In this document: positions 1 through 64,000 of the stretch, one piece after another
Layout of the letters: the number at the start of each line of letters is the position of its first letter
Position numbering within the stretch: position 1 is the first letter of the stretch
Origin: a virus
Taxonomy: Duplodnaviria; Caudoviricetes
Reading direction: 5' to 3' (one strand)
Virus record (IMG/VR): IMGVR_UViG_3300017722_005389
DNA: 64,000 nt
Notes under the pieces: model-generated
Told to the model about the DNA's origin: nothing
What the model saw: only the letters and a program-made list of their open reading frames with translations
The model's database searches: none
Translations under genes and position numbers: made by a program

Positions 1-1572
1 AGTAAATTAAATGAGCTTTCTACAGGAGTTTTATATGGTGGAACTATAACAAGTGATTACACTATCAATAAAGTTGATATTGAGGCAGGTGTAGGACAAT
101 TACTAATAAAAGAAGATAACTGTGAATATTTAAGACAATTTTCATGGGAAACTATTATTAATTATGAAATAACTGATGTAGGTTCTTATGAATATACAGT
201 TATTTATGTAGATAGATTTGGAACAATTCGTCAAAGGAAGACTATGCTTACCGATGAAGAATTAGAAACTAATATTGTTTTAGCTATTGTATTTCATATA
301 GACAATATAAAGGTCAATCAAATCATTAATCAAAAGACAGTTCCATTAGATACACCAGGAAGAGTTATAACTTTCTTAAGAAAGCTTGGTTTAATGAGAA
401 TAAATGGTCTTTCTGTCGAACCAAATATAGCAAGTTTGAAATTAAATCGTTCTGAAGGAACAATATTTGGGCTTGGAGTTAATTATTTTAGCGGTTCTAC
501 AAATGTAGATGAATTATATCTTTCTGGTGAAACTTTTTGTAATATTCTTTATGTTTATAAGAATGGTACAGGTGGATTTGTTTATGATAACAATGGAGGA
601 TTGTTTTATTCTGATTTAGATCCTAATTTTTATGATGATGGAACTGGAATTTTGCAGGCTTTGGGTGTTGATGAATGGACAGTGCAAAGATGTTTTTTAT
701 TCCCAGAGAATCCTTCAGAACTTGTAATTTACTATGGGCAGTATAAATATGTTTCTTATGATGAAGCTAGAGCCTCTTTGGAATATGAAGTTTTTGATGA
801 AGATGAAATTTCCAAAAGAAATGCAGTGTTCCTTGGATATATTATTGTAAAAAATGGAACAACTGATTCATCAGATTTGAATGATTGCAAAATATTACAA
901 TCAGGGTTCATAAGAAATTTACCTATTGGTGGTGGAGGAAGTGGATCTACAGGAAGTACTATTTCACAAGATTTAGATTCTGTTTTAACTATTGGAAATA
1001 ATGCAGGTTCTAATGATATAGATTTGAACAATAATGATTTGTTGAATGTTGATAATATAAATTTAAATACTATTAATGGTGCTGCTTATCCTCCAACAGG
1101 AAGTACAATTGTAGATGCATCAGGGGTTACTTATGATAATGTTTCTTCTGGATTAAGTTCTACAGATGTTCAAGGGGCTATTGATGAATTAAATTTTCTT
1201 ATAGGTGGTATTACTGTAACCTCTGATAAAGGTTCATTTGGAGCGAGTGCAGATGCATCTACTCTTGGATTATTAGGGTATATTACTATACCTTATAATG
1301 GAACTATTACAGGATGGCAAGTTATTGGGGATGCAGTAGGGAGCTGTGTATTTGATATATGGAAAACTGCATCAGGAATTATCCCAACGGTAGCAAATAC
1401 AATTGCAGGGAGTGAGAAACCTACATTAACATCTCAGCTAATTAATTCTGATTTAAGTTTAAGTACATGGACTACAACTATTACTGCAGGAGATATAATT
1501 GGTATCAGTTTAGATTCGGCATCTTCATTGACAAGCATATGGCTTACAGTATTTACAACTAAATTACCTTAA
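1..1572 (+). CDS. Virion structural/tail-associated protein, 5'-truncated
   Basis: Frame 1 is open from base 1 through the track ORF at 244; G/S/T/N-rich C-terminal half typical of phage tail fibre/baseplate proteins. Confidence 0.55.
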   Translation, partial: SKLNELSTGVLYGGTITSDYTINKVDIEAGVGQLLIKEDNCEYLRQFSWETIINYEITDVGSYEYTVIYVDRFGTIRQRKTMLTDEELETNIVLAIVFHIDNIKVNQIINQKTVPLDTPGRVITFLRKLGLMRINGLSVEPNIASLKLNRSEGTIFGLGVNYFSGSTNVDELYLSGETFCNILYVYKNGTGGFVYDNNGGLFYSDLDPNFYDDGTGILQALGVDEWTVQRCFLFPENPSELVIYYGQYKYVSYDEARASLEYEVFDEDEISKRNAVFLGYIIVKNGTTDSSDLNDCKILQSGFIRNLPIGGGGSGSTGSTISQDLDSVLTIGNNAGSNDIDLNNNDLLNVDNINLNTINGAAYPPTGSTIVDASGVTYDNVSSGLSSTDVQGAIDELNFLIGGITVTSDKGSFGASADASTLGLLGYITIPYNGTITGWQVIGDAVGSCVFDIWKTASGIIPTVANTIAGSEKPTLTSQLINSDLSLSTWTTTITAGDIIGISLDSASSLTSIWLTVFTTKLP

Positions 1573-1574
1573 TT

Positions 1575-1838
1575 ATGAATTGGAAATTATTAAATAGGAG
1601 AGAAGTTCCTCAACAGCAAACATATTTTCAGTATGATGAAGAGGGTAATCCTATAGAGGGGGCTGAGACTACATTTGATTATGTGATGGTATATACTCTT
1701 GTGGAATATAATTTTCCTGAGAATAGTCAAACGGTACAAGTGGAAATCACTCATTTTAATCCTCAATCGGAGGAAGAGATTGAAATAGGGATACGTAATA
1801 GAGGAATTACTGAACAGCGTAAACTTTCTAATGGATAA
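1575..1838 (+). CDS. Small tail-associated hypothetical protein
   Basis: 87 aa ORF tightly packed between two structural-type genes. Confidence 0.6.
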   Translation: MNWKLLNRREVPQQQTYFQYDEEGNPIEGAETTFDYVMVYTLVEYNFPENSQTVQVEITHFNPQSEEEIEIGIRNRGITEQRKLSNG

Positions 1839-1840
1839 AT

Positions 1841-4045
1841 ATGGCAAATAGATTTTGGGTAGGTGGTGGAACAGGAAATTATAATTCCACAACAAATTGG
1901 TCTGCATCATCAGGTGGGGCATCGGGTGCTTCTGTGCCAACAAATACAGATGATGTATTTTTCAATGCGAGTAGTGGAAGTGGAACTGCAACTATAAATG
2001 TTGCATCCAATTGTTTGAGTTTAAATCTAACAGGATTTGCAGGTACTATAAATTTTGCAAATACTTTATCTTTAAATGGTACTTCTATAAATTTTGGTAC
2101 AGGGGGATATACTGTTTCAGGTGCAAGTAATTTAAGATTATTAACTGCAATGACTATTACAAGTAATGGAACTATCTACACAGGAAATGTTGATTTTGCA
2201 GGGAATGTTATATATACGCTTGCAGATAATATGTCTGTATCAGGTACGGTTATTTTTTCAACTTCAGGTAATGCAACTTTAAATGGGAATACTTTTAATA
2301 TTAGAGGTAATTTAACTCATTCGGGTAATGGAACTGTATTAGGAACAACTTCATTTATTTTAGGTGGAACAGGAACTTGGAATCATACTGCTTCGGGTGC
2401 TATAAGAAATAATTTAACTGTAAATACTATAGGGACTATCACATTAGGAACAAATGTAAGATATAATACAGGCACTTTGACGTATACTACAGGAACTGTT
2501 GTAACTACAGGTTCTACTTTAAATATTGCTACAGCAACAACTTTAACTACAAATGGTATTACTTGGAATAATATTTCATCAAGTGGTTCAGTTGTTATAA
2601 CATTAGGAAGCAATTTAACTTTAACAGGAACATTAACTGTGACTTCAGCATTAAGTTTTACTTTAGGTGGAAACAGTTTAATAAGTACAAATGCTAATTT
2701 ATTTTTGGATAATGGGTCATTTACTTTACCTGCAAACCAAACATTTAAATCTTTACTTACAGGAAATCTTACAGCAGCAATAAATAGTAATACTTTAACT
2801 TTAACAGAAAATATTACATTGGCAGCACCTACTACAGGTACTTCATCAATTGTATATGGAGGAACAGGAACTTGGACTGCATCAACTTCTGCACATATTA
2901 TAAACAATAATTTCACAATAAATACAGCAGGAACATTAACCATATCGGGTATAGTGTATAAAGGGACAAATACTTTTACCTATACTGCTGGTACAATCGT
3001 AGATACGGGGGCTACCGTTGTAGTGGGTAGTAGTGCAGGTGGAACTACTTGTAATGTCGCAGGAAAAACTTGGGAAAAATTGTTGATAAGTGGAGGAGTA
3101 ATCACTCTCACAAGTAATATAAATGCGGTTACATTAGGAACAACCGCTAATACTGCAATTTCTTTTACTCTTGGAGGGAATACATTAAATTTCACTCATT
3201 TGGAATTAGGTAGTCTTAATACCACTACATTACCTTCTGCGTGGGTTTGTCAAAATATCAATTATACACTTGCTTCATCAGGGACAATAAATGGATTCAG
3301 TATAACAATAAATGGAAATATTGTACAATCGGGTAATGGTGTTTTAAATGGAACAACTACGTTTACTTATGGAGGAACAGGCACTTGGTCAAGAACAGGT
3401 ACTACTTATTTTACAAACAGTTTTACAATTAATACTGCAGGCACTTTAACATTTTCAGGTGGAAGTATTGGTGGAGGCATTTTTACATATACTGCAGGGA
3501 CTGTTAATGTACAAACAGGTTCTATATTATATATAAGACAAGCTAGTACTACTATGAATCATGGTAATATTGTTTGGTATGATGTTATATTGGGTACCGC
3601 ATTAGGTGCAGGGGGTATTCCAAGTTTAGTTTTAAATAATAAACTAACTTGTAGTAATTCTTTAATATTGGGAACATCTTCTACAGTTTTTTCAGGTACT
3701 GATGGTACATTTGATACTTATGATTTATATTTTGGTTCGCCTTTATCTTCAAGTCAAACAACAAGACTTGTTGCTACAAAAACATATACTGTAAGAAGAT
3801 TGGTACAATGTACGCAAGCTCCATCTACATTTCCATTAATTTTAAATAGTACAGTAGCAGGTACAAGAGCAATATTTACAGTTCTTAAAGGTTCAACTAT
3901 AGATATAGGGTTTTTAAATGTAACAGATATAAATTCTTCTTTAGGAAAAAAATTATATTCCTATAGAGGGGTGATATCAAATTCTTTAAATTGGGCACAA
4001 TTGCCAACAGATGTAAAACCTGCGACTTCTATATTTGTAAATTAA
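1841..4045 (+). CDS. Repetitive G/T/N-rich beta-helix-like structural or adhesin protein (tail fibre-like)
   Basis: N-term NRFWVGGGTGN..W; three internal repeats GGTGTW..N.T(I/V)NT.GT.T..TYT.GT. Confidence 0.55.
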   Translation: MANRFWVGGGTGNYNSTTNWSASSGGASGASVPTNTDDVFFNASSGSGTATINVASNCLSLNLTGFAGTINFANTLSLNGTSINFGTGGYTVSGASNLRLLTAMTITSNGTIYTGNVDFAGNVIYTLADNMSVSGTVIFSTSGNATLNGNTFNIRGNLTHSGNGTVLGTTSFILGGTGTWNHTASGAIRNNLTVNTIGTITLGTNVRYNTGTLTYTTGTVVTTGSTLNIATATTLTTNGITWNNISSSGSVVITLGSNLTLTGTLTVTSALSFTLGGNSLISTNANLFLDNGSFTLPANQTFKSLLTGNLTAAINSNTLTLTENITLAAPTTGTSSIVYGGTGTWTASTSAHIINNNFTINTAGTLTISGIVYKGTNTFTYTAGTIVDTGATVVVGSSAGGTTCNVAGKTWEKLLISGGVITLTSNINAVTLGTTANTAISFTLGGNTLNFTHLELGSLNTTTLPSAWVCQNINYTLASSGTINGFSITINGNIVQSGNGVLNGTTTFTYGGTGTWSRTGTTYFTNSFTINTAGTLTFSGGSIGGGIFTYTAGTVNVQTGSILYIRQASTTMNHGNIVWYDVILGTALGAGGIPSLVLNNKLTCSNSLILGTSSTVFSGTDGTFDTYDLYFGSPLSSSQTTRLVATKTYTVRRLVQCTQAPSTFPLILNSTVAGTRAIFTVLKGSTIDIGFLNVTDINSSLGKKLYSYRGVISNSLNWAQLPTDVKPATSIFVN

Positions 4046-4059
4046 AAACATTATAACAC

Positions 4060-4524
4060 ATGGCAAAATATTGGACTGATGATGAAGGTCTTGAAAACAT
4101 GAAAAAATATTGTGTTGAACAAGATAGATGTCAATCGGAAGTTAGAAGCAAACTTATAGATCACCAAATATACGGTGAAAGAACGGAAGGTATCATAGCG
4201 GATTTGATTTCCGAAGGATACATAGATGAGCAAAGGTTTGCAAATTCATATACCAGGGGGAAGTTCAGAATGAATCATTGGGGCAAAACAAAAATCAAAC
4301 AAGGATTAAAGCTGAAGCAGATATCGGAGTATTGCATCAAAAGAGCTTTTAAAGAGATTGATGATGAAGTTTATTTAGAAACCTTATCAAATCTTCTAAA
4401 GAAAAAAGTATCTTCAATATCTGGAAATACTTATCAAAAGAAACAAAAACTAATTCAATACGCTCTTTCAAAAGGCTTCGAAAATTATGCTATTGAAATA
4501 GCTTTAGAAAATGTTAGCTTCTAA
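4060..4524 (+). CDS. recX: RecX regulatory protein, Bacteroidota type
   Basis: YC..QDRC..EVR.KL, GYIDEQRFA..Y.RGKFR.NHWG..KI, K.I.YAL.KGF motifs. Confidence 0.9.
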   Translation: MAKYWTDDEGLENMKKYCVEQDRCQSEVRSKLIDHQIYGERTEGIIADLISEGYIDEQRFANSYTRGKFRMNHWGKTKIKQGLKLKQISEYCIKRAFKEIDDEVYLETLSNLLKKKVSSISGNTYQKKQKLIQYALSKGFENYAIEIALENVSF

Positions 4525-4561
4525 TGAAAGTTTGAAAATTACTTTACTATTTATATCAAAA

Positions 4562-5341
4562 ATGATTTTACTTACAGAATCACAATTAAAACTATTAGTA
4601 GAACGTCAAGGTGATTTGGATTTTATTAAAACTTCAAATGAAATTTTTAATATTCTTTTTAAATTTACAAATTCTTTAGATGAAATTAAAAAAGATGGAT
4701 TACTCAGAAACGCTTTGGCAAACTTCCAAAGTAAGTTTCCTGAAATTTCTTTAGAAACCAAAAGAAGAAATCAAAAAATTGCGGATGTAATTTTGAAATA
4801 TACCATAAACTCAGAAGATTATTTTACTGAATTTGAAAATAAAGAACTTTCTTTTGAGATTTATTTTATTACCAATAAATTCAGATCTTATGGAGTTTAT
4901 GATGAACAGGGAATTATAAAAATTTATTGTGAAATGAATTCTTTAAAAGAATCATTTTCAGAAGCGTTTTTGAAACGTAAAGGTGAATTATCGCATGAGC
5001 TGAAACATTTTTATGACGATCAAAAAACAAAATTTAAAGCAAGTTCTAATTACCAGTATGCACCATCAAGATTGGTAAAAGGAAAAGAGAAAGATTTGAT
5101 GACAAAAAAATATTATAATCAGGCTTTTGAAAAAAATGCCTTCTTCACTACAATTTTACAAAAAGCAATTGAAATTTATGATTCATTGAAAGATGAATAT
5201 GGCACAAAAAATGAAGCGATCAAAGCTACATATAATGAATTAGAAGATTATATGGAAAGTCTTTATGATGATGGTTATTTTTCTGCAGACATAAAAAGAT
5301 ATATGCTTTCGAGGCTTTATACTTCTTTGGAAAAATTATGA
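4562..5341 (+). CDS. Leader-bearing protein with zincin HExxH motif
   Basis: Start re-called to MILLTESQLKLLVE (track 4511), TATTTATA at 4548; LSHELKH. Confidence 0.65.
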   Translation: MILLTESQLKLLVERQGDLDFIKTSNEIFNILFKFTNSLDEIKKDGLLRNALANFQSKFPEISLETKRRNQKIADVILKYTINSEDYFTEFENKELSFEIYFITNKFRSYGVYDEQGIIKIYCEMNSLKESFSEAFLKRKGELSHELKHFYDDQKTKFKASSNYQYAPSRLVKGKEKDLMTKKYYNQAFEKNAFFTTILQKAIEIYDSLKDEYGTKNEAIKATYNELEDYMESLYDDGYFSADIKRYMLSRLYTSLEKL

Positions 5342-5363
5342 TATTTATAATAAAATTATTCTA

Positions 5364-5852
5364 ATGAAAAAAATTTTGATTCTTGAGGAGACTTATAAAC
5401 TTCTTTTTGAAAACATCAATGATTATTCGAAATGGAAAAGAAAAAATGTTACATTGAGAGGAATGAAATCACTTGGTGTTGATAATGGAGTTTGGGGTTC
5501 CTTTGGAAGAGGATTATATACTGAGCCTTTAAGTAATAAAGCAATGGCAAAACAGTATGGTGATGTTTATTTTGTAGTAAATGCTGTTCCAAAAAATCCT
5601 AAAATTGTAAATGGAATGAATAATGCAGAACTATGGAGACAAGATTTGGTTGAAAAATTCTGTAAAGCACATGGGGTTGATTATAGTGTAGGATTTTTTG
5701 AAGAGCACACTTCAATAGAAGAAGAAATGTTGAAATTAGGTTATGATGGCTTTATGATCAAAGGACGAGAAATGGTAAATTACAAACCTGAAAATATTAA
5801 ATATTTTAGAAATGAAGATGAATTAAAACGTTATTTTGAATCTATTAATTAG
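5364..5852 (+). CDS. Leader-bearing ADP-ribosyltransferase-like protein (ART-PolyVal-like)
   Basis: Leader MKKILILEETYKLLFE; FGRGLYT, YG.VY, NP, GYDG, E.V.Y.P pattern. Confidence 0.5.
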   Translation: MKKILILEETYKLLFENINDYSKWKRKNVTLRGMKSLGVDNGVWGSFGRGLYTEPLSNKAMAKQYGDVYFVVNAVPKNPKIVNGMNNAELWRQDLVEKFCKAHGVDYSVGFFEEHTSIEEEMLKLGYDGFMIKGREMVNYKPENIKYFRNEDELKRYFESIN

Positions 5853-5894
5853 AAGAAATATAAAAAAAAGTTAAATACTAGAAAATAAATAATT

Positions 5895-5928
5895 AAAAAA
5901 AGGTGCTAAAAATTTTAGCACCTTTTTG
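5895..5928. terminator. Bidirectional intrinsic terminator
   Basis: AAAAAGGTGCTAAAA/TTTTAGCACCTTTTT hairpin between convergent genes. Confidence 0.85.
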
Positions 5929-5930
5929 TT

Positions 5931-6335
5931 TTAATGTTTCAATGTCAGAAGATATTTTGTTTTTGCGGTTAAAGCCATAACTTCATCAAGAAGATTTTTT
6001 ATAAAGCTTTCTTCAATCTGCTCATAATACCCCATAATTTTTTTGCAGAAGCCTTCCATGTATTTCATGGAACAACCTTCACTGTAAGGTTTGAATCTCA
6101 ATCCAAACTCACCATTGGTACGTTGGTGAGCCCCCATATAAACTTCAACGAGATTGTCGCTTAAATCTGAGATACCTTCATAAAATGCTCCCAAAGCCAT
6201 ATGCTCTGAATAGAAAGTTGTTTGTTGATGCCAGAATTTGATTTGAATAGTGGCATGTTCAAGACATTGAAAAAGGTCTAAAGAATTCAATTCTTCCATT
6301 GAATCTCCAAATCCCATTGAATTTTTATACTCCAT
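5931..6335 (-). CDS. Ferritin/Dps-like four-helix bundle protein (DUF5856-like)
   Basis: HWQ-like WHQQT, EH.ALG.FYE, D.LVE.Y.G, L.DE...L..KT.YLLTL. Confidence 0.7.
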   Translation of the reverse strand: MEYKNSMGFGDSMEELNSLDLFQCLEHATIQIKFWHQQTTFYSEHMALGAFYEGISDLSDNLVEVYMGAHQRTNGEFGLRFKPYSEGCSMKYMEGFCKKIMGYYEQIEESFIKNLLDEVMALTAKTKYLLTLKH

Positions 6336-6401
6336 ATTGAAACTTTTATTATAAATACTCTGTTAAGGATAAAATAAACAAGTATTAAATAAAAAAAGAT
6401 T

Positions 6402-6719
6402 ATGAAAGAATTAACAGAACGTACACTAAAGGAAGCATTGAAGGAAAATAAATTGGTTTTTAGTTACTATGGAGCCAAATGGTGTTCGCCATGTAATGCA
6501 ATACATCCAATTGTTGAAGAACTCTCAAAAGAAAATGATAATATTTTCATTGGAAAAGTAGATGTGGAAACAAATCCAGAACTTTGTGATGAATATGGCA
6601 TAAGAAGTATTCCAGCTCTCATATTTTATAAGAATGGAGAACCTGTTGAAAGATTACTTGGATTTCATAGTAAAGCTGATCTTCAAGCAGTTATAGATAA
6701 ACTTTCTAAGGAAAACTAA
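6402..6719 (+). CDS. trxA: Thioredoxin
   Basis: WCSPC active site, KVDVE, GIRSIP, F.KNGE. Confidence 0.9.
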   Translation: MKELTERTLKEALKENKLVFSYYGAKWCSPCNAIHPIVEELSKENDNIFIGKVDVETNPELCDEYGIRSIPALIFYKNGEPVERLLGFHSKADLQAVIDKLSKEN

Positions 6720-6723
6720 AATT

Positions 6724-6768
6724 ATATTCCGCCAAAAGTCAATATTTTTATCACTTTTGGCGGAATAT
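6724..6768. repeat. Perfect 16-bp inverted repeat (terminator or operator) between trxA and thyA
   Basis: ATATTCCGCCAAAAGT / ACTTTTGGCGGAATAT with 13-nt loop. Confidence 0.75.
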
Positions 6769-6810
6769 GAACTTTTTAATAGAATATTGAGTTGTTATAT
6801 TTAAACCATT

Positions 6811-7647
6811 ATGATTAATAAAGCAGATTTATACTTCAAAAGAAACCTCAACCTAATTCTTGATGAAGGTTGTTGGGATGAAAACCCAAGACCTAAATAT
6901 AAAGATGGAACCCCAGCACATACCAAATTCATCACTCAGGTTTATGAGGAATATAATATTTCTAAGGGAGAATTCCCTATAACAACATTAAGACCGACTG
7001 CTATCAAAACAGGCATCAAAGAGATTCTTTGAATATATCAAAAGCAAACAGCTTCACTTCAAGTTGCTCGTGAAATGGGCATAAATTGGTGGGATGAATG
7101 GAATATAGGTGACGATACTATAGGATTAAGATACGGTGCGACTGTTAAGAAGTGGGATATTATGAATAAAGTTTTAGATTCAGTAAAAAATAATCCATTT
7201 TCAAGAAGACATATCATAAACCTTTATCAAGAATCAGATTTAGCTGAAAGTGCTGGATTACACCCTTGTGCATTTTTAGCTGAATTCCATGTAAGAAAAG
7301 TTAATGGTAATTATATTTTAGATTTGACCTTATATCAAAGAAGTTCAGACTATATTATGGCAAATATTATAAACAAGTGCCAGTATTTAGCTTTGCAAAT
7401 GATGGTTGCTGGACATTGTGGATATAGCGTAGGAAAGTTTTGCCATTTCGTTGGGAATTTACATATTTACGATCGACATATGCCTGCAGTAGAAGAACTA
7501 TTGAAAAAAGAACCATTAGAAAATAATCATCCGTATATAGAATTGAATACTCAAAAGAACTTTTACGAATATTCTTTGGAAGATTTTAAAATTCACAATA
7601 CAAAATTTGTAACCAATATCGTAAACAAATTAGAAATCGCAATATGA
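6811..7647 (+). pseudogene. thyA: Thymidylate synthase interrupted by an in-frame TGA at 7030-7032
   Basis: Track ORFs 6811-7032 and 7075-7647 are in the same frame; FPITTLR..A.K..IKEIL*IYQ, W.EW, YG, L.PC, LYQRS.D, N..QY, HIYDRH. Confidence 0.85.
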
Positions 7648-7886
7648 AAAATTCTGTAGCAATATTAGATATTCTTGAGTATGCTAAAAACATTATGGAA
7701 TATAAGCATCGTGAAGCCAGGTTAATGATAACCAAAGAACTTATGGGAATTTGTAATCCTTATTTATTCAAAAGTGCTATTATTTATGATGTGATATATA
7801 ATAAAGTTAATGAGACTGTAATCCTAAAGGAATTTACAGATTTTGTTGGAGTTAAAGAAGATTTTCAAGTTATAATAATAATATAG
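7644..7886 (+). CDS. Hypothetical protein
   Basis: ATGA overlap with thyA stop. Confidence 0.6.
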   Translation: MKNSVAILDILEYAKNIMEYKHREARLMITKELMGICNPYLFKSAIIYDVIYNKVNETVILKEFTDFVGVKEDFQVIIII

Positions 7887-7889
7887 TTT

Positions 7890-8072
7890 ATGAATGAAAT
7901 GAAATTTTTTGCCACAGGATTGCTTGGGATTACTTTAACAATAGCTATATATACTATATATGAAAACTTAAAAGCGCACTATTTTTATGCTAATGGATTC
8001 ATAATTTTAATAATTTTTATTATTTGGATCCTAATATTTTATATAATTTACAACACTTTTAAAAAATCTTAA
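7890..8072 (+). CDS. Small membrane protein (2 TM)
   Basis: Two hydrophobic stretches. Confidence 0.55.
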   Translation: MNEMKFFATGLLGITLTIAIYTIYENLKAHYFYANGFIILIIFIIWILIFYIIYNTFKKS

Positions 8073-8091
8073 ACATTATAATACCAAACTA

Positions 8092-8502
8092 ATGAAAAAA
8101 CCTAATCCTTTATCAGACTTTGAACAAACTTTACTTTGGATGGCAATAAGATATGCTATGAATAGACAATCCATTGCCTCAGCAACTTTACCTACAGATA
8201 TTATATCAAATTGGTATCATAGGTTATCAAAAAATGATATGGAACGAACTGTTATAGATCTCCAAAGAAATTTGCAAGATTTCGAAGAAAGAGCATTTGG
8301 TGATCCAGGAATTGATAAACCTATTTGGATAAAATTTATGAATGCTTTAGATGAAAATTGTCATATAAAGGTTAAACTTATTAATGATACAGAAGAAATT
8401 GTTTTTCCCTTTGAAGGTGAATATATTCCGTTAGCAAGCTATATTTCAACCCCATATAGACACATCTTCATTCCTAAAGAAAATATAAAAGAGTTCTTAT
8501 GA
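8092..8502 (+). CDS. Hypothetical protein
   Basis: Packed ORF, phage-like composition. Confidence 0.65.
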   Translation: MKKPNPLSDFEQTLLWMAIRYAMNRQSIASATLPTDIISNWYHRLSKNDMERTVIDLQRNLQDFEERAFGDPGIDKPIWIKFMNALDENCHIKVKLINDTEEIVFPFEGEYIPLASYISTPYRHIFIPKENIKEFL

Positions 8503-8546
8503 TGAATGCATATTTTATTATGCAAAACCCCCCATTTTAACTAAAA

Positions 8547-8966
8547 ATGTATAATATAATATTCAAATTTATGAAAAATGTAAGTACAGTTATTTTAGAT
8601 AGAGATGATCTTAAAGAAAGTTATATTCAATTTGATGAAATTACATTAGAAAGTTTTAAAAATTTTCTTAATGAAGATGTATTTCAAACTTTGAATGAAA
8701 GCCTTGTAATATTTACAGATTATGACCTTAGAACGAAGATTATTAATAATCCATATGGTAACAAGACTTTTTCTAAAAATGAGCTTATAAAGGTTTCTTT
8801 TGAGGATTATGAGTATACTTGTTCAGATGGATGTTGTCATGATTATGGTACTATTGTAACCGTAAATGGAACTGAATTGCCAAATCATAATTATCAGGAT
8901 CCAGGAAATACCGTTGAGCAGGTTTTAAATTATTTAGGTTACAATGTTGAAATCGATTATATATGA
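8547..8966 (+). CDS. Hypothetical protein (C-term CSDGCC.DYG...VNG motif)
   Basis: Packed ORF. Confidence 0.6.
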   Translation: MYNIIFKFMKNVSTVILDRDDLKESYIQFDEITLESFKNFLNEDVFQTLNESLVIFTDYDLRTKIINNPYGNKTFSKNELIKVSFEDYEYTCSDGCCHDYGTIVTVNGTELPNHNYQDPGNTVEQVLNYLGYNVEIDYI

Positions 8967-9004
8967 TATAAAAAATGATAATTAATAGATATTTATAATA
9001 AAAA

Positions 9005-9436
9005 ATGAAGTCTATTAAGATTACTGAAGAGGTTTATAATAAATTACTTTCGGAGAAAAAAAAGAAGCGAGATAGATGTCTCAGAATTGCCGATAGAGTG
9101 TATGATAAACCTTCTTCATATAAATCAGGTGCTGCTGAAAGATGTAGACAAGGTAAAATTTGGAAGGGATTAAGTGAAGATTATATTAAAAATTTGATTA
9201 ATGAAATTATTTCTGAAGATGAATCTCTTCACAAATGGTTTTCAAGAAAGGGGGCTCCAGGAAAATCTGGTGGATGGGTAGATTGTAATACATGTAGAAA
9301 CGTTGATGGAAAAACAAAATGCAAAAGTTGTGGAAGGGAAAAAGGAGAAACAAGAAGTAAGTATCCATCTTGCAGACCTACACCTGGAAAATGTAAAGAT
9401 ACTGGAAAGGGAAAAACTTGGGGAAAAACAAAATAA
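9005..9436 (+). CDS. Leader-bearing basic Cys-rich protein
   Basis: TATTTATA at 8990; MKSIKITEEVYNKLLSE; second Glu site then L.KWF..GGWVDC..CGR..KYP.C.P module. Confidence 0.7.
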   Translation: MKSIKITEEVYNKLLSEKKKKRDRCLRIADRVYDKPSSYKSGAAERCRQGKIWKGLSEDYIKNLINEIISEDESLHKWFSRKGAPGKSGGWVDCNTCRNVDGKTKCKSCGREKGETRSKYPSCRPTPGKCKDTGKGKTWGKTK

Positions 9437-9455
9437 TTTTTAAACATCTTTCAAA

Positions 9456-9926
9456 ATGATAAAAGCATTTGCTTCAGTAGAAAGGGAATTTGTGGAAGAT
9501 TATAAATTTAATGCTGACGAATATTGCTTTTTTGATAACCCTGAGTCTGCAAGAGAAGATTTAGAACCCTTTAAAGAAGATGAAGATTTGGCATATGTGA
9601 TCGAAGTTGAAATTTACGCCAAAATGTTTAATATTTATGACAGAATTCATAGAAGTAAATTGTATACATCTTTACCCCAAAAAACCAATGTAGGAAGGTT
9701 TGTAATAAATAAAGATAGCCTCATTTGTTTTCTTATGGGAGATTTAAATAGAGATTCAGAAAATTTAGAGGTAAGTGATAGCACAGATAAGTTATTTTCT
9801 TTATCAATAAAAAATGCAATACAAGAATTAGGATATGAAGGTTATGTTTCGATGTTTGAATCTTTATCGAAATACACTGTATTCAATCCAGATAAACATG
9901 TAGACGTTATAAAAGTTTTTATATAA
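9456..9926 (+). CDS. Possible degenerate ART-PolyVal-like protein
   Basis: FF.N...A, GYEGY, YTVFNP resemble the ART-PolyVal C-terminus. Confidence 0.35.
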   Translation: MIKAFASVEREFVEDYKFNADEYCFFDNPESAREDLEPFKEDEDLAYVIEVEIYAKMFNIYDRIHRSKLYTSLPQKTNVGRFVINKDSLICFLMGDLNRDSENLEVSDSTDKLFSLSIKNAIQELGYEGYVSMFESLSKYTVFNPDKHVDVIKVFI

Positions 9927-9928
9927 CT

Positions 9929-10171
9929 ATGGAAAGGTTTAACAAAAGAATATTTGGCAATTTTTCAAATAATATGGCAATTATAAAGAAAATTGTAAAT
10001 CAACCAAAGAAAATTTTAAATTCTGAGGAACCTTCTTTAAAGGAGGAAATTGTTATTGAAGAATCTATTATTGAAAATGTCACTCCCATTGAAGAAATAG
10101 TAGAAGAAAATGAAAAAATTATCACTTCTGAAGAAAAGCCTAAAAAAGGTCGTAAAAAAAAATCTGAATAA
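9929..10171 (+). CDS. Acidic/basic low-complexity hypothetical protein
   Basis: E-rich core, KPKKGRKKK tail. Confidence 0.55.
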   Translation: MERFNKRIFGNFSNNMAIIKKIVNQPKKILNSEEPSLKEEIVIEESIIENVTPIEEIVEENEKIITSEEKPKKGRKKKSE

Positions 10172-10209
10172 TTTTTCTACAAATTTAAAAAAGTTTAAAA
10201 AATATTTCA

Positions 10210-10217
10210 TACCTTTG
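10210..10217 (+). promoter_or_regulatory. Bacteroidota sigma70-type -7 box
   Basis: TACCTTTG upstream of 10237. Confidence 0.6.
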
Positions 10218-10236
10218 TTGAAAATAAATTTAAACT

Positions 10237-10626
10237 ATGAAAAATTTAACTTCATCATCAAACAGAGGAACTCATAAGTTTTCTGAAGGAGATTTTATTT
10301 GGAATGCTTCAGAAAAAAAGAAAGGTGTCTTTCACAAAGATATCGATGGAAATTCATTTATTTCTTATGGTAAAAACTATATATCGTTTAATGTAGATTA
10401 TTCTATAATTGAAAGATATATGCATCAAGATAACTTTCAAATGTTTTCATTAAAATCTAAAGTAGTACATTCTTCTAATGAGATTGTTATGACTACTGGA
10501 AACGCAAAACATAATTCTTTTGAAGGCATCAATCTTTTAACTGGAGAAACAAAATATTTTTCTCTGGAGCGTAATTGGACTGATATAACAAATGATTATC
10601 ACATGACCTTAACAAAATACTTTTAA
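10237..10626 (+). CDS. Hypothetical protein
   Basis: ORF behind host-type promoter. Confidence 0.65.
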   Translation: MKNLTSSSNRGTHKFSEGDFIWNASEKKKGVFHKDIDGNSFISYGKNYISFNVDYSIIERYMHQDNFQMFSLKSKVVHSSNEIVMTTGNAKHNSFEGINLLTGETKYFSLERNWTDITNDYHMTLTKYF

Positions 10627-10637
10627 ACAATTTTACT

Positions 10638-10934
10638 ATGATTACAACAATTTTAATTACCATCGCAATTACCGCAACTGTTATAGCCATATTCGGGTGG
10701 CTAACTTATATTTCATTCACCATGAAAAATAAAGTAAACTTATACTTTTTCAACGAAGCAGAAAGACATCTTTATGAAAGAATTCGTGAATTGGAAGATG
10801 AATTAAGTAGTAAAGCTGGTCTGCAATACACTCGTGATCAACTTGAAGATTTTCAAGATAGAATTTACCATCTTGAAAGGTCTTTAGAAGACTGCAGAAA
10901 TTCTAAATGTGGAAGTACATCCTGTAAACCTTAA
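10638..10934 (+). CDS. Membrane-anchored coiled-coil protein
   Basis: N-terminal TM helix then heptad-like region. Confidence 0.6.
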   Translation: MITTILITIAITATVIAIFGWLTYISFTMKNKVNLYFFNEAERHLYERIRELEDELSSKAGLQYTRDQLEDFQDRIYHLERSLEDCRNSKCGSTSCKP

Positions 10935-10945
10935 AAAATACTATT

Positions 10946-11329
10946 ATGAAAATGTTATTTATTTTTTTATTTATTTCTTCTGTTGCTTTTTCTCAACAAT
11001 ATACTATCTCAGAAGCATATTATATGGAGACAGGTGAAAATATTGAATTTTCTTCCACTACTGTTGAATTTAAATTTGAGAAATTATATTTGAATGATGA
11101 AGAATACGTTTTTTCTGAAAAACAAATTTTAGACAATGGTGATTTAGTTTTGAACTATTCAGACAAATATTCAAAAGTTGCCATATATGTAAGAGGAAAT
11201 GAAATTTTGGATATAATTGAACATCCTATGATCGGAGAAGTAATTGTTTATGAACTTCCAAAAGAAAACAAAATGTTGCCTTCAGAGAGTATAATAGCCT
11301 TGGATTCAAGATTGAAAAAATGGAAATAG
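10946..11329 (+). CDS. Secreted hypothetical protein
   Basis: Signal peptide MKMLFIFLFISSVAFSQ. Confidence 0.6.
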   Translation: MKMLFIFLFISSVAFSQQYTISEAYYMETGENIEFSSTTVEFKFEKLYLNDEEYVFSEKQILDNGDLVLNYSDKYSKVAIYVRGNEILDIIEHPMIGEVIVYELPKENKMLPSESIIALDSRLKKWK

Positions 11330-11341
11330 TTTTCTAAAGAT

Positions 11342-11381
11342 AAAAAAAAATCCCCATCTTTTTAAAGGTGGGGATTTTTTT
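11342..11381. terminator. Bidirectional intrinsic terminator
   Basis: A-run ATCCCCA(T)CTTT / AAAGGTGGGGAT T-run between convergent genes. Confidence 0.85.
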
Positions 11382-11388
11382 AGTTATT

Positions 11389-11856
11389 TTATTTCGTTTT
11401 TGATAATATACAAGTGAATAAATTAGTAAGTTCGGTAAAATCAATTCCTTTAGACATAACTTCTGTAAGAGCATCGCCTATTTCAACCATACCAGGAGAC
11501 TTTTTACTTGAAATTGTCTGCAATATTAATTTTGTAGTTTCTGGATATTTTTTCATGCCTTCTAGTGTGGCTCCAATTCCAGCTTCTATTAAACATGGCT
11601 CAATTTTTTTAAGCATATCTGGAGGTAATGAAGAAGAACCACCAGCATTTTTAAACGCATCATCAGCACCTTTGCCAACAGTATATGTGCCACCAGCATA
11701 ACCAGGTATAGATATTTGTTCTTTAACAACTTGTCTTATAACATTAGTTAACTTTCTTTTGGATTCTACAACATTCATTGGAGCTTTTGAAGTTTCACCC
11801 TGTTCTTTAATAATTGACTTAACAATTTGTCTTAATTCACTTAATTTAATTTTCAT
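11389..11856 (-). CDS. Leader-bearing hypothetical protein (double leader)
   Basis: MKIKLSELRQIVKSIIKEQ plus internal KLTNVIRQVVKEQ; motif at 11884-11891. Confidence 0.7.
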   Translation of the reverse strand: MKIKLSELRQIVKSIIKEQGETSKAPMNVVESKRKLTNVIRQVVKEQISIPGYAGGTYTVGKGADDAFKNAGGSSSLPPDMLKKIEPCLIEAGIGATLEGMKKYPETTKLILQTISSKKSPGMVEIGDALTEVMSKGIDFTELTNLFTCILSKTK

Positions 11857-11993
11857 AATTTTTTAGGTTTATTATAATTTATATATAAATAGTTTATATC
11901 CCAAAGAAAACAAAATTATTTTCTTTAAAATTAATACATGATATTTCTATACTGACCATCACCACCTGTTGTTTTTTTATAGACATAATCTTT

Positions 11994-12080
11994 TTAACTT
12001 CCGATTGACAAAGGCTTATTCATTTCTTCTTTAATAATAAATTTGACAAGCTTTCTGAATTCGCTTAATTTAATTTTCAT
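11994..12080 (-). pseudogene. Leader-only 28-aa stub (MKIKLSEFRKLVKFIIKEEMNKPLSIGS)
   Basis: Translated by hand; not in the track; stop 9 codons after the IIKEE leader. Confidence 0.5.
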
Positions 12081-12116
12081 ATATTTTATAATAAAAATTA
12101 AGTTTCAAGATAAAAT

Positions 12117-12148
12117 TTTGGTTTCTTCAAAAGAAATATATATCTTTG
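12117..12148 (+). promoter_or_regulatory. Bacteroidota sigma70-type promoter
   Basis: TTTG (12117) - 20 nt - TATCTTTG (12141). Confidence 0.7.
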
Positions 12149-12176
12149 TGCTTTATAAATATTTAATTTATTTCTT

Positions 12177-13010
12177 ATGAAATTCATTTATTCTATCTTT
12201 AGAAAATATAAGTTCTCATTATTACTTATATATTTTTACATGTTAGTTGCACAATTATTATTTTTGGCTGAACCATTCATACTTGGGAAGGCTATTGATG
12301 GATTGTTAACAAAAAATTATATTTGGTTAATAGTATTTTTAGCTGTTGAACTTTTACACAATGTTTTTATGTATCGAAGAATGGTGTTTGATACTAAAGT
12401 ATATGTTAAAATTTATAATGACATAATCTTTAATTTCTTAAGAAACAACAAAGAGGTTGACATTTCAGCTAAGATCGCAAGAACAGATATGTCACGTAGT
12501 ATAATAGGTTTTTTAGAAGGAGATATTCATTTTTTTATAATGGCAATTGTTACTGTCATCGGAAGTCTTTTTTTTATATTTATGCAGCATGCTTTAACTG
12601 GAGTTATTGTAGTTTGTTCGATACTGCCTATTACAATAACTGCAATAGTATTCTATAAAAAAATTGCCCAGTCTACTAAAGTTGGAAACACTCATTACGA
12701 ACAAAAGGCTAGTATTATGCATTCTGAGGATGAATCTCAAATTGATACTTATTTCAAAAGAAGAGCCAGGATCATTGTGATGCAATCCACATTACAAGGA
12801 AGAAATTGGGTTTCATTGAATGTTGCAAAGACAATTTTTCTTGTCTTATCATTATTTATTTTCACAAGTAAAAATATAGATATGACTCAAGGAGAAGCTA
12901 TTGCAATGTACGCCTACCTCAATCAGTTTATAATAGCTTTAATGTCTATTCCAATTGCAATGGAAACTATAACAAGAATTAAAGATGTTATAGGTAGAAT
13001 TAAATCGTAA
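12177..13010 (+). CDS. ABC transporter six-TM membrane domain, stand-alone
   Basis: L.EPF.LG.AID.LL, RR..DT.VY, multiple TM helices; no Walker motifs nearby. Confidence 0.7.
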   Translation: MKFIYSIFRKYKFSLLLIYFYMLVAQLLFLAEPFILGKAIDGLLTKNYIWLIVFLAVELLHNVFMYRRMVFDTKVYVKIYNDIIFNFLRNNKEVDISAKIARTDMSRSIIGFLEGDIHFFIMAIVTVIGSLFFIFMQHALTGVIVVCSILPITITAIVFYKKIAQSTKVGNTHYEQKASIMHSEDESQIDTYFKRRARIIVMQSTLQGRNWVSLNVAKTIFLVLSLFIFTSKNIDMTQGEAIAMYAYLNQFIIALMSIPIAMETITRIKDVIGRIKS

Positions 13011-13180
13011 ACAATTGAACTTCTTTAGAAAAAATAATGTTTCTATTTAAAATAAACTCTGTTCAATGTTCACAATAGTAAAAAGGTTAGAAAATGGATA
13101 TATAATCATGGCACCTGATGGTGAAACCGCATATATCACTGAATCACAATATCAAAATTTAAAATTAAAAAATAAGATGT

Positions 13181-13459
13181 ATGAAAAAGTTTGAAATTGA
13201 AAGTTTAGATTCCGACTATCTTGATCCTATGCAAGTTATGTATCATGCCTGTTTTCAATGCCTCATAAATTTTGTTGAAAAAGAATCTGGATTAAGACAT
13301 TGCACATACAAAGATGATGATCAAAAAAAACATATTGATATAGCTTGTGAACTTTATGTTTGGTGGATAAAAAACCGAGAAGATCTGGATACAGATACAG
13401 ATGAATCTCAAGAAAAATTAGAACAACTTGTCAAAATAAGAAATTTTCTTTGGACTTAA
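13181..13459 (+). CDS. Hypothetical protein
   Basis: LY.WW...R, L..LVKIR.FLWT phage-type motif. Confidence 0.6.
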   Translation: MKKFEIESLDSDYLDPMQVMYHACFQCLINFVEKESGLRHCTYKDDDQKKHIDIACELYVWWIKNREDLDTDTDESQEKLEQLVKIRNFLWT

Positions 13460-13471
13460 AATAAATGAATT

Positions 13472-13774
13472 ATGAAAAAAATTGAAGACAAAATTAAATT
13501 TGTAGAGAAGTCAATTCTCGAAATCAAATCAATGATGGAAAAATCTAATGCTTTATATAAATTAGGTGTGGATATATTAGAAGTTGATATGGGTATTGAA
13601 TTAGTTATTGAATCATTTAAGTATATTTTCAATGAAAGTATATGTGAAACGATCTCATGGTGGATATTCGAAGATGTTGAAAAAACCATAGATGTAAATG
13701 GTAAAACATACAATCTTGAAAAATTAGAAGATTTATTAAAATTTATTAATGACGATTATAAAGGTGTATTATAA
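13472..13774 (+). CDS. Hypothetical protein
   Basis: ISWWIFE, LEDL..FI pattern. Confidence 0.6.
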   Translation: MKKIEDKIKFVEKSILEIKSMMEKSNALYKLGVDILEVDMGIELVIESFKYIFNESICETISWWIFEDVEKTIDVNGKTYNLEKLEDLLKFINDDYKGVL

Positions 13775-13873
13775 TTTCTTAGGAGCAATCATTGTTCTTT
13801 TGAAAGGATTTTTTAGTACAAATTTTAGATATAAAACAAATAAAACTAAATGAGACAAATACCTTGTTAGGCT

Positions 13874-14140
13874 ATGTTTAAAATATTCAAGAGTTACATT
13901 AAATGGAAACTTATCTCTATAATAAAGGATAAGCTGATACACTATTTATCGGAGAAACACAATTATTCACAAAGACAAAATGAATGGAAGTGCAAGGTTT
14001 ATGATGGTAAATGCTTAACAAAGGAACGATTTGAAAAAGAGCAAGAGGAGCAGATACGATGGTCGAATGAGCAATGGAAAGTTAATCATCATAAATATGA
14101 AGCGGTTTTGGAGATACTTAGAATAGTGGAGGGTCTGTAA
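13874..14140 (+). CDS. Hypothetical protein, cassette-like (GTTAGGC core site 2 nt before ATG)
   Basis: GTTAGGC at 13866-13872; attC-like arm follows the stop. Confidence 0.65.
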   Translation: MFKIFKSYIKWKLISIIKDKLIHYLSEKHNYSQRQNEWKCKVYDGKCLTKERFEKEQEEQIRWSNEQWKVNHHKYEAVLEILRIVEGL

Positions 14141-14147
14141 ATATTGT

Positions 14148-14361
14148 CTATAACGGTTCTCGGCTATACGTCAGGTTTTTTGCGAATTTGAAACACTAAA
14201 ATTAAAATATATGATGCGAGTAATTGAAATGACACACTCTGAAAAAGTAGAGATGTATCAAATGATTGAAAAAGACAGATTGATAGAAATGCTGATAGAG
14301 GCAAATAATGTTATTAACCGACTAACGGAAGTAAAAAACTTGCGTATAGCCGATGTTAGTG
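14148..14361 (+). mobile_element. Long integron attC-like site with an ORF start in its loop
   Basis: CTATAAC..CGGCTATACG-T-CAGGTTTTTT pairs with AAAAAACTTG-CGTATAGCCG..GTTAGTG; one extrahelical base. Confidence 0.65.
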
Positions 14362-14450
14362 GTTCGTTGCCATGCCATCATAACTATATACAAAAAGACA
14401 CTTATTGGAAAAGTTGCACTCATTGTGGAATGATAGCCCCATTAGGGTAA
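14211..14450 (+). CDS. Hypothetical protein spanning the attC-like R' site; C-terminal CxxC
   Basis: Junction reads LRIADVSGS; ACCACTAAC follows the stop. Confidence 0.6.
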   Translation: MMRVIEMTHSEKVEMYQMIEKDRLIEMLIEANNVINRLTEVKNLRIADVSGSLPCHHNYIQKDTYWKSCTHCGMIAPLG

Positions 14451-14508
14451 TGACCACTAACTAAAATATATATACACCTCAAAACAACTCACTTCAAAAA
14501 ATAAAATT

Positions 14509-14886
14509 ATGGAAATTAAAAAATTTGAAATGTACCTAGATGGTGGTACAATTGAACTAACGACAGATAAAGGAATTTTCTGTTTTGACAAAAGAATTAG
14601 AAGTAGTACAAAGGGTAGATTATACGATGGTTATCCTAAAGATGATAATTCTAACCTAATAGAAAATTCAGTTGATTTGGAACAAGAACTAATTGAACAA
14701 TTAAAATTGTTTAAGAGTGACTTCTATCAAAGTTCAATTGATTACTTTATTAACTCAAACAAAAATAATATTAGTGTTAACGAAGTGGAGTTTTGTAATT
14801 GTGGTAATCCAAGTGGTGGACATCATTGCTATGTAGATGAAAATATAATTGAATGTGCTGATTGTGGGAAACAATTACAAAATTAA
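14509..14886 (+). CDS. Hypothetical protein with C-terminal Zn-ribbon segment
   Basis: CNC..CADC; AACACTAAC at the stop. Confidence 0.6.
   Translation: MEIKKFEMYLDGGTIELTTDKGIFCFDKRIRSSTKGRLYDGYPKDDNSNLIENSVDLEQELIEQLKLFKSDFYQSSIDYFINSNKNNISVNEVEFCNCGNPSGGHHCYVDENIIECADCGKQLQN
14684..14759 (+). repeat. 76-bp exact direct repeat, copy 1 (copy 2 at 15522-15597)
   Basis: AAGAACTAATTGAACAA...TAACTCAAA occurs twice, encoding ELIEQLKLFKSDFYQSSIDYFINS. Confidence 0.9.
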
Positions 14887-14978
14887 CACTAACTAATCGC
14901 TAACCGCAATACTCTTATATTATTAATATGAATGTAAAAGAATATTTGAAATGATAATATTTATATATAAAAGAAAAG

Positions 14979-15488
14979 ATGAATGATTTGAGAAAGTTTA
15001 TTAAAAATATTATAAAAGAATTTTTAAATGAACAACAAATGTTAAACAGTGATGGTATATGGTATCACGGTAGTGATTTTAAAAAACCAAATTTTGATTC
15101 TGATTTTAAACCTATTTTTTTTACTAAAAGTAAAGAGTATGCTGAAGGTTATGGTAAGTTTGTTAATTCATATAAATTAAACATAAAAAATCCATTAGAT
15201 ACAAGAATAGAAAAAGATTTAATATTTTATAATGAAAAATTCATACCTTGGACTAAAGAGTATAAATACACTGAAAAAGATGGTAGATATAATACATTAG
15301 ATAAAGGATTGGCTGTTCCTATGATAACAGCAAATTTATTGTATCTGTTTTTACGAAAATCAAAAAGAGAAGGATTAAATCATAATTATGATGGTGTTAT
15401 TGTTGATGAATCGGGATTTGAATTTGATAACGAGTTGGCAAAATATTCTTTATTTCCTTTGTCATTCACACAAATTTTAAATATATGA
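14979..15488 (+). CDS. Leader-bearing ADP-ribosyltransferase (ART-PolyVal-like)
   Basis: MNDLRKFIKNIIKEFLNE; WYHGS, IFFT.SKEYA..YG, L.IKNPLD, YDGVI, F...QI; TATTTATA at 14958. Confidence 0.7.
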   Translation: MNDLRKFIKNIIKEFLNEQQMLNSDGIWYHGSDFKKPNFDSDFKPIFFTKSKEYAEGYGKFVNSYKLNIKNPLDTRIEKDLIFYNEKFIPWTKEYKYTEKDGRYNTLDKGLAVPMITANLLYLFLRKSKREGLNHNYDGVIVDESGFEFDNELAKYSLFPLSFTQILNI

Positions 15489-16027
15489 AAAAAGTAGAAA
15501 TGGTAAAAACAATTGAGTTCAAAGAACTAATTGAACAATTAAAATTGTTTAAGAGTGACTTCTATCAAAGTTCAATTGATTACTTTATTAACTCAAAAAA
15601 AATAAATATGGAAAACTTAAAAGTAAAATACTTAGGCGTTGTTATTGGATATACTTATGATGGGAAAAAAATAGAATTTTTAGATAATGAACATTCTAAA
15701 GAAATTCAAAAAACACTATCAGAAGGTCACACAATAGGTCTATCATCAAGACGAATGGGGACTGTTGGCGAAAATGGTTATGTTAATTATGAAAAAATAA
15801 CTGAGTACAATGTTATCAATCGTCTTGATGAAATAATTAACTCAAAACAAAAAATACAAATGATAACCGAAGAAGAATACTTAAAAGCAAAGCAGATAGT
15901 TCAAGAATATGAAAAACAATTGGATATATCTAATGTTAGTTGTAGTTATATTGATAAATTAGGTAATGATGAACTAAAACAACGTGAAATAGATAGAAAA
16001 TGGGCTAAGGATAGAAATATATTATAA
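15485..16027 (+). CDS. Mosaic hypothetical protein (real start may be MENLK at ~15608)
   Basis: Contains repeat copy 2 and GTTAGTTGTA at 15935. Confidence 0.55.
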   Translation: MKKVEMVKTIEFKELIEQLKLFKSDFYQSSIDYFINSKKINMENLKVKYLGVVIGYTYDGKKIEFLDNEHSKEIQKTLSEGHTIGLSSRRMGTVGENGYVNYEKITEYNVINRLDEIINSKQKIQMITEEEYLKAKQIVQEYEKQLDISNVSCSYIDKLGNDELKQREIDRKWAKDRNIL

Positions 16028-16104
16028 TTACAACTAACTATCGCTAACCGCAATGCTCTTATATTACTAATATTGCTGTATAAGCCTAATAATTTCAATT
16101 AAAT

Positions 16105-16977
16105 ATGATAATATCTATCTCTGGAAAAAAACAGTCTGGTAAAGACACGATTGCTGACATTATAAAGTCACTCATATATTGCCATATTGATGGCACTGAA
16201 CTTACAGAAGAAAATTTTGAATCTATAAGACATTGTAGGATTCATAATTACAAAGTCAAAAAATTCGCAGGAAAGCTTAAAGAAGTTGCAGCAATAATGC
16301 TTGGATGTAATCCTAAAGATTTTGAATCAGAAGAATTTAAAAATAGCATCCTTGGAGAAGAATGGTGGTACTATCAAGATAATGTGAACAATAAGTTTTT
16401 AGCCCCTTATTTGACTAAGTTTAGGTCTGAATCAGAAAATAAATTGTTACTTGAAAACAATTATGCTCTTTTGATGAGAACGACTCCAAGAACATTCCTT
16501 CAGAGATTGGCAACAGATGCTGTCAGAGAAAATTTACATTCTTGTTCTTGGATAAATTCCACCTTAGCAGATTATAACCCCAAAGAATTTTGGGTTATAA
16601 CAGATACAAGATTTGAGAATGAATTAAATGCTATAAAATACAAGGAACCTAAATTTTTTAATATTAGAGTTGAAAGATTACAATCTTTTGAAGATTGGTG
16701 TAACCAATATAAAGATTATGTAACTTTTATCAAAAATTTTGAACACATGGATGATAAGATATCTTCTAATGGTTTTTGGAGTTTATTGCATACCTCTAAA
16801 GGATATTTTAAACCTAATGAAGAAACCTTTACAACTCTAATTAATAATCTCAGTCATGAAAGTGAAACTCAATTAGATCATTATAATAACCTGGATTTTT
16901 TTATTGAAAATAAAGGTTCTATTGGAGATTTAATAGATAGAGTTAAATGGTTTATGATCGAAAATAAATTACTTTAA
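16105..16977 (+). CDS. Deoxynucleoside monophosphate kinase (T4 gp1-like)
   Basis: ISGKKQSGKDT P-loop, KFA..LK, PR..LQ..., VITD.RF.NE, H.SE. Confidence 0.8.
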   Translation: MIISISGKKQSGKDTIADIIKSLIYCHIDGTELTEENFESIRHCRIHNYKVKKFAGKLKEVAAIMLGCNPKDFESEEFKNSILGEEWWYYQDNVNNKFLAPYLTKFRSESENKLLLENNYALLMRTTPRTFLQRLATDAVRENLHSCSWINSTLADYNPKEFWVITDTRFENELNAIKYKEPKFFNIRVERLQSFEDWCNQYKDYVTFIKNFEHMDDKISSNGFWSLLHTSKGYFKPNEETFTTLINNLSHESETQLDHYNNLDFFIENKGSIGDLIDRVKWFMIENKLL

Positions 16978-17006
16978 TTTGAAACTGTAAATAACTGTTA
17001 AGTAAT

Positions 17007-17037
17007 TTTGTTTTTTCAGATGTATTTTCTACCTTTG
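17007..17037 (+). promoter_or_regulatory. Bacteroidota sigma70-type promoter
   Basis: TTTG - 19 nt - TACCTTTG. Confidence 0.7.
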
Positions 17038-17075
17038 TAGAACTATTTTATCACAAAGTAAAAATTTAATTTCTC

Positions 17076-17267
17076 ATGGAAAAAAATGTAATTGAAATCG
17101 AACTAAACAAATGGCTTTACAAAGGATGCTTTATTGAAAAATTTGAAAACTCTGCGTTCTTTGAGAATTATCAAGTTTATAAAAATAATGAAAAACAACA
17201 CATGGTCGGCATGTGCATGACTTTTGCTGAAGCCAGAAAGTTATGCGAAAAAAATGAGTGTTTTTAA
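17076..17267 (+). CDS. Hypothetical protein
   Basis: Downstream of promoter. Confidence 0.55.
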   Translation: MEKNVIEIELNKWLYKGCFIEKFENSAFFENYQVYKNNEKQHMVGMCMTFAEARKLCEKNECF

Positions 17268-17297
17268 AACTATTTAAAACTTAAAACAACTGTTTAA

Positions 17298-17525
17298 ATG
17301 CAAAATAAATTCGAAAGATATAAGCAAAATTTAGAAAAAAGAATTGAGCTTTCTAAAGAAATTTTAGAAATTACTAATTCTATAATTTTTGACTTGAAAA
17401 ATACAGAAACTGTAAACACAATAGATGTTGCAATTCAGGAATTAAAGATTGAAATCGAAAATATGCAAAACCTTTTGAATGAATTAAGAACCTTTATAAA
17501 TTATGTCGAATCAAATGAACAATGA
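17298..17525 (+). CDS. Coiled-coil hypothetical protein
   Basis: Packed ORF. Confidence 0.55.
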   Translation: MQNKFERYKQNLEKRIELSKEILEITNSIIFDLKNTETVNTIDVAIQELKIEIENMQNLLNELRTFINYVESNEQ

Positions 17526-17682
17526 AACAAAAACAGCTGTTGAACATCTTTTTGAAGTTTATATGGATAAAAAGCTGAAACTTACTTTAGAAGATTTTAA
17601 AATAGCTTTGGAAATTGAAAATCAACAATTTAAAAATGCTTTTCAATCAAGTTTACTTCATGAAAAGAGTAATAATGACTAA
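17515..17682 (+). CDS. TAVE(W/H)L-family small protein (not in track)
   Basis: MNNETKTAVEHLF..ALEIENQQ, translated by hand. Confidence 0.6.
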   Translation: MNNETKTAVEHLFEVYMDKKLKLTLEDFKIALEIENQQFKNAFQSSLLHEKSNND

Positions 17683-17696
17683 AAAATGACAATTCT

Positions 17697-18080
17697 ATGA
17701 CAAAACAAGAAATTGATAATTATCTCCAATCTATTGGAGGATTAAAAAATGGCTTCAGATTGGAATCTAAGCCAATAGTAGATTCTGATTTCTTCGCAGT
17801 TAGAGAAGGATGGTTTCAGCTTATTAAAGATTTGATTGCAGATTTGATTGAACTTGGTTGGAATAAAGAAGTTTGCCAAGTAAAAGAAAAATTCGGTGGA
17901 CTCAGATTCTATATTAATGATGGAAATGATGAAATGCACGATAGAGTCCATAAAGCTGAAACAGAAAGCTGCACAATTTGTGAAATAACTGGTAAACCAG
18001 GAAAGCTTAGAACTGATATTTCATGGTATAGAACGTTATGCGATGAACAATATGAATATTTCAAGAGTAATCGGAACTAA
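17697..18080 (+). CDS. Conserved phage protein (QVKEKFGGLRFY family)
   Basis: GW..L, QVKEKFGGLRFY, S..ICE.TG.PG, W..TLC. Confidence 0.7.
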   Translation: MTKQEIDNYLQSIGGLKNGFRLESKPIVDSDFFAVREGWFQLIKDLIADLIELGWNKEVCQVKEKFGGLRFYINDGNDEMHDRVHKAETESCTICEITGKPGKLRTDISWYRTLCDEQYEYFKSNRN

Positions 18081-18132
18081 TTCTTAATTATCTTTGTTCT
18101 TAAATCATTAGAACAATTTAAAATCTTCAAAG

Positions 18133-18852
18133 ATGCTAGAACATTTAAATCTCACCAATGTAATGGTGTTTGATATTGAAACGGCTTCCTCACATAAAAG
18201 TTATTCTCATATGAGCGAAACTTTTCAAAAACTTTGGGAAAGTACTATTCATAAAAGGGAAGCTAAAGACGATGAATCACCCGAAACAACTTATTTTGAA
18301 AACGCTGGATTACATGCAGAATTCTCAAAGATAGTTACAATTTCTGCAGGATTTTTTGAAAGGGTTTCTGAAGATGTTTATAATCTTCGAATGAAGTCTT
18401 TTTATTCTCATGATGAAAAAGAAATTCTTTCTAAGTTCAGTGAAATTTTGAACACCAGAACGCCTAACAAGCACTTTTTGCTTGCACATAACGGAAAACA
18501 TTTTGATGTTCCTTATCTTTGCAAAAGATTGTCAATTCATCAGATGCCAATTCCATCATTCATAGATACATATGATTTGAAACCTTGGGAATCTAAATGG
18601 ATCCTCGATTCAAAAATAATGTGGGGATTTGGAAGTGAAGCCAAAATTTCATTAAAAACTCTTTGTGGAATATTTGATATTCCAACACCCAAAGATGATA
18701 TTGAAGGTAAGGATGTAACCAGGGTTTATTGGAATGAAGAAGATGGTATCGAAAGAATTCAAACCTATTGTAAAAAAGATGTTCTTGCAACTGCGAGAGT
18801 TTTCTGTAAAATTATCCAAAGAAATATAACTATTAATCCATTAGAATTATGA
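18133..18852 (+). CDS. PolB-exonuclease-like 3'-5' exonuclease (DEDD)
   Basis: VFDIET, AEF.KIV.IS, HNGK.FDVPY, SL..LC..F.IP.PK, YC.KDV. Confidence 0.85.
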   Translation: MLEHLNLTNVMVFDIETASSHKSYSHMSETFQKLWESTIHKREAKDDESPETTYFENAGLHAEFSKIVTISAGFFERVSEDVYNLRMKSFYSHDEKEILSKFSEILNTRTPNKHFLLAHNGKHFDVPYLCKRLSIHQMPIPSFIDTYDLKPWESKWILDSKIMWGFGSEAKISLKTLCGIFDIPTPKDDIEGKDVTRVYWNEEDGIERIQTYCKKDVLATARVFCKIIQRNITINPLEL

Positions 18853-19142
18853 ATCCAAATAAAGTAGATAAAATCCTTCATGAGCTTTATCGTAAAGCAT
18901 TCAAAGCCAGTACACCTTCAGGTGATTGGGATGAATTGTATGCAAATGCACCTTTAAATGAATTTAATCAAAAAGTTATTCCTTTTATGGATTATGAATG
19001 CGAACAAGAAGTTATGGAAGAAATACTTGAAACCACTTTGAAAGAATATAAAGTTCCAAAGTGGAGAAAACGTTCTTTTGAAATAACTTTCTGGCTTGGC
19101 TGTTCACCTAAAAGTAAAAAACTTAAAACTGTAGAACAATGA
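18849..19142 (+). CDS. Hypothetical protein
   Basis: ATGA overlap; LGCSP C-terminus. Confidence 0.6.
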   Translation: MNPNKVDKILHELYRKAFKASTPSGDWDELYANAPLNEFNQKVIPFMDYECEQEVMEEILETTLKEYKVPKWRKRSFEITFWLGCSPKSKKLKTVEQ

Positions 19143-19321
19143 ATAAAGCAATAGAAAAAATAGATGACATTCTTGTTGCAAATATTGACAACAATGAAGA
19201 TATTTTAATCATTCGTAATTTCATTAATAAGAAAAACGAGATTATTTTGAATCGTCAAGAGGCAGCTATTTTGCTTGTCGAACTTTTCAATTTCTTAAGC
19301 AAAACAAAAAACAAACCATAA
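19139..19321 (+). CDS. Hypothetical protein
   Basis: ATGA overlap. Confidence 0.5.
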   Translation: MNKAIEKIDDILVANIDNNEDILIIRNFINKKNEIILNRQEAAILLVELFNFLSKTKNKP

Positions 19322-19328
19322 TCAACTC

Positions 19329-19847
19329 ATGAGTTTTATTGTAGTAGATGTCGAAGCTGATGGAACTATACCTGGAAAGTATTCAATGGTAAATTTTGGT
19401 GCAATCATTGTTGACCCAAGTTTATCAAAAACTTTCTACGGAGAAACAAAACCTATTTCTGAAGAGTATAATCCTGAATCTTTAGCTATCTCAGGTAAAT
19501 CCAGAGAAGAACATTTATCTTTTGAAGACCCTTCAATAGTAATGCAAAAATTCTCCCTTTGGATAAAAGAAAATTCCAAAGGGAGACCTATTTTTATTTC
19601 AGATAATTTAGCTTTCGATTGGCAATATATAAACTACTATTTTCACTTCTTTACTGGAGAAAATCCTTTTGGATACTCAGGAAGAAGAATAGGTGATTTA
19701 TATTGCGGATTAGTCAAAGATACTTATGCAACATGGAAACACCTTAGAGATACCGCACACGATCATAACCCTGTTAATGATGCCAAGGCAAACGCTGAGG
19801 TTCTTTTGAAAATGAAAGAAATGGGGCTAAAAATTAATTTGAAATAA
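19329..19847 (+). CDS. DEDDh 3'-5' exonuclease/exoribonuclease (Rv2179c-like)
   Basis: VDVEADG, FDWQ, H.H....DA..NA. Confidence 0.8.
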   Translation: MSFIVVDVEADGTIPGKYSMVNFGAIIVDPSLSKTFYGETKPISEEYNPESLAISGKSREEHLSFEDPSIVMQKFSLWIKENSKGRPIFISDNLAFDWQYINYYFHFFTGENPFGYSGRRIGDLYCGLVKDTYATWKHLRDTAHDHNPVNDAKANAEVLLKMKEMGLKINLK

Positions 19848-19848
19848 T

Positions 19849-20088
19849 TTACTTTTTAGGAGAACCACCTATGTATGCAGCTTTACCTAACATAGAATCT
19901 ATTTCTTGAGAAATAACAACAGGATTATACCCTTTCTTGTTTATGATTGATTGTTGTGCAATTTTAGGAACCTTGCTCCACGCATCAATTAAATTATTTA
20001 ATGCCTGAATAGAAGCTTGATCTACTTCTTCTTTGATAATTTTTCTGATTAAGTTAGTGAACCCTTTTTGTGAAACTTTGTTATACAT
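19849..20088 (-). CDS. Small leader-bearing protein
   Basis: FTNLIRKIIKEE; motif at 20105-20112. Confidence 0.55.
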   Translation of the reverse strand: MYNKVSQKGFTNLIRKIIKEEVDQASIQALNNLIDAWSKVPKIAQQSIINKKGYNPVVISQEIDSMLGKAAYIGGSPKK

Positions 20089-20157
20089 GATATTAGATTT
20101 TTATTATAAATATCATCAAATACTATAATTATTTAACCTATTTAAAAAAATAAAACT

Positions 20158-20523
20158 ATGGAAGATCGTATTTTAATCAATAATGTTTGGTATGTAAGAG
20201 AAGACTTAATTGAGGATGTAATTGAAGACATTCATACAACGGATTTTCTTGGAAGTATTTATGAAACCGAAAATTATTCTTGGGAAGCCACAAGACTTTT
20301 TAAGGATGATTTAGAAAATTTTTATGATGATTTTCATATTGAATTTATTAATAAGTCATTAAAAAAACAAGAGCCTGAAATTTGGGATTCAATGACATGG
20401 ATAGAAGGTGTTTATAATAATGATCCTGGTAGTATGACTTATGTAAAAGAAGTTATGAATGAAAATGGATTGTTACATTTCAAAGCATTCTTGAAAGAAT
20501 TGAAAAAAAGAGGATGGTTCTAA
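20158..20523 (+). CDS. Hypothetical protein
   Basis: Packed ORF. Confidence 0.6.
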   Translation: MEDRILINNVWYVREDLIEDVIEDIHTTDFLGSIYETENYSWEATRLFKDDLENFYDDFHIEFINKSLKKQEPEIWDSMTWIEGVYNNDPGSMTYVKEVMNENGLLHFKAFLKELKKRGWF

Positions 20524-20553
20524 AACATTATTTATAAATAAAAATAACTTCCT

Positions 20554-20778
20554 ATGGAAAATGAACAGACTGCTTTGGAGTGGTTACAAGAAATATTATA
20601 TCAGCATCTCTCACATGAACAAATGAGTCAATTTGAGGGATTGTTTATTCAAGCTTTAGCAATAGAACGATTTCAAATTGAAAAAGCTGCCATTTGGATG
20701 CCAGATCATTTTGGAACAGAATTTATTCCAGAATTAGGAAGACAATATTATGAAAAAAAATATAGAAAAAATAATTAA
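20554..20778 (+). CDS. TA(V/L)EWL-family small protein
   Basis: QTALEWL..ALAIER.QI..YY..KY. Confidence 0.6.
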   Translation: MENEQTALEWLQEILYQHLSHEQMSQFEGLFIQALAIERFQIEKAAIWMPDHFGTEFIPELGRQYYEKKYRKNN

Positions 20779-20786
20779 AAATAGTT

Positions 20787-20889
20787 TCTCATGTGGCGGA
20801 AAGGTGTAGACGCAAGATCGTAGGTAGCATCGTTCACAGCCAGCCTTAAACGTGGTGAACATAACAAGTTCGAATCTTGTTCTTGAGAT
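20787..20889 (+). tRNA. tRNA-like RNA, class II (Leu-like D/T arms), non-canonical anticodon arm
   Basis: TCTCATG/CTTGAGA acceptor, TGGCGGAAAGGTGTAGACGC D-arm, ACAAG-TTCGAAT-CTTGT T-arm; no clean anticodon stem; no encoded CCA. Confidence 0.6.
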
Positions 20890-20892
20890 AAC

Positions 20893-20927
20893 AAAAAAAT
20901 CCACATTTAAAAGTGTGGATTTTTTTT
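20893..20927 (+). terminator. Intrinsic terminator
   Basis: AAAAAAATCCACA / TGTGGATTTTTTT. Confidence 0.85.
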
Positions 20928-20997
20928 ATTTATAAATAGTAAGAAACAACTTAAAGTAAAAAACTTCTAACTTCTTACACTATTTATACATAAAAAG

Positions 20998-22359
20998 ATG
21001 CAAAAAATAATTCTCACAGAAAATCAATATAATTTTCTTTTGAATGAATCTGAAGCATATCCTTTCAGTGTTTATAAAGAAGGTGAAAGCTATATTTACT
21101 CATTTACTATCAGTGACGATAAGTTAGGAGATATTGAATATCTTTGCTCAATATATCCAAATCCTTGGCAAAAATATTATTACGATTTTGCATTCATCAC
21201 TAAGAAAGGTCAATCTACAAAAGAAAGAGTAGGTGGAGATTTAGAATTCATGAATAGTGTTCTAAAAACTATTGCTGAATGTATTATAGATTTCATTAGA
21301 AGAAAAGATATCGTAAAAATAATAGCATTTGAAGGGGATAGAATCAGGGAAAAAGCCTATTCAAGATTCTTCAAAAGACATCCATATTTTTCACAGTTTG
21401 AAATCGATGATACTTACACTAAAAGTGGTTTTGTTGAAATTCATGTAAACAAAGGAATAGAAACTATCGAAGAAAAATGGAGTCAGAAATATAAGAATTC
21501 TATTGACTGTAATAATCCAAAAGGATTTTCTCAAAAAGCCCATTGTCAAGGAAAGAAAAATAAATTCCTCAACGAAACTTATAAATTAACTTTTCAAGAT
21601 AAACAAGATATTGAAAAAGATATTCGTGATGAATATAATGGGTATTTAAAAGATATAACCAACAGAAATAAAGAAACAAAAATGTGGAGGACCATAATTG
21701 ATAATGTAAAAGGAAAATTTAGTGAAGATGACTATAATACTTTTTTGGATAGTTTTGGTCTTATTGCAAGACGAGAAATAGAATCTCCAATGAGATATAA
21801 TGAATTTTATTCAAAAAATAAAAAATCTATGACTGAAAAATTCATAAATAGAAAGAAGAGAGATGCTCCAACAACCTTTAATTATCCAATGAAAGCTGTT
21901 ATTGAGGATATTGATGAATACTATCAAAATATTTCTAAAGAAGAATTAAGTTCAATAAAGAAGTTTTTAAGAATTGTTGCTATAAGAATTGCAAGTGGAG
22001 CAGGTGAATCTATTGATAGAAAATTGGTTAGGAATGCTTTTTTCAACACTCCAACATCATTCCAAAAAATGTTTTCAGAAAAACCAAATAGTTATCTCTG
22101 GAGAGGAGATTATTCGCATCCTTCAGATGAGGATTATGATAAAGAAGACAAAGACTATTTATCTATGCAAAGCTTTAGCATTTACAAAAATATAGCTCAA
22201 AGTTTTGGTAGCCATTTTTCGGCTTCAAATATAAAATCATATGGTGGTTCATTCTCAGTACCAAAATTTTTAGAGTATGGTAATTCACCTATAATAGGAA
22301 GTACTGCCCTTGCAGATGATGAAGGTGAGGTGATGTTTTTTGATGTAGAATATAAATAA
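20998..22359 (+). CDS. Leader-bearing multidomain protein with C-terminal R-S-E ADP-ribosyltransferase-like domain
   Basis: MQKIILTENQYNFLLNE; KWSQKYK.SIDC.NPKGFSQKAHC module; YLWRG, QSFS..K.IA..F, DEGEV; TATTTATA at 20981. Confidence 0.6.
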   Translation: MQKIILTENQYNFLLNESEAYPFSVYKEGESYIYSFTISDDKLGDIEYLCSIYPNPWQKYYYDFAFITKKGQSTKERVGGDLEFMNSVLKTIAECIIDFIRRKDIVKIIAFEGDRIREKAYSRFFKRHPYFSQFEIDDTYTKSGFVEIHVNKGIETIEEKWSQKYKNSIDCNNPKGFSQKAHCQGKKNKFLNETYKLTFQDKQDIEKDIRDEYNGYLKDITNRNKETKMWRTIIDNVKGKFSEDDYNTFLDSFGLIARREIESPMRYNEFYSKNKKSMTEKFINRKKRDAPTTFNYPMKAVIEDIDEYYQNISKEELSSIKKFLRIVAIRIASGAGESIDRKLVRNAFFNTPTSFQKMFSEKPNSYLWRGDYSHPSDEDYDKEDKDYLSMQSFSIYKNIAQSFGSHFSASNIKSYGGSFSVPKFLEYGNSPIIGSTALADDEGEVMFFDVEYK

Positions 22360-22487
22360 AATGGATGCTGTAAACTGAATAGATTAAGTTGGCAAATAAA
22401 TATTTTAAAAAAATCCTTAGAAAATAATATATTTCTAAGGATTTTTTTTTTATCTTTGTTGAAATTTATCTTTTTAACCAAAATTTT

Positions 22488-22814
22488 ATGGACTTACTAT
22501 CAATAACAAAAATTTTAGCAAAGAACAATATTCCAACATCTATTCACTATAATTTTGAAAAGGATCAATTCTATATCGATTTAGATACAAGAGCAAAAAG
22601 TGAGCTTCATTTGTATGAAGATGGCGTACTTAGAGGCAGATATTCTTATGAAACCAATCTTAATTTTGAAGATGAAGTTAGTGATTTAATTAGAACTTTA
22701 TGTGTAGAATTCTCCAGAGCGTTATATGGAAGAGATTACTATAACCAAGCCTGGGCTGATTTATGTGAAAAAAATGATGTTCCTTTGAATATTTCTGAGT
22801 ATTATAGACAATAA
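22488..22814 (+). CDS. Hypothetical protein
   Basis: TATCTTTG at 22451 upstream. Confidence 0.6.
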   Translation: MDLLSITKILAKNNIPTSIHYNFEKDQFYIDLDTRAKSELHLYEDGVLRGRYSYETNLNFEDEVSDLIRTLCVEFSRALYGRDYYNQAWADLCEKNDVPLNISEYYRQ

Positions 22815-22815
22815 A

Positions 22816-23244
22816 TTATTCTTCAGGTATTAAATTATCAAATTTGTCATATAGTGCCTCTATTTTTCCATATTGGGTTTCAAGTTCAGCATATTCTTTT
22901 TCTAATCTTTGAGAAACAAGTTTAAGAGGATAATATTTATTAAATTCGTTTAATGAGAAAATAACAGTTTCAGAATTAGCTTTTATAATATATTTAAACT
23001 GATCACCGTTTGCATTCATTTGAAGTTGACCATAATTTAGTAATTTATAGCTTATAACGAATTGTCTTAAGTTCTCTGGTAATTTGGATAAAGTTTCTTT
23101 TGTTACATTAACATAATAATCATTTAATTTTTTTTGTGGGTTATTTTCTTCATATCCAAAAGGTACAGCCGATTGTTGTTCAGAAATAATTTTTCTAACC
23201 AATTTGGTTAAATCCCTTTCATTAAGTCTTACGATTTTCTTCAT
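22816..23244 (-). CDS. Leader-bearing hypothetical protein
   Basis: MKKIVRLNERDLTKLVRKIISEQ; motif at 23255-23262. Confidence 0.7.
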   Translation of the reverse strand: MKKIVRLNERDLTKLVRKIISEQQSAVPFGYEENNPQKKLNDYYVNVTKETLSKLPENLRQFVISYKLLNYGQLQMNANGDQFKYIIKANSETVIFSLNEFNKYYPLKLVSQRLEKEYAELETQYGKIEALYDKFDNLIPEE

Positions 23245-23304
23245 TTTTTTTTAATATAAATAGAATACTTTTAAAAATTTTTAAACAATTTAAAAAGAAA
23301 TAAT

Positions 23305-23544
23305 ATGACAGCAGATAGAATTAAAGAAATACAAATGGCATCTGCCTACCCTAACAGTCAAAGTGTTCAACAAGCACTATTACAAGTATGGAATGAATGT
23401 ATACAAGAAAGAATGTATAGTGAGGAAGATTTAAAAAAAGCAATAGATTTAGCAAGAGTATTCAGTAAAATTACTGAAAATGATGGGTATGACGAGTTCG
23501 AGTATACTCCTATTGAAATTATTCAACAATTTAAAAACAAATAA
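23305..23544 (+). CDS. Small hypothetical protein with YSEED module
   Basis: QERMYSEEDL...IIQQFK. Confidence 0.6.
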   Translation: MTADRIKEIQMASAYPNSQSVQQALLQVWNECIQERMYSEEDLKKAIDLARVFSKITENDGYDEFEYTPIEIIQQFKNK

Positions 23545-23545
23545 T

Positions 23546-23839
23546 ATGACAGCAGTAGAATTTTTAAAACAGAATCTTCCATCACTTTTTTTAGAAGATT
23601 CTGGGCATTATGCGAAATTATTTAAACAGGCTTTTGAACTTGAAAATCAGCAATTGGATCAAGCTGAACAGGATGGTTATAGACAGGCTTTAATTACCAT
23701 AGTCAATAAAATAGCTAATTTAGATGGAGAAGAGTTTCTTCAGAGTAAGGATATTTGGAATCATCCTGTTATAGAAAATCGGGTGGGAGAAGTCTTTGAT
23801 GTTGCAGAATTATTAAATCAATTTGTTAAACAACTATAA
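23546..23839 (+). CDS. TAVE(F/W)L-family protein
   Basis: Start re-called to MTAVEFL (track 23480). Confidence 0.6.
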   Translation: MTAVEFLKQNLPSLFLEDSGHYAKLFKQAFELENQQLDQAEQDGYRQALITIVNKIANLDGEEFLQSKDIWNHPVIENRVGEVFDVAELLNQFVKQL

Positions 23840-23848
23840 AATATTATT

Positions 23849-24070
23849 ATGACAGCAGTAGAATGGTTAGTAAATGAATTAAAAGATAATGGAATACCAT
23901 ATCTTGATTTAGCTTATGAAATAATTGAACAAGCCCTCGAAATGGAAAAGCAGCAAGCTGAAAGAAGTTACAGCAAAGAAGAAGTTGATGACTTGTTAGA
24001 TAGATTACTTGAAGGTAATATGTGTTCTGTTGTAGGAGAGGAATTAATCGAAAAATTTCAAAAGAAATAA
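23849..24070 (+). CDS. TAVEWL-family protein with YSKEE module
   Basis: MTAVEWL..ALEMEKQQ..YSKEEV. Confidence 0.65.
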   Translation: MTAVEWLVNELKDNGIPYLDLAYEIIEQALEMEKQQAERSYSKEEVDDLLDRLLEGNMCSVVGEELIEKFQKK

Positions 24071-24167
24071 TACTTCCTCAAAAGAAAATATTAATTTTTC
24101 TTTGGAAATGTCATTTTTGTTTCTTATATTTGTGGTACAATTAAAAATAATTAAAAATTGTGAACTT

Positions 24168-24419
24168 ATGGGTAAATATGAAACAATGAAACTAAATGAA
24201 TTTGGTAAAAAAGTTTGGAAGCATAAAACCAACAAAAGATTATTCTTAGAACAATCATATTCTTGGAAAGAACGATTGGTTTTGATAGAGGAATATGAGG
24301 ATAAAAGAAATGTTGTAATGGCATTTGAACTTAATAGTTTTGACTTTTCAGCATGGACACCAATGTCTAAAGAAGAATATGATTCAGTCAAATCTTCTTA
24401 CAAAGAAATTTATAATTAA
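24168..24419 (+). CDS. Hypothetical protein
   Basis: Start re-called after TATATTTG box at 24125. Confidence 0.5.
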   Translation: MGKYETMKLNEFGKKVWKHKTNKRLFLEQSYSWKERLVLIEEYEDKRNVVMAFELNSFDFSAWTPMSKEEYDSVKSSYKEIYN

Positions 24420-24438
24420 AATAACAATTATCACTATT

Positions 24439-24678
24439 ATGAAATTTAGAATAATCAAGAAAAGGTTTTATAGAGTAGAAGGAAGCTTTGAAGCATATTA
24501 CATTCAAGTTGAAAAGAAGCGATTTTTGCGCAAACCAAAATTTGTGTATCCTAACATAGAGGGTATAAATGATGGGCAAATAAGGACAATTGAGCAACTA
24601 AAGAACGCTTTAATGTATTTGATTGTAGATAGTGAAACAATAGAAGATAGAATTATTGATGACATAAATGACCTATAA
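24439..24678 (+). CDS. Hypothetical protein
   Basis: Start re-called to MKFRIIKK. Confidence 0.55.
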   Translation: MKFRIIKKRFYRVEGSFEAYYIQVEKKRFLRKPKFVYPNIEGINDGQIRTIEQLKNALMYLIVDSETIEDRIIDDINDL

Positions 24679-24865
24679 TATGACAGTGCAAGAAATGATT
24701 AGATTATTGTCAGAGTTTCCTCTTGATGCAAATGTTGAAATAACATTGCACACCGAAGACGATTCAGAAATATTTGGTTTTAGAGATGAACACTTAGAGA
24801 TTGATGGGTTAAATGATTGGTTTGATGATGAAAATACTGTACGTTTTGATGTTTGGAAAAAATAA
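24668..24865 (+). CDS. Hypothetical protein
   Basis: MTV.E.I..L..FP.DA.V motif. Confidence 0.55.
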   Translation: MTYNMTVQEMIRLLSEFPLDANVEITLHTEDDSEIFGFRDEHLEIDGLNDWFDDENTVRFDVWKK

Positions 24866-24895
24866 AATATTATTAAAATAAAATATTATTAAAAT

Positions 24896-25090
24896 ATGGC
24901 ACGTAAAAAAATTTCAAAAAAGAATTTCAAGGAAGTAATGTCCTCTATCATAGAGATGTTTGAAAGCGGTTCTAAAGAAGAGCAAAGTATATGGGTTAGC
25001 TGTATGAATAATTTGCTTGACGATATGAGAGATGATGATTTCTTTGGTACTGAAGGACAAACAGACCCAAGAGGGGATAATAGAGATTAA
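24896..25090 (+). CDS. Hypothetical protein
   Basis: DDFFGTEGQ.DPRGD.R motif. Confidence 0.6.
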   Translation: MARKKISKKNFKEVMSSIIEMFESGSKEEQSIWVSCMNNLLDDMRDDDFFGTEGQTDPRGDNRD

Positions 25091-25171
25091 GGTAAAAAGT
25101 CCTGTAGGCAAATTTTAAAAGAAAAAGAAGGGCGGTTTTTTTTAATTTGAATATTTATATATAAAAAAACA

Positions 25172-25735
25172 ATGAAAGATTTGAAACAATTTATTAAAAC
25201 AACTATACGAGAGTTTTTGAATGAGCAAAGCTATAATCAAAAATATTATAGAGCAATACCTAATTATGAGGGTGTTGATGTTGTTTTTAAACCTAAAGGA
25301 TATTATGAAGCATTTGATGATGATGGAAACCCTATTTTCCACACTGGAGATCTTATGTTAAAAAGTGATAAACCAGAAATATCAGCATCAAAAAATGTAG
25401 GTGGTGCTGTTTTGGGTGCGTGGAGTATGTTTAGAACCAAAGGGACAAAAGAAAAGGTTGTTTATATTTATGAAATTCAAGATAAGCCGTATAAAGACCT
25501 GTCTAATGTTAGAATTGATGATTTTGAATATCTTAAAGAAGTTAGATATAATGTTTCAGTGAAAGGTATATATGTTGGTAAATTCATATACGATAAAAAT
25601 TTTAATGATAGTGCCGAAAATTTTTATAATAGATTTAGTGATGACTATTTAGACGTTGAAAATGTTGATATTGATAAATGGGATGAGTTTGTTAATTATA
25701 TTCTAACAATGAATGACACTCAACTAAAAAAATAA
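25172..25735 (+). CDS. Leader-bearing putative ADP-ribosyltransferase-like protein
   Basis: MKDLKQFIKTTIREFLNE; YYRA, ISAS, YIYE, EVRY (R-S-E order); TATTTATA at 25152. Confidence 0.5.
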   Translation: MKDLKQFIKTTIREFLNEQSYNQKYYRAIPNYEGVDVVFKPKGYYEAFDDDGNPIFHTGDLMLKSDKPEISASKNVGGAVLGAWSMFRTKGTKEKVVYIYEIQDKPYKDLSNVRIDDFEYLKEVRYNVSVKGIYVGKFIYDKNFNDSAENFYNRFSDDYLDVENVDIDKWDEFVNYILTMNDTQLKK

Positions 25736-25953
25736 GTGCGGGGATTTTTCTTACAATTCTCTAACGAAAAAATTAAATCGTTCAATAGAAGACGATGAAA
25801 TTCATATAGACTGTTATAATATTCAAGCGGAAATGGATGAAATAAAAATGGCTATTGTTACATTAGCATTTTGTTCTTTAGAAGGTTCATTTTCTTCACT
25901 TGATGATGAAACTCATTTTGAAACTTTTAATTATTCTGAAGAAGATTAAACCT

Positions 25954-26502
25954 ATGACATATAAAATAATTTCAACAGAAAATTATCTGCTTATTGTAGA
26001 TGATTCAGAGATTAAAATAGGAGATATTGTATTAGAACAATATGTTGATGGTACAATAGGATTAGAACAGATTGATACTTTGAATGACATTCATTCTTTA
26101 TTGCATAAAAAAGTAATAGCTCATTTACCTTTAAATGGAGCTTCCATTCTCGATGGTGTAGATTTATTGCCTACTCTTGAAGATGAGGCAGAAGTGATGG
26201 CTGAAGAGTATTCTAAAAACTATTATTATGATAATGCACAAGATGATGTTTATCATGGATTTTTCCAAGGCTATAACAAAGCCAAAGAGCAATTCCGTTA
26301 TACAGAGGAAGATATGAAAGAAGCCTTTAAAGCAGGGCAATTAGATAAAGGTAATAATTGGTATGGAGGAGATTTTAATGAATTTATCCAATCCCACCAA
26401 CAACTAAAGATGCCTATTGGATTTGAGTTTGAAGTTAAAGATACATACATCAAAAACGGAATTTTAGTTAAAACTCAATGGGTAGGAAAATATATTTACT
26501 AA
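25954..26502 (+). CDS. Hypothetical protein (KIIAHLPL/YTEED modules)
   Basis: Start re-called to MTYKIIS (track 25900). Confidence 0.6.
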   Translation: MTYKIISTENYLLIVDDSEIKIGDIVLEQYVDGTIGLEQIDTLNDIHSLLHKKVIAHLPLNGASILDGVDLLPTLEDEAEVMAEEYSKNYYYDNAQDDVYHGFFQGYNKAKEQFRYTEEDMKEAFKAGQLDKGNNWYGGDFNEFIQSHQQLKMPIGFEFEVKDTYIKNGILVKTQWVGKYIY

Positions 26503-26520
26503 TTTTTAAAAAAATCAATT

Positions 26521-26709
26521 ATGACAATTCAAGAAACGTTAAAAAAGCTGATAACAGCAGAAAATTATGCAGAAGTAAGAGTGACTATTTCTGATGATTT
26601 TATTTCTTTTGTGAAAGATATGCTTCCTAGTGATTATGATTATATTTCTGAAAAAGAAGAAGGCTATCAACTACTATTACAATTTTTAAAAGATGTAAAA
26701 ACATTTTAA
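26521..26709 (+). CDS. Hypothetical protein
   Basis: Packed ORF. Confidence 0.5.
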   Translation: MTIQETLKKLITAENYAEVRVTISDDFISFVKDMLPSDYDYISEKEEGYQLLLQFLKDVKTF

Positions 26710-26710
26710 A

Positions 26711-26926
26711 ATGGTAAAAACTATTATTGGTTTTATTTTATTGATTGCAGTAATGTTTTTCATTGCAAAATCTTGTGAACCATCAGACCCTTATGAACAA
26801 GGAATGCATTGGGATTATAGCATAGAATGTGAAAATGGCTTTGTTTACAAAGTAAAAAACAGGGCTGCCATGCAAATATTTAACAGCGATGGAACACCTT
26901 TAAGATGTGGGCATAAAATTTATTAA
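26711..26926 (+). CDS. Small exported/membrane protein, possible lipoprotein
   Basis: Hydrophobic N-term ending IAKSC; CENG..LRC. Confidence 0.55.
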   Translation: MVKTIIGFILLIAVMFFIAKSCEPSDPYEQGMHWDYSIECENGFVYKVKNRAAMQIFNSDGTPLRCGHKIY

Positions 26927-27004
26927 TTTCAAAATACACTGTGATGAAAATCCTAGCAAATATCTCAACGCATGAGAACAGATAAAAAATAAATAAACAA
27001 ATCA

Positions 27005-27262
27005 ATGTTAAAAAATAAACAAGATTTTAAAAAAATCAAATATTGTTTAATGGTAACAAAACCAACAGAAAAGGAACAAAATCAAAAAATTTTATATCTG
27101 GTAGGATATGTTCATAAACCTACAATAGAAGATATTTCAATTCTTAAGGAGGAATTTATGATGGATGAAGCATATGGATTCTGTGATATTTTAGATCAAT
27201 TACAAATAACTCTGGCACCAAAAAATATTGTCGAGAAATTTATAAACCACATGCAAAAATAA
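27005..27262 (+). CDS. Hypothetical protein
   Basis: Packed ORF. Confidence 0.55.
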   Translation: MLKNKQDFKKIKYCLMVTKPTEKEQNQKILYLVGYVHKPTIEDISILKEEFMMDEAYGFCDILDQLQITLAPKNIVEKFINHMQK

Positions 27263-27273
27263 TAAATAGTATA

Positions 27274-27705
27274 ATGGAACTAATAACAACTTATATTTGT
27301 AAATTATCTGATACTGGTGTTCACGATAATATATTTGGCGGAACAATACTCGGATTGATAGATCAAAGTGCTGGAGCTTATGCTGCTCAGATATGTGATA
27401 CACCAAGAATGGTAACAGTCAAAATTGATGAATTGGTTTTTAAGAATCCTGTTAAAGCTGGAACCATCATCAAAATATACGGCAAAGTTTTAGAATTTGG
27501 AAATACATCAGTAACACTTTATATCGAAGTTAGAAAACATAATGTTTATACAGGTAAACAAGAGGTTGTGGTTTCAACTAATATCAAGTTTGTAAGGATT
27601 GATGAAGAAGGCTATTCAATTCCTATATCTGAACGAGTAAAAACCAGGTATAGTGAAAGAATCGAAAAATATGGTAAAGGATTATTAAACCCTGATGAAA
27701 GATAA
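27274..27705 (+). CDS. Acyl-CoA thioesterase (HotDog fold)
   Basis: D.G.H.NIFGG.IL..ID, VT..IDEL.F..PV..G, GNTS, FV.IDEEG. Confidence 0.85.
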   Translation: MELITTYICKLSDTGVHDNIFGGTILGLIDQSAGAYAAQICDTPRMVTVKIDELVFKNPVKAGTIIKIYGKVLEFGNTSVTLYIEVRKHNVYTGKQEVVVSTNIKFVRIDEEGYSIPISERVKTRYSERIEKYGKGLLNPDER

Positions 27706-27711
27706 ATTAAT

Positions 27712-28206
27712 ATGGAAGATTTTAATTCATTAAATGAGAAACAATTGGAATCCCTCGAAAGGGGACTCTCCGATTTAAAAAATAATAGAGTTATGACAAA
27801 TGATGAATTTTGGAAGGAATTGTTATCAAAAAAAGAACAACAAGAATTATTGGATGAGGTTTATGAGAATTATAAAAAAGAAATTCTTCGCCAAAGACAA
27901 CTGCAAAAAGAAGGAGTTAATAGGTTAAGAAGTCAAGGTAAACGATTAAAGGTTTCTTTGATTGAGTTATTAACAAAAGAAGAGTTCCTCCATAAATGTC
28001 AAACCGATAAAGACTTCTCTGAAAAGTGGGGACTAACCATTGAAGAACGAGAGTTGAGCTTGGAAGAGAGAGCAACAATTTGGAATAATACACATAATCC
28101 AGCAGGTAACATCTTCACACATAACCAATATGACGAGAATAATATACCTAAACGAGCAATCTCATTAAGATACAACCATAAAACAATAACGAGTTATGAA
28201 TATTAA
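27712..28206 (+). CDS. Hypothetical protein
   Basis: Packed ORF. Confidence 0.6.
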   Translation: MEDFNSLNEKQLESLERGLSDLKNNRVMTNDEFWKELLSKKEQQELLDEVYENYKKEILRQRQLQKEGVNRLRSQGKRLKVSLIELLTKEEFLHKCQTDKDFSEKWGLTIEERELSLEERATIWNNTHNPAGNIFTHNQYDENNIPKRAISLRYNHKTITSYEY

Positions 28207-28402
28207 CATTGATGAAAATGATTTACTCAAACACTTAACATTTTGGCATAATAAAACCGATGATGAGTGCATTGAGTTGGCAACCAATGAATTTGGATTA
28301 GATGCTGAAGAAGCATTAATGAATATGCTTGAGAGGGATTTCTGTACCGAAGTAAACAATAATATCATTGAAGATTTAAAAAAATTGATTAACGATTATT
28401 AA
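28196..28402 (+). CDS. Hypothetical protein
   Basis: Overlaps upstream stop. Confidence 0.5.
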   Translation: MNINIDENDLLKHLTFWHNKTDDECIELATNEFGLDAEEALMNMLERDFCTEVNNNIIEDLKKLINDY

Positions 28403-28661
28403 TAAAAGAGATATTATAGAATCAATGTTGAATATGGAAGACCCAATTACCAAACAACATTGGATGAGTTGGGATAAAGGTGATTGCTCAGAAATAGGAT
28501 TGTGTGAGATATTATTAGCACAACTTATTAGAGAACATAAAGAAGCAAATGGACTATATTATGATACAGACTACGATAAAATAACATTAAGATATGAATA
28601 AAGAATTATAAAGAATTAAATACAAAAAATGAACCATGAATAAAAAACAACAAAATAATAT

Positions 28662-29207
28662 TTGTTAAAACTGATGATAAAGAAACATAAATTTGTTGTA
28701 AAAAAAATTCCTTTAGAAAACTTATCAGAATATCAGATTGAACAGTGCAAACTTTTTTCTGAATATAGTTTTTCAACTTCCATCACAAAATATTCCGAAA
28801 GAAATCAAAGTGATATCGAAAAAATAAAAAGTGATATCTTTCTTGGGAAAACTGCAGAGTTCATGGTTTATAACTATCTGAACAAAAATGATAAAAATCC
28901 TACAAGCCCAGACCTGAATATATATTCAGCCAAAAAAAAATCATTTGATGCGGATATATTTGTAAAAAATACAAAAATCCACGTAAAAAGTCATAAGATC
29001 AATAAATACTTCCCAGTATCCTGGATTTTTCAAAAGTCAGACCCTCTAATAATTCATAAAGATTCAAATAATTATTTAGCTTTAGTAGTACTGGATGATA
29101 TAAATTACATGTATATCTTAAATATAATGGATGCCATTTTCGAAGAACCTTTAAAGGAATCTCTAAAGAATAATAAGATTTGTATTTATGAAAAAAACTT
29201 AACCTAA
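28662..29207 (+). CDS. Possible PD-(D/E)xK-fold nuclease
   Basis: GK.AEF.V, PD, DAD, HVKS, SW.FQ. Confidence 0.45.
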   Translation: MLKLMIKKHKFVVKKIPLENLSEYQIEQCKLFSEYSFSTSITKYSERNQSDIEKIKSDIFLGKTAEFMVYNYLNKNDKNPTSPDLNIYSAKKKSFDADIFVKNTKIHVKSHKINKYFPVSWIFQKSDPLIIHKDSNNYLALVVLDDINYMYILNIMDAIFEEPLKESLKNNKICIYEKNLT

Positions 29208-29247
29208 AGAAACCAAATCATCCTTCTTTTGATATTTATAATAAAAA

Positions 29248-30216
29248 ATGCTAACACTTTTTGAAACATATAAGTTAATTTTAGAATCTAAACTTCTTTC
29301 GGAAGAGGTAAATTACTTCAAAGATAAGACAAATGTACACGATTATGACAAAGTTTTCAACAAGCAAAACGATCAACTTCCAAAGGAATACAAAAACTGG
29401 GAAGCAGAAATCGATTATATGACAATGGAAGAATATTTTCAAGAATGTGCAGAATTTCAAAATTCAACATTTGAACAACAAATAAACCTTCTATGGCAAC
29501 CAAAAGTGGATAATATTGCAACAAAAATGAAAGAAGGAGTGAAATATGATATGCCTTATCTTGATTATGTTAACGATAGACAAGAAGGCAGACATCGTGT
29601 AGCAGCTGCAACAGAATTAGGTCAAAAAAAAATACCTGTGTTAATACTTTATAAATCCCAAAAAACAATCAGACAAGAATCAACAGATTTAATAAATATG
29701 TTAGGCAAATGGGATGACTTGGTAACAAAGCATGGAAGCTATTATTGCGTTTTTCAGGGAACCGATTGGGAAGCACGTATCGAATTACTCAGACATGCTG
29801 TAGAATATTTAGACGGCTATTATTTAGATCATCTACTCGATATCAAAATTGGAACTTATAATTATAAAAGCATAGAAGAATATTTAAAATACGAAAAAAA
29901 TTATGATTATGGATACATTAATCATCGTGGTAGATACAAAAATTTTAATGAATTCTTAAAAGCCTTTGCTATTATGAAAAATAATCAAGATATGATTGAT
30001 GATGTAGTTATAGTAGAAAGTGATAGGCTTCTTTTGAAAATTTTAGATGATATTAACACAGATTTTACATCCTATTCAAGCTGTAAAGAAATGTTGAAAG
30101 GTGTTCGTAATAAGAAATACTATGTAAAAGCATACTCGCTCCAAGATGAATACACAGATCCAGAAATGTATTCAAAATACACCAAAGAAGCCCGAAAACT
30201 GTTCAATGAAGCATAA
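29248..30216 (+). CDS. Leader-bearing protein with ParB/Srx-like domain
   Basis: MLTLFETYKLILE..LLSEE; P.LDY..QEGRHR.AAA..LG...IPV; TATTTATA at 29233. Confidence 0.6.
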   Translation: MLTLFETYKLILESKLLSEEVNYFKDKTNVHDYDKVFNKQNDQLPKEYKNWEAEIDYMTMEEYFQECAEFQNSTFEQQINLLWQPKVDNIATKMKEGVKYDMPYLDYVNDRQEGRHRVAAATELGQKKIPVLILYKSQKTIRQESTDLINMLGKWDDLVTKHGSYYCVFQGTDWEARIELLRHAVEYLDGYYLDHLLDIKIGTYNYKSIEEYLKYEKNYDYGYINHRGRYKNFNEFLKAFAIMKNNQDMIDDVVIVESDRLLLKILDDINTDFTSYSSCKEMLKGVRNKKYYVKAYSLQDEYTDPEMYSKYTKEARKLFNEA

Positions 30217-30268
30217 AATGAAACTAATCCCCCAAAGGAAGCTATCGTTTCATTTTTAATAAATTATA

Positions 30269-30853
30269 ATGAGAAAGAAAAAAGTAATAGAAAACAAAGA
30301 AGCATTGAAAGCAATGTTTTATTCTGATGATACTACACAGGAACTTGCGGTGATTCTTTTGAAGCAGTATACTGATAAGGAGACTTACAGTTTTCTTAAG
30401 GAGATGTTATCTGAGGTTTCTATGGAAAAACCTGTAAGTTGGATCTGGTTAGGAATGATGTATGAATTTCCAAACAGGTTCAAGGTGAGGTTCAATTTAA
30501 GTAAAGGAAAGAACTACAAGAAGTGGAAGATTGAAGAGTTGGATGGAACTGTTGAATATGTTGACCCAAAGAAATATGCTTTTTTTCTTTCGGGTTGCAA
30601 GGTCAGAAATCAAAAGAAAACTGCTGAAAGAATTTATTCGGGTGAACCAAAATCTGTATGTGCCTGGATTGAAGCCACTGGAATGTATAAAATTGAAATT
30701 TCAGATAATCCATATTTTTCTCTAGAAAACACAAAGGAGATCCATTATAATCCCAAAAAGACACCTCATTGGGTTTTGGATGATAAAAATGTAGATGGTG
30801 AGTATTTCAGCAATTTGGTATTACATCAAGAGAAAGTTTATAAACTTCTTTAG
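30269..30853 (+). CDS. Conserved phage hypothetical protein
   Basis: RNQ...A.RI..G..K.VCAWI, YNP.K.P.W. Confidence 0.6.
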   Translation: MRKKKVIENKEALKAMFYSDDTTQELAVILLKQYTDKETYSFLKEMLSEVSMEKPVSWIWLGMMYEFPNRFKVRFNLSKGKNYKKWKIEELDGTVEYVDPKKYAFFLSGCKVRNQKKTAERIYSGEPKSVCAWIEATGMYKIEISDNPYFSLENTKEIHYNPKKTPHWVLDDKNVDGEYFSNLVLHQEKVYKLL

Positions 30854-30971
30854 AAGGGATAAATAAAAATACTGCCATACAAAACTAATAAATGTTAATT
30901 CATTTGAAATTTATAAGACTTCTAAAGAAATTTAGAGGTCTTTTTCATTTGATAATATTTATTATAAAAAC

Positions 30972-32162
30972 ATGAAAAAGTATTTACTAGTATTATTAAT
31001 CATTACATCAAACATTCTTTATTCTCAAAGTACCTGTGACAGTTTATTAGTCTATGATAGAGTTGAAAACTGGACTTGGTTTGGATTATGGAATAATATA
31101 ACCCTTCCAAATCCTACAGGATATTACACAAACGTATTCGTATCTTCAAACGCAAGTGCTGCTATAATTGGAACAGGAACTGGTACTTCTTTAATTGAAC
31201 AGGGTACATATGTATTGCCAAATGTTGTAGTAAATCCTAGTTTTGAACATCGCTTTAGATTCAGATTAGGCTCTTACAGAATCACATCTACAGGTGCTGC
31301 AAGTGGTGTAGATGGTCCAGACAATGTAGAAGTTAGACTAAGCACTAATAACGGTACATCTTATATCCCTGAAATGAGAATCACAGGATTTAGTAATGCC
31401 TATTGGAATTATAATACCAACGCAACAGCTTCAAAAATTGCAAATGGAACTCTGCAAACATTCAGCCCTATCGCAGGCGGAGATAGAACTAATACAGGTG
31501 ATGGTTATTCAATAGTAGAATTAAGAATTCCTGCAGGAACATCTAATATTGCAATCAATCTATTATGCAGAGTCAATGCAACAGGTGAAGAATGGTGGAT
31601 CGATGATATGGAACTATTTCAAATTGTAGATTGCTTGTTCCCCTTAGAACTTATAGATTTCTATGGAAAAGAATACAATAATACTGTCGAACTTTTCTGG
31701 GAAACTGCAAATGAAGTAAATACAGATTATTTTGTAATTGAAAAATCTTATGACGCTATAGAATGGGAACAAATCGGAACCACACCAGCTGCTGGAAATT
31801 ATCAATATAACTTAGCTTATAATTTTACTGATGAATCCCCTAAAAATGGTAATAACTACTATAGATTAAAACAGTATGATGCCGATGGAAGCTATGAAAC
31901 TTATCATATCATCAATGTAAATGTCAAAAATTCTGATAATCCAATTATTCATCACTCAAATGGAATACTATCCCTAAATGGAATTCAAAGCTATCATAAA
32001 TACAAACTTATCAGTACTAACGGTATTGTTATCTCAGAACAAAATATTAATGCTAACAATCTCTCCTTAGAAACTAATTATATTCCAAATGGGTTGTATA
32101 TTTTACTTCTGATGAAATCTGATAGTTCTTTTGAAACATACAAACTTTATATCAAAAATTAG
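30972..32162 (+). CDS. Secreted protein with T9SS type-A-like C-terminal sorting region
   Basis: Signal peptide; PLEL..F.G, L.W.TA.E.N..YF.IEKS.D...W..IG, YYRLKQ.D.DG; terminal LPNG(I)YIL..K..IK. Confidence 0.75.
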   Translation: MKKYLLVLLIITSNILYSQSTCDSLLVYDRVENWTWFGLWNNITLPNPTGYYTNVFVSSNASAAIIGTGTGTSLIEQGTYVLPNVVVNPSFEHRFRFRLGSYRITSTGAASGVDGPDNVEVRLSTNNGTSYIPEMRITGFSNAYWNYNTNATASKIANGTLQTFSPIAGGDRTNTGDGYSIVELRIPAGTSNIAINLLCRVNATGEEWWIDDMELFQIVDCLFPLELIDFYGKEYNNTVELFWETANEVNTDYFVIEKSYDAIEWEQIGTTPAAGNYQYNLAYNFTDESPKNGNNYYRLKQYDADGSYETYHIINVNVKNSDNPIIHHSNGILSLNGIQSYHKYKLISTNGIVISEQNINANNLSLETNYIPNGLYILLLMKSDSSFETYKLYIKN

Positions 32163-32176
32163 ATATTTATATAAAG

Positions 32177-33325
32177 ATGAAAAAAATAATCCTCACAGAA
32201 AATCAATATAGGCTTCTTTTGAAAGAAGCATCAGGAGTTCCAAACAATATTATAAATGTTGCTTCACAAATATATAATCAATTAATTAAAGATTTAAAAA
32301 ATGATGAACAATTGATCTATGATTTTAATAATACTAAATTTAAAATAAATAGAAATTTTGAAATAGGCGATGTTACTTTCAAAGACAGTTATATCAATTT
32401 AATTTTAAGTGTAGGTGGTGATGAAATAACCCCATATCAATTTGGAACAAATCCAAAAGATTATCAATATTTTACTAATGATTTGAAACTTAAACCAAAA
32501 AATGAAACCCTACCAATTATTGTTGATGTTGGTTTTATGGTTAGTACCGATACTACTGTAAAAGATTTCAAAAATCATTTGATATCCAATGAAACTGAAT
32601 ATGTATCAACCATAGCACATGAAATAAAACACGCATATGATTTAATTAAAAATCCTAAGCCTAATATAGATTCTATGGCTAACTATTTAGCAAATACAAG
32701 TATGTCAGCCTATGAGTTTGAAGAATTTTTTTATAACTTATATTATATAGAAAATGTTGAAAATTTGGTAAGACCCACAGAAATTATTACTCAAATTGAA
32801 AAACTTGGAATAACTAAAAAAGATTTTTTATCATTCATAACCTCAAATAAAGTGGTGACTCAATTAAAAGAAATACAATCATTTAGTTTTGATGACTTAT
32901 ATAATTCAATCTTAAAAGAAAGGTTGGAAAAAAATAAAAATAGAAGAGAATTAAATCACTACACTCTTGAATACACACCATTACCACCAAAAGAAGAATC
33001 TGAAATTGTTCAAGAATTAAATAATACCTTAGATAGAATATTCCAAATCCATAAAAGAAATAGAGTAGAAGGTTTCATAAATATTCTTGAAGAAATATTT
33101 GATACAAAAGAAATACCCGAAGAAATTAAGAAAAATGCAATAGAAAAATTTGAAAAGGATACCAATAAATTATTTGGTGGGAATTCAGCTAATTTTTATA
33201 GAGAAGCAGAAAAATTAATGAAAACTAAATCTACTGAAGTTTTACGAAAGATTTATGGATTATATGCTTTAACTAAAGACAATCCAGATAATGTAAAAAA
33301 TACCCAAAACATATTCAAAAGGTAA
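32177..33325 (+). CDS. Leader-bearing zincin metallopeptidase-like protein
   Basis: MKKIILTENQYRLLLKE; TIAHEIKHAYD; TATTTATA at 32164. Confidence 0.65.
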   Translation: MKKIILTENQYRLLLKEASGVPNNIINVASQIYNQLIKDLKNDEQLIYDFNNTKFKINRNFEIGDVTFKDSYINLILSVGGDEITPYQFGTNPKDYQYFTNDLKLKPKNETLPIIVDVGFMVSTDTTVKDFKNHLISNETEYVSTIAHEIKHAYDLIKNPKPNIDSMANYLANTSMSAYEFEEFFYNLYYIENVENLVRPTEIITQIEKLGITKKDFLSFITSNKVVTQLKEIQSFSFDDLYNSILKERLEKNKNRRELNHYTLEYTPLPPKEESEIVQELNNTLDRIFQIHKRNRVEGFINILEEIFDTKEIPEEIKKNAIEKFEKDTNKLFGGNSANFYREAEKLMKTKSTEVLRKIYGLYALTKDNPDNVKNTQNIFKR

Positions 33326-33336
33326 TTGAATAACAA

Positions 33337-33909
33337 ATGAAAAAAATAATCCTCACAGAGAATCAATATAGACTTCTTTTGAAAGAAAATGAAAAATCTC
33401 TTGAAAAATTTTATCAAGAAAATAATATCGATGAAGATGATCTTTCATATTTAGGTAAAGGTGATTTTGGTAAAGCTTATTCAATAGGAAATAGAAGAGT
33501 TCTAAAGATAACTTCCTCAAAAAATGAATTTGAAATTGCAAAAGAACTTAAAAATAATAATTCACCTGTATTTGATTCATTTGCAAAAATCTATAAGACT
33601 GAAATAATTGGTAGAGATATGTATATTATTTTAGAAGAATTAGATACAGATTCAAGTATACAAGATTTATATTATGAACTGCAAAATCTTTTAGATGAAC
33701 AAGGTCTTCCAATTCAATATCTTAGTTATTTAGATACAGATGAATTGAATATATCTAAAAAATTACAAAGTTTCATGGATGATATGGAAGATATCATAAG
33801 AGCTTATAGAACTTTAGGCATAGAAGCTTCTGATATAAGACCTGAGAATTTAGGTTATTCGGAAAACTTAAAATTGAAAGCATTTGATATAGATAATAAA
33901 CAAAGATGA
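33337..33909 (+). CDS. Leader-bearing Ser/Thr protein-kinase-like protein
   Basis: LGKGDFGKAY, VLKIT, alphaC Glu, DIRPEN, FD. Confidence 0.75.
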   Translation: MKKIILTENQYRLLLKENEKSLEKFYQENNIDEDDLSYLGKGDFGKAYSIGNRRVLKITSSKNEFEIAKELKNNNSPVFDSFAKIYKTEIIGRDMYIILEELDTDSSIQDLYYELQNLLDEQGLPIQYLSYLDTDELNISKKLQSFMDDMEDIIRAYRTLGIEASDIRPENLGYSENLKLKAFDIDNKQR

Positions 33910-34646
33910 AAAAAATAATCCTCACAGAAAATCAATATAGACTCCTTTTGAAAGAAGCAAAGGAAAATGTAATATACATTCCATATGACGATGATGACTA
34001 TGATGAACAAGAATCAAGCATAGATGAATACCAAGCTGCAGATGATGCCCTCAAAATTGCAAAAGAAACAGGTGTCAATATCCTAAGAGATAAAAATATC
34101 AAAGGAATACTTTATGATACTAATGAAAAAATTGTAGTAGGAGCACTATGGACTTCAGATGACTCAGATACATTCTCCTTCGATATAGCCATAACCCCAT
34201 CATACCAAAATCAAGGACTCTCATCTGAACTTATAAGTAATGCTATAGATGAATATAATAACCAAAAAAGTATGTATGATGAGATGGGAGAACCTTTCGG
34301 TATGGAAGTAGATGTTATAAATCCAAAGTTGGCGCAAATATTAACAAAACACTACGGATTTAAAACTATCAAAAATGTAAACGACACAAGAGTCTTAATG
34401 ACTATTAACGATCAAAAAGATGAAACCGTCAAGTGTAGTAACTGTGGTTGGGAATGGAAATTAAAAGATGGTGGCAAAAAACCATATTTATGTCATAAGT
34501 GTGGTCATGATAACTCAAAGGCAGAATTAACTGAAAGATGTTGGAAAGGTTACACTCAAAAAGGAATGAAAACAATGTTCGGAAAAAAATACCCTAATTG
34601 TGTTAAAAAAATAAATGATACAAGAACCCTAATAAACATCAAATGA
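33906..34646 (+). CDS. Leader-bearing GNAT acetyltransferase with Zn-ribbon and CWKGY module
   Basis: FDIAI.P.YQNQGL...L; CSNC..CHKC; LTE-RCWKGY..KG.K.MFGK.YPNCVK. Confidence 0.7.
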   Translation: MKKIILTENQYRLLLKEAKENVIYIPYDDDDYDEQESSIDEYQAADDALKIAKETGVNILRDKNIKGILYDTNEKIVVGALWTSDDSDTFSFDIAITPSYQNQGLSSELISNAIDEYNNQKSMYDEMGEPFGMEVDVINPKLAQILTKHYGFKTIKNVNDTRVLMTINDQKDETVKCSNCGWEWKLKDGGKKPYLCHKCGHDNSKAELTERCWKGYTQKGMKTMFGKKYPNCVKKINDTRTLINIK

Positions 34647-35107
34647 AAAAAATAATCCTCACAGAAAATCAATATAACTTCCTTTTGAAAGAAAATAGAT
34701 CTGAATTATACTCCTATTTAGAATCTGTTAAAGATAATATTGCTAAAGCAGCTCAAAAAGTTTATGATAATTGGGAACAAGATGAAGAAGGTTATGATGA
34801 AGTTTATGGAGGCGGAGGTATCTGCGATGATATAGCTGACGCAATGTGCAATGTAATACAAGGATATGATTGCTTTCATTTATATAATGAACATGATTGC
34901 CATACTTCTATCTATGTTTACGATACTGAAAATAAGGAAATTTATAATGTAGACATCCCTCCGTATAAATATGAAAAAGGATATGGATATACCTGGGAAA
35001 AAATACAAGATGTAGAATTATCAAATAAAGATGTTCAAATAAATGATTTAACTTACGATGAATATATTGATGAAGACGGAGAACCTCTTGAATATCTTTT
35101 TAATTAA
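34643..35107 (+). CDS. Leader-bearing acidic protein, possible Cys-His hydrolase
   Basis: MKKIILTENQYNFLLKE; GGGICDDIA..H. Confidence 0.55.
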   Translation: MKKIILTENQYNFLLKENRSELYSYLESVKDNIAKAAQKVYDNWEQDEEGYDEVYGGGGICDDIADAMCNVIQGYDCFHLYNEHDCHTSIYVYDTENKEIYNVDIPPYKYEKGYGYTWEKIQDVELSNKDVQINDLTYDEYIDEDGEPLEYLFN

Positions 35108-35131
35108 TACACTATCTCGTAATCCTAATGA

Positions 35132-35196
35132 TGAAATATTTGACTTCTAATGAAGTTTATATACTTTCTAATGAAATGTATAAGGTTTCTAATGAA
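35132..35196 (+). repeat. Three TTCTAATGAA units at 21-bp period; first 23 bp repeated at 35920-35942
   Basis: Units at 35145, 35166, 35187; TGAAATATTTGACTTCTAATGAA flanks the 35231 gene. Confidence 0.75.
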
Positions 35197-35230
35197 GTAC
35201 GCTTAAAATGCCTAAAGAATGAGAAATAGA

Positions 35231-35938
35231 ATGAAAAAAATAATCCTCACTGAAAATCAATACGAAAAATTAAAACATGATGCATCCTATTACGATGAAT
35301 CTAATACACGCATCCCTAAAGAAATAGAATTTAATAAGTTAGGCGTAGATGACGAACTTACTATATACTTCAAAGATAATGTTGATAAAGACACCATAAC
35401 CGAATTTCTTAAAGAATTTAACTCCGCAAGAAAAAAAATAGAAAATAGATTCAAACTCAAACTCGGTAGACAATATAAGGATCCAGATGCTCAATATAAT
35501 ATATTCTTTGGAAAAAATATTGTCTTCGATGATACATATAATGGATACAGCTCCGCAGAATACATAAGAGGCTATGCACAACATTCTCCCACAGACAGCT
35601 TCTACTTCAACCTACCTAAAGTCAAAGAACTTTACGATATGGCAAAAAAAGACTGGATACCAAACCCAAACTATAAAGCAAATAAATCAAGAAGCTATAA
35701 TATTAATAAAATAGAAGACATCATTATACACGAAATAGCACACGCCCTCTATTTCCAACAACCAACCTCCAAAAGAAAACAATGGGAAGAATACTTCAAT
35801 CAAGAAGGTTGGCAAAACGCCACATCATTTTATGGGCAAGAAAATGATCAAGAAATGTTTGCTGAAACCATTGTTGACCTCATTAATGGAGAATCTAATC
35901 AAGCAGTATCTGACCTTGTTGAAATATTTGACTTCTAA
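35231..35938 (+). CDS. Leader-bearing zincin metallopeptidase (MPTase-like)
   Basis: MKKIILTENQYEKL; IIIHEIAHAL, S.YG..N..E.FAE. Confidence 0.7.
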   Translation: MKKIILTENQYEKLKHDASYYDESNTRIPKEIEFNKLGVDDELTIYFKDNVDKDTITEFLKEFNSARKKIENRFKLKLGRQYKDPDAQYNIFFGKNIVFDDTYNGYSSAEYIRGYAQHSPTDSFYFNLPKVKELYDMAKKDWIPNPNYKANKSRSYNINKIEDIIIHEIAHALYFQQPTSKRKQWEEYFNQEGWQNATSFYGQENDQEMFAETIVDLINGESNQAVSDLVEIFDF

Positions 35939-36002
35939 TGAAATCTATGAGGATATTTAAAATAGAATATAATAAATAAAAAATAAAATAAAAAAAACAA
36001 TT

Positions 36003-36638
36003 ATGAAAAAAGTAGTCAAATTAAATGAATCAGATCTTACTAAATTGGTAAGAAAAATTATTAAAGAAAATCTTATCAATGAAGGGATAAGAGCTTACCG
36101 TGATTTTACAGAATTAGTTCGTATGGGAGGATTTAGTTCATCAGAATATTATATAACAATCGACACAGAACCCTTCGTATTAAAATTTACATCTACAAAA
36201 AACCCAAGTGGTATATTTTATATGGGTGATAATGATTGTGCAGGATCAGCTAAAGTTGTTGACTATGCAGTAAATTTATTTTACTCTGAAGCAAATAAAG
36301 AATTACCTTCGGATCAATTACAACCATTTGCCAAAAACATTGTAAAAACAGTTGATCAATATGCAAAAAGAAATTCTTTAATTCAATTTAAAGACTTATA
36401 TAATAATATAAAAGCCATAAATAATCCAAAGGTAATCTATAAAGTTTCATTTTTTGAAAATAATCCTTCCTCATTATCAAATATGATGTCTATGGGAAAT
36501 TTTAAAGATGTGCTTTCAAATGAACAACAACATTATCTGATAGAACATTACTTCAAAAATACTATGATGCAAGTAGTCGGAAATGGTAAAACTTATAAAG
36601 TATACTCACTATGCTATAAATCTCATTCTCTTGAATAG
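36003..36638 (+). CDS. Leader-bearing hypothetical protein
   Basis: MKKVVKLNESDLTKLVRKIIKENLINE. Confidence 0.7.
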   Translation: MKKVVKLNESDLTKLVRKIIKENLINEGIRAYRDFTELVRMGGFSSSEYYITIDTEPFVLKFTSTKNPSGIFYMGDNDCAGSAKVVDYAVNLFYSEANKELPSDQLQPFAKNIVKTVDQYAKRNSLIQFKDLYNNIKAINNPKVIYKVSFFENNPSSLSNMMSMGNFKDVLSNEQQHYLIEHYFKNTMMQVVGNGKTYKVYSLCYKSHSLE

Positions 36639-36707
36639 TACTCACTATGCTATAAATAAATTTTGGTAAATCTTAATCAGTAGATTCTATATCAAGTTGC
36701 AAAATAC

Positions 36708-36731
36708 AAAAGGGTTCAAAAGAACCCTTTT
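36708..36731. terminator. Bidirectional terminator at the +/- strand switch
   Basis: AAAAGGGTTC / GAACCCTTTT. Confidence 0.75.
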
Positions 36732-37477
36732 TTGCTTCCTTTAGGTATATTATTGGAATTTCTATATTTAACCAAAAAATCATGCAAAGCTTTTATCTTT
36801 TCATAAGGAGTACTGTTACGATAAGCATTTAAATCTGTTGTAGACAACTCACTATCTAAAAGAAACAATTTTTCCCAATCTTTGAACACTCCCATATATT
36901 CAGGATGCTCCTCTACAAAATATTCAAAGGCTGGATAATTTATATCCCCTCCAACAAATATTTCAGAAGGATTTATTTTCGCATAGTTTATTGAACCATC
37001 CGAATCTATAATATTCTTAGCCTCTTGATATGCTCTTTCAAGCTCTTCTTTAGTATGTAAATTTAAATACGCAAATTCTAAGAATCTACTCAAAGGCTTA
37101 GTCAAAACAGAATTACCTAAAGCAGGTTTAATCAATTCTTCAAAAGATTCTAATGTTTTCTGTGCATTTCTTTTTCTCGTTAAAAGAATTAAATCTTGCC
37201 TGGTCTTTGTTATTAATTTATCTAAATTTTTAATGAATTCATCACTCTGATTCTTTCTATACCATTCATCAAATCCCTCTGGATCATCCATGAATTCATC
37301 TTGCTTACTGTTCCAATCAAAATTACTTTGATAATAATGACCGTACTCGTTTTTTAATGTATCTAATACTTCTTTGGGGAATGCATTAAAATTAACATCA
37401 AAATTTACATCCTCTCTTAAAACTTTCTGCGCATTCAACACACGAAGCTGCTTAACTATGAACTCTCTTAATAACAT
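36716..37477 (-). CDS. Leader-bearing hypothetical protein
   Basis: MLLREFIVKQLR; motif at 37489-37496. Confidence 0.7.
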   Translation of the reverse strand: MLLREFIVKQLRVLNAQKVLREDVNFDVNFNAFPKEVLDTLKNEYGHYYQSNFDWNSKQDEFMDDPEGFDEWYRKNQSDEFIKNLDKLITKTRQDLILLTRKRNAQKTLESFEELIKPALGNSVLTKPLSRFLEFAYLNLHTKEELERAYQEAKNIIDSDGSINYAKINPSEIFVGGDINYPAFEYFVEEHPEYMGVFKDWEKLFLLDSELSTTDLNAYRNSTPYEKIKALHDFLVKYRNSNNIPKGSKKGFF

Positions 37478-37514
37478 ATGATTTTTTATATAAATATCTT
37501 AATTCTGTATTCTA

Positions 37515-38075
37515 TTACCCCCTTCCATAAAATGCTAATATTTTTTTTCGACCTAATTCAACATGTGCAGCCATTCTATGAGCACCATCACGAAATCTAC
37601 TATCAGTGTAAATTATTGGAGGCAACTCTTCACCACTTCTTATGATATCCATATATTCGTTAACCCTATCAAAATGCTCTAAATCTTCATAATCATCTGC
37701 TAATCTATATTTAGTAAAACTTTCAATTGTTGGAACATACATCAATTCATATTCACCTCTAAATTTACCTGTTGAATCATCCGCAAAATGCCCCATCCTT
37801 TCATATACTTCTGGCAAATCTTCAGCAGAAACAATTTCCCCTAATTTAACACCACCCCATTCAATTCTTTCATCTTCAGATATAGGCTCCACTTCAGGTT
37901 TTGGTGTCGATCTTAATAACGCTTCTAATTTAGGAATATTAGCAATTTCTTCAGGTGTGCCTTCACCGTAATATTTCAACCAGGCTAATTCAATAAATAA
38001 CTCATCGTACCCTTCATCATTAATTTCTTCATTCAATTGACGAAGCTGCTTAACTATGAACTCTCTTAACAACAT
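37515..38075 (-). CDS. Leader-bearing ParB/Srx-like protein
   Basis: MLLREFIVKQLRQLNEE; LPPII..DGAHR.AA...G. Confidence 0.65.
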   Translation of the reverse strand: MLLREFIVKQLRQLNEEINDEGYDELFIELAWLKYYGEGTPEEIANIPKLEALLRSTPKPEVEPISEDERIEWGGVKLGEIVSAEDLPEVYERMGHFADDSTGKFRGEYELMYVPTIESFTKYRLADDYEDLEHFDRVNEYMDIIRSGEELPPIIYTDSRFRDGAHRMAAHVELGRKKILAFYGRG

Positions 38076-38186
38076 ATGATTTTTATATAAATATTCTTTG
38101 GAGGAATAAAAAATTGTCTTGAGATAAGTTACATAAACATTGGTGTTACTTTATTTCATAAACCATTTAGACAAAAAAATCTTTCT

Positions 38187-39029
38187 TTATCCGTTAATAT
38201 ATCTATACAAATATGACACAAGCTTTGAACGCATCTTTATTGATAGTAATTCAAATCCGTTAAAATTATTCAATAAAAACTTGTAAGATGAATTGAAATC
38301 TTTAAGCTTTATTCTATTTCTTTTGACTTTACTTAACAACTCTGAAAAACTTGCCCAAACTTCAGAAGTTTGAGTGATATAGTCATTTCCATACCCATCA
38401 ACATAATCGATGCCTATTTTATTATTACTTCTATAATCATCAAACATGTGTCTTAATTCATGGGATAAATTATATATGTAAATGGGTATTAAATATTTTT
38501 GCACTATTTTTTTAACCTCTTCTTTTGTCAATTCACGATCATACTTCTTTTCTAATTTTCTAATACTGGCATATATTAAAGAATTTGTTTCTTGATGATT
38601 GTAATTAATTTTTATTGTGTTTGAATCAAATCCATATGCTAAATTACCATAGACATTAGAGGGCAATCTATTGGTAAAAATAACAATGCATTTTGTAATG
38701 TGTAAAAACTCTTCAAATTCATCATCAAACCCCTTTTCTGACCATTTGTTAAATATTGCATCACATTTTATTTTATAATCATCCTGTAAAATTTCTATAC
38801 CAGTACTATTTTCTAAATCATCCATGATATAATCAATTATTACACTCAAATCCAATTTAGATACTATTTCCTTAGATACTTCATATAAACTATTTTGACT
38901 GCTTAAAAATCCCTCATTAAGCATATTTTCACTATTTTTAACATTTTTTGAATACACCGAAATATCCTCAAATGAATTCTCATTCAAATATTCTATTATA
39001 GTTGCCTTTATAAACTCTCTTAACAACAT
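38187..39029 (-). CDS. Leader-bearing zincin HExxH protein
   Basis: Start re-called to MLLREFIKATIIEYLNE; LSHELRH..D, Y....EV.A. Confidence 0.65.
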   Translation of the reverse strand: MLLREFIKATIIEYLNENSFEDISVYSKNVKNSENMLNEGFLSSQNSLYEVSKEIVSKLDLSVIIDYIMDDLENSTGIEILQDDYKIKCDAIFNKWSEKGFDDEFEEFLHITKCIVIFTNRLPSNVYGNLAYGFDSNTIKINYNHQETNSLIYASIRKLEKKYDRELTKEEVKKIVQKYLIPIYIYNLSHELRHMFDDYRSNNKIGIDYVDGYGNDYITQTSEVWASFSELLSKVKRNRIKLKDFNSSYKFLLNNFNGFELLSIKMRSKLVSYLYRYING

Positions 39030-39061
39030 ATGATTTTTATATAAATATTCTTTGGAGGAAT

Positions 39062-39100
39062 AAAAAAAGCGCATGTACATTTTAGTTACATATGCGCTTT
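39062..39100 (-). terminator. Intrinsic terminator
   Basis: AAAGCGCAT / ATGCGCTTT with A-run on +. Confidence 0.7.
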
Positions 39101-39120
39101 GTGTTTATTTTTTAGGACAC

Positions 39121-39318
39121 TCAGAAATTATTATCACTATCGCTTTTAAGGTCTATAAATGGTAAAGACATTTCTACTAATTTAGGTATTGTATTACCAC
39201 CATCAAAAACCACATTATATTTTCCATCGTCAGACATCATCTTAATAAAATTGTTCTTTTCTTCTTCTTTTATTTCATGATAGACACCACAAAAAATTGT
39301 TGGTTTGTTGTTTTCCAT
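39121..39318 (-). CDS. Hypothetical protein
   Basis: Packed ORF. Confidence 0.5.
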   Translation of the reverse strand: MENNKPTIFCGVYHEIKEEEKNNFIKMMSDDGKYNVVFDGGNTIPKLVEMSLPFIDLKSDSDNNF

Positions 39319-39325
39319 ATAAGAT

Positions 39326-39856
39326 TTATTTTAAAAAATTATCAAGAAAGCTATCAACACCATCCGAATCAATGAGTTTAAATATTAAACTTTTGAATTT
39401 TAAAATTTCTTGATTAAATCTATCTTCTTTAAATTTAACAAATCTATCTAATTCTAATAGTAAATCTTCTCTCCAACTTTGAGGTTTTAATGTGAAAAAC
39501 TCATAAGAAGAACAACCATCACACAGAAAAAAATGATTATTCATACACTCATCTTTTATACAAGAACTCGTTCCACCAATACTATTTTCGACACATAATG
39601 TAGAAAAATTAGTCCATCCATAATAATCATCCTCATCTTTTTTCCAAAAATTTATTGGAACATAATCCATTACATAAATTTCTGAGCCATAGAATCTTAT
39701 ACAAAATATTTTATCCCCATTATTTAAGTCTGATAATTTTGTTTTTTCTTTTGATTTTATAACCTCTTTTTTTAATTCATCAATATGCTTCAATTGTAAA
39801 TCAATTTCATCTCTCATTTTTAAGAGTTCTTCTTTTTTTAAGTTTTCAATTTTCAT
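39326..39856 (-). CDS. Hypothetical protein
   Basis: Packed ORF. Confidence 0.6.
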   Translation of the reverse strand: MKIENLKKEELLKMRDEIDLQLKHIDELKKEVIKSKEKTKLSDLNNGDKIFCIRFYGSEIYVMDYVPINFWKKDEDDYYGWTNFSTLCVENSIGGTSSCIKDECMNNHFFLCDGCSSYEFFTLKPQSWREDLLLELDRFVKFKEDRFNQEILKFKSLIFKLIDSDGVDSFLDNFLK

Positions 39857-39867
39857 ATTTTATTTTT

Positions 39868-40071
39868 TTATTTTATGCTTCGCTCTTTCACAATAAAGTG
39901 TACAGGACACCATTCACTTTTTCTTTCTGATTCTGTTGTTTGTTCTTTCCATAATTTATCTGCTTCTTGTTCTGCATCAATTTTATTATAAAATAATAAT
40001 CCAATTGAATGTTCTTGACTAAATCTTCCATTCAGACCAATGACTTGTACTATTTCAAATATTTTTTCCAT
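39868..40071 (-). CDS. Hypothetical protein
   Basis: Packed ORF. Confidence 0.55.
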   Translation of the reverse strand: MEKIFEIVQVIGLNGRFSQEHSIGLLFYNKIDAEQEADKLWKEQTTESERKSEWCPVHFIVKERSIK

Positions 40072-40074
40072 ATT

Positions 40075-40245
40075 TTATTTTTTAAGTTGATTAAAAAAAT
40101 TTAAAATCTTCTCTAATTGCTTATCATCATTTGGATAGAACTCACCTTTTTTAAATTGCTCACCCTTCTCATATCCATATTTATCAGCAATATAAGCAAT
40201 GGCTACTTTCATTTTATAATCTTCGATAGATATCACATTTTTCAT
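40075..40245 (-). CDS. Hypothetical 56-aa protein (not in track)
   Basis: MKNVISIEDYKMKVAIAYIADKYGYEKGE..., translated by hand. Confidence 0.5.
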   Translation of the reverse strand: MKNVISIEDYKMKVAIAYIADKYGYEKGEQFKKGEFYPNDDKQLEKILNFFNQLKK

Positions 40246-40336
40246 AATATTAACAAGGTTTTATTAATTTTGAAATAAAATAAGTTTCTTCGGAGAACTT
40301 GCGCAAACATTTGTGTTATAGGTAATAAAACAAAAA

Positions 40337-40522
40337 TTATTTGTTTTTCATTTGAGGATACCACTCATCCTTAAACGCAATATAATCTTGTAAAGTGTTC
40401 ATTTCATCAAGTTCAATCCTTGTAAATAAATCTTCAATTGCAAAATAAACAATTGTTGAATTATTAGGATTCATAGCATCTTGAATCAATCTCCACGATC
40501 TTAACACAAATTCTTTTTCCAT
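40337..40522 (-). CDS. Hypothetical protein flanked by attC-like half sites
   Basis: Start re-called to MEKEF (track 40567). Confidence 0.55.
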   Translation of the reverse strand: MEKEFVLRSWRLIQDAMNPNNSTIVYFAIEDLFTRIELDEMNTLQDYIAFKDEWYPQMKNK

Positions 40523-40582
40523 AGGTATAATTTTTGTTTTACATACATATACCCAACCGTTATACACAATGCTACCAAAGTG

Positions 40583-40966
40583 CTAATATTTGAGTTCAAA
40601 GTTTTTAAAATCAATATTTATAATTTCAATATTATTAGGTTCAATATTTGAAAAATATCTAAATTCTTTTGGTTCAACCCCATTAATACCATCTTTATAC
40701 CAACCTTCACTTGAATTTATTTCATTCAGTTCCACATTTACTTTTAAAACAACAGCTTTATTAGTTTTAACCCAACCGTTTGTAAGCATTGTCTTTGAAA
40801 TAAATTCAATATCATTGGTTAAAAATATTGGTTGCATCCCATAATTTGATTTATATCTTTTATGAGCATCTTTTCTACAAAATCCCGTTTTACCAGAATT
40901 TATTTTTAACCCTTCTGTTAGTATTGAGGTTAGATATTTTTCTTTTGTTATGTGGTATAATTCCAT
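40583..40966 (-). CDS. Small ART-fold protein (H-x-x-T..I...GL; Tpt1/DarT-like)
   Basis: LYHIT..Y..SIL.EGL, IFLT, VL.V, E..Y...I.P..I. Confidence 0.55.
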   Translation of the reverse strand: MELYHITKEKYLTSILTEGLKINSGKTGFCRKDAHKRYKSNYGMQPIFLTNDIEFISKTMLTNGWVKTNKAVVLKVNVELNEINSSEGWYKDGINGVEPKEFRYFSNIEPNNIEIINIDFKNFELKY

Positions 40967-41074
40967 TATTGTATTTTTAAAAAGTGATAAAATAAAGAAT
41001 ATGTATCCATTCCATTATAGGAACCATATGACTTCTATATTAGTTCCAAAAGATGCAAATATTTTTCCCCAAAT

Positions 41075-41106
41075 AAAAAAAAGCCACTTTCTTAAGAGGC
41101 TTTTTT
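41075..41106 (-). terminator. Intrinsic terminator
   Basis: AAAAAAGCC / GGCTTTTTT. Confidence 0.7.
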
Positions 41107-41122
41107 GATTTTATGTGAAATG

Positions 41123-42124
41123 TTAAAGAGGATTTCTTACTAATCTTTGTAAATTATCTTTAATACTTAGTATTATATTTCGTATGGTACTAAGTTGCCC
41201 TTTAACCTGTTCAATTCCCATACTTTCATCAAGTTTATTAACATATCTATTTAAATCCATAATAAGTCTATCAAAATAATTATCAACTGCAGTAATTTTA
41301 AAACTATTTTCAAAAATATTCCTTTTTGATTTTTTATTTCGTGATAAATAACTTTCTGATAAAGGAAGATTTAAAATAGAAGCAATTGAATCTTCAATAG
41401 GAGCTAATATTTGATCAACTGAATTAGAAAACATTTTTTCTGTAATATTGTCATCAATATATTTGTACTTTAAAGTTTCAAAACTTCTATTGAATTGTCT
41501 TACATTATCTTTCATTTGTTGCAATTTAGCCCCTAATTCATTATTTTGTGATTTAGGCGTATTTTGCTGCTGAGGAACGTTATTTTGCTGCTGAGGAACG
41601 TTATTTTGCTGCTGAGGAGTATTATTTTGCTGCTGAGGATATAATGGTTCAACTATTGGTATTAAATCTAGCATTCGATCTATAGACATTTTAAAAGGCA
41701 AAAGTCCATATTGAAATTTTCTGATAAAGTTATCTAATTCATCATTATCCGAAATTTCATAAATTTTCTTTAAAACTGAAAAAACTTCCAATGTTGCTTC
41801 AAGGATTTTAGGAAGCCTAATTTTCAATATTGAAAGAGTATCTAAAGGAGAAGCTGAATTTGGTAATTCAACCTTAAACATGTTATAAACTGCACTAGAT
41901 AATGTACTGTATTTTTCAAAATAATTTTCGACTAAATTTGAAACCTTAGAAGTATCAGTATTATTTAAAAATCTCTTAAATTCAGTTTGAATTTCTATAG
42001 CGTTGTTATAGTTTCCTATGAGTACTTTAAATTCATTACGCATCTCTTCTTTTGGATCCCTTTCAACTTCCTCTTTAATAACTCTTCTTACTAATTTTTT
42101 TAATTCATTCAACTTGATTTTCAT
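41123..42124 (-). CDS. Leader-bearing helical protein with PQQQNN repeats
   Basis: MKIKLNELKKLVRRVIKEE; motif at 42154-42161. Confidence 0.7.
   Translation of the reverse strand: MKIKLNELKKLVRRVIKEEVERDPKEEMRNEFKVLIGNYNNAIEIQTEFKRFLNNTDTSKVSNLVENYFEKYSTLSSAVYNMFKVELPNSASPLDTLSILKIRLPKILEATLEVFSVLKKIYEISDNDELDNFIRKFQYGLLPFKMSIDRMLDLIPIVEPLYPQQQNNTPQQQNNVPQQQNNVPQQQNTPKSQNNELGAKLQQMKDNVRQFNRSFETLKYKYIDDNITEKMFSNSVDQILAPIEDSIASILNLPLSESYLSRNKKSKRNIFENSFKITAVDNYFDRLIMDLNRYVNKLDESMGIEQVKGQLSTIRNIILSIKDNLQRLVRNPL
41560..41639. repeat. 21-bp in-frame tandem repeat x4
   Basis: TATTTTGCTGCTGAGGA at 41560, 41581, 41602, 41623. Confidence 0.9.
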
Positions 42125-42225
42125 ATAACATTTTTTTTAGATTTATATTTTATTATAAATATATCACTTTGCCTAAAGTATAATCATATTTATTTTTATT
42201 TGAATCCAAATATGTTCCAGTTAAA

Positions 42226-43236
42226 TCAATCTCGTTCAGTTAATTTTATTTTATCTATAATATATTGTATTAACCGAATGGTTTCAGATGAAACATATTG
42301 ATAGTTACCAAAATTTTTATTATTAGAAGCATATTCATTTAAATCATCCTCCATTCCTTGCAAACGTTCTAAATATTTCTGTGAATACCCTTTAAGTAAA
42401 TGTATCCAATTATCATTACTTTTTAAAAAATTTGTTAACTCTTTTAAACCACTAACTATTTCATTTTTTTCCTCATTATCAATATCTTCTTCATAATCCA
42501 TTTCCAATATACTTACAGCATTTTGCAATTTAATCATTTTTTCTGAAAAATCTTTAATGCCATTAGTTTTTTCTTGTATTTTTTTATCTATATCTGGATA
42601 ATCTTCCAATAAATCATCGTCAAATTTTATTTTTGGATTTTTGTTTGAAAAATCTCTTGTAACAATATCTAGAATAATTCTTATTATCTTATTTTCATCA
42701 AATTTATTTCTTGTAATTGATACAATCATTGGATCAAAATAACCCTCAAAATAAATTGAATAAAATTCATTGTCATTTGCAATCTTTTCCCAAATATTTC
42801 GAGCTTGAGGTGTTGCTGATGGTGTTGAACTTGCCCACCCCAAAAATTTAATAAAACTCTTATAAATTAAATAACCCAAACCATATCCCCTCAACTCTTC
42901 AGGTATTCCATCTGAAAAATGAATCCTATTTTTTGGTAATCTTTCAGATGTAATAATAATATTACTTAATATTTTATTTTTATCTTTAATGTTTTTAAAA
43001 TGAGTATTAATAAATTCATCCGAAAAAATTACATGATAATCATCATAGATATAATCAGCTGTTATCTTTTCAAAAGATATTCCATCAATACCTGAAATTT
43101 TATGCCCCCTCTTTTCATAATTTGGTTTCATTGTATAATCTAAATAGGTATCGGTTAAATCAAGTCCCTCCTCAAATTCTACTGATAACTCTTGAACAAT
43201 TCTATTATATTGACTCTCAGTAATTATAATTTTCAT
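42226..43236 (-). CDS. Leader-bearing GNAT-like protein
   Basis: MKIIITESQYNRIVQE; LRGYGLGYLIY, S...A..IW.K; motif at 43250. Confidence 0.6.
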   Translation of the reverse strand: MKIIITESQYNRIVQELSVEFEEGLDLTDTYLDYTMKPNYEKRGHKISGIDGISFEKITADYIYDDYHVIFSDEFINTHFKNIKDKNKILSNIIITSERLPKNRIHFSDGIPEELRGYGLGYLIYKSFIKFLGWASSTPSATPQARNIWEKIANDNEFYSIYFEGYFDPMIVSITRNKFDENKIIRIILDIVTRDFSNKNPKIKFDDDLLEDYPDIDKKIQEKTNGIKDFSEKMIKLQNAVSILEMDYEEDIDNEEKNEIVSGLKELTNFLKSNDNWIHLLKGYSQKYLERLQGMEDDLNEYASNNKNFGNYQYVSSETIRLIQYIIDKIKLTERD

Positions 43237-43733
43237 AAATTAATTTTATTATAAATATATTATCCGCTCTAAAGCATAATAGAAAATTTTTATAGTCTTT
43301 TGATATATTTTTGATTCCTTTTGAAACATTTTTTATACTCTTTTGATATTTATTATACTTTCTAAAGAAATTATATACCTATTCTAAAATTCAGGAAGCA
43401 AAAAATTTTACAACTTTTTTTTTAATAGGGGTTTCAAAAACGCCCTTTTGATAAAAAAAAATACTTTTTTTGAAAATTCACAATTTCTTAAGAAATAATA
43501 TTTTGTTTTTTGAGGGTTTTACAAAACTTTCTTTTGTGGGTTTTTAAACTTTCTTTTGAAGGGGGTAGCTAAACTCCCTCCCCAGCTGGATTTGGACACT
43601 CTAAAGAAAATAAAAAACCCTCCAAAGAAGTATAAAAACTTTCTATTGGAGGATTAAAAAAAAATATTGTCCCAAATCAACTTTCAAAGGAAATGTCCCA
43701 CCTATTTCCAATGGACAACATAAAAAACTTTCT

Positions 43734-43955
43734 TTAGAAAATTATCATAGCTTTCTCTTGAAGTACTCTTTCGCTCATTGTTGCGAATTGAAGTGTCCCT
43801 TTTTCAAGAGCTGAGGCTTCATTAGGAGATAAGAGTTTCATCAGTTCAGGCTTCTGAATTCGGAATCTTTTGTATTTCTGACGTTTTTCGTTAATTTCGT
43901 AGAGATCAAACAGGTGGTTGTTCGAATAATTGACAATTTCGTATAATCTGTTCAT
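43734..43955 (-). CDS. Hypothetical protein
   Basis: Start re-called to MNRLYEI. Confidence 0.5.
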   Translation of the reverse strand: MNRLYEIVNYSNNHLFDLYEINEKRQKYKRFRIQKPELMKLLSPNEASALEKGTLQFATMSERVLQEKAMIIF

Positions 43956-44217
43956 AAAATTTTCTTTATTAATATACAATTTTCCAAAGAAAAATAAAAA
44001 ATTCCCAGAGAAATCATAAAAAATTTCTTTGGGAAGCAAAAAATGTCCTAATGTGTATACGAAATTTATATCATATCTCCAATATACGAAGATTCAAACG
44101 TCCCAGTCCAGGTTCAAAAGAACGTATATTCAATTTTCTTTTGAAAAAGATCAGGTTTCTCATGAAAATGTGAGTGTCCAAGGTCAAATTTCGGCTGTCC
44201 AGGGACCAGAAATGACC

Positions 44218-44366
44218 AAAAAGTGTCAAAAAACACGGTGTTTTACCAAAAAATACAACAAAAACGTTCAATTGGATGACCATAAATTGCATAAGTGATT
44301 GATTTCCAATGAAATATTAAATTTCAAAGGAAAAAAGTGTCAAAAAACACGGTGTTTTACCAAAAA
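44218..44366. repeat. 35-bp direct repeat containing a 15-bp palindrome
   Basis: AAAAAGTGTCAAAAAACACGGTGTTTTACCAAAAA at 44218-44252 and 44332-44366; core AAAACAC-G-GTGTTTT. Confidence 0.85.
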
Positions 44367-44407
44367 TGTTCAAATGAATCAGCCCTGAAACGTTCAAAAG
44401 AACGATC

Positions 44408-44605
44408 TCAGGGCTGAGGGAATTTAAAATTTTTCAAAAGGAAGTCTACTAAGCTTTCTTTTGAATAAAATGTTTGTTTAATTTTCTTAAAATGGACTGT
44501 AGCGAAGTCTACATTCTTCCAAACGACAATTTTTGTGGTACCTCTTTTGAAGGTATACGGATTTTTATCTGGTTTGAAACCCCAGGCTAGCAAAGTTTGC
44601 TTCAT
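44408..44605 (-). CDS. Hypothetical protein
   Basis: Start re-called to MKQTLLAW. Confidence 0.45.
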   Translation of the reverse strand: MKQTLLAWGFKPDKNPYTFKRGTTKIVVWKNVDFATVHFKKIKQTFYSKESLVDFLLKNFKFPQP

Positions 44606-44956
44606 AAGATATACTAAAAATTTTCTAAAGGAGGTAATGTATATGTTCAATAGTAGCAATATACGTAAAGTACTGAACTTTGGCACTGATTGCGACCTGA
44701 GCCTTCACTCAGGGTACAGCAAAGGTGGGAAGCATTTTTGAGAAAACCAAATTTTTTTGGAACTTTAACAAAAAATATTTTTGGTATTAGAATATGTTCA
44801 ATATACGAAAATTTCGATTTAGTGTTGGGTTGGATTACAAACCCCCAACTTTACAGTTTAGCCTCCGATAGTATCAAAGGTACGACTTTCTTCTGACATT
44901 TCATAATTTTTCTTAAGAAAATTTCAGTTTCTTTATATTTATTTTAAAAGCAGGCA

Positions 44957-45793
44957 ATGAAAATAATTATAACTGAATCTCAACATAAATTTTTGATAAG
45001 CGAAAATTATGATCTAACCCCAGAAGAGATGGACCAGGTTAGGGAATTAGCTAGAAAAAGAGCTGTTCAAACATTAGAAAATTTGAAGAAAAATGTAGGT
45101 GAATTAACTCAAAGGATAGAGAGAATGGAAAATATTGATTATTCAAAAATACCTCCAGATGTTGCTGAAACACTTAAAGAAACCATGGATACTCTTTATA
45201 AGGAAACATCAAGAGATTTAAAATATAATAAAAAACAACTGGAGGAATTTGATCTGGAAGATTCTATTGAAAAACTTGTTAAATGGGATTTAAGTTCTGC
45301 AAACGGTATAAGTCATGAGTTCAGATATCAAAAATATAAGAAGGAGGCATTGAATCGTAAATTAACAAAAGAAGATATAATCAATTTATTTGTCACAGCT
45401 CTCGAAGGTGGATCCAATTATTGGTATTACGTAGGAAATTCTGATAAGATTAATAATACAGGCGAACCATCATCTGAAGAAATTGGTAAGTTTATATTGA
45501 ATGGTGGTGAAGTAATATTTTATGATAAAGAGCTCGTGGAAGAAATTTTGGGGAAAATGGATGATTCTTATTATCATATTCAAGGTGATATTGTGGATGA
45601 AAAATTATTCGCTGAAGATAAAGAGAAAGCATTATTGGGGCGTGTCGATATGGATTCAATTTTGAAAGGGATCAGTATTACTAAAGAAGATTACCCTGAA
45701 GTTTGGGAAAATATATTATTGGAACAATATGATGCAAATGATGCTGACGTCTTTCTGCAGTTGTGTGTGATGGGTGAAGTTGTATTTGGTTAA
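44957..45793 (+). CDS. Leader-bearing protein with conserved ALEGGSNYW..DA.DADV.LQ domain
   Basis: MKIIITESQHKFLISE. Confidence 0.7.
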   Translation: MKIIITESQHKFLISENYDLTPEEMDQVRELARKRAVQTLENLKKNVGELTQRIERMENIDYSKIPPDVAETLKETMDTLYKETSRDLKYNKKQLEEFDLEDSIEKLVKWDLSSANGISHEFRYQKYKKEALNRKLTKEDIINLFVTALEGGSNYWYYVGNSDKINNTGEPSSEEIGKFILNGGEVIFYDKELVEEILGKMDDSYYHIQGDIVDEKLFAEDKEKALLGRVDMDSILKGISITKEDYPEVWENILLEQYDANDADVFLQLCVMGEVVFG

Positions 45794-45811
45794 AAAATTT
45801 CTAAAGAAAAA

Positions 45812-45837
45812 AAAACGCTTCCTTTTGGAAGCGTTTT
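45812..45837. terminator. Bidirectional terminator
   Basis: AAAACGCTTCC / GGAAGCGTTTT. Confidence 0.85.
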
Positions 45838-45869
45838 GGTTTTTATGAAGAGTGGTTTTTGGCAGCTGT

Positions 45870-46190
45870 TTAAAATCTAAATCTAAATATCCCACTATTA
45901 AAAAGCTTTTTAACCTGTGGATTATATTTATTTGCTGGAGCATTTTTATATTGTGAAAAATCATCTTTGGTTAATTTTCTTCCCATTCGTTTTTCTAAAC
46001 AGTTCATACAAAGAGTATTTGATTCATTACCATATTCACTCCAGATGTCATCATTTACCATATACATATCGTAATCATAAGTACCACAATCCTTACAAGT
46101 GAATCTTTCAATCTCCTCTTGAGGTATATCGGTTTCTTCTTTGATAATTGCTTTTACAATTTGTCTGAGTTCGCTTAATTTGATTTTCAT
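45870..46190 (-). CDS. Leader-bearing Zn-binding protein
   Basis: MKIKLSELRQIVKAIIKEE; CKDC..YMV...W..LC..CLE.R.GR.L...DF. Confidence 0.7.
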   Translation of the reverse strand: MKIKLSELRQIVKAIIKEETDIPQEEIERFTCKDCGTYDYDMYMVNDDIWSEYGNESNTLCMNCLEKRMGRKLTKDDFSQYKNAPANKYNPQVKKLFNSGIFRFRF

Positions 46191-46200
46191 AAAGATTTTT

Positions 46201-46914
46201 TTATCTTATTTCTTGGTGTTTGTATAGAGTGAGAGCAAGTTCCCAGTTGTTTTCTGCTATATCTATTAGTTTATCAATTGTTTCTTTGTCTTTTTTCACA
46301 CGTCTTAATTTTTTAAAGTAATAAGCCATCATTTCGCCTGGATCCGCTACAATAGTCAAATTACGTTCTCTTGCTTCTTTAAATTCAAATGCAGATTTTA
46401 TTACGTAATCAGAAAAAAAGTAATTTTTTACGCTTAATTTAACTTCCCCTGTTGTAAAGAAATATTTAGCTTCATTAGCAGTTAATTTATAGTAGGTTTC
46501 ATCAGAATTTTCAGATTTTATCAAATTATCTTCAAAAGTCCTAAGAATTTTATCATATGATAGTAGATCCCCACTAGGATTGAAAATACTATCAGTTGAG
46601 CGTTTAAATCCATTACTACCAACTTTTTCAGAATATATTTTTTCATATTCTTCTTTAGTTTTTATCTCATTTAATTCATCCCAAGAAATATTATTTAAAG
46701 GCATACCAAAATAAAAACCCCATTTTATTTCAACGCCATTTTTATTTACAAATACACCTATACCATCAGGTTTTCCTTTTTCAATATTTCCTGTAAATTT
46801 TCCTCCTTCATAAGGGAAATCTTTAAAAAAAAACTCATTCAATATTTTTTTGTTTTGTTCTTCTTTGATAATTGCTTTTACAATTTGTCTGAGTTCGCTT
46901 AATTTGATTTTCAT
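46201..46914 (-). CDS. Leader-bearing protein with a MORN-like unit
   Basis: Same leader; Y.G.F.G....GK.DG.G.F; motif at 46925. Confidence 0.65.
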   Translation of the reverse strand: MKIKLSELRQIVKAIIKEEQNKKILNEFFFKDFPYEGGKFTGNIEKGKPDGIGVFVNKNGVEIKWGFYFGMPLNNISWDELNEIKTKEEYEKIYSEKVGSNGFKRSTDSIFNPSGDLLSYDKILRTFEDNLIKSENSDETYYKLTANEAKYFFTTGEVKLSVKNYFFSDYVIKSAFEFKEARERNLTIVADPGEMMAYYFKKLRRVKKDKETIDKLIDIAENNWELALTLYKHQEIR

Positions 46915-47033
46915 GAAATTTTATTATAAATATTCTCTAAAGAAAGTTTTAAAATTTCTTCAGAAAAATTTGGAAATGCCAAAAGAAAGTGAGACTTTTG
47001 TTCCCATTAAATCACTGTTAAAACATTTGACTT

Positions 47034-47291
47034 ATGAAATCTGAGATTATTGAAAATCTTTCTAAAGAAATCAGAGTACTTTCTTCTGATGAAGTTGAGG
47101 CTGAAAAAGCTGTTTTTATGTTAGAGCGCAGCATCATGGTTTTTAATATGGACTCCAATAAGGATGCTTTGGTTGAGTATGTTAAACGCCAGCTTGATAC
47201 ACACAGAAAAGGTGCAACCTGGTATGCAGAACATTATGTATTAGCTGGTGAATCATTTTTAAAATACGTTTCTCATGGCGAAAATATATAG
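47034..47291 (+). CDS. Hypothetical protein
   Basis: Behind TTTG..GACTTTTG promoter-like sequence. Confidence 0.6.
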   Translation: MKSEIIENLSKEIRVLSSDEVEAEKAVFMLERSIMVFNMDSNKDALVEYVKRQLDTHRKGATWYAEHYVLAGESFLKYVSHGENI

Positions 47292-47646
47292 GGCATATTA
47301 TTACAGTGGCTGCAAAGATTGGAAAAAGCCTGAATGGAATCACCTGATGTACAGAGAAACCTTTCCAACTTTCAAGCAGGCAAAAAATGATGTCGATCGG
47401 ATCCTGATGTATGAAGGAAGAAAAGATATTGTTTCTGAAGAAATCGATGAGAAGAATGGAACTTATGAAATTCGCTATATCTGTGATGATGCCAGGAAGT
47501 TTCAGCATTACAAGAAAATCGAGATCCGTTGTGAAGAGGGTGTTGCTCCAAAGGCACCTAAAGCTTCTGAAGAAGTGAAAGTTGAGAAGCCAGAATCTAA
47601 ACCTCAAAAGAAAACTGAAACTTCCAAAGGGAAAAAAAAGAATTGA
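47275..47646 (+). CDS. Hypothetical protein with K/E/P-rich tail
   Basis: Overlaps upstream ORF. Confidence 0.6.
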   Translation: MAKIYRAYYYSGCKDWKKPEWNHLMYRETFPTFKQAKNDVDRILMYEGRKDIVSEEIDEKNGTYEIRYICDDARKFQHYKKIEIRCEEGVAPKAPKASEEVKVEKPESKPQKKTETSKGKKKN

Positions 47647-47702
47647 AATATATCTAAAACTTTTTAATTAATTTTATTTTTAACTTTTTAAATTTTTAAC
47701 TT

Positions 47703-47957
47703 ATGAAAACGTATAGCTTAAAGTTTTCTGTCACAGAAACACACACTCTTGAACTTAAAAAAAAACCTACAAAAAAACAACTCGATACACTTAGAAAGAT
47801 GAGTACTGGAGAAATGTTAGCAGATAGTGTACGTGCTGAATTATCTGATCTGATATATTTAGAACTTGAGCATAGTGTAGAAGATGTTACCCCTGAAAAA
47901 TATCATTGGTTTGAACTTTGTGAAGGTGATGAAAAAACTTTAACTTATAAAGGATAA
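47703..47957 (+). CDS. Hypothetical protein
   Basis: Packed ORF. Confidence 0.6.
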   Translation: MKTYSLKFSVTETHTLELKKKPTKKQLDTLRKMSTGEMLADSVRAELSDLIYLELEHSVEDVTPEKYHWFELCEGDEKTLTYKG

Positions 47958-47963
47958 AACAAA

Positions 47964-48060
47964 AGTCCTGTGGCGGAATTGGTAGACGCACCGAAAGGTA
48001 GGAACGGTATGGAACCCGATTAAATAATCCTAATTACAGGTTCAAATCCTGTCAGGACCA
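47964..48060 (+). tRNA. tRNA-like RNA, class II (Leu-like D/T arms), non-canonical anticodon arm
   Basis: GTCCTG/CAGGAC acceptor, TGGCGGAATTGGTAGACGC D-arm, ACAGG-TTCAAAT-CCTGT T-arm; ACCG/CGGT stem with 11-nt loop; ends ACAA not ACCA. Confidence 0.65.
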
Positions 48061-48073
48061 CAAATTAATAAAT

Positions 48074-48271
48074 ATGAAAAATAAGATATTAACATTAATT
48101 TTCTTTTCATTAGGAGTTTTATGTTTTTATATTTTTGCATGTCAAATTGAATATGATAATTATTTCATTACAAGTTTATGGCTGCATATTTCTCAATTTT
48201 TCTTTTTTGGAGCCATATATTATTTTCATTTAACCTTTAAAGAAAATAAAAATCATGATAAAGAAAAATAA
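48074..48271 (+). CDS. Small 2-TM membrane protein
   Basis: Two hydrophobic stretches. Confidence 0.5.
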   Translation: MKNKILTLIFFSLGVLCFYIFACQIEYDNYFITSLWLHISQFFFFGAIYYFHLTFKENKNHDKEK

Positions 48272-48315
48272 TTTTATTTCTTCAGAAAATTATTTTAAAA
48301 TTTCTTTTGAAAAAA

Positions 48316-48347
48316 TTTGGAATTCTGAAGAAGGTTTACTACTTTTG
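48316..48347 (+). promoter_or_regulatory. Bacteroidota sigma70-type promoter
   Basis: TTTG - 20 nt - TACTTTTG. Confidence 0.7.
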
Positions 48348-48382
48348 TTACTACAAATTTGAATCATTAAAATTATAGCATT

Positions 48383-48577
48383 ATGGAAGAGTTAATTAAA
48401 ATCAAATCTGAAAACGGTATACAACTGACAGATCGAGAATTGGCTGTCAGATGGTGGGGGAGACGTTCTGAAGAAGAAAAGAAAGTTCTTTTAGAAACAT
48501 ATTTACCTTCTTATGAAATAAGCAGTGTAACCTATGAAACTATGTATTGGATCTGGTTGAAGCAACAAAAATTATAA
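48383..48577 (+). CDS. Hypothetical protein
   Basis: A..WW...S.EEK motif. Confidence 0.55.
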   Translation: MEELIKIKSENGIQLTDRELAVRWWGRRSEEEKKVLLETYLPSYEISSVTYETMYWIWLKQQKL

Positions 48578-48621
48578 TTTTTCAAACGAACTATATTATT
48601 TAATTTTTAAAAACAACAATT

Positions 48622-49503
48622 ATGGAAACCACAAATCTCGGTAATCAATTTGATACACTTCTTGGTGATATCAGCAAAGAAACACGTTCAGACATGATCC
48701 AGATCGACATCAGAAACATTGATGTCAACTGGGAAGAAAATGTTCGTCAGATTTATAACAACATTGAAGCATTATCAGAATCCATCAAGGAGCATGGATT
48801 GAAAGAGCCTCTGAAGTTGTCTCGCATCAAAGGGACCGACAGGTATCTTTTGGTGGATGGTCACAGAAGATACAAAGCAATCATGTTTCTTTTGGAGCAG
48901 GGGGTTCCAGTTTCCAGGGTGAAAGCTATTCTTGTGAACAATTCCCCAGAAGTTCGTCTTTCAGAGATGATCATCACAGGAGTTCAAAAGCAACCTTTGC
49001 ATCCTGTAGAACAAGCTGAAGCTTTCTTAAGACTGCAGAAATATGGATGGGATGTTAAGAAGATTGCATCTATGCTTTCTGAAGATGGCAAAAACAGGAC
49101 GAACCTTGTATACCGCTACTTGAAACTTGCCAATGCTCCTGAAGCGATCAAACAGAGATGTTTGAAGGGTGAGATTTCCCACGACACTGTTATCAAAATT
49201 ATTGAGGATACTGGAGCCGATTATGAAAAGGTTGTGGAGACAGTTGAAGATGCTGTTGCTGCCAACACCATTGTCACAGAGACTGGTGAGAAGGTCGTGA
49301 AGAAAGTTAAAACTCGTCAAGTGGAAGCTATTGTAAAACCAAAGAAAGCTGGTTTTATGGAGAAGCTCCGTTTGGCTTCTGATGAATTCTTCAACGAAGG
49401 AGAAGAAAACGACATCCTGGAGGAATTCATCAAGCTGGATAACACTGAAGCTTCTACAGAAGATATCAAAGCGTTCTTTAGAAATATTACTAGGAAATCC
49501 TAA
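48622..49503 (+). CDS. ParB/RepB/Spo0J family protein
   Basis: N.R, L.ESI..HG...PL, YLLVDGHRR..A, L.PVE.A.AF.RL, HTH region. Confidence 0.85.
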   Translation: METTNLGNQFDTLLGDISKETRSDMIQIDIRNIDVNWEENVRQIYNNIEALSESIKEHGLKEPLKLSRIKGTDRYLLVDGHRRYKAIMFLLEQGVPVSRVKAILVNNSPEVRLSEMIITGVQKQPLHPVEQAEAFLRLQKYGWDVKKIASMLSEDGKNRTNLVYRYLKLANAPEAIKQRCLKGEISHDTVIKIIEDTGADYEKVVETVEDAVAANTIVTETGEKVVKKVKTRQVEAIVKPKKAGFMEKLRLASDEFFNEGEENDILEEFIKLDNTEASTEDIKAFFRNITRKS

Positions 49504-49515
49504 TTGTTGTTACCT

Positions 49516-49540
49516 GAACCCTCTTAGGAGGGTTCTTTTT
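49516..49540 (+). terminator. Intrinsic terminator
   Basis: GAACCCT / AGGGTTC + T-run. Confidence 0.85.
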
Positions 49541-49553
49541 AAATTGTATTTCT

Positions 49554-49748
49554 ATGGAACGCAAAATAAAATACTTTGGAATACTTGTAGTATTTCTATT
49601 GATACTTCAAATGCCAATTTTTTATAAAATTTCTAAGCTCCAATTAGGCTTCTGGATCGATTTGATAAGCTATCTATCATTAGCTTGTCATATGGCGATT
49701 TTTGCTATGGTTGCTATCGAGATAATAAAAAAAGAATTGGAACTTTAA
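49554..49748 (+). CDS. Small 2-TM membrane protein
   Basis: Hydrophobic. Confidence 0.5.
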   Translation: MERKIKYFGILVVFLLILQMPIFYKISKLQLGFWIDLISYLSLACHMAIFAMVAIEIIKKELEL

Positions 49749-49820
49749 AAAATAATTTAAAACAAATCCTTTTATTTTCATTTGAAAGTATATATATTTG
49801 TGGAATAAAATTTTTATAAT

Positions 49821-50063
49821 ATGAACCCTCCAAAGAAAAATTTACCAGATTCTTTAAAAAAATATTCCGAAGATTATTCTGAAGATGATCTGGATATATT
49901 CCTTCTATCTTTTATAGATGAGGATTATGAATTCAAAACCAGTAATGCCAATGATCCTGATATCTGGGATGGATTCAGTTACCCCGAAGAAGAATACTTT
50001 CTTCCTATGGAACCTTCAAACATTCAAGATAGCACAATACAGGTCAACCAAAGACCACTTTAA
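49821..50063 (+). CDS. Acidic hypothetical protein
   Basis: D/E-rich ORF. Confidence 0.45.
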   Translation: MNPPKKNLPDSLKKYSEDYSEDDLDIFLLSFIDEDYEFKTSNANDPDIWDGFSYPEEEYFLPMEPSNIQDSTIQVNQRPL

Positions 50064-50089
50064 ACCACATTTATTTTTAATACTTTCAA

Positions 50090-50248
50090 ATGAAAATTGC
50101 AATTTTTATTTTAGCACTCGGTATTTTCTTGGGAAGCTGCACAACTTGCAAAGAAAAATGCTGTACCGAAAAGGAAAAGCAGGACTCTACCAAAGTTGCT
50201 GTAGATACAGTTGTCGTTGACACTGTTTCCAAAGACTCAGCTAAGTAA
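50090..50248 (+). CDS. Small lipoprotein, 52 aa (not in track)
   Basis: MKIAIFILALGIFLGS-C lipobox; DSTKVAVDTVVVDTV; terminator follows. Confidence 0.7.
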   Translation: MKIAIFILALGIFLGSCTTCKEKCCTEKEKQDSTKVAVDTVVVDTVSKDSAK

Positions 50249-50269
50249 TTTTAAGTTAAGCTTAACTCT

Positions 50270-50301
50270 GGCTTCTGAAGAAATTTCAGAAGCCTTTTTT
50301 T
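50270..50301 (+). terminator. Intrinsic terminator
   Basis: GGCTTCTGAA / TTCAGAAGCC + T-run. Confidence 0.85.
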
Positions 50302-50646
50302 ATTCTAAATTAATTTCCAACTTAATTAATTTTATTTGGCTTTCTTAAGAAACCACAAAACTTTCTTTGGGGTATTTCCCCTACAGTATATATTAAAAGT
50401 GTATGTGTTCTATATTATTCAATATAATATTCTTCTTTAGTTAATACTTTTGAGATTCTTTATATCTATATTATGAAACTCAAAAGTATTGATCTAAACA
50501 GTCTAAAACGAAGTAGTGATGGGGCTTTCAGCCTATTCTATGCTTTTTATATTAATTTTTAGCATTTTTTACAAAAAAAACAGGTGGACAACTTATGTTA
50601 TTCACCTGTTTGCGGTCGAGCCATTTATTTTAGATTTAAGACACTT

Positions 50647-51285
50647 TTATTTCTTAGGCTTGGTCTTAGTCCCACTTGGCTTAGTTTTTTCCTCCTGTCC
50701 AGCTTCAGGTTCATTCTGAAGGGATGTAGATTTGTCCAAGTAATTAAAAATTTGTTTTCTTTTGGATTTGATAAAGCTTGTGAGGATGGAATCAGATTTT
50801 CCATTGATGGCTGAGAAGTTCTCAAGGATTGATATGATGTATTCGGTCATAATATAGATGACCAGGATATTGTGTAGGGTATAGAAGAAGTACTCAGTAA
50901 TTTCCGAAAGAACATCTGGGTTGTCAACATAAGAAAGATAGAAGCTGTTGGTAACGAGTAATAGTCCAAGCCAAACAAAAATTTTAAGTCCGAATCTACT
51001 AAACTTTCTGCTGACGATTGGAATTCCTTTTACTACACTGGCACAAAGTCCTGTTATTAGTTCTAGGATTGCTGCAAAAATAAATCCAACGATAGCCATT
51101 GAAGATAGTCCAAGCCAAATTTCCAACGTAGCAAAGATGGAAAAGCTAAGGATCGAGAATGGGAGTGTGAATAGAAGTAACTTTGGGTGGACAAGAGAGT
51201 TAAAGAAGTCCGAAAGGTTTGCAAAGCCAAATTGGTGGACAAACAGATCGAGCTGGGATTCAATAATGGAGATGAGTGGTTTCAT
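50647..51285 (-). CDS. Phage holin (holin family 4-like)
   Basis: Several TM helices, ELITG, S.KF.R...K, E.ISILEN; start re-called after motif at 51292. Confidence 0.65.
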   Translation of the reverse strand: MKPLISIIESQLDLFVHQFGFANLSDFFNSLVHPKLLLFTLPFSILSFSIFATLEIWLGLSSMAIVGFIFAAILELITGLCASVVKGIPIVSRKFSRFGLKIFVWLGLLLVTNSFYLSYVDNPDVLSEITEYFFYTLHNILVIYIMTEYIISILENFSAINGKSDSILTSFIKSKRKQIFNYLDKSTSLQNEPEAGQEEKTKPSGTKTKPKK

Positions 51286-51404
51286 ATTTTTTATAAATAA
51301 ATATTCAATAAATATGATAGCAGTCAAGAATTTATGGGCTGTCCAAAAGAAAAAAAGGGTAATATCCTGAAGACATTACCCTTGGTTAGTTTAAGGTGGA
51401 CAAC

Positions 51405-51875
51405 TTAGAATAGATCTGCGTTTGAATATAAAAGTTCCGAGTCTTCTTTAGAAGGTTCAACAATTACAAAAGTGTCCAAGATTTTTTCAGAGATTTTTTT
51501 GATGAATGCTTCGACTGTTGTGAAGTAGATCTTTGATCCATTATGATTAGAGCATTCAATATGGATTCCATTATCTTTGTACAGTATTACGAATGAGCTT
51601 ATCTCCCTGTCCAAGTAAAGAGGTTCTCCTCCATTAGTCCCTTGAACTTTGTGGAACAAGTTATTTTTTAAATCTTCTGGCGTGTCCAGAAATACATTCA
51701 AGGGGGTACCTTTAGGATTTCTGTAGCCTTGTTGATGTACATAGTATAAGAAATCAATAACTTCACAATACGATTGATAGATCACTTCCTTCTTATAATT
51801 TTCCAAAGAAAGTTTATAATTTCTTTCGATGGTTTTTTGTTCCTTAAGAGTGTCAAAATAATTTTGATAATTCAT
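51405..51875 (-). CDS. Hypothetical protein
   Basis: Packed ORF. Confidence 0.6.
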   Translation of the reverse strand: MNYQNYFDTLKEQKTIERNYKLSLENYKKEVIYQSYCEVIDFLYYVHQQGYRNPKGTPLNVFLDTPEDLKNNLFHKVQGTNGGEPLYLDREISSFVILYKDNGIHIECSNHNGSKIYFTTVEAFIKKISEKILDTFVIVEPSKEDSELLYSNADLF

Positions 51876-51893
51876 GTTGATTAAGTTTTAAGA

Positions 51894-52136
51894 TTAATGT
51901 TTACATCCTGCAGCGGACATAATCATAAATAATGTTACAAAAAGTATTAATTGGAACCATCTGACTCTTCTTGCGAATATAGTTTCAAGTCCATAGCAGA
52001 TTGAAAATCCGAAGCAGAATAAGGCTACTATTTCTCTAAATATAGGTTGGTCGCTGACTGCATCATAAATATCGAAAGCCCATACAAAGCTGATTGCCCA
52101 CCAAAAGATTGCTGTTATAACTTTGAAAACGAACAT
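51894..52136 (-). CDS. Small membrane protein (3 TM)
   Basis: Hydrophobic; first gene behind a hairpin-promoter repeat. Confidence 0.55.
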   Translation of the reverse strand: MFVFKVITAIFWWAISFVWAFDIYDAVSDQPIFREIVALFCFGFSICYGLETIFARRVRWFQLILFVTLFMIMSAAGCKH

Positions 52137-52228
52137 AGCTTTAAATTTTAATAGTGAAATGATAGTAAAAATACAAAAGAAATTTCAAACTTCCAAAGAA
52201 ATTCAAAATTTCTTTTGGAAGTCCAATG

Positions 52229-52489
52229 TTAAAGATGAACAAAATTCTTGCAGTAGACGAAAAAAACCAAGTTTTTTATGCAGACTGAATCTGCTCTGTT
52301 GAGAGCTTGTTCAAGGTTATTATCGATAACTGCTTGAACAAAGCTTCCACCTAACAGAACTTTATCTCTTGTCATCATAATGGTTGCAGCAATATGGCAA
52401 ACATGGTATTCATCTTCTCCAATTGGCGCAGGTATGCCATTATAAAATTGTCCGAAAGCTTTTTCAGCTAATATATAATATTTTTCCAT
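52229..52489 (-). CDS. Hypothetical protein
   Basis: Start re-called to MEKYY; GGSFVQAV..N.L..A..RAD. Confidence 0.6.
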   Translation of the reverse strand: MEKYYILAEKAFGQFYNGIPAPIGEDEYHVCHIAATIMMTRDKVLLGGSFVQAVIDNNLEQALNRADSVCIKNLVFFVYCKNFVHL

Positions 52490-52524
52490 AATAAAGTTAT
52501 TTTTGTACAATAAATCGATCAACT

Positions 52525-52716
52525 TTAGAAATTAGTTTTGAATTTATCATTCAACTGGTCGAAAAGGTCGTTGATTTTATCAACTTCTTTTTGGTAGTAA
52601 TCTTTCAACTCTTGGTGTTCAGCTTTGTCCATCTCATAGATATAAGTGTTCCTTAGAGTCAAAGTATTTGCCGTTAGGAGAACGAATTGTTCTTCTGTTA
52701 ATTTGAAATTTTTCAT
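52525..52716 (-). CDS. Hypothetical protein
   Basis: Cassette ORF. Confidence 0.55.
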   Translation of the reverse strand: MKNFKLTEEQFVLLTANTLTLRNTYIYEMDKAEHQELKDYYQKEVDKINDLFDQLNDKFKTNF

Positions 52717-52740
52717 AGTCTTTAAAGTTTTAATAGTAAT

Positions 52741-53244
52741 TTAAATATTGTTCTTAGATTCCAACCATTTTGAATATTCAAAATCTATGATGTCTTGCTT
52801 AACCTCATACACATTGTCATTGTAACGGTACAAATCATCTTCTTCTGACCAATAAATCAAGTCCAAAAATTCTTGTTCCACATAAGTTACGTTATATGTC
52901 CCATCGGCATAAACCTTTGCTGTTCCGTATACCTCACAGCTATCTTCATCAAACTCGGTTTCGGCATCCAAACCATATTCTCTACAGAGTATAGCCAAAT
53001 CTTCAAGATTAGGTGTCCACTTAGTCATATACCTTATTGAAAATTCTGTCCCATCAGCTATTTCATTTGGTTCATCTTTAACGATAAAACAGAAGTAACC
53101 ATTTTTTATATTCTCGCTGTGTATGGCTTGACCTTCATTGTATCTTTCTTCTGTGTAAGCAGCTTTGTTAATAGCATTGGTCAAAGCTTCGATTTTGTCC
53201 GAACTTCCTTTGAAAGAAGTAAAGTTGTTGCACCAATTCGGCAT
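52741..53244 (-). CDS. MPNWC-family (DUF1281/YubB ferredoxin-like) protein
   Basis: MPNWCNN, F..Y.TKW.P, F.E...E..G. Confidence 0.7.
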   Translation of the reverse strand: MPNWCNNFTSFKGSSDKIEALTNAINKAAYTEERYNEGQAIHSENIKNGYFCFIVKDEPNEIADGTEFSIRYMTKWTPNLEDLAILCREYGLDAETEFDEDSCEVYGTAKVYADGTYNVTYVEQEFLDLIYWSEEDDLYRYNDNVYEVKQDIIDFEYSKWLESKNNI

Positions 53245-53388
53245 AAGTTTAAAGTTTTAATAGTGATTTAAAAATAAGAGCGTAAGCGATTAAAATTGTC
53301 CAACAAAAATACAAAAGAAATCTTGAACTTCCAAATGAAATCCAAGATTTCTTTTGTGTAAACCCAAAATTTTTATTTTGAAATAATT

Positions 53389-53937
53389 TTATTTGTTTCT
53401 TTCGATTTCGGCATCGTACAGAACTTGCCATCTCAAAGGAATGTTTTTAATACAGACAAATTCCTCATCCTCCTCAAGTTGCATCTTATTATTCATTAAC
53501 TCAATCAGCGAGGTGTAATGATAGACAATGTCCAAACTCTCCTTCGGACAATTATTCTTTGTGTCCCAAGCGACAAAATCTTCTCTGAGGATGTTTGGCA
53601 GTTCTATTGGGGGAAACATATTATGCCAATTCTCTTTTACACAATAATCGCTGTCCATATCAAGCAAATGTTCAATGTCATTAGTTGCATAATGCATTCT
53701 ATTATATTCATCCATGTTCAAGTGAATCGAAATTCCCGAAAGTGTTTCGGCAGAACTATTGTGAATGATAGCGTGTAATTCACTCAACACTTTCTTTGCA
53801 CAATCCATTCGGTTTTGGATTTCAAGCAATTTGATTTCAAGAAGCACCATCTGTGCTAATACTTCTTTAGAGTGTACATCTTTGTTTGCATTTGGATTGG
53901 CAATCAACTCTCTGAGTTCTTTAAATTCTTTTAGCAT
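53389..53937 (-). CDS. Hypothetical protein
   Basis: Cassette ORF. Confidence 0.65.
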   Translation of the reverse strand: MLKEFKELRELIANPNANKDVHSKEVLAQMVLLEIKLLEIQNRMDCAKKVLSELHAIIHNSSAETLSGISIHLNMDEYNRMHYATNDIEHLLDMDSDYCVKENWHNMFPPIELPNILREDFVAWDTKNNCPKESLDIVYHYTSLIELMNNKMQLEEDEEFVCIKNIPLRWQVLYDAEIERNK

Positions 53938-54043
53938 AATCTTTAAGTTTTAATAGTGAATAAGTGATTTAAAATTGTCCAACAAAAATACAAAAGAAAG
54001 TTGACATTTCCAAGAGAAGCATCAACTTTCTTTTGAAATAATA

Positions 54044-54283
54044 TTATTTTTTTTCTGTTCCGTATTCTTCAATATAATACGCCACATCATTCCAAGTTAT
54101 GCCATAACTTGCATCATGATGCTTAATCATATCCTCCAAAGCCTCTTGCGCTGCTTCTTTGTCTATGGTGTATGCCGAATCGTTATATTCTATAAAATCC
54201 TGCACAGACCACTTGATGGATTCTTTTTTGTACTGCTGAAATTCAGCCAGTAATTGCTCATACATTTCTTTGTAATTTTCCAT
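54044..54283 (-). CDS. Hypothetical protein
   Basis: W...D....A...L..M...HDA..GITW motif. Confidence 0.65.
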   Translation of the reverse strand: MENYKEMYEQLLAEFQQYKKESIKWSVQDFIEYNDSAYTIDKEAAQEALEDMIKHHDASYGITWNDVAYYIEEYGTEKK

Positions 54284-54295
54284 AGCTGTTATAGT

Positions 54296-54502
54296 TTAAT
54301 AAATGTTTAATAATTCTTTTTCTACTGCATTGTAAAAGTTGATTTGGTTTACATTGTGCTTGTCTCCGTTAAACTTTTTTAGGTCTATCAAATACTTTCT
54401 TATCTGTCTTAAAAATTTCTCATTAGATTTGAAAGCATGCTTCTCTACCTCTATGAATTCTAAGACTCTTTTTTTAGTCGCATAATAAGTTACCTTTCTC
54501 AT
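54296..54502 (-). CDS. Hypothetical protein
   Basis: Cassette ORF. Confidence 0.55.
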   Translation of the reverse strand: MRKVTYYATKKRVLEFIEVEKHAFKSNEKFLRQIRKYLIDLKKFNGDKHNVNQINFYNAVEKELLNIY

Positions 54503-54523
54503 AGCTGTTATAATTTAAAGTGA

Positions 54524-54736
54524 TTAAAACCAATCCAACTCAAGTAGTGAGATTTTACCCTCTAATATGCCTTGCATTGTCTCTTTGCTAACAATCGCAT
54601 TTACCCAACCACCGCAGGTTTCTGTGATGTCAAATTTGTCCTCAGACATTCTGTAAACATCACGAGTAATCAACCCGAATTTCCAATCAATAGAATGTCC
54701 AATTGGCAAGTTCATAATTTTTTCCATAGCTGTCAT
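54524..54736 (-). CDS. Hypothetical protein
   Basis: Cassette ORF. Confidence 0.55.
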   Translation of the reverse strand: MTAMEKIMNLPIGHSIDWKFGLITRDVYRMSEDKFDITETCGGWVNAIVSKETMQGILEGKISLLELDWF

Positions 54737-54805
54737 AATAGTATAAATTTTAATTGTGAATTAATTGTAGTACAAAAATAGAAAATACTTTTCACATTTC
54801 ATAAT

Positions 54806-55111
54806 TTATTTTGAAATTTCTTTTGTAATAATTACTTTTTCAATAAATTTCCCATGTACGAAAATATCCCCCAATCCAACTTCATCTGTTGACAATACGG
54901 TTGCCAAGCAATATTCTAAGATTTCTTGTCTGTGTTCTCTTGCAATATCATCCTGCTCACCTTTCAAGCGATAAACAAACTCTCTTGGTTCATCTGCATC
55001 ATTTTCAAATGCGTGAATCAGTTTTGTGTTGACATCATAAAAGATATCAAAGGTGTTGTCATTGGTAGTGTTGTCAGCCAATTCAATTTGCTCTAAAAAT
55101 AATTCTAACAT
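54806..55111 (-). CDS. Hypothetical protein
   Basis: Cassette ORF. Confidence 0.6.
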   Translation of the reverse strand: MLELFLEQIELADNTTNDNTFDIFYDVNTKLIHAFENDADEPREFVYRLKGEQDDIAREHRQEILEYCLATVLSTDEVGLGDIFVHGKFIEKVIITKEISK

Positions 55112-55207
55112 AGCTGTAAGTGTTTAAATAGTGAATTAAAGATAGTGTAAAATTACAAAAGAAATCTCGAACTTCCAAATGAAATCCGAAATTTCTTTTG
55201 AAATAAA

Positions 55208-55660
55208 TTAAAATACTTTTGAGTAATCTTCTTTGTTAAAGAGTTTTATAATATCTCTCAATACATCTGTATAATTCTCAAGAGGAATGTTTATACTAAA
55301 TTCAACGTAACCATGCCCAGTACCATCCCCTAAAAAGTTTTTATCTGCTTTTGAGGTTTCTTTATACTTTTCATATAACTCTCCTAAGCTAATAAATTGA
55401 GTGCTTTCTCTATAACCTAATACTTTCATTTTAAACTTAACAGAATCCTTTGTAGCGTAAAATGAAGGCACTTCATATCTTTGACCTATTTTGCCTAAAT
55501 GAATAGTGCAATAGGAATTGTAGTCGTGTACTTCAACATTTATTCTAAATACATTTGAGAGGTCATTTGCTAATGTTTTTGCAAATGCTTTGTTTCTTTT
55601 AACGTTATCAATTTCGGTTCTTTCAGAATCCAACATTGCTTGAAGAAATAAGTTTTCCAT
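55208..55660 (-). CDS. Hypothetical protein, tandem paralogue A
   Basis: MENLFLQAM..SERTEIDN. Confidence 0.7.
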   Translation of the reverse strand: MENLFLQAMLDSERTEIDNVKRNKAFAKTLANDLSNVFRINVEVHDYNSYCTIHLGKIGQRYEVPSFYATKDSVKFKMKVLGYRESTQFISLGELYEKYKETSKADKNFLGDGTGHGYVEFSINIPLENYTDVLRDIIKLFNKEDYSKVF

Positions 55661-55780
55661 AATAGTATAAATTTTAATAGTGAATTAAAGATAGTGTAAA
55701 ATTACAAAAGAAATCTTGAACTTCCAAATAAAATTCAAGATTTCTTTTGTGTAAACCCAAAATTTTTATTTTGAAATAAT

Positions 55781-56239
55781 TTAAAATACTTTGGCGTATC
55801 TATTTAATTTAAACAATGATAGAATATCCTTTAGAACATCATCATAATTCTGAAGGGGAATTTGTATTCTAAACGTAACGTTACCATGCCCACTTTTCTC
55901 ATTTAAGAAATTATTATCTGCTGTAGCTGAATCTTTATATTTCTCATATAAATCTCCTAACAGCCTTCCAAAAAGTTGCGACTCACCTCTATACCCCAAT
56001 ACATTCATATTGAATATGACACCATCTTTTTTAGCAATAAAGTATGGGCAATTAAATCTTTGACTCATTGTTCCAACATAAATTTGTGAAGAATCAATAG
56101 AATCACTGATTTGCAAATTTATTTGAAATACTTTCGAAAGGTCATTTGCTAATTTTCTTGCGAAATCTTTGTTTGCTTTAATGTTATCAATTTCAGTTCT
56201 TTCAGAAATTGGCATTGCTTGAAGAAATAAGTTTTCCAT
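55781..56239 (-). CDS. Hypothetical protein, tandem paralogue B
   Basis: MENLFLQAM..SERTEIDN. Confidence 0.7.
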   Translation of the reverse strand: MENLFLQAMPISERTEIDNIKANKDFARKLANDLSKVFQINLQISDSIDSSQIYVGTMSQRFNCPYFIAKKDGVIFNMNVLGYRGESQLFGRLLGDLYEKYKDSATADNNFLNEKSGHGNVTFRIQIPLQNYDDVLKDILSLFKLNRYAKVF

Positions 56240-56366
56240 AATAGTATAAATTTTAATAGTGAAATAAATAGAATGTAAAATTACAAAAGAAACTCCAAAC
56301 TTCCAAATAAAATTCAGAGTTTCTTTTGTGTAAACCCAAAATTTTTATTTTGAAATAATTTAAAAG

Positions 56367-56579
56367 TTACATTTCACGAACCCATTCATCAGCATCATCA
56401 TTTGAGATTCCGAATTTTCTACAGAGAATATCCACAATTATATCTTGTGTAATAAACTCTTCTTCGTCATCAGTATCCATACAATTTCTTACAATGCCTT
56501 CTTCTACAAGAGAGTCAACAATTTCAATAGCCAAATCTCTAACGTAATCCAAATCTTTCGGGAAGTTAATCGTTTCCAT
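56367..56579 (-). CDS. Acidic hypothetical protein
   Basis: Start re-called to METINF. Confidence 0.6.
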   Translation of the reverse strand: METINFPKDLDYVRDLAIEIVDSLVEEGIVRNCMDTDDEEEFITQDIIVDILCRKFGISNDDADEWVREM

Positions 56580-56676
56580 AATCTTAATGTTTAAATAGTG
56601 AAATAATTTAATTGTAGTACAAAAATAGAAAATACTTTTCACATTTCATAATTTCTTTTGAAATAATTTTATTACA

Positions 56677-56910
56677 TTAACGAATTCCTTTATTCCATCG
56701 ACCTCGGAATAATCTGCCATTTTCTTTATCATTATTATTATAAGCATAAAACAAATCACCATAATGTGATGTAGATAATAAATCTACATTATCATAAACG
56801 GATAAATCCACCTCTTTTTCAGGGTAATACCAATCGGTATTATTTTTTAACCAACCCCAACATTCGATAGTTATTTTACCATTTTCCATAAAATCAGAAA
56901 AACTTTGCAT
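56677..56910 (-). CDS. Hypothetical protein
   Basis: Cassette ORF. Confidence 0.55.
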   Translation of the reverse strand: MQSFSDFMENGKITIECWGWLKNNTDWYYPEKEVDLSVYDNVDLLSTSHYGDLFYAYNNNDKENGRLFRGRWNKGIR

Positions 56911-57011
56911 AAAATAAATTTTAATAAGTGAATTAAATATTTGACCCTACAAAGATATGCAAAGCAATTCACATTTCCAAATGAAATCCAAGATTTCTTT
57001 TGAAATAATTT

Positions 57012-57851
57012 TCAATAAATTTCATCTAAGTCGATTCCGTGAGTTTCATACCACCATTCTTTTGACTTATTAGAATGTTTATCCTTTAATCTGTTATATC
57101 GTTCCAAAATTTTGTTTTGGCGTTCAATTTCATTATTAAAAAACTCATGTTCTAATACTTCTCTACACTTGTATATTTCACGAAGTATTTTACGTAAAAC
57201 ATAACCTTGTTTTAGATTAGAGGGTATATAACCACTTTCTATAATTTTTAGAGCCGTATCTTTGAGTGTTTCAACTTTATCTATTTTTTTACCATTGACA
57301 AACATTTCAAGTCTTTCAAGCCCAAATCCAACATCAATACAATTATCAAGTGGGTTGACAATATTACCAATTTCAATACCATCAACAAAAAATTCTGTAC
57401 AATAACCTCCTATTTCACCATCGCTCCAATGACAGTTTTCATCGTCTACTATTACATCCTCAATGCCCAGTTGATTATAATATCCAAGCCACTCTTTTCT
57501 GTCACTATGAATTGTAACATAATCGGGTGTAATACCTATTTTTTTTAAGAATGTAACCCAAAAGATAATAGTATCTTCAATAGACATCTCTCTGAATGAG
57601 AATAACCCAATCATATTAAAATAGAGCAAATGGGATAAATCGCCTATTTCTTCAAAGTCATTCATTCGAATACAAGCTTGAACATTTGAAACAGTATTTT
57701 TATATTCGCTATCTTTGAATTGACATTTGAATTTTTGCATTCCTGCAGGGCAAAACAAAGTTGTATTGTCATAAGGATTTACTTTGTTTTCAATGCTAAA
57801 GAAGATATTTTTTTCTTCGCAAAATTTTTGGTATTCTTCAATAATATTCAT
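57012..57851 (-). CDS. Stand-alone alanyl-tRNA synthetase aminoacylation domain (minimal AlaRS)
   Basis: TLFCPAGMQ.FK, VQ.CIR.ND...IGD..H..YFNM.G.FSF, NCHWS.G..GG.C.E, EIGN.V, ID.GFGLERL, SN..QGYVLR...R. Confidence 0.85.
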   Translation of the reverse strand: MNIIEEYQKFCEEKNIFFSIENKVNPYDNTTLFCPAGMQKFKCQFKDSEYKNTVSNVQACIRMNDFEEIGDLSHLLYFNMIGLFSFREMSIEDTIIFWVTFLKKIGITPDYVTIHSDRKEWLGYYNQLGIEDVIVDDENCHWSDGEIGGYCTEFFVDGIEIGNIVNPLDNCIDVGFGLERLEMFVNGKKIDKVETLKDTALKIIESGYIPSNLKQGYVLRKILREIYKCREVLEHEFFNNEIERQNKILERYNRLKDKHSNKSKEWWYETHGIDLDEIY

Positions 57852-57950
57852 AAAATAAAATTTAATAAGTGAATTAAATATTTGACCCTACAAAGATATG
57901 CAAAGCAATTCACATTTCCAAAAGAAATGCAAAATTATTTCAAAAGAATT

Positions 57951-58577
57951 TTAAATTCTTCCTCTGAAGTATTTAAGTTCCTCGTTATAGTTTATTTTCT
58001 TTCTAACGAAGTTTAAAATACTTTCCTTTGTAAGTTGCCCACTTGCATCACAAAGTGGATAATTTTGCGTTCTGATGATTTCAGAAGCTGGATATGGGTT
58101 GCCTTGATGATTTATGAATGCTGGCAGAAACGTTGACATTTCCAACCTGATAAAACTATTAAGCTTGACACCAGAAAACTTTTCATTTGCTTCCCAGATT
58201 GTTACAGCTGCTTTGGCTTGTTCAACATAATTCATTTGAAGCAACTCTTCTTTAGAAACCTTTAAAAGTTCTCTTGCGTGATCACCAAACATTATAAGTC
58301 CAGCAAAGCCACCACCATCAGCTTTTGGATCCATACCAGATTCACCCCACATTATAAGCAAACAGAATTTCCAATCCAATTTTCTGGCATCACCAAAAGA
58401 TTTCAATACTTTGACAAACTCTTCCCTTTCAACATCAGGAACCTTGCAAAGCAACTCTTTGACATCTGAGTGTTCAATTTCAATGGGAAGAGGTACCTTT
58501 ATTGAATGCGCATAATTTTTTGGCGCAGCAGCGATCAATGTAATACATAAAAAAATAGAAGTAAAAATTGTTTTCAT
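57951..58577 (-). CDS. Exported lytic transglycosylase (SLT/lysozyme-like)
   Basis: Signal peptide; IMWGESGMDP.A, AGLI.F, M..VEQ. Confidence 0.7.
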   Translation of the reverse strand: MKTIFTSIFLCITLIAAAPKNYAHSIKVPLPIEIEHSDVKELLCKVPDVEREEFVKVLKSFGDARKLDWKFCLLIMWGESGMDPKADGGGFAGLIMFGDHARELLKVSKEELLQMNYVEQAKAAVTIWEANEKFSGVKLNSFIRLEMSTFLPAFINHQGNPYPASEIIRTQNYPLCDASGQLTKESILNFVRKKINYNEELKYFRGRI

Positions 58578-58675
58578 AATAAAATTGTTTTAAATAAAAA
58601 AACCCTTGGGCTCACTACTTCCCAAGGGCAATTCACTATTAAACTATAAGAACTTTTTCTTTGGGAACTTATGAG

Positions 58676-58828
58676 TTATTCCCAGGAGCATTTTTGTTTT
58701 CGATTGTATTTTTTAGCGTTCTTATGGACTTTTTTAATCGCATAAAACCCATGCGGATGCTTCTCCAGATAGACTTCTCTTGCACCAGAACCGCAAGCTT
58801 TCTCAAGAATTTTATTTGATTTTTTCAT
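58676..58828 (-). CDS. Small basic 50-aa protein (not in track)
   Basis: MKKSNKILEKACGSGAREVYLEKHPHGFYAIKKVHKNAKKYNRKQKCSWE; motif at 58848. Confidence 0.6.
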   Translation of the reverse strand: MKKSNKILEKACGSGAREVYLEKHPHGFYAIKKVHKNAKKYNRKQKCSWE

Positions 58829-58863
58829 AAGTGGCTGTATATCATATTATAAATAGTATCCAA

Positions 58864-59367
58864 CTATATAAAAAGTGTATCACCAACTTTGGTGCCAGAA
58901 AATAATCTGGCTTCAGAAACTATAAATTTTCTAAATTGGGTGCTTTGCATATAGTTAAATCTGATGTCATCTTTTATTTTTGTGAGGGGTCTTCTTGTGT
59001 CCTCTTTAGTAGATTCAGATATTTGTTCTTTGGATTCAAGGAACCCGAACAAGTACAACTTGTCATCCTTCTTTTGTAGTCCAACCCCGATATTTTCATA
59101 AGGGTCCTTCCAATTGGAGTCCTCAGAAGCTTTCTTAGGAAACATAATCTTCTGAAGAATTTCTTGTCTAGCTTCTTCATAAACCTGCTCTTCAAAAGAA
59201 AGGTTTGAAAGTGTATTGATGTCATGTCCAATGCATTCATAGACATTCTTCTTGATATCTATAAGGTATTGTGCTGATTCTCCTTTGGAGTTGGTGTATT
59301 CCATACAGATGCATCTTACATCTTCGGTCAACTCATTCCAGCGATTTGAAACTTCTGTTACTTGCAT
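58864..59367 (-). CDS. Hypothetical protein
   Basis: Y.N..GE...Y.I, LY..G, T..K..I pattern. Confidence 0.65.
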   Translation of the reverse strand: MQVTEVSNRWNELTEDVRCICMEYTNSKGESAQYLIDIKKNVYECIGHDINTLSNLSFEEQVYEEARQEILQKIMFPKKASEDSNWKDPYENIGVGLQKKDDKLYLFGFLESKEQISESTKEDTRRPLTKIKDDIRFNYMQSTQFRKFIVSEARLFSGTKVGDTLFI

Positions 59368-59480
59368 AATAAATATTTTAATTGCAAATGTACAACTTTA
59401 TTTTTTAAAAAAGAAGGGTTCAAAGGAAAAAATTTTAATTTTCTTAAGAACCCTCCGAAAACTCAAAATTATACTAATAC

Positions 59481-59798
59481 CTAAAGTACAAAACAAGGTA
59501 CTGAAACTATATGTCCAGCTTCATTTCTTACAACAGCTGGATGTCCAGTTGCAGGTGCAAGACAATCAGTTCTCCCTTGAAGCTTTGCAGCTGTCAGAAC
59601 CACTGCTGAAACTATAAAGAAAGTTCCCTCTGCTGAATCGGGCAGGTCTTGAACTGTCCCAAACACTTGGGAACAAATTCCGTTTTCTATTTCAGAGAAT
59701 GTCGCAGAAACTCTTGCAACAGTCCCAGATTTTACAAATACTGTCCCATCGTTGAAAACGATATCGTGTGGGGTGCAATTGATGAATGTAGCAGTCAT
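59481..59798 (-). CDS. Conserved phage protein (N.TPH family)
   Basis: INCTPHDI, SG.VARV, LP....T..IVS, R.D...P, R...G.I. Confidence 0.7.
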   Translation of the reverse strand: MTATFINCTPHDIVFNDGTVFVKSGTVARVSATFSEIENGICSQVFGTVQDLPDSAEGTFFIVSAVVLTAAKLQGRTDCLAPATGHPAVVRNEAGHIVSVPCFVL

Positions 59799-60059
59799 AG
59801 TAGTAAAGATTTAAATGTTAATAAAATTTTTCAATGCTGCTTTGCCTGCAATGGGTTTAGTGTGAAAAAATACGGGCTTTAGGGTTTCCCACTCCCTTTT
59901 TTTTTATTTTATAAACAAAATCCCGATTTTTTCTTTGACTTCTTTATATTCACGAAATAGTCTTTTTAGTTTTAAAAAATAAATTGGTGGCGTATTAATT
60001 ATTTCACGCCTTAACTCCCAATATCTATCAATTAGTTTATCCATTCAATTTTCTTTTTG

Positions 60060-60450
60060 CTTCAAACAAATCAAACATTTGCTCTCCAGTTAGCGATAAT
60101 GTAATCCTGCAGCCATCTGTATGAGTGCCTGTTATTTCATCTTCCCTCTGCACTCAGTTGTAATACTAAATAATGCTTGTATTTCTACACACTATTCATT
60201 AGAAGGTTTTCGTTTTATACCTCATAGATTACAACTGCTCACCCTTGGGAACTGATTAACTTACATACTCAAGGTTGTCATCCTTGTACTGTTCCTGAAG
60301 ACTTTACAGGTTTCACATTATGTAATTCATTCTGACTTGTGTAACAGTCTTATTAATCAGGTAGTTTCACATCTTAATAAGACATTCACTACTTTAAGTG
60401 AGTTGTGGTGCATTAAAAAGAGCAGTTTGTCTACATGCTCAGATATACGC
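60060..60450 (-). ncRNA. Candidate large structured non-coding RNA
   Basis: ORF-free; nested perfect helices: 60123-128/60150-155, 60155-164/60228-237 (10 bp), 60270-274/60282-286, 60347-356/60374-383 (10 bp), 60386-390/60397-401, 60420-424/60436-440; GTGAAA loops on - strand. Confidence 0.55.
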
Positions 60451-60588
60451 AGAATATCAATGCCTTTCTATGTTCTTTAATAAATTATTGCGCATTAAAA
60501 TTGCAGAACCTAATCTTTCAATTTTAGTGTGAAAAAAAAGGGGGCAAATGCCAAAGGGAAATCGCCCCCCACTTCACTAATTAAAACA

Positions 60589-60915
60589 CTATATGGATGG
60601 AACTAAATTGCTTTTTAATACCTCTTGGATTCTTTCAACAACTTCCTTAGAATTTCCTCCAACATTCCAATGGGTTATTTTTGTTTTGGCTGTACCCTCT
60701 CTGCCAAGATAATTTTTGCCGTTCTTCCAATTATAGATGGTGGCAACAGTACCATCTTCGAATTGAATATACCATTCAGCATCGGTCTTATATCCCTCGT
60801 CTGATTGTGGTTTTCCGAAAATCTTTTTAAGTAAGCTGTACTCCGCATCAATGTAACCTTGAAAATGAGTTCCATTGACATCAATGTTTGACTTATTGTG
60901 TGTTACGAATTTCAT
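60589..60915 (-). CDS. Conserved phage protein
   Basis: Start re-called to MKFVTH; GT..QGYI...Y..L...FG.P, K...EW...F, TIY.WK, W.VGG. Confidence 0.7.
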   Translation of the reverse strand: MKFVTHNKSNIDVNGTHFQGYIDAEYSLLKKIFGKPQSDEGYKTDAEWYIQFEDGTVATIYNWKNGKNYLGREGTAKTKITHWNVGGNSKEVVERIQEVLKSNLVPSI

Positions 60916-61054
60916 AAGAAAATAAAATTTAATAGTGAGTGAATTAAACGACCTTACAAAGATACAACTTACATTTGGCATTTCAAAATTTTTCTTTAGA
61001 AAAAAACAAGGGCTTCAAAACTTTTTTTGCTTTCTAATGAAGCCCTTGTATATT

Positions 61055-61525
61055 TTACCAAGAAGAATGGTATTCAAAAGAAACTTCATAGTCATTCTCA
61101 AAGACACCCTCTATAGCTTCTGAAAGCATTTTTATTGTGTCTGCAACATCTTCGTAATAGTACGCTTTATACTCTGTATCACCGAAGAAGAAACCTGCGT
61201 GTGTGGGCAAATTTTCCTGACTGAAAGCATTATCTTTCTTTTCTAACACTTGCTCACAAAGGGCAATAAGTTTTTTTAGTTGGGTAATGGTTACTTCGTA
61301 AACTCCACAATCATCTTCGCCATCTTGAACGTTATCTACGAACCATTTGTGGATATGGTTTGCTTTGCGCCAGTATGCAGCACTTTCATGAATTTCCGAA
61401 ATCATTTTTGGTTTAATGTTAATGACATTGCCATTAACTTTGATTTCAACAGAAGCTTCAACATTACGGTGGTCATAATGCGCACCGATGTAAATCTTCT
61501 TTGTCAGATACATATCAAGTCCCAT
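61055..61525 (-). CDS. Conserved phage protein (MGLDMY..YWRKAN.IH.WF family)
   Basis: Start re-called to MGLDMYL. Confidence 0.75.
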   Translation of the reverse strand: MGLDMYLTKKIYIGAHYDHRNVEASVEIKVNGNVINIKPKMISEIHESAAYWRKANHIHKWFVDNVQDGEDDCGVYEVTITQLKKLIALCEQVLEKKDNAFSQENLPTHAGFFFGDTEYKAYYYEDVADTIKMLSEAIEGVFENDYEVSFEYHSSW

Positions 61526-61633
61526 AATCTTTAAAGTTTTAAAATAGTGAATAAAATAATTGTACAACAAAATTACAAAAGAAAGTTGACATTTCCAAGA
61601 GAAGCATCAACTTTCTTTTGAAATAATTAAAAT

Positions 61634-61798
61634 TTAACAATCCATATCATTTACTTGGTTTCTAAAATACTCTGTGATGTCTATTAAGGCATCCACCAAT
61701 TCTTCTTCAGACATCAATGCGAATTCTTTCGCATCTTCAACTGTTTCGATTTCGTCTGAAGAAAAATCAAAAATTGCTTCAATAAGTTTCTTTCTCAT
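61634..61798 (-). CDS. Acidic 54-aa protein (not in track)
   Basis: MRKKLIEAIFDFSSDEIETVEDA..., single cassette. Confidence 0.6.
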   Translation of the reverse strand: MRKKLIEAIFDFSSDEIETVEDAKEFALMSEEELVDALIDITEYFRNQVNDMDC

Positions 61799-61889
61799 AA
61801 TAAAGTTTTAAAATAGTGAATGAAATAAAATAATTGTCCTACAAAAATAGAAAATACTTTTGGCATTTCCAAATTTTCTTTTGAAAGAA

Positions 61890-62162
61890 TTACAAATAAT
61901 ATTCAGTAATCAAATTGGTAGCGGTTTCTTCTATGTAAATATCGCTCATTGTATCTGTTGTATTGTACCAATAGTCATCATCATCGGTTTTGAGAAACCC
62001 TTGCACTATATCATTGTTATAGATTTCAGTAGCAATCTGTTCAATTGCTTCAACTGAAGCAATATTATCTAACGGCATTTCTTGATTAGATCTTGTAACT
62101 CTAATTCTTTCCCAGGTTCTTGCAACATGAACCAATACATAATTGAAAATTGTCCTATTCAT
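61890..62162 (-). CDS. Hypothetical protein
   Basis: Start re-called to MNRTIF. Confidence 0.6.
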   Translation of the reverse strand: MNRTIFNYVLVHVARTWERIRVTRSNQEMPLDNIASVEAIEQIATEIYNNDIVQGFLKTDDDDYWYNTTDTMSDIYIEETATNLITEYYL

Positions 62163-62292
62163 AAATTTGGATTTTTGCAGGTTTATAACCATAGTTCATT
62201 ACTATCAAGCCAATTTCATTGTCAGCTTCCTTTTCAGTCAAAGGAACTCTGTTCAACTTGATGTTCTTATAAAACAAATTAAATGTTTTCAT
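62155..62292 (-). CDS. 45-aa protein (not in track)
   Basis: MKTFNLFYKNIKLNRVPLTE...; ATGA-coupled to 62289 ORF. Confidence 0.5.
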   Translation of the reverse strand: MKTFNLFYKNIKLNRVPLTEKEADNEIGLIVMNYGYKPAKIQIYE

Positions 62293-62555
62293 ACAGTATT
62301 TATTCTTATGAGTTCTGTTTTAATAACAGAAGCAAGGTTATTAAGTTGTAAGACAACATCTAAAGGGTAATATTTATAAACGGCTTCACAAGATAAGGTT
62401 TCAAAAACATCGCCACTATAAATTTTTTCTTCTAATTCGTAATCTGTATCGACATACATTTCTCTCCCCTCTAAGAGTTTAATAACTCCTTCCAACAATA
62501 CATCTTTTGGAATTTCTGTTATTGAAATAACAGAAAAGCTTTCATTGGTAAACAT
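62289..62555 (-). CDS. Hypothetical protein
   Basis: Cassette ORF. Confidence 0.6.
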   Translation of the reverse strand: MFTNESFSVISITEIPKDVLLEGVIKLLEGREMYVDTDYELEEKIYSGDVFETLSCEAVYKYYPLDVVLQLNNLASVIKTELIRINTV

Positions 62556-62650
62556 AATAGTATAATTTAATAGTGAAATAAATATAATGTAAAATTACAA
62601 AAGAAATCTCGAACTTCCAAATGAAATCCAAGATTTCTTTTGAAATAATT

Positions 62651-62860
62651 TTAATTGTTTTCTATGGTATCTAAGTAAATCATTTCATTGTTGACACAAA
62701 TATATTCTCTGTTATCGTTTCCAGTATCTGTGTACACCATTATATATCCAACTGGTGTTCCATTGAGAAACAATATAATATCTTCATTATTCTCGTCCAA
62801 GTAAGACAGCTGGGCATAGCTTGTGAAATCAAGTGTCAATTCATCTGTGTAAAATTCCAT
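62651..62860 (-). CDS. Acidic hypothetical protein
   Basis: Cassette ORF. Confidence 0.55.
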   Translation of the reverse strand: MEFYTDELTLDFTSYAQLSYLDENNEDIILFLNGTPVGYIMVYTDTGNDNREYICVNNEMIYLDTIENN

Positions 62861-62887
62861 AAGTATGATGTTTAATAGTGAGAAAAT

Positions 62888-63184
62888 TTATTGAAACTCG
62901 TAACCAACTTCGGTTACATAAAAATTAGAACCATCGAGGTTGTCATTTCTCATCTTTAACATATATATGTCAAAGTATCCAAAGGTACTTTCCTTTTCGC
63001 TGTTGAACATTATGTTCCAATCAGTTATAGTATTTGTCTCGTCATCCTCGTTGACGATTTCAGCTTCAATTTTTTCATCAAAGGCTTTTGACAAACTTTC
63101 TGTCAATGTTTTCATATTAAACCTTTGACCAACCAAAGATTCTAAAAAGTCTGCAATTTCTTTTTGCTTTTGAGTGAGAGCCAT
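62888..63184 (-). CDS. Hypothetical protein
   Basis: Start re-called to MALTQ; FDIY.L..R....YVTEV.YEF. Confidence 0.65.
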   Translation of the reverse strand: MALTQKQKEIADFLESLVGQRFNMKTLTESLSKAFDEKIEAEIVNEDDETNTITDWNIMFNSEKESTFGYFDIYMLKMRNDNLDGSNFYVTEVGYEFQ

Positions 63185-63302
63185 AGTGATAATGTTTAAT
63201 AGTGATTTAAAAATAAGAGCGTAAGCGATTAAAATTGTCCAACAAAAATACAAAAGAAAGTTGACATTTCCAAGAGAAGCATCAACTTTCTTTTGAAATA
63301 AT

Positions 63303-63476
63303 TTATTTTTCTTTCAAATCTTCATAGGTGGTTATTGAAGCAGTTACTCTTTCTATAAATAAATCTGCCCATTGGTTATCGTCCATCATGCCGATACCTT
63401 TTTGGTTTTGGTAATCTGCTAAGTCCTGCTGGATGTCATCAAGAATAGCTTTTAGCGTTTCAAAATTCATGTTCAT
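63303..63476 (-). CDS. 57-aa protein (not in track)
   Basis: MNMNFETLKAILDDIQQDL... Confidence 0.55.
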   Translation of the reverse strand: MNMNFETLKAILDDIQQDLADYQNQKGIGMMDDNQWADLFIERVTASITTYEDLKEK

Positions 63477-63509
63477 AATGTAAAATTTTATTAGTGAGTG
63501 AAATAATAT

Positions 63510-63746
63510 TTATTCTTCGTTAAACTCTGCATTATGCTCACAATCCGCATAAAAAAGGTCGGGACAATCAGATATTTCTAATGTGTGTTTGCAATACGCA
63601 CACTCAATTTCATTGTCCATTATATCGTGTAATAGAACCTCCCCACAATTCCCACACGTTACAATGTTAATATTTGCTAACGCTATAACTCTTTTTGATA
63701 GTTCAATTTGTTTTTCAACTAATTGTCTTTTTGTTACTTTTGTCAT
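63510..63746 (-). CDS. Zn-ribbon protein
   Basis: Start re-called to MTKVTK; NIVTCGNCG..LLH..C.YC..D.PDLF. Confidence 0.65.
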   Translation of the reverse strand: MTKVTKRQLVEKQIELSKRVIALANINIVTCGNCGEVLLHDIMDNEIECAYCKHTLEISDCPDLFYADCEHNAEFNEE

Positions 63747-63830
63747 AATTTTTAAAGTTTTATTAGTGAATAAAATAATGTCCAACAAAAATAGAAAATA
63801 CTTTTGGCATTTCAAAATTTATTTCCAACT

Positions 63831-64000
63831 TTATTTTGAAAGAATTAAATTTTTTATAGTCCCACTTCCAATGACATAAACGAATAAATCTTCAATGATC
63901 GTTTCTTCATCGGTCTCTGTCCTATTCAAGAGAATGAAATTGTTATCATCATCTTGATAGATGAAAGTTCCCTCTGTATCGCCATCGCTTTTCACAGACC
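63831..64000 (-). CDS. 3' end of a protein that starts beyond the window
   Basis: Open frame DGDTEGTFIYQDDDNNFILL... to TAA at 63831. Confidence 0.45.
   Translation of the reverse strand, partial: SVKSDGDTEGTFIYQDDDNNFILLNRTETDEETIIEDLFVYVIGSGTIKNLILSK

Follow-up and report, generated by a model that had tools for sequence, protein, structure and literature searches.

The 64-kb stretch analysed here (the window) belongs to a phage genome of ~271 kb. Its minus strand carries an ORF of 279 amino acids, which a first reading of the letters without database searches (the sequence-only reading) had assigned to a minimal alanyl-tRNA synthetase (AlaRS) with class II motifs, set in its own promoter cassette. 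Both parts of this description hold. The protein, termed mini-AlaRS below, matches the Pfam family tRNA-synt_2c (PF01411; E=1e-20) and AlaRS chains are its only sequence matches in the PDB. The gene and its surroundings are organized as follows:

57012–57851, minus strand: condensed mini-AlaRS gene, 279 aa, from an in-frame ATG to TGA, no leader
57891–57922, minus strand: Bacteroidota-type promoter (TTTG, 20 nt, TATCTTTG) 5′ of the mini-AlaRS gene
57840–57936, no strand: upstream copy of a 97-bp direct repeat (family D14) spanning the promoter, the 5′ UTR and the first codons
56899–56995, no strand: downstream copy of the 97-bp repeat, 92% identical, carrying the promoter of the next gene

The promoter pattern TTTG-N20-TATCTTTG has 13 matches in the window versus 4.6 expected. 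Since the 97-bp repeat is found on both sides of the gene, the unit can be viewed as a single-gene cassette. A relative whose protein is 91% identical has other neighbours and its mini-AlaRS gene lacks a promoter of its own. A copy 78% identical to that of the window is found in a Flavobacterium bin, in keeping with a Bacteroidota host for the window phage. From the host-type promoters and the small genes we infer that the locus lies in the early region. The window also carries, at 55208–55660 and 55781–56239, tandem paralogous genes of 150 and 152 aa that belong to no known family, each with its own promoter cassette.

The ORF has one third of the normal AlaRS length and broken copies exist in two other near-complete phages that lack tRNA-Ala (L071 (G039) and L075 (G042), with a frameshift or in-frame stops), as would be found if it were a gene fragment, a pseudogene or an assembly artefact. 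This explanation is refuted and retains practically no probability. The identical protein is present on several independently assembled contigs, the longest of 271,677 bp. The search for relatives returned 977 clusters, and 106 of the best 120 have a length of 270–295 aa. The gene is under strong purifying selection (dN/dS of 0.08 to the 91% relative and of 0.12 to a 73% relative), and its relatives share the internal deletions.

No editing or C-Ala sequence was found in the ORF, as the sequence-only reading had stated, nor elsewhere in the 64-kb window when C-terminal halves of AlaRS served as queries for profile and tblastn searches. The protein is therefore not a canonical four-domain AlaRS, both domains being absent. 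A split gene, which the sequence-only reading had named together with an assembly break as an outcome that would overturn it, was rejected on the absence of a C-terminal half from the window, which covers 64 of the ~271 kb, and of the tRNA_SAD domain (PF07973) from all 25 carrier records, 8 of them near complete. No second PF01411 or PF07973 gene was found in the carriers checked.

The predicted model (pLDDT 90.9) has class II motifs 1–3 in an AlaRS fold. Its 279 residues all align with residues 2–409 of E. coli AlaRS (Z 23.0, rmsd 4.0), and it also aligns with residues 60–458 of the A. fulgidus enzyme. The match to GlyRS-alpha has a Z of 14.9; an identity as the bacterial GlyRS alpha subunit (GlyQ) was rejected because AlaRS chains alone match by sequence and because of this difference in Z (23 vs 15). 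Alignment with Salmonella AlaS places the loss of ~130 residues within the aminoacylation module, not at the C-terminus. On the alignment and the predicted model, a reading of the protein as a C-terminal stump is thus wrong: the whole aminoacylation module is condensed by internal deletions. The following segments were delimited within the gene:

57291–57851, minus strand: class II catalytic domain, about residues 1–187, with R62, H74, F78, M80, W142, E160, N163 and V165 invariant in 93 members
57312–57335, minus strand: motif 3, D173 to R180 (E. coli D235, G237, R242)
57180–57224, minus strand: PSN...GYVLRKILR, residues 210–224, in which N212 corresponds to E. coli N303 (U70 contact) and R224 to R314/315
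57030–57056, minus strand: WWYETHGID, residues 266–274, with E269 aligned to E. coli D400 (G3 contact)

The equivalents of E. coli R69, H86, F90, M92, W170, E209, N212, V214, D235, G237 and R242 are invariant in 93 of 93 non-redundant members, and 69 bacterial copies likewise show no change in the alanine/ATP pocket. The altered amino acid specificity proposed from the letters alone finds little support, the residues that contact alanine being unchanged. N303 and D400 of E. coli AlaRS read the G3:U70 pair (PMC6055181). The first position is occupied by N in 71 of 93 members and is replaced in the other 22; the second is D in 66 and E in 13 (D or E in 79/93), E269 being common to most of the closest relatives of the window protein. 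WWYETHGID aligns with LYDTYGFP of full-length AlaRS and the ORF stops 10 residues past the D400 position. With both positions present, mini-AlaRS carries both ends of the tRNA-recognition domain. The sequence-only reading was right about the GYVLRKILR helix but had credited the protein with only the start of the tRNA-recognition helices.

Several features count against a functional AlaRS. The smallest active E. coli AlaRS fragment, which has 442 aa, is about what charging needs (PMC11392972), and mini-AlaRS lacks ~130 residues of that span. An E. coli fragment of 461 aa binds tRNA poorly (PMC10036535). Substitutions D400N and D400A lower the kcat/Km of E. coli AlaRS about 25-fold in a table that does not list D400E (PMC6055181), the residue found in the window copy. 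The family has four changes near the active site (W211G, F215N, E91N, N95L); that these altered residues could confer resistance to an inhibitor is speculation. Four cysteines are also highly conserved in the family.

Given its small size, mini-AlaRS might instead be part of a multi-subunit enzyme, as Nanoarchaeum AlaRS-alpha and GlyRS-alpha are, or act as a partner-dependent decoy that binds tRNA. It has the size of GlyRS-alpha, E. coli fragments that small are inactive (PMC11392972), and in a few huge phages a 246-aa GlyRS-like core adjoins it. We consider this very improbable. The D400 motif lies on mini-AlaRS itself whereas Nanoarchaeum has it on the beta chain (PMC11392972), the catalytic residues are invariant, the tRNA_SAD domain is absent from the 25 carrier records, and the gene moves alone among unrelated neighbourhoods.

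Missing proofreading is also compatible with a deliberate mischarger that, in alanine shortage, would load Ser or Gly onto tRNA-Ala, or alanine onto G3:C70 tRNAs, the benefit being either that ribosomes do not stop or that the host proteome is corrupted. The D235 and V214 equivalents are kept, as in Ser-misactivating enzymes (PMC12143591), and loss of N303, whose equivalent is replaced in those 22 members, relaxes G3:C70 rejection in E. coli (PMC6055181). A gate that responds to hungry alanine codons (see below) would fire in alanine starvation too. But the window copy keeps N212, and mistranslation would strike phage proteins as well. Mischarged products would be cleared by host AlaRS editing and by trans-editors. 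The viral TuAlaRS, described below, shows no serine toxicity in yeast (PMC10036535). Deliberate mischarging seems quite improbable, even if the retained D235 equivalent and the missing editing domain make it plausible, judging from sequence, that mini-AlaRS is error-prone.

ARAGORN identified no tRNA in the window. Two tRNA-like RNAs (47964–48060 and 20787–20889) have D and T arms of the Leu/Ser type and anticodon arms that depart from the standard form. They were rejected as substrates: both have U3:A70, which agrees with the earlier statement that neither has a G3:U70 pair, and the relaxed ARAGORN output is noise. In the absence of a tRNA-Ala gene in the window, host tRNA-Ala is the likeliest substrate here. 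The carriers of the family range from phages under 70 kb up to 635 kb. At 10 of 16 non-redundant tRNA-rich loci a tRNA-Ala is among the two nearest tRNAs, versus 4.8 expected (label-shuffling p=0.0015 with no correction); one of these ten calls is probably wrong. The neighbouring tRNA-Ala genes have G3:U70 except for doubtful AGC calls. Phages of 482, 508 and 635 kb have 61–68 tRNAs, and their tRNA-Ala pattern matches lie less than 2 kb from mini-AlaRS. The link is not obligate. tRNA-Ala is far off in several carriers, and three near-complete genomes with an intact mini-AlaRS (G002, G036, G038) have none, as is the case in the window, which counts against the AlaRS reading. tmRNA was rejected as a dedicated substrate because it is present in only 4 of 25 carriers and in none of these three genomes.

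The same loci bear on a non-translational role, also envisaged from the letters alone, in which alanine or lactate would be activated and passed to a protein, a lipid pathway or a carrier protein. The AlaRS catalytic domain has lactyltransferase activity in organisms as distant as bacteria and mammals (PMC12143591), a tRNA-Ala is missing from some carriers, and the family has its own substitutions near the CCA path. Yet no conserved acceptor or partner gene was found in the phage or bacterial loci, the tRNA-recognizing stretch formed by the last 70 residues is conserved, and the tRNA-Ala linkage as well as the alanine-codon leader described below both indicate Ala-tRNA. We thus regard such a ligase as unlikely. 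Kinship with non-translational synthetase paralogues (carrier-protein ligases, EpmA, MprF-linked) was rejected since the tRNA-recognition motifs are kept and no neighbour is conserved.

The tRNA islands around mini-AlaRS also carry compact Gly-, Tyr-, Glu- and Trp-like synthetases. A stand-alone class IIa core of 246 aa, most like GlyRS-1 and apparently without an anticodon-binding domain, is found at L080:19220–19960 and in L013, L052, L061 and L076, near tRNA-Gly genes and often beside mini-AlaRS; these cores are candidates for a mini-GlyRS family of huge phages. A 290-aa GluRS-like core, TyrRS and Thg1 recur in the islands (L052:6530–7402, L013:11493–12572, L014:14206–15279, L073:10743–11576), in line with an over-representation there of tRNAs for Glu, Gly, Tyr and Ala. 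In an 85-kb phage whose only tRNA is tRNA-Arg (L007:9138–11472), mini-AlaRS is flanked on one side by a 238-aa class Ic (Trp/Tyr-type) synthetase and on the other by a 210-aa HisRS-like core. Phage tRNA-Ala with G3:U70 and unusual D-arms occur at L008:2575–2646, L015:9806–9878, L076:8118–8270 and L080:19130–19204, and possibly fit an elbow-independent mini-AlaRS better than host AlaRS. Two tRNA-like RNAs with G3:U70 and an odd or missing anticodon arm are found directly 5′ of mini-AlaRS (G034:C1:54582–54658 in L063 and G032:C1:23544–23609 in L061).

A branch with an SH-aLRT of 99 keeps the 42 minis together in a tree built from 106 rows. The phylogeny against full-length AlaRS that the sequence-only reading had called for places neither a sister group nor a donor, in trees built without eukaryotic, archaeal or Tupanvirus rows. 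The best long matches are Patescibacteria AlaRS of 550–590 aa; these were rejected as the donor because the minis sit in the tree on a long branch with no sister. Databases auto-annotate family members as alanine-tRNA ligase-related. No paper describing the family was found in the literature searched, in which few subscription papers were within reach.

The family extends to bacteria. A scan of GTDB genomes yielded 79 loci, mostly in Rhizobium, Neorhizobium, Phyllobacterium and Inquilinus and also in Caulobacteraceae and Planctomycetota bins. The gene is present on 89 Rhizobium plasmids (e.g., RL_RS26335 on pRL9 of strain 3841), and 9 of the 10 bacterial carrier genomes checked also have a full-length alaS. 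No INSeq entry for the pRL9 gene was found under guessed locus tags. On pRL9 mini-AlaRS follows two toxin-antitoxin pairs, Phd/PIN and Xre/RES (L244:4065–5822); an Xre/RES pair adjoins the gene in 14 loci. A direct-start copy on a 1.36-Mb contig of an Armatimonadota bin (L226, G053) is the sole PF01411 match in that bin, for which an incomplete bin, a prophage or a true replacement of alaS are candidate explanations.

An in-frame ATG is missing in 85 of the 157 mini-AlaRS loci with a readable start. Instead, 82 of these 85 (84 by eye) have a +1-frame ATG or GTG, with X-XNN-GCN after it. This start is mostly preceded by GGAGG and opens a short leader with an alanine codon (GCC, GCA or GCT) at leader position 3, 4, 6 or 8, the leader stop coming 0–7 codons beyond it. 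A −1 slip at the alanine codon would bring the ribosome into the mini-AlaRS ORF. The codon 5′ of the alanine codon varies (GAC, AAC, TTA, TCC), and the base before it always equals its first base (G-GAC, A-AAC, T-TTA, T-TCC), so that re-pairing is possible after a −1 slip. Where the main-frame codon shifts from CGC to AGC, the GC of the leader is kept, even where the genome has about 30% GC. Among 42 representatives the leader is found in 25 of 26 without an ATG versus 1 of 16 with one, in lineages that are not independent; the motif by itself is present in 13% of control windows. Leader-type ORFs have a dN/dS of 0.06–0.36, a purifying selection which implies that they are translated somehow. 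Shifts to −1 at GCA alanine codons by tRNA-Ser3 are known in E. coli (PMC6920855).

Re-initiation at a non-AUG codon was set aside as a general explanation: it could account for the loci with CTG, TTG or ATA, but in others the site is followed by CTA, AAT, AAC, CAG, CCG, CCA or CAT. Transcriptional slippage is unlikely, the runs being just 2–3 nt long. No common downstream stimulatory structure was seen at the leaders. These features suggest that expression of mini-AlaRS is gated by Ala-tRNA shortage in the leader-type relatives, a feedback logic that holds only if the product restores Ala-tRNA. Of the branches sampled, the deepest has the leader, and 5 changes (at least 3 of them forced) are needed on the tree. 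This suggests that the gate is ancestral and was lost repeatedly, the clade of the window phage being one such case: the window copy has a plain in-frame ATG and no gate. Leaders are found at L167:4975–5010 and at about 80 other loci (e.g., L012, L013, L021, L030, L041, L063, L069, L080, L241–L243 and L244). The NCBI start calls for leader-type genes are probably wrong.

The closest known system is the mini-AlaRS of Tupanvirus (TuAlaRS, 461 aa; Antika et al. [quoted passage not shown] Both are viral proteins reduced to the aminoacylation module by natural loss of editing and C-Ala, and would have only the acceptor stem to bind. They differ in size (279 vs 461 aa), in architecture (internal deletion vs C-terminal truncation of TuAlaRS) and in the readers of the third base pair, the phage protein keeping N and D/E where TuAlaRS has P and T. 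TuAlaRS groups with eukaryotic cytosolic AlaRS whereas the present family is found in phages and bacteria, many of its members having, unlike TuAlaRS, the alanine-codon leader. Compared to E. coli AlaS (876 aa; fragments 368N, 442N and 461N; PDB 3hxu), mini-AlaRS shares the fold of residues 2–409, the pocket and the N303/D400 positions; it differs in the missing editing and C-Ala domains, in the intra-module deletions and in the four changes near the active site. The alpha chain of Nanoarchaeum equitans AlaRS, also a small natural AlaRS piece, alanylates minihelices independently of G:U, is devoid of the D400 motif and has a beta partner (PMC11392972); no partner gene was found in mini-AlaRS carriers. 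Huge phages are known to encode synthetases beside cognate tRNAs (Al-Shayeb et al. 2020, PMC7162821), an arrangement similar to the tRNA-rich loci reported here, but the mini-AlaRS family is found also in tRNA-poor phages and in bacteria. LR745206 from that study carries a member and one fragment is auto-annotated in its supplement; the condensed architecture is not described in its text and supplements.

Genes such as prfB/RF2 and antizyme are controlled by frameshift-gated feedback, with a leader and a slip set by shortage of their own product. The relatives of the window copy, not the copy itself, would share with them a short leader and a slip on product shortage, the difference being that the gene codes for a synthetase, the shift is −1 and charged tRNA-Ala is proposed to be sensed. 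No synthetase gene under programmed frameshifting was found described in the literature searched, again with few subscription papers within reach.

The activity, substrate, slip and triggering stress that we infer from sequence, predicted fold, conservation and context can be assembled as follows. Mini-AlaRS would form Ala-AMP from alanine and ATP, grip the acceptor stem alone by recognizing G3:U70 through N212 and E269, with the R224 helix as an additional contact, and transfer alanine to tRNA-Ala with no proofreading. We consider it probable that it is such a stand-alone, proofreading-free backup AlaRS that charges RNAs with G3:U70. The supply of Ala-tRNA, one of the roles suggested by the sequence-only reading, is supported by the invariant alanine pocket, the retention of both G3:U70-reading positions, the tRNA-Ala linkage and the leader of the relatives. 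In the window phage the enzyme would be made ungated, from a host-type promoter and an ordinary start, and would charge host tRNA-Ala and possibly tmRNA, presumably keeping Ala-tRNA up during infection. Family-wide, its role would be that of a backup AlaRS. In the probably ancestral arrangement, the leader would tie translation to a −1 slip at the alanine codon: scarce Ala-tRNA would stall the ribosome at GCN, the stall would lead to the slip and the enzyme would be made, a negative feedback. Candidate threats to the Ala-tRNA supply are demand, an AlaRS inhibitor, and a toxin or defence system. The broader proposal has about an even chance of being correct: mini-AlaRS would be the smallest self-sufficient AlaRS known (~280 aa), and would serve phages and soil bacteria as a hitherto undescribed emergency synthetase, translated once the ribosome slips by −1 at a hungry alanine codon; it would rescue translation when the housekeeping AlaRS or the Ala-tRNA pool is hit by an inhibitor, a toxin or an anti-phage defence, the window phage having an ungated version.

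The occurrence of the gene in cultured rhizobia beside a normal alaS and the alanine-codon leader of the relatives are observations new to this analysis. The surprise comes mostly from the size and from the family leader, which is missing in the window copy. If the protein is active, the minimal natural AlaRS drops from 461 to about 280 residues, and the family would offer a natural model of how tRNA can be recognized by its acceptor stem alone (the “operational code”) and, for synthetic translation systems, a scaffold of small size. The cultured Rhizobium copy (RL_RS26335) opens a metagenomic family to genetics. The alanine-codon leader, if true, would be a case of a synthetase gene under programmed frameshifting and points to a stress that depletes Ala-tRNA in cells with a normal alaS.

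Follow-up and report, generated by a model that had tools for sequence, protein, structure and literature searches.

A putative twister-type ribozyme with a domain inserted at L4 heads a mobile accessory cassette in a phage of an uncharacterized lineage

The 64,000-nucleotide stretch of phage DNA analyzed here (Duplodnaviria; Caudoviricetes; IMG/VR virus record IMGVR_UViG_3300017722_005389; here referred to as the window) probably encodes, at positions 60140-60440, a self-cleaving twister-type ribozyme of type P1 with a P0 hairpin, a long P5, and a domain of ~150 nt at L4, placed at the head of a cassette of ~646 bp. We infer the twister fold, cleavage by the window copy, the cleavage site, and the biological role from the comparisons described below, by which the RNA appears to be structurally new within a known class of ribozymes, where it would form a subfamily; it is carried within a mobile accessory cassette. 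The original prediction had been a large non-coding RNA in an ORF-free gap of ~790 nt. A structured and conserved non-coding RNA does lie on the minus strand inside the proposed region, as covariation within its family indicates, but the element itself occupies only 60140-60440, and the gap as a whole is not one RNA but a composite insert of ribozyme, gene remnant, 46-aa gene, and terminator-like hairpin. All features described here lie on the minus strand of the window. The phage belongs to an uncharacterized lineage; a search in distant mode found no similar DNA among GenBank phages, its 734-aa protein was likewise without a match, and eight large proteins of the window gave no Pfam family.

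From the sequence and the ORF listing for 59500-60900, a stretch of ~790 bp separates the minus-strand genes at 60589-60981 and 59481-59798. Related IMG/VR contigs (L001 to L004) were reached through the two proteins that flank this gap. Comparison with these relatives by blastn and alignment A1 delimited an insert of ~646 bp at 59877-60522, which is missing from L001, L002, and L004, whose flanks are 94 to 97% identical to those of the window, and also from the more distant L003; in all four relatives the flanking genes are only ~125 nt apart. Alignment and a repeat listing revealed that the insert is bounded by a 15-nt direct repeat, TTTTTTCACACTAAA, with its left copy at 60523-60537 and its right copy at 59856-59870; in the relatives this sequence is single-copy. 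It forms the end of the terminator of the upstream gene (60589-60981), a terminator-like hairpin (GGGGGGCGA...UUUGCCCCC and a U run; 60532-60570) that is conserved in L001 to L004. Gain of the insert by recombination is the most parsimonious history; loss from the relatives through recombination between the repeats is conceivable as an alternative.

The insert opens with a leader (60441-60522) in which a homologue search and a promoter-word search found no homologue and no copy of the recurrent early promoter/5' untranslated region (UTR) word of this phage, and it closes with a long terminator-like hairpin (AAAAAAUCGGG...CCCGUAUUUUUU; 59865-59932) identified in the minimum free energy (MFE) fold and the sequence. 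The early promoter word is abundant between 52 and 64 kb (24 matches versus 5.9 expected). It is absent from the whole insert, where no promoter was recognized; transcription of the insert probably occurs by read-through or from an unrecognized promoter. PeSL elements, said to have been described by Arbiol et al. in 2010, are reportedly mobile cassettes of promoters and terminators by which small early genes are shuffled in phages of the T4 type. The insert is similar to these cassettes in being a small accessory unit with flanking repeated regulatory sequence that is present or absent among close relatives. It differs in that the putatively shuffled unit has a putative ribozyme at one edge and a terminator tail as its repeat.

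Contrary to the claim that the gap contains no minus-strand ORF, two parts of the insert are protein-coding sequence. The first is a 46-aa gene (59904-60044) with 12 homologous protein clusters at 73 to 95% identity; its product has no Pfam or PHROG match, and its homologues sit behind varied upstream genes. In L072 to L077, nucleotide identity to the window is 97.6% and confined to this gene, a sign of recent modular exchange. The second is the 3' remnant (36 codons plus the stop codon; 60037-60144) of an 81-aa phage gene, which lacks the first ~45 codons and is broken exactly at the 3' end of the ribozyme. Its nucleotide identity to intact loci is 87 to 88% for L063, L064, and L065 and 84 to 86% for L078 and L079, and all of these matches start at the same point; the intact counterparts are proteins P0013 and P0014. 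The 46-aa gene overlaps the remnant by 8 nt, the same overlap that it shows with the 81-aa gene in L063, L065, and L078. The remaining 378 nt (60145-60522), which hold the helices of the original prediction, had no match in the loci with homologues of the 46-aa or 81-aa gene.

Several other coding interpretations were rejected. A group I or group II intron splitting the 81-aa gene was discarded because the missing 5' part was not found upstream of the RNA by tblastx, and MSY codons at 60378-60386 proved coincidental. A recoded gene was dismissed because all three stop codons occur in every frame on both strands and no long frame appears under any alternative code. An open frame does cross the conserved block on the plus strand, but seven base differences from a metagenomic homologue (L081) would produce six amino acid changes, and a protein search with this open frame found no match.

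The noncoding part of the insert belongs to a widespread RNA family. Whereas a copy-specific word from the window had no exact match in viral contigs, an exact-word scan of metagenomes returned one contig, L081, which has two blocks in common with the window, one of 116 nt at 94% identity and one of 24 nt. The L081 copy stands in a different gene context, and its homology to the window stops exactly at ...GCAGAGGG. Words taken from the shared blocks matched exactly in 7 and 41 viral contigs; a 23-nt block of the accessory domain is exact in 41 IMG/VR contigs, and the 17-nt 3' end of the RNA is exact in more than 120 IMG/VR contigs among the matches listed. A covariance model (CM R1) built from 35 short units detected 104 units at an E value of <1e-5 in 100 loci. 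The window copy was found by nhmmer with an E value of 8e-33 and by CM R1 with 49.5 bits (E value of 1e-9) on its 3' half. Neither blastn nor CM R1 with filters off found a further copy within the 64-kb window.

The units align as four conserved blocks in fixed order, interspersed with three variable caps, and conservation has sharp limits, starting at UAAUGCAC and ending at GCAGAGGG. Within these limits the window RNA measures 272 nt (60144-60415), to which the P0 hairpin is added; most family members are 80 to 170 nt long. Short units without the entire middle part expose the core, which consists of UAA, P2, a 5-bp hairpin with the loop UUCCCAAGG, a long hairpin, the P2 3' strand, and GAGGG. 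In genome contigs, the terminal 17-mer was present at 20 loci, compared to ~70 expected by chance (an estimate for uniform composition), and CM R1 recognized real units in just 8 of these 20 loci, all of them in metagenome-assembled genome (MAG) contigs. These MAG contigs are binned to several phyla and may be phage contigs; the 17-mer matches in isolate genomes (Corynebacterium and Lutispora) were chance matches.

The original prediction noted that signature motifs of tRNA, tmRNA, and RNase P are lacking, and Rfam likewise gave no such signal in the gap, even at an E value of ≤10 (the only tRNA-like match lies elsewhere in the window); no Rfam 15 family detects the RNA. The models searched at an E value of ≤10 included twister-P1 (RF03160), twister-P3, and twister-P5, and the queries were the window, full units, mini units, and a compact 78-nt unit; a genome search with RF03160 gave no relevant match. 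The gap is long and helix rich, and some units in other contigs lie near tRNA genes, as is often the case for GOLLD and ROOL RNAs. Even so, it is vanishingly improbable that a single large RNA (~400 to 800 nt) of the GOLLD or ROOL kind, or a group II intron relic, fills it. Conservation ends sharply at UAA... and ...GAGGG, enclosing 272 nt, and the flanking sequence consists of a nonconserved leader, a gene remnant, and a genuine 46-aa gene. GOLLD and ROOL RNAs are ~580 to 800 nt in size. They resemble the family in their occurrence in phage DNA, their sometime proximity to tRNA genes, and their unknown function, but they are far larger than the window RNA and have an unrelated consensus. The GOLLD and ROOL models gave no match at the gathering score or at an E value of ≤10, nor did any group I or group II model at the latter threshold. 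The group II intron relic fared no better, as the RNA has no GUGYG 5' end and no domain V or VI and its ends are UAAUGCAC... and ...GCAGAGGG.

The proof that an RNA is present comes from comparison. Stems by themselves are insufficient, since single-sequence folding energy, although better than that of shuffled sequences, was only marginally so (z of -1.7 to -2.0): over 671 nt, z was -1.69 for the minus strand and -1.97 for the plus strand, and for a 300-nt core it was -2.02, with 7 of 200 shuffles equally good. In contrast, homologues with compensatory changes were found in abundance. RNAalifold applied to 26 full-length units recovered four helices with compensatory changes at 15 of 34 pairs. 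In alignment A5 (99 distinct units), which was fitted to the model, so that its pair counts lean towards the model's structure, 94.2% of cells were paired versus 84.7% in shuffles, a level that none of 500 shuffles attained, and double changes were seen at 21 of 28 pairs (P1, 4 of 5; P2, 3 of 5; P4, 5 of 7). The A5 covariation score was 0.289, compared to 0.125 for shuffled alignments, none of 500 of which reached the observed value, and slid controls stayed at ≤0.067. For P1, at least four contiguous pairs formed in 13 of 34 units, versus 7% in a null of mismatched flanks, and none of 5,000 permutations reached the observed value; covariation of the P1 flanks is abundant across the family (e.g., UUUACUU/AAGUAAA and AUUUGU/ACAAAU). 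The model strand is rich in G-U pairs (e.g., UG in 30 cells at a single P1 pair), which also occur in L093 and L095. As these would be A-C mismatches on the opposite strand, the RNA strand is the minus strand of the window. The single-sequence MFE fold of the window recovers P2, P4, Pc, Pa, Pb, and P5, and the core bases of the window are identical to the family consensus. By covariation, the helices P1, P2, P4, P5, Pc, and Pb and the pseudoknot T1 are real.

The helices first noticed in this region are present in the sequence, as are the GTGAAA words, but they differ in what they represent. Two perfect 10-bp inverted repeats had been reported (60155-60164/60228-60237 and 60347-60356/60374-60383). 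The first of these, CAGTTGTAAT/ATTACAACTG, is P5, which is conserved and covaries, whereas the second, GTCTTATTAA/TTAATAAGAC, is specific to the window copy. Among the shorter stems, GAGCA/TGCTC corresponds to an upstream hairpin of the P0 type and CAAGG/CCTTG falls in a variable cap. GAGTGC/GCACTC, GGAAC/GTTCC, and TCACT/AGTGA are copy specific like the second long stem, and together these copy-specific stems compete with P2, P4, L4, and the Pa and Pb helices.

The class to which the RNA most probably belongs, the twister self-cleaving ribozyme of type P1 (Rfam RF03160), was reportedly described by Roth et al. in 2014. Twisters have the essential stems P1, P2, and P4, the optional stems P0, P3, and P5, and two pseudoknots, with conserved bases in L1 and L4 and cleavage between U and A next to P1 (PMC5408937). 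More generally, the cleavage site is N|A adjoining P1 (PMC5408937, PMC11662667). In the window, the ribozyme proper, from the P1 5' strand to the P1 3' strand, extends over 60140-60419 (nhmmer, CM R1, and alignments A3 and A5). The P1 5' strand UUUU (60416-60419) pairs with AAGA (60140-60143), and P1 covaries in the family. UAA directly follows P1 in 111 of the 113 distinct units that were parsed, that of the window included, and family conservation starts exactly there; from this conserved UAA we predict cleavage between U60415 and A60414, with A60414 as the candidate general acid. Directly upstream of P1 is a P0-type hairpin, GAGCA-11 nt-UGCUC (60420-60440), and upstream hairpins recur in several family members, as judged by eye. 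P0 is likewise an optional upstream hairpin in twister, where it is reported to lower cleavage (PMC11662667).

The P2 5' strand UGCAC (60408-60412) pairs with GUGCA (60149-60153) and has the compensatory variants UGCG/CGCA and CACA/UGUG, with a fifth pair that changes from C-G to U-A. It is followed by L2, CACAA (60403-60407), and by the P4 5' strand CUCAC (60398-60402), which pairs with GUGAG (60238-60242); P4 occurs in more than 15 different compensatory versions across units. P5 (60155-60237) is a 10-bp stem, CAGUUGUAAU/AUUACAACUG, with a 63-nt variable cap and double changes at 9 of 11 pairs. L4, UCCCAAGG (60243-60250), contributes CCC (60247-60249) to the pseudoknot T1/PK2 with GGG (60144-60146). 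Among the 113 parsed units this pairing falls into the classes CCC:GGG (94 units), CCA:UGG (12 units), and CAC:GUG (7 units). As the parse retained only units with pairable triplets, the evidence for T1 is the existence of three coordinated classes, and a looser parse gave the same three at the top. The 3' strand of L1 (60144-60148) comprises G60148, the candidate general base, A60147, and the GGG of T1; alignment A4 shows no variation in CAGA or the last G and almost none in the middle G. A role for an active-site guanine has been described in twister (PMC5408937).

C60408 and C60407 form the candidate NC strand of the second pseudoknot (PK1/T2), opposite GG at 60243-60244. CC faces GG in 89 of 113 units, UC faces GG in 12, and CC faces the mismatched GA in 6. 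In this NC dinucleotide the first C also changes in step with the 3' strand of P2, as its fifth pair (C-G in 100 units, U-A in 12), so that the PK1 and fifth-pair readings are not separable; P2 shows five covarying Watson-Crick pairs, while the G-A-GGG strand follows.

Taken in order, P0, P1, U|A, P2, the NC of L2, P4/L4, P5, the P2 3' strand, G-A-GGG, and the P1 3' strand are arranged as in a type P1 twister, with P0 and P5 at the positions of the optional stems. The G-A-GGG order of the window 3' strand presumably matches the rice twister sequence. L4 of twister has a conserved U-CCC-A-A-G-N closed by P4, which corresponds to (U)UCCCAAGG in the family, and the pseudoknot between the CCC of L4 and the 3' GGG is shared and covaries here. 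The rice twister P4/L4 is CCGGUCCCAAGCCCGG, with the loop UCCCAAGC (PMC11662667), and seven of its eight L4 bases match those of the family loop UCCCAAGG. Published criteria for twister candidates are NC for PK1, NA at the cut, an A as general acid, and a G as general base (PMC11662667). The family differs from known twisters in that P2 behaves as five pairs rather than the canonical four, the candidate PK1/T2 dinucleotides are CC/GG rather than GC/GC, there is no P3, and P5 is always present (40 to 166 nt) with a nearly invariant 10-bp base; owing to this P5, family members are much longer than classical twisters. These differences in P2, PK1, and length, along with the failure of the Rfam twister models to match, would fit a new RNA class that resembles twister by convergence, in which case a phage RNA of three helices and a pseudoknot would have some other activity or serve structurally. 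We regard this as improbable, as all elements from P0 to the P1 3' strand occur in twister order, seven of eight L4 bases are shared, and T1 joins the same partners as in twister (PMC11662667, PMC5408937); joint convergence on all of these features is unlikely. The suggestion of a new class thus probably does not stand, since the helices, loop sequences, and pseudoknot map onto twister. Twister-sister (RF02681) is like the family in its multistem junction and the conserved A 3' of the cleavage site, and it bears a vague likeness to twister (PMC5408937). However, its consensus gives no evidence of a pseudoknot and the opposite loop strand is cleaved (PMC5408937), whereas the family has a covarying pseudoknot between L4 and L1 and no Rfam match.

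In 31 of the 113 units, unlike in known twisters, an accessory domain intervenes between the P4 5' strand and L4, opening the loop on its 5' side. This domain occupies 60251-60397 in the window, where it measures ~150 nt, and ranges from 67 to 290 nt across the 31 units. Its consensus has three helices, Pc (GURG with CYAC, with a G-C to A-U change) and, each topped by a variable cap, Pa and Pb, along with the internal loop AUAUAAAGA/UGAAA. In the window, Pc pairs GUAG (60389-60392) with CUAC (60361-60364) and covaries from GUGG/CCAC to GUAG/CUAC, Pa is a mini-hairpin (60370-60383), and Pb pairs CUGAUUAA (60353-60360) with UUAAUCAG (60252-60259) and covaries (e.g., AUGAUUGA/UCAAUCAU); the variable cap V2 covers 60260-60352. 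The window domain is the most divergent of the 31, with UGAAU in place of AUAUAAAGA and Pa cut to a triloop hairpin, but it keeps Pc and Pb. The accessory domain is a new structural variant; we found no report of such a domain in twisters, nor a precedent for a large insertion 5' of L4. It could act as a stabilizer or regulatory module. It is decidedly unlikely, in our view, that this conserved domain, which sits in the loop needed for both catalytic pseudoknots, senses a metabolite, protein, or RNA, in which case the units would be natural allosteric twisters that switch the processing of early or accessory cassettes.

The same domain raises the question of whether the RNA still cuts. It might be a twister derivative that no longer cuts or cuts on a signal, in which the accessory domain (Pc/Pa/Pb and AUAUAAAGA/UGAAA) is the functional part, binding a protein, RNA, or small molecule, and the core serves as a scaffold or switch. 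Consistent with this, conservation is higher in the accessory block than in most of the core, its 23-nt word being identical in 41 contigs, and the block is inserted exactly at L4, which both pseudoknots need; P2 has five pairs and PK1 is ambiguous; and degenerate-looking units with a broken T1 stand beside intact ones (L081 778-886, L110 3669-3750, and L122 11074-11190). We nonetheless consider this interpretation unlikely. The 82 of 113 units without the domain keep every core base, which argues that selection acts on the core itself. Moreover, the A and G proposed for catalysis and T1 show either near invariance or covariation, and the window's domain is the least canonical of the 31. A cleaving twister-type ribozyme is therefore the reading that we favor.

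A further question is whether the window copy is a decaying passenger, a relic brought in with the cassette by recombination that has lost transcription and activity. The copy lies against a truncated gene in an insert without the recurrent early promoter word, its accessory domain is aberrant, its copy-specific stems compete with the core, and close relatives lack the element altogether. Against this, every core position is still that of the consensus, P1 pairing is kept with a new 3' flank (UUUU/AAGA), and Pc and Pb are kept with matching partners. Decay of the window copy is thus very improbable.

The units are intergenic, lying inside a same-strand ORF in only 2 of 113 cases, and the nearest downstream ORF is on the same strand for 87 of 113 units. 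The upstream ORF lies at a median of 205 nt and the next ORF at a median of 137 nt. More than one unit is present in 12 of 99 locus-strands, with some units adjacent; in L100, a pair of genes encloses two short units and a long one that directly adjoin one another. Occurrence in phage DNA and the presence of neighboring ribozymes are features shared with twisters, given the reported enrichment of twister and hammerhead ribozymes in the vicinity of phage genes and of other ribozymes (PMC10085705). Some units were also seen near tRNA genes, as in L088, where an ochre-suppressor tRNA lies 104 nt downstream. A riboswitch, or sequestration of the Shine-Dalgarno sequence by the 3' GAGGG, was rejected as a role because distances to the start vary (median, 137 nt), some units adjoin other units, and there is no coupled start codon.

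The most likely role of the RNA is self-cleavage that would detach the cassette RNA from the upstream mRNA. The cassette sits between two genes that are adjacent in relatives and would be transcribed together with its co-oriented neighbors. In the transcript, L4 (UCCCAAGG) would dock on the G-A-GGG of the 3' strand through pseudoknot T1, and the chain would cut itself at the predicted site between U60415 and A60414. The upstream mRNA would then terminate at the P0 hairpin and carry a cyclic phosphate, and the cassette RNA on the downstream side would begin with a 5'-OH and a compact fold, so that the cut would uncouple the fates of the two. To our knowledge, twister ribozymes are common, and their biological role is still unknown.

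For annotation, these results replace an ORF-free gap with four parts and provide a model for marking such elements. The family would represent a large twister subfamily, invisible to Rfam, in uncultivated phages, present in more than 120 contigs among the matches listed as well as in MAG contigs. It offers clear covariation in P1, P2, P4, P5, and T1, a defined setting between co-oriented small genes, sometimes adjoining further units, and a presence/absence polymorphism between near-identical phages. Together, the covariation, the setting, and the polymorphism make the role of ribozymes in phage transcripts testable.

Several contig loci carry more than one copy of the predicted twister-type ribozyme unit. 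At locus L100, three consecutive units lie between two genes (9882-10469, minus strand); two of these are short units of 139 and 144 nt, the other is a long unit of 249 nt, and a single base separates the last two in the row. Multiple units per locus were also found in L090, L095, L096, L110, L112, L184, L217, and others. In four loci, intact units adjoin degenerate-looking ones (L081, 778-886; L110, 3669-3750; L122, 11074-11190; and L083, 268-434), in which the 5' strand of P4, the helix closing loop L4, is absent or the CCC:GGG pseudoknot is broken (for example, ...GCAGAGAAA). The degenerate-looking units probably do not self-cleave. The window's own ribozyme contains a degenerate second copy of the conserved word AUGUGAAAC within the variable cap V2 (copies at 60310-60318 and 60364-60372), which suggests a partial internal duplication.

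We also considered the genes adjacent to the window's ribozyme. The 46-aa gene (59904-60044, minus strand) is conserved in many phage contigs, among which its upstream neighbors differ. Between the window and loci L072 to L077, 97.6% identity is confined to this gene, with sharp edges, suggesting very recent modular exchange. The window also holds the last 36 codons of a truncated 81-aa phage gene (60037-60144, minus strand), of which loci L063, L065, and L078 carry intact copies. In the window, this gene is cut off at the very position where the ribozyme ends on its 3' side. For the upstream gene, listed as ORF 60589-60981, the alignment of homologues begins only at residue ~20. Because a copy of the recurrent early 5' untranslated region word CACTATTAAAA (60927-60937, minus strand, one mismatch) falls within the listed ORF, the true start is probably an ATG further downstream.

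Features related to tRNA were found in the window and in L088. In the window, an Rfam tRNA match (47964-48060, plus strand, 37.3 bits) spans 97 nt, and ARAGORN called no tRNA at this position; the match may represent a tRNA interrupted by an insertion or an intron, or else a tRNA-like element. A 279-aa protein (57012-57851, minus strand) matches class II alanyl-tRNA synthetase (AlaRS) in its N-terminal region (PF01411, E = 1e-20, profile positions 5 to 181 of 552); its gene is a truncated AlaRS-like phage gene. In L088, of which L082 is a duplicate locus, ARAGORN identified an ochre suppressor tRNA with anticodon UUA (4636-4713, plus strand) 104 nt 3' of a ribozyme unit. The presence of this tRNA hints at stop-codon recoding in the 142-kb phage contig.

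Finally, a gene for a 174-aa GIY-YIG endonuclease (9505-10029, minus strand; Pfam PF01541, E = 2e-9) lies within a ribozyme unit in locus L107 and separates its two halves: the 5' half is at 10083-10250, and the 3' half, which is degenerate, is at 9385-9505. Conserved ribozyme DNA may serve as a homing target.
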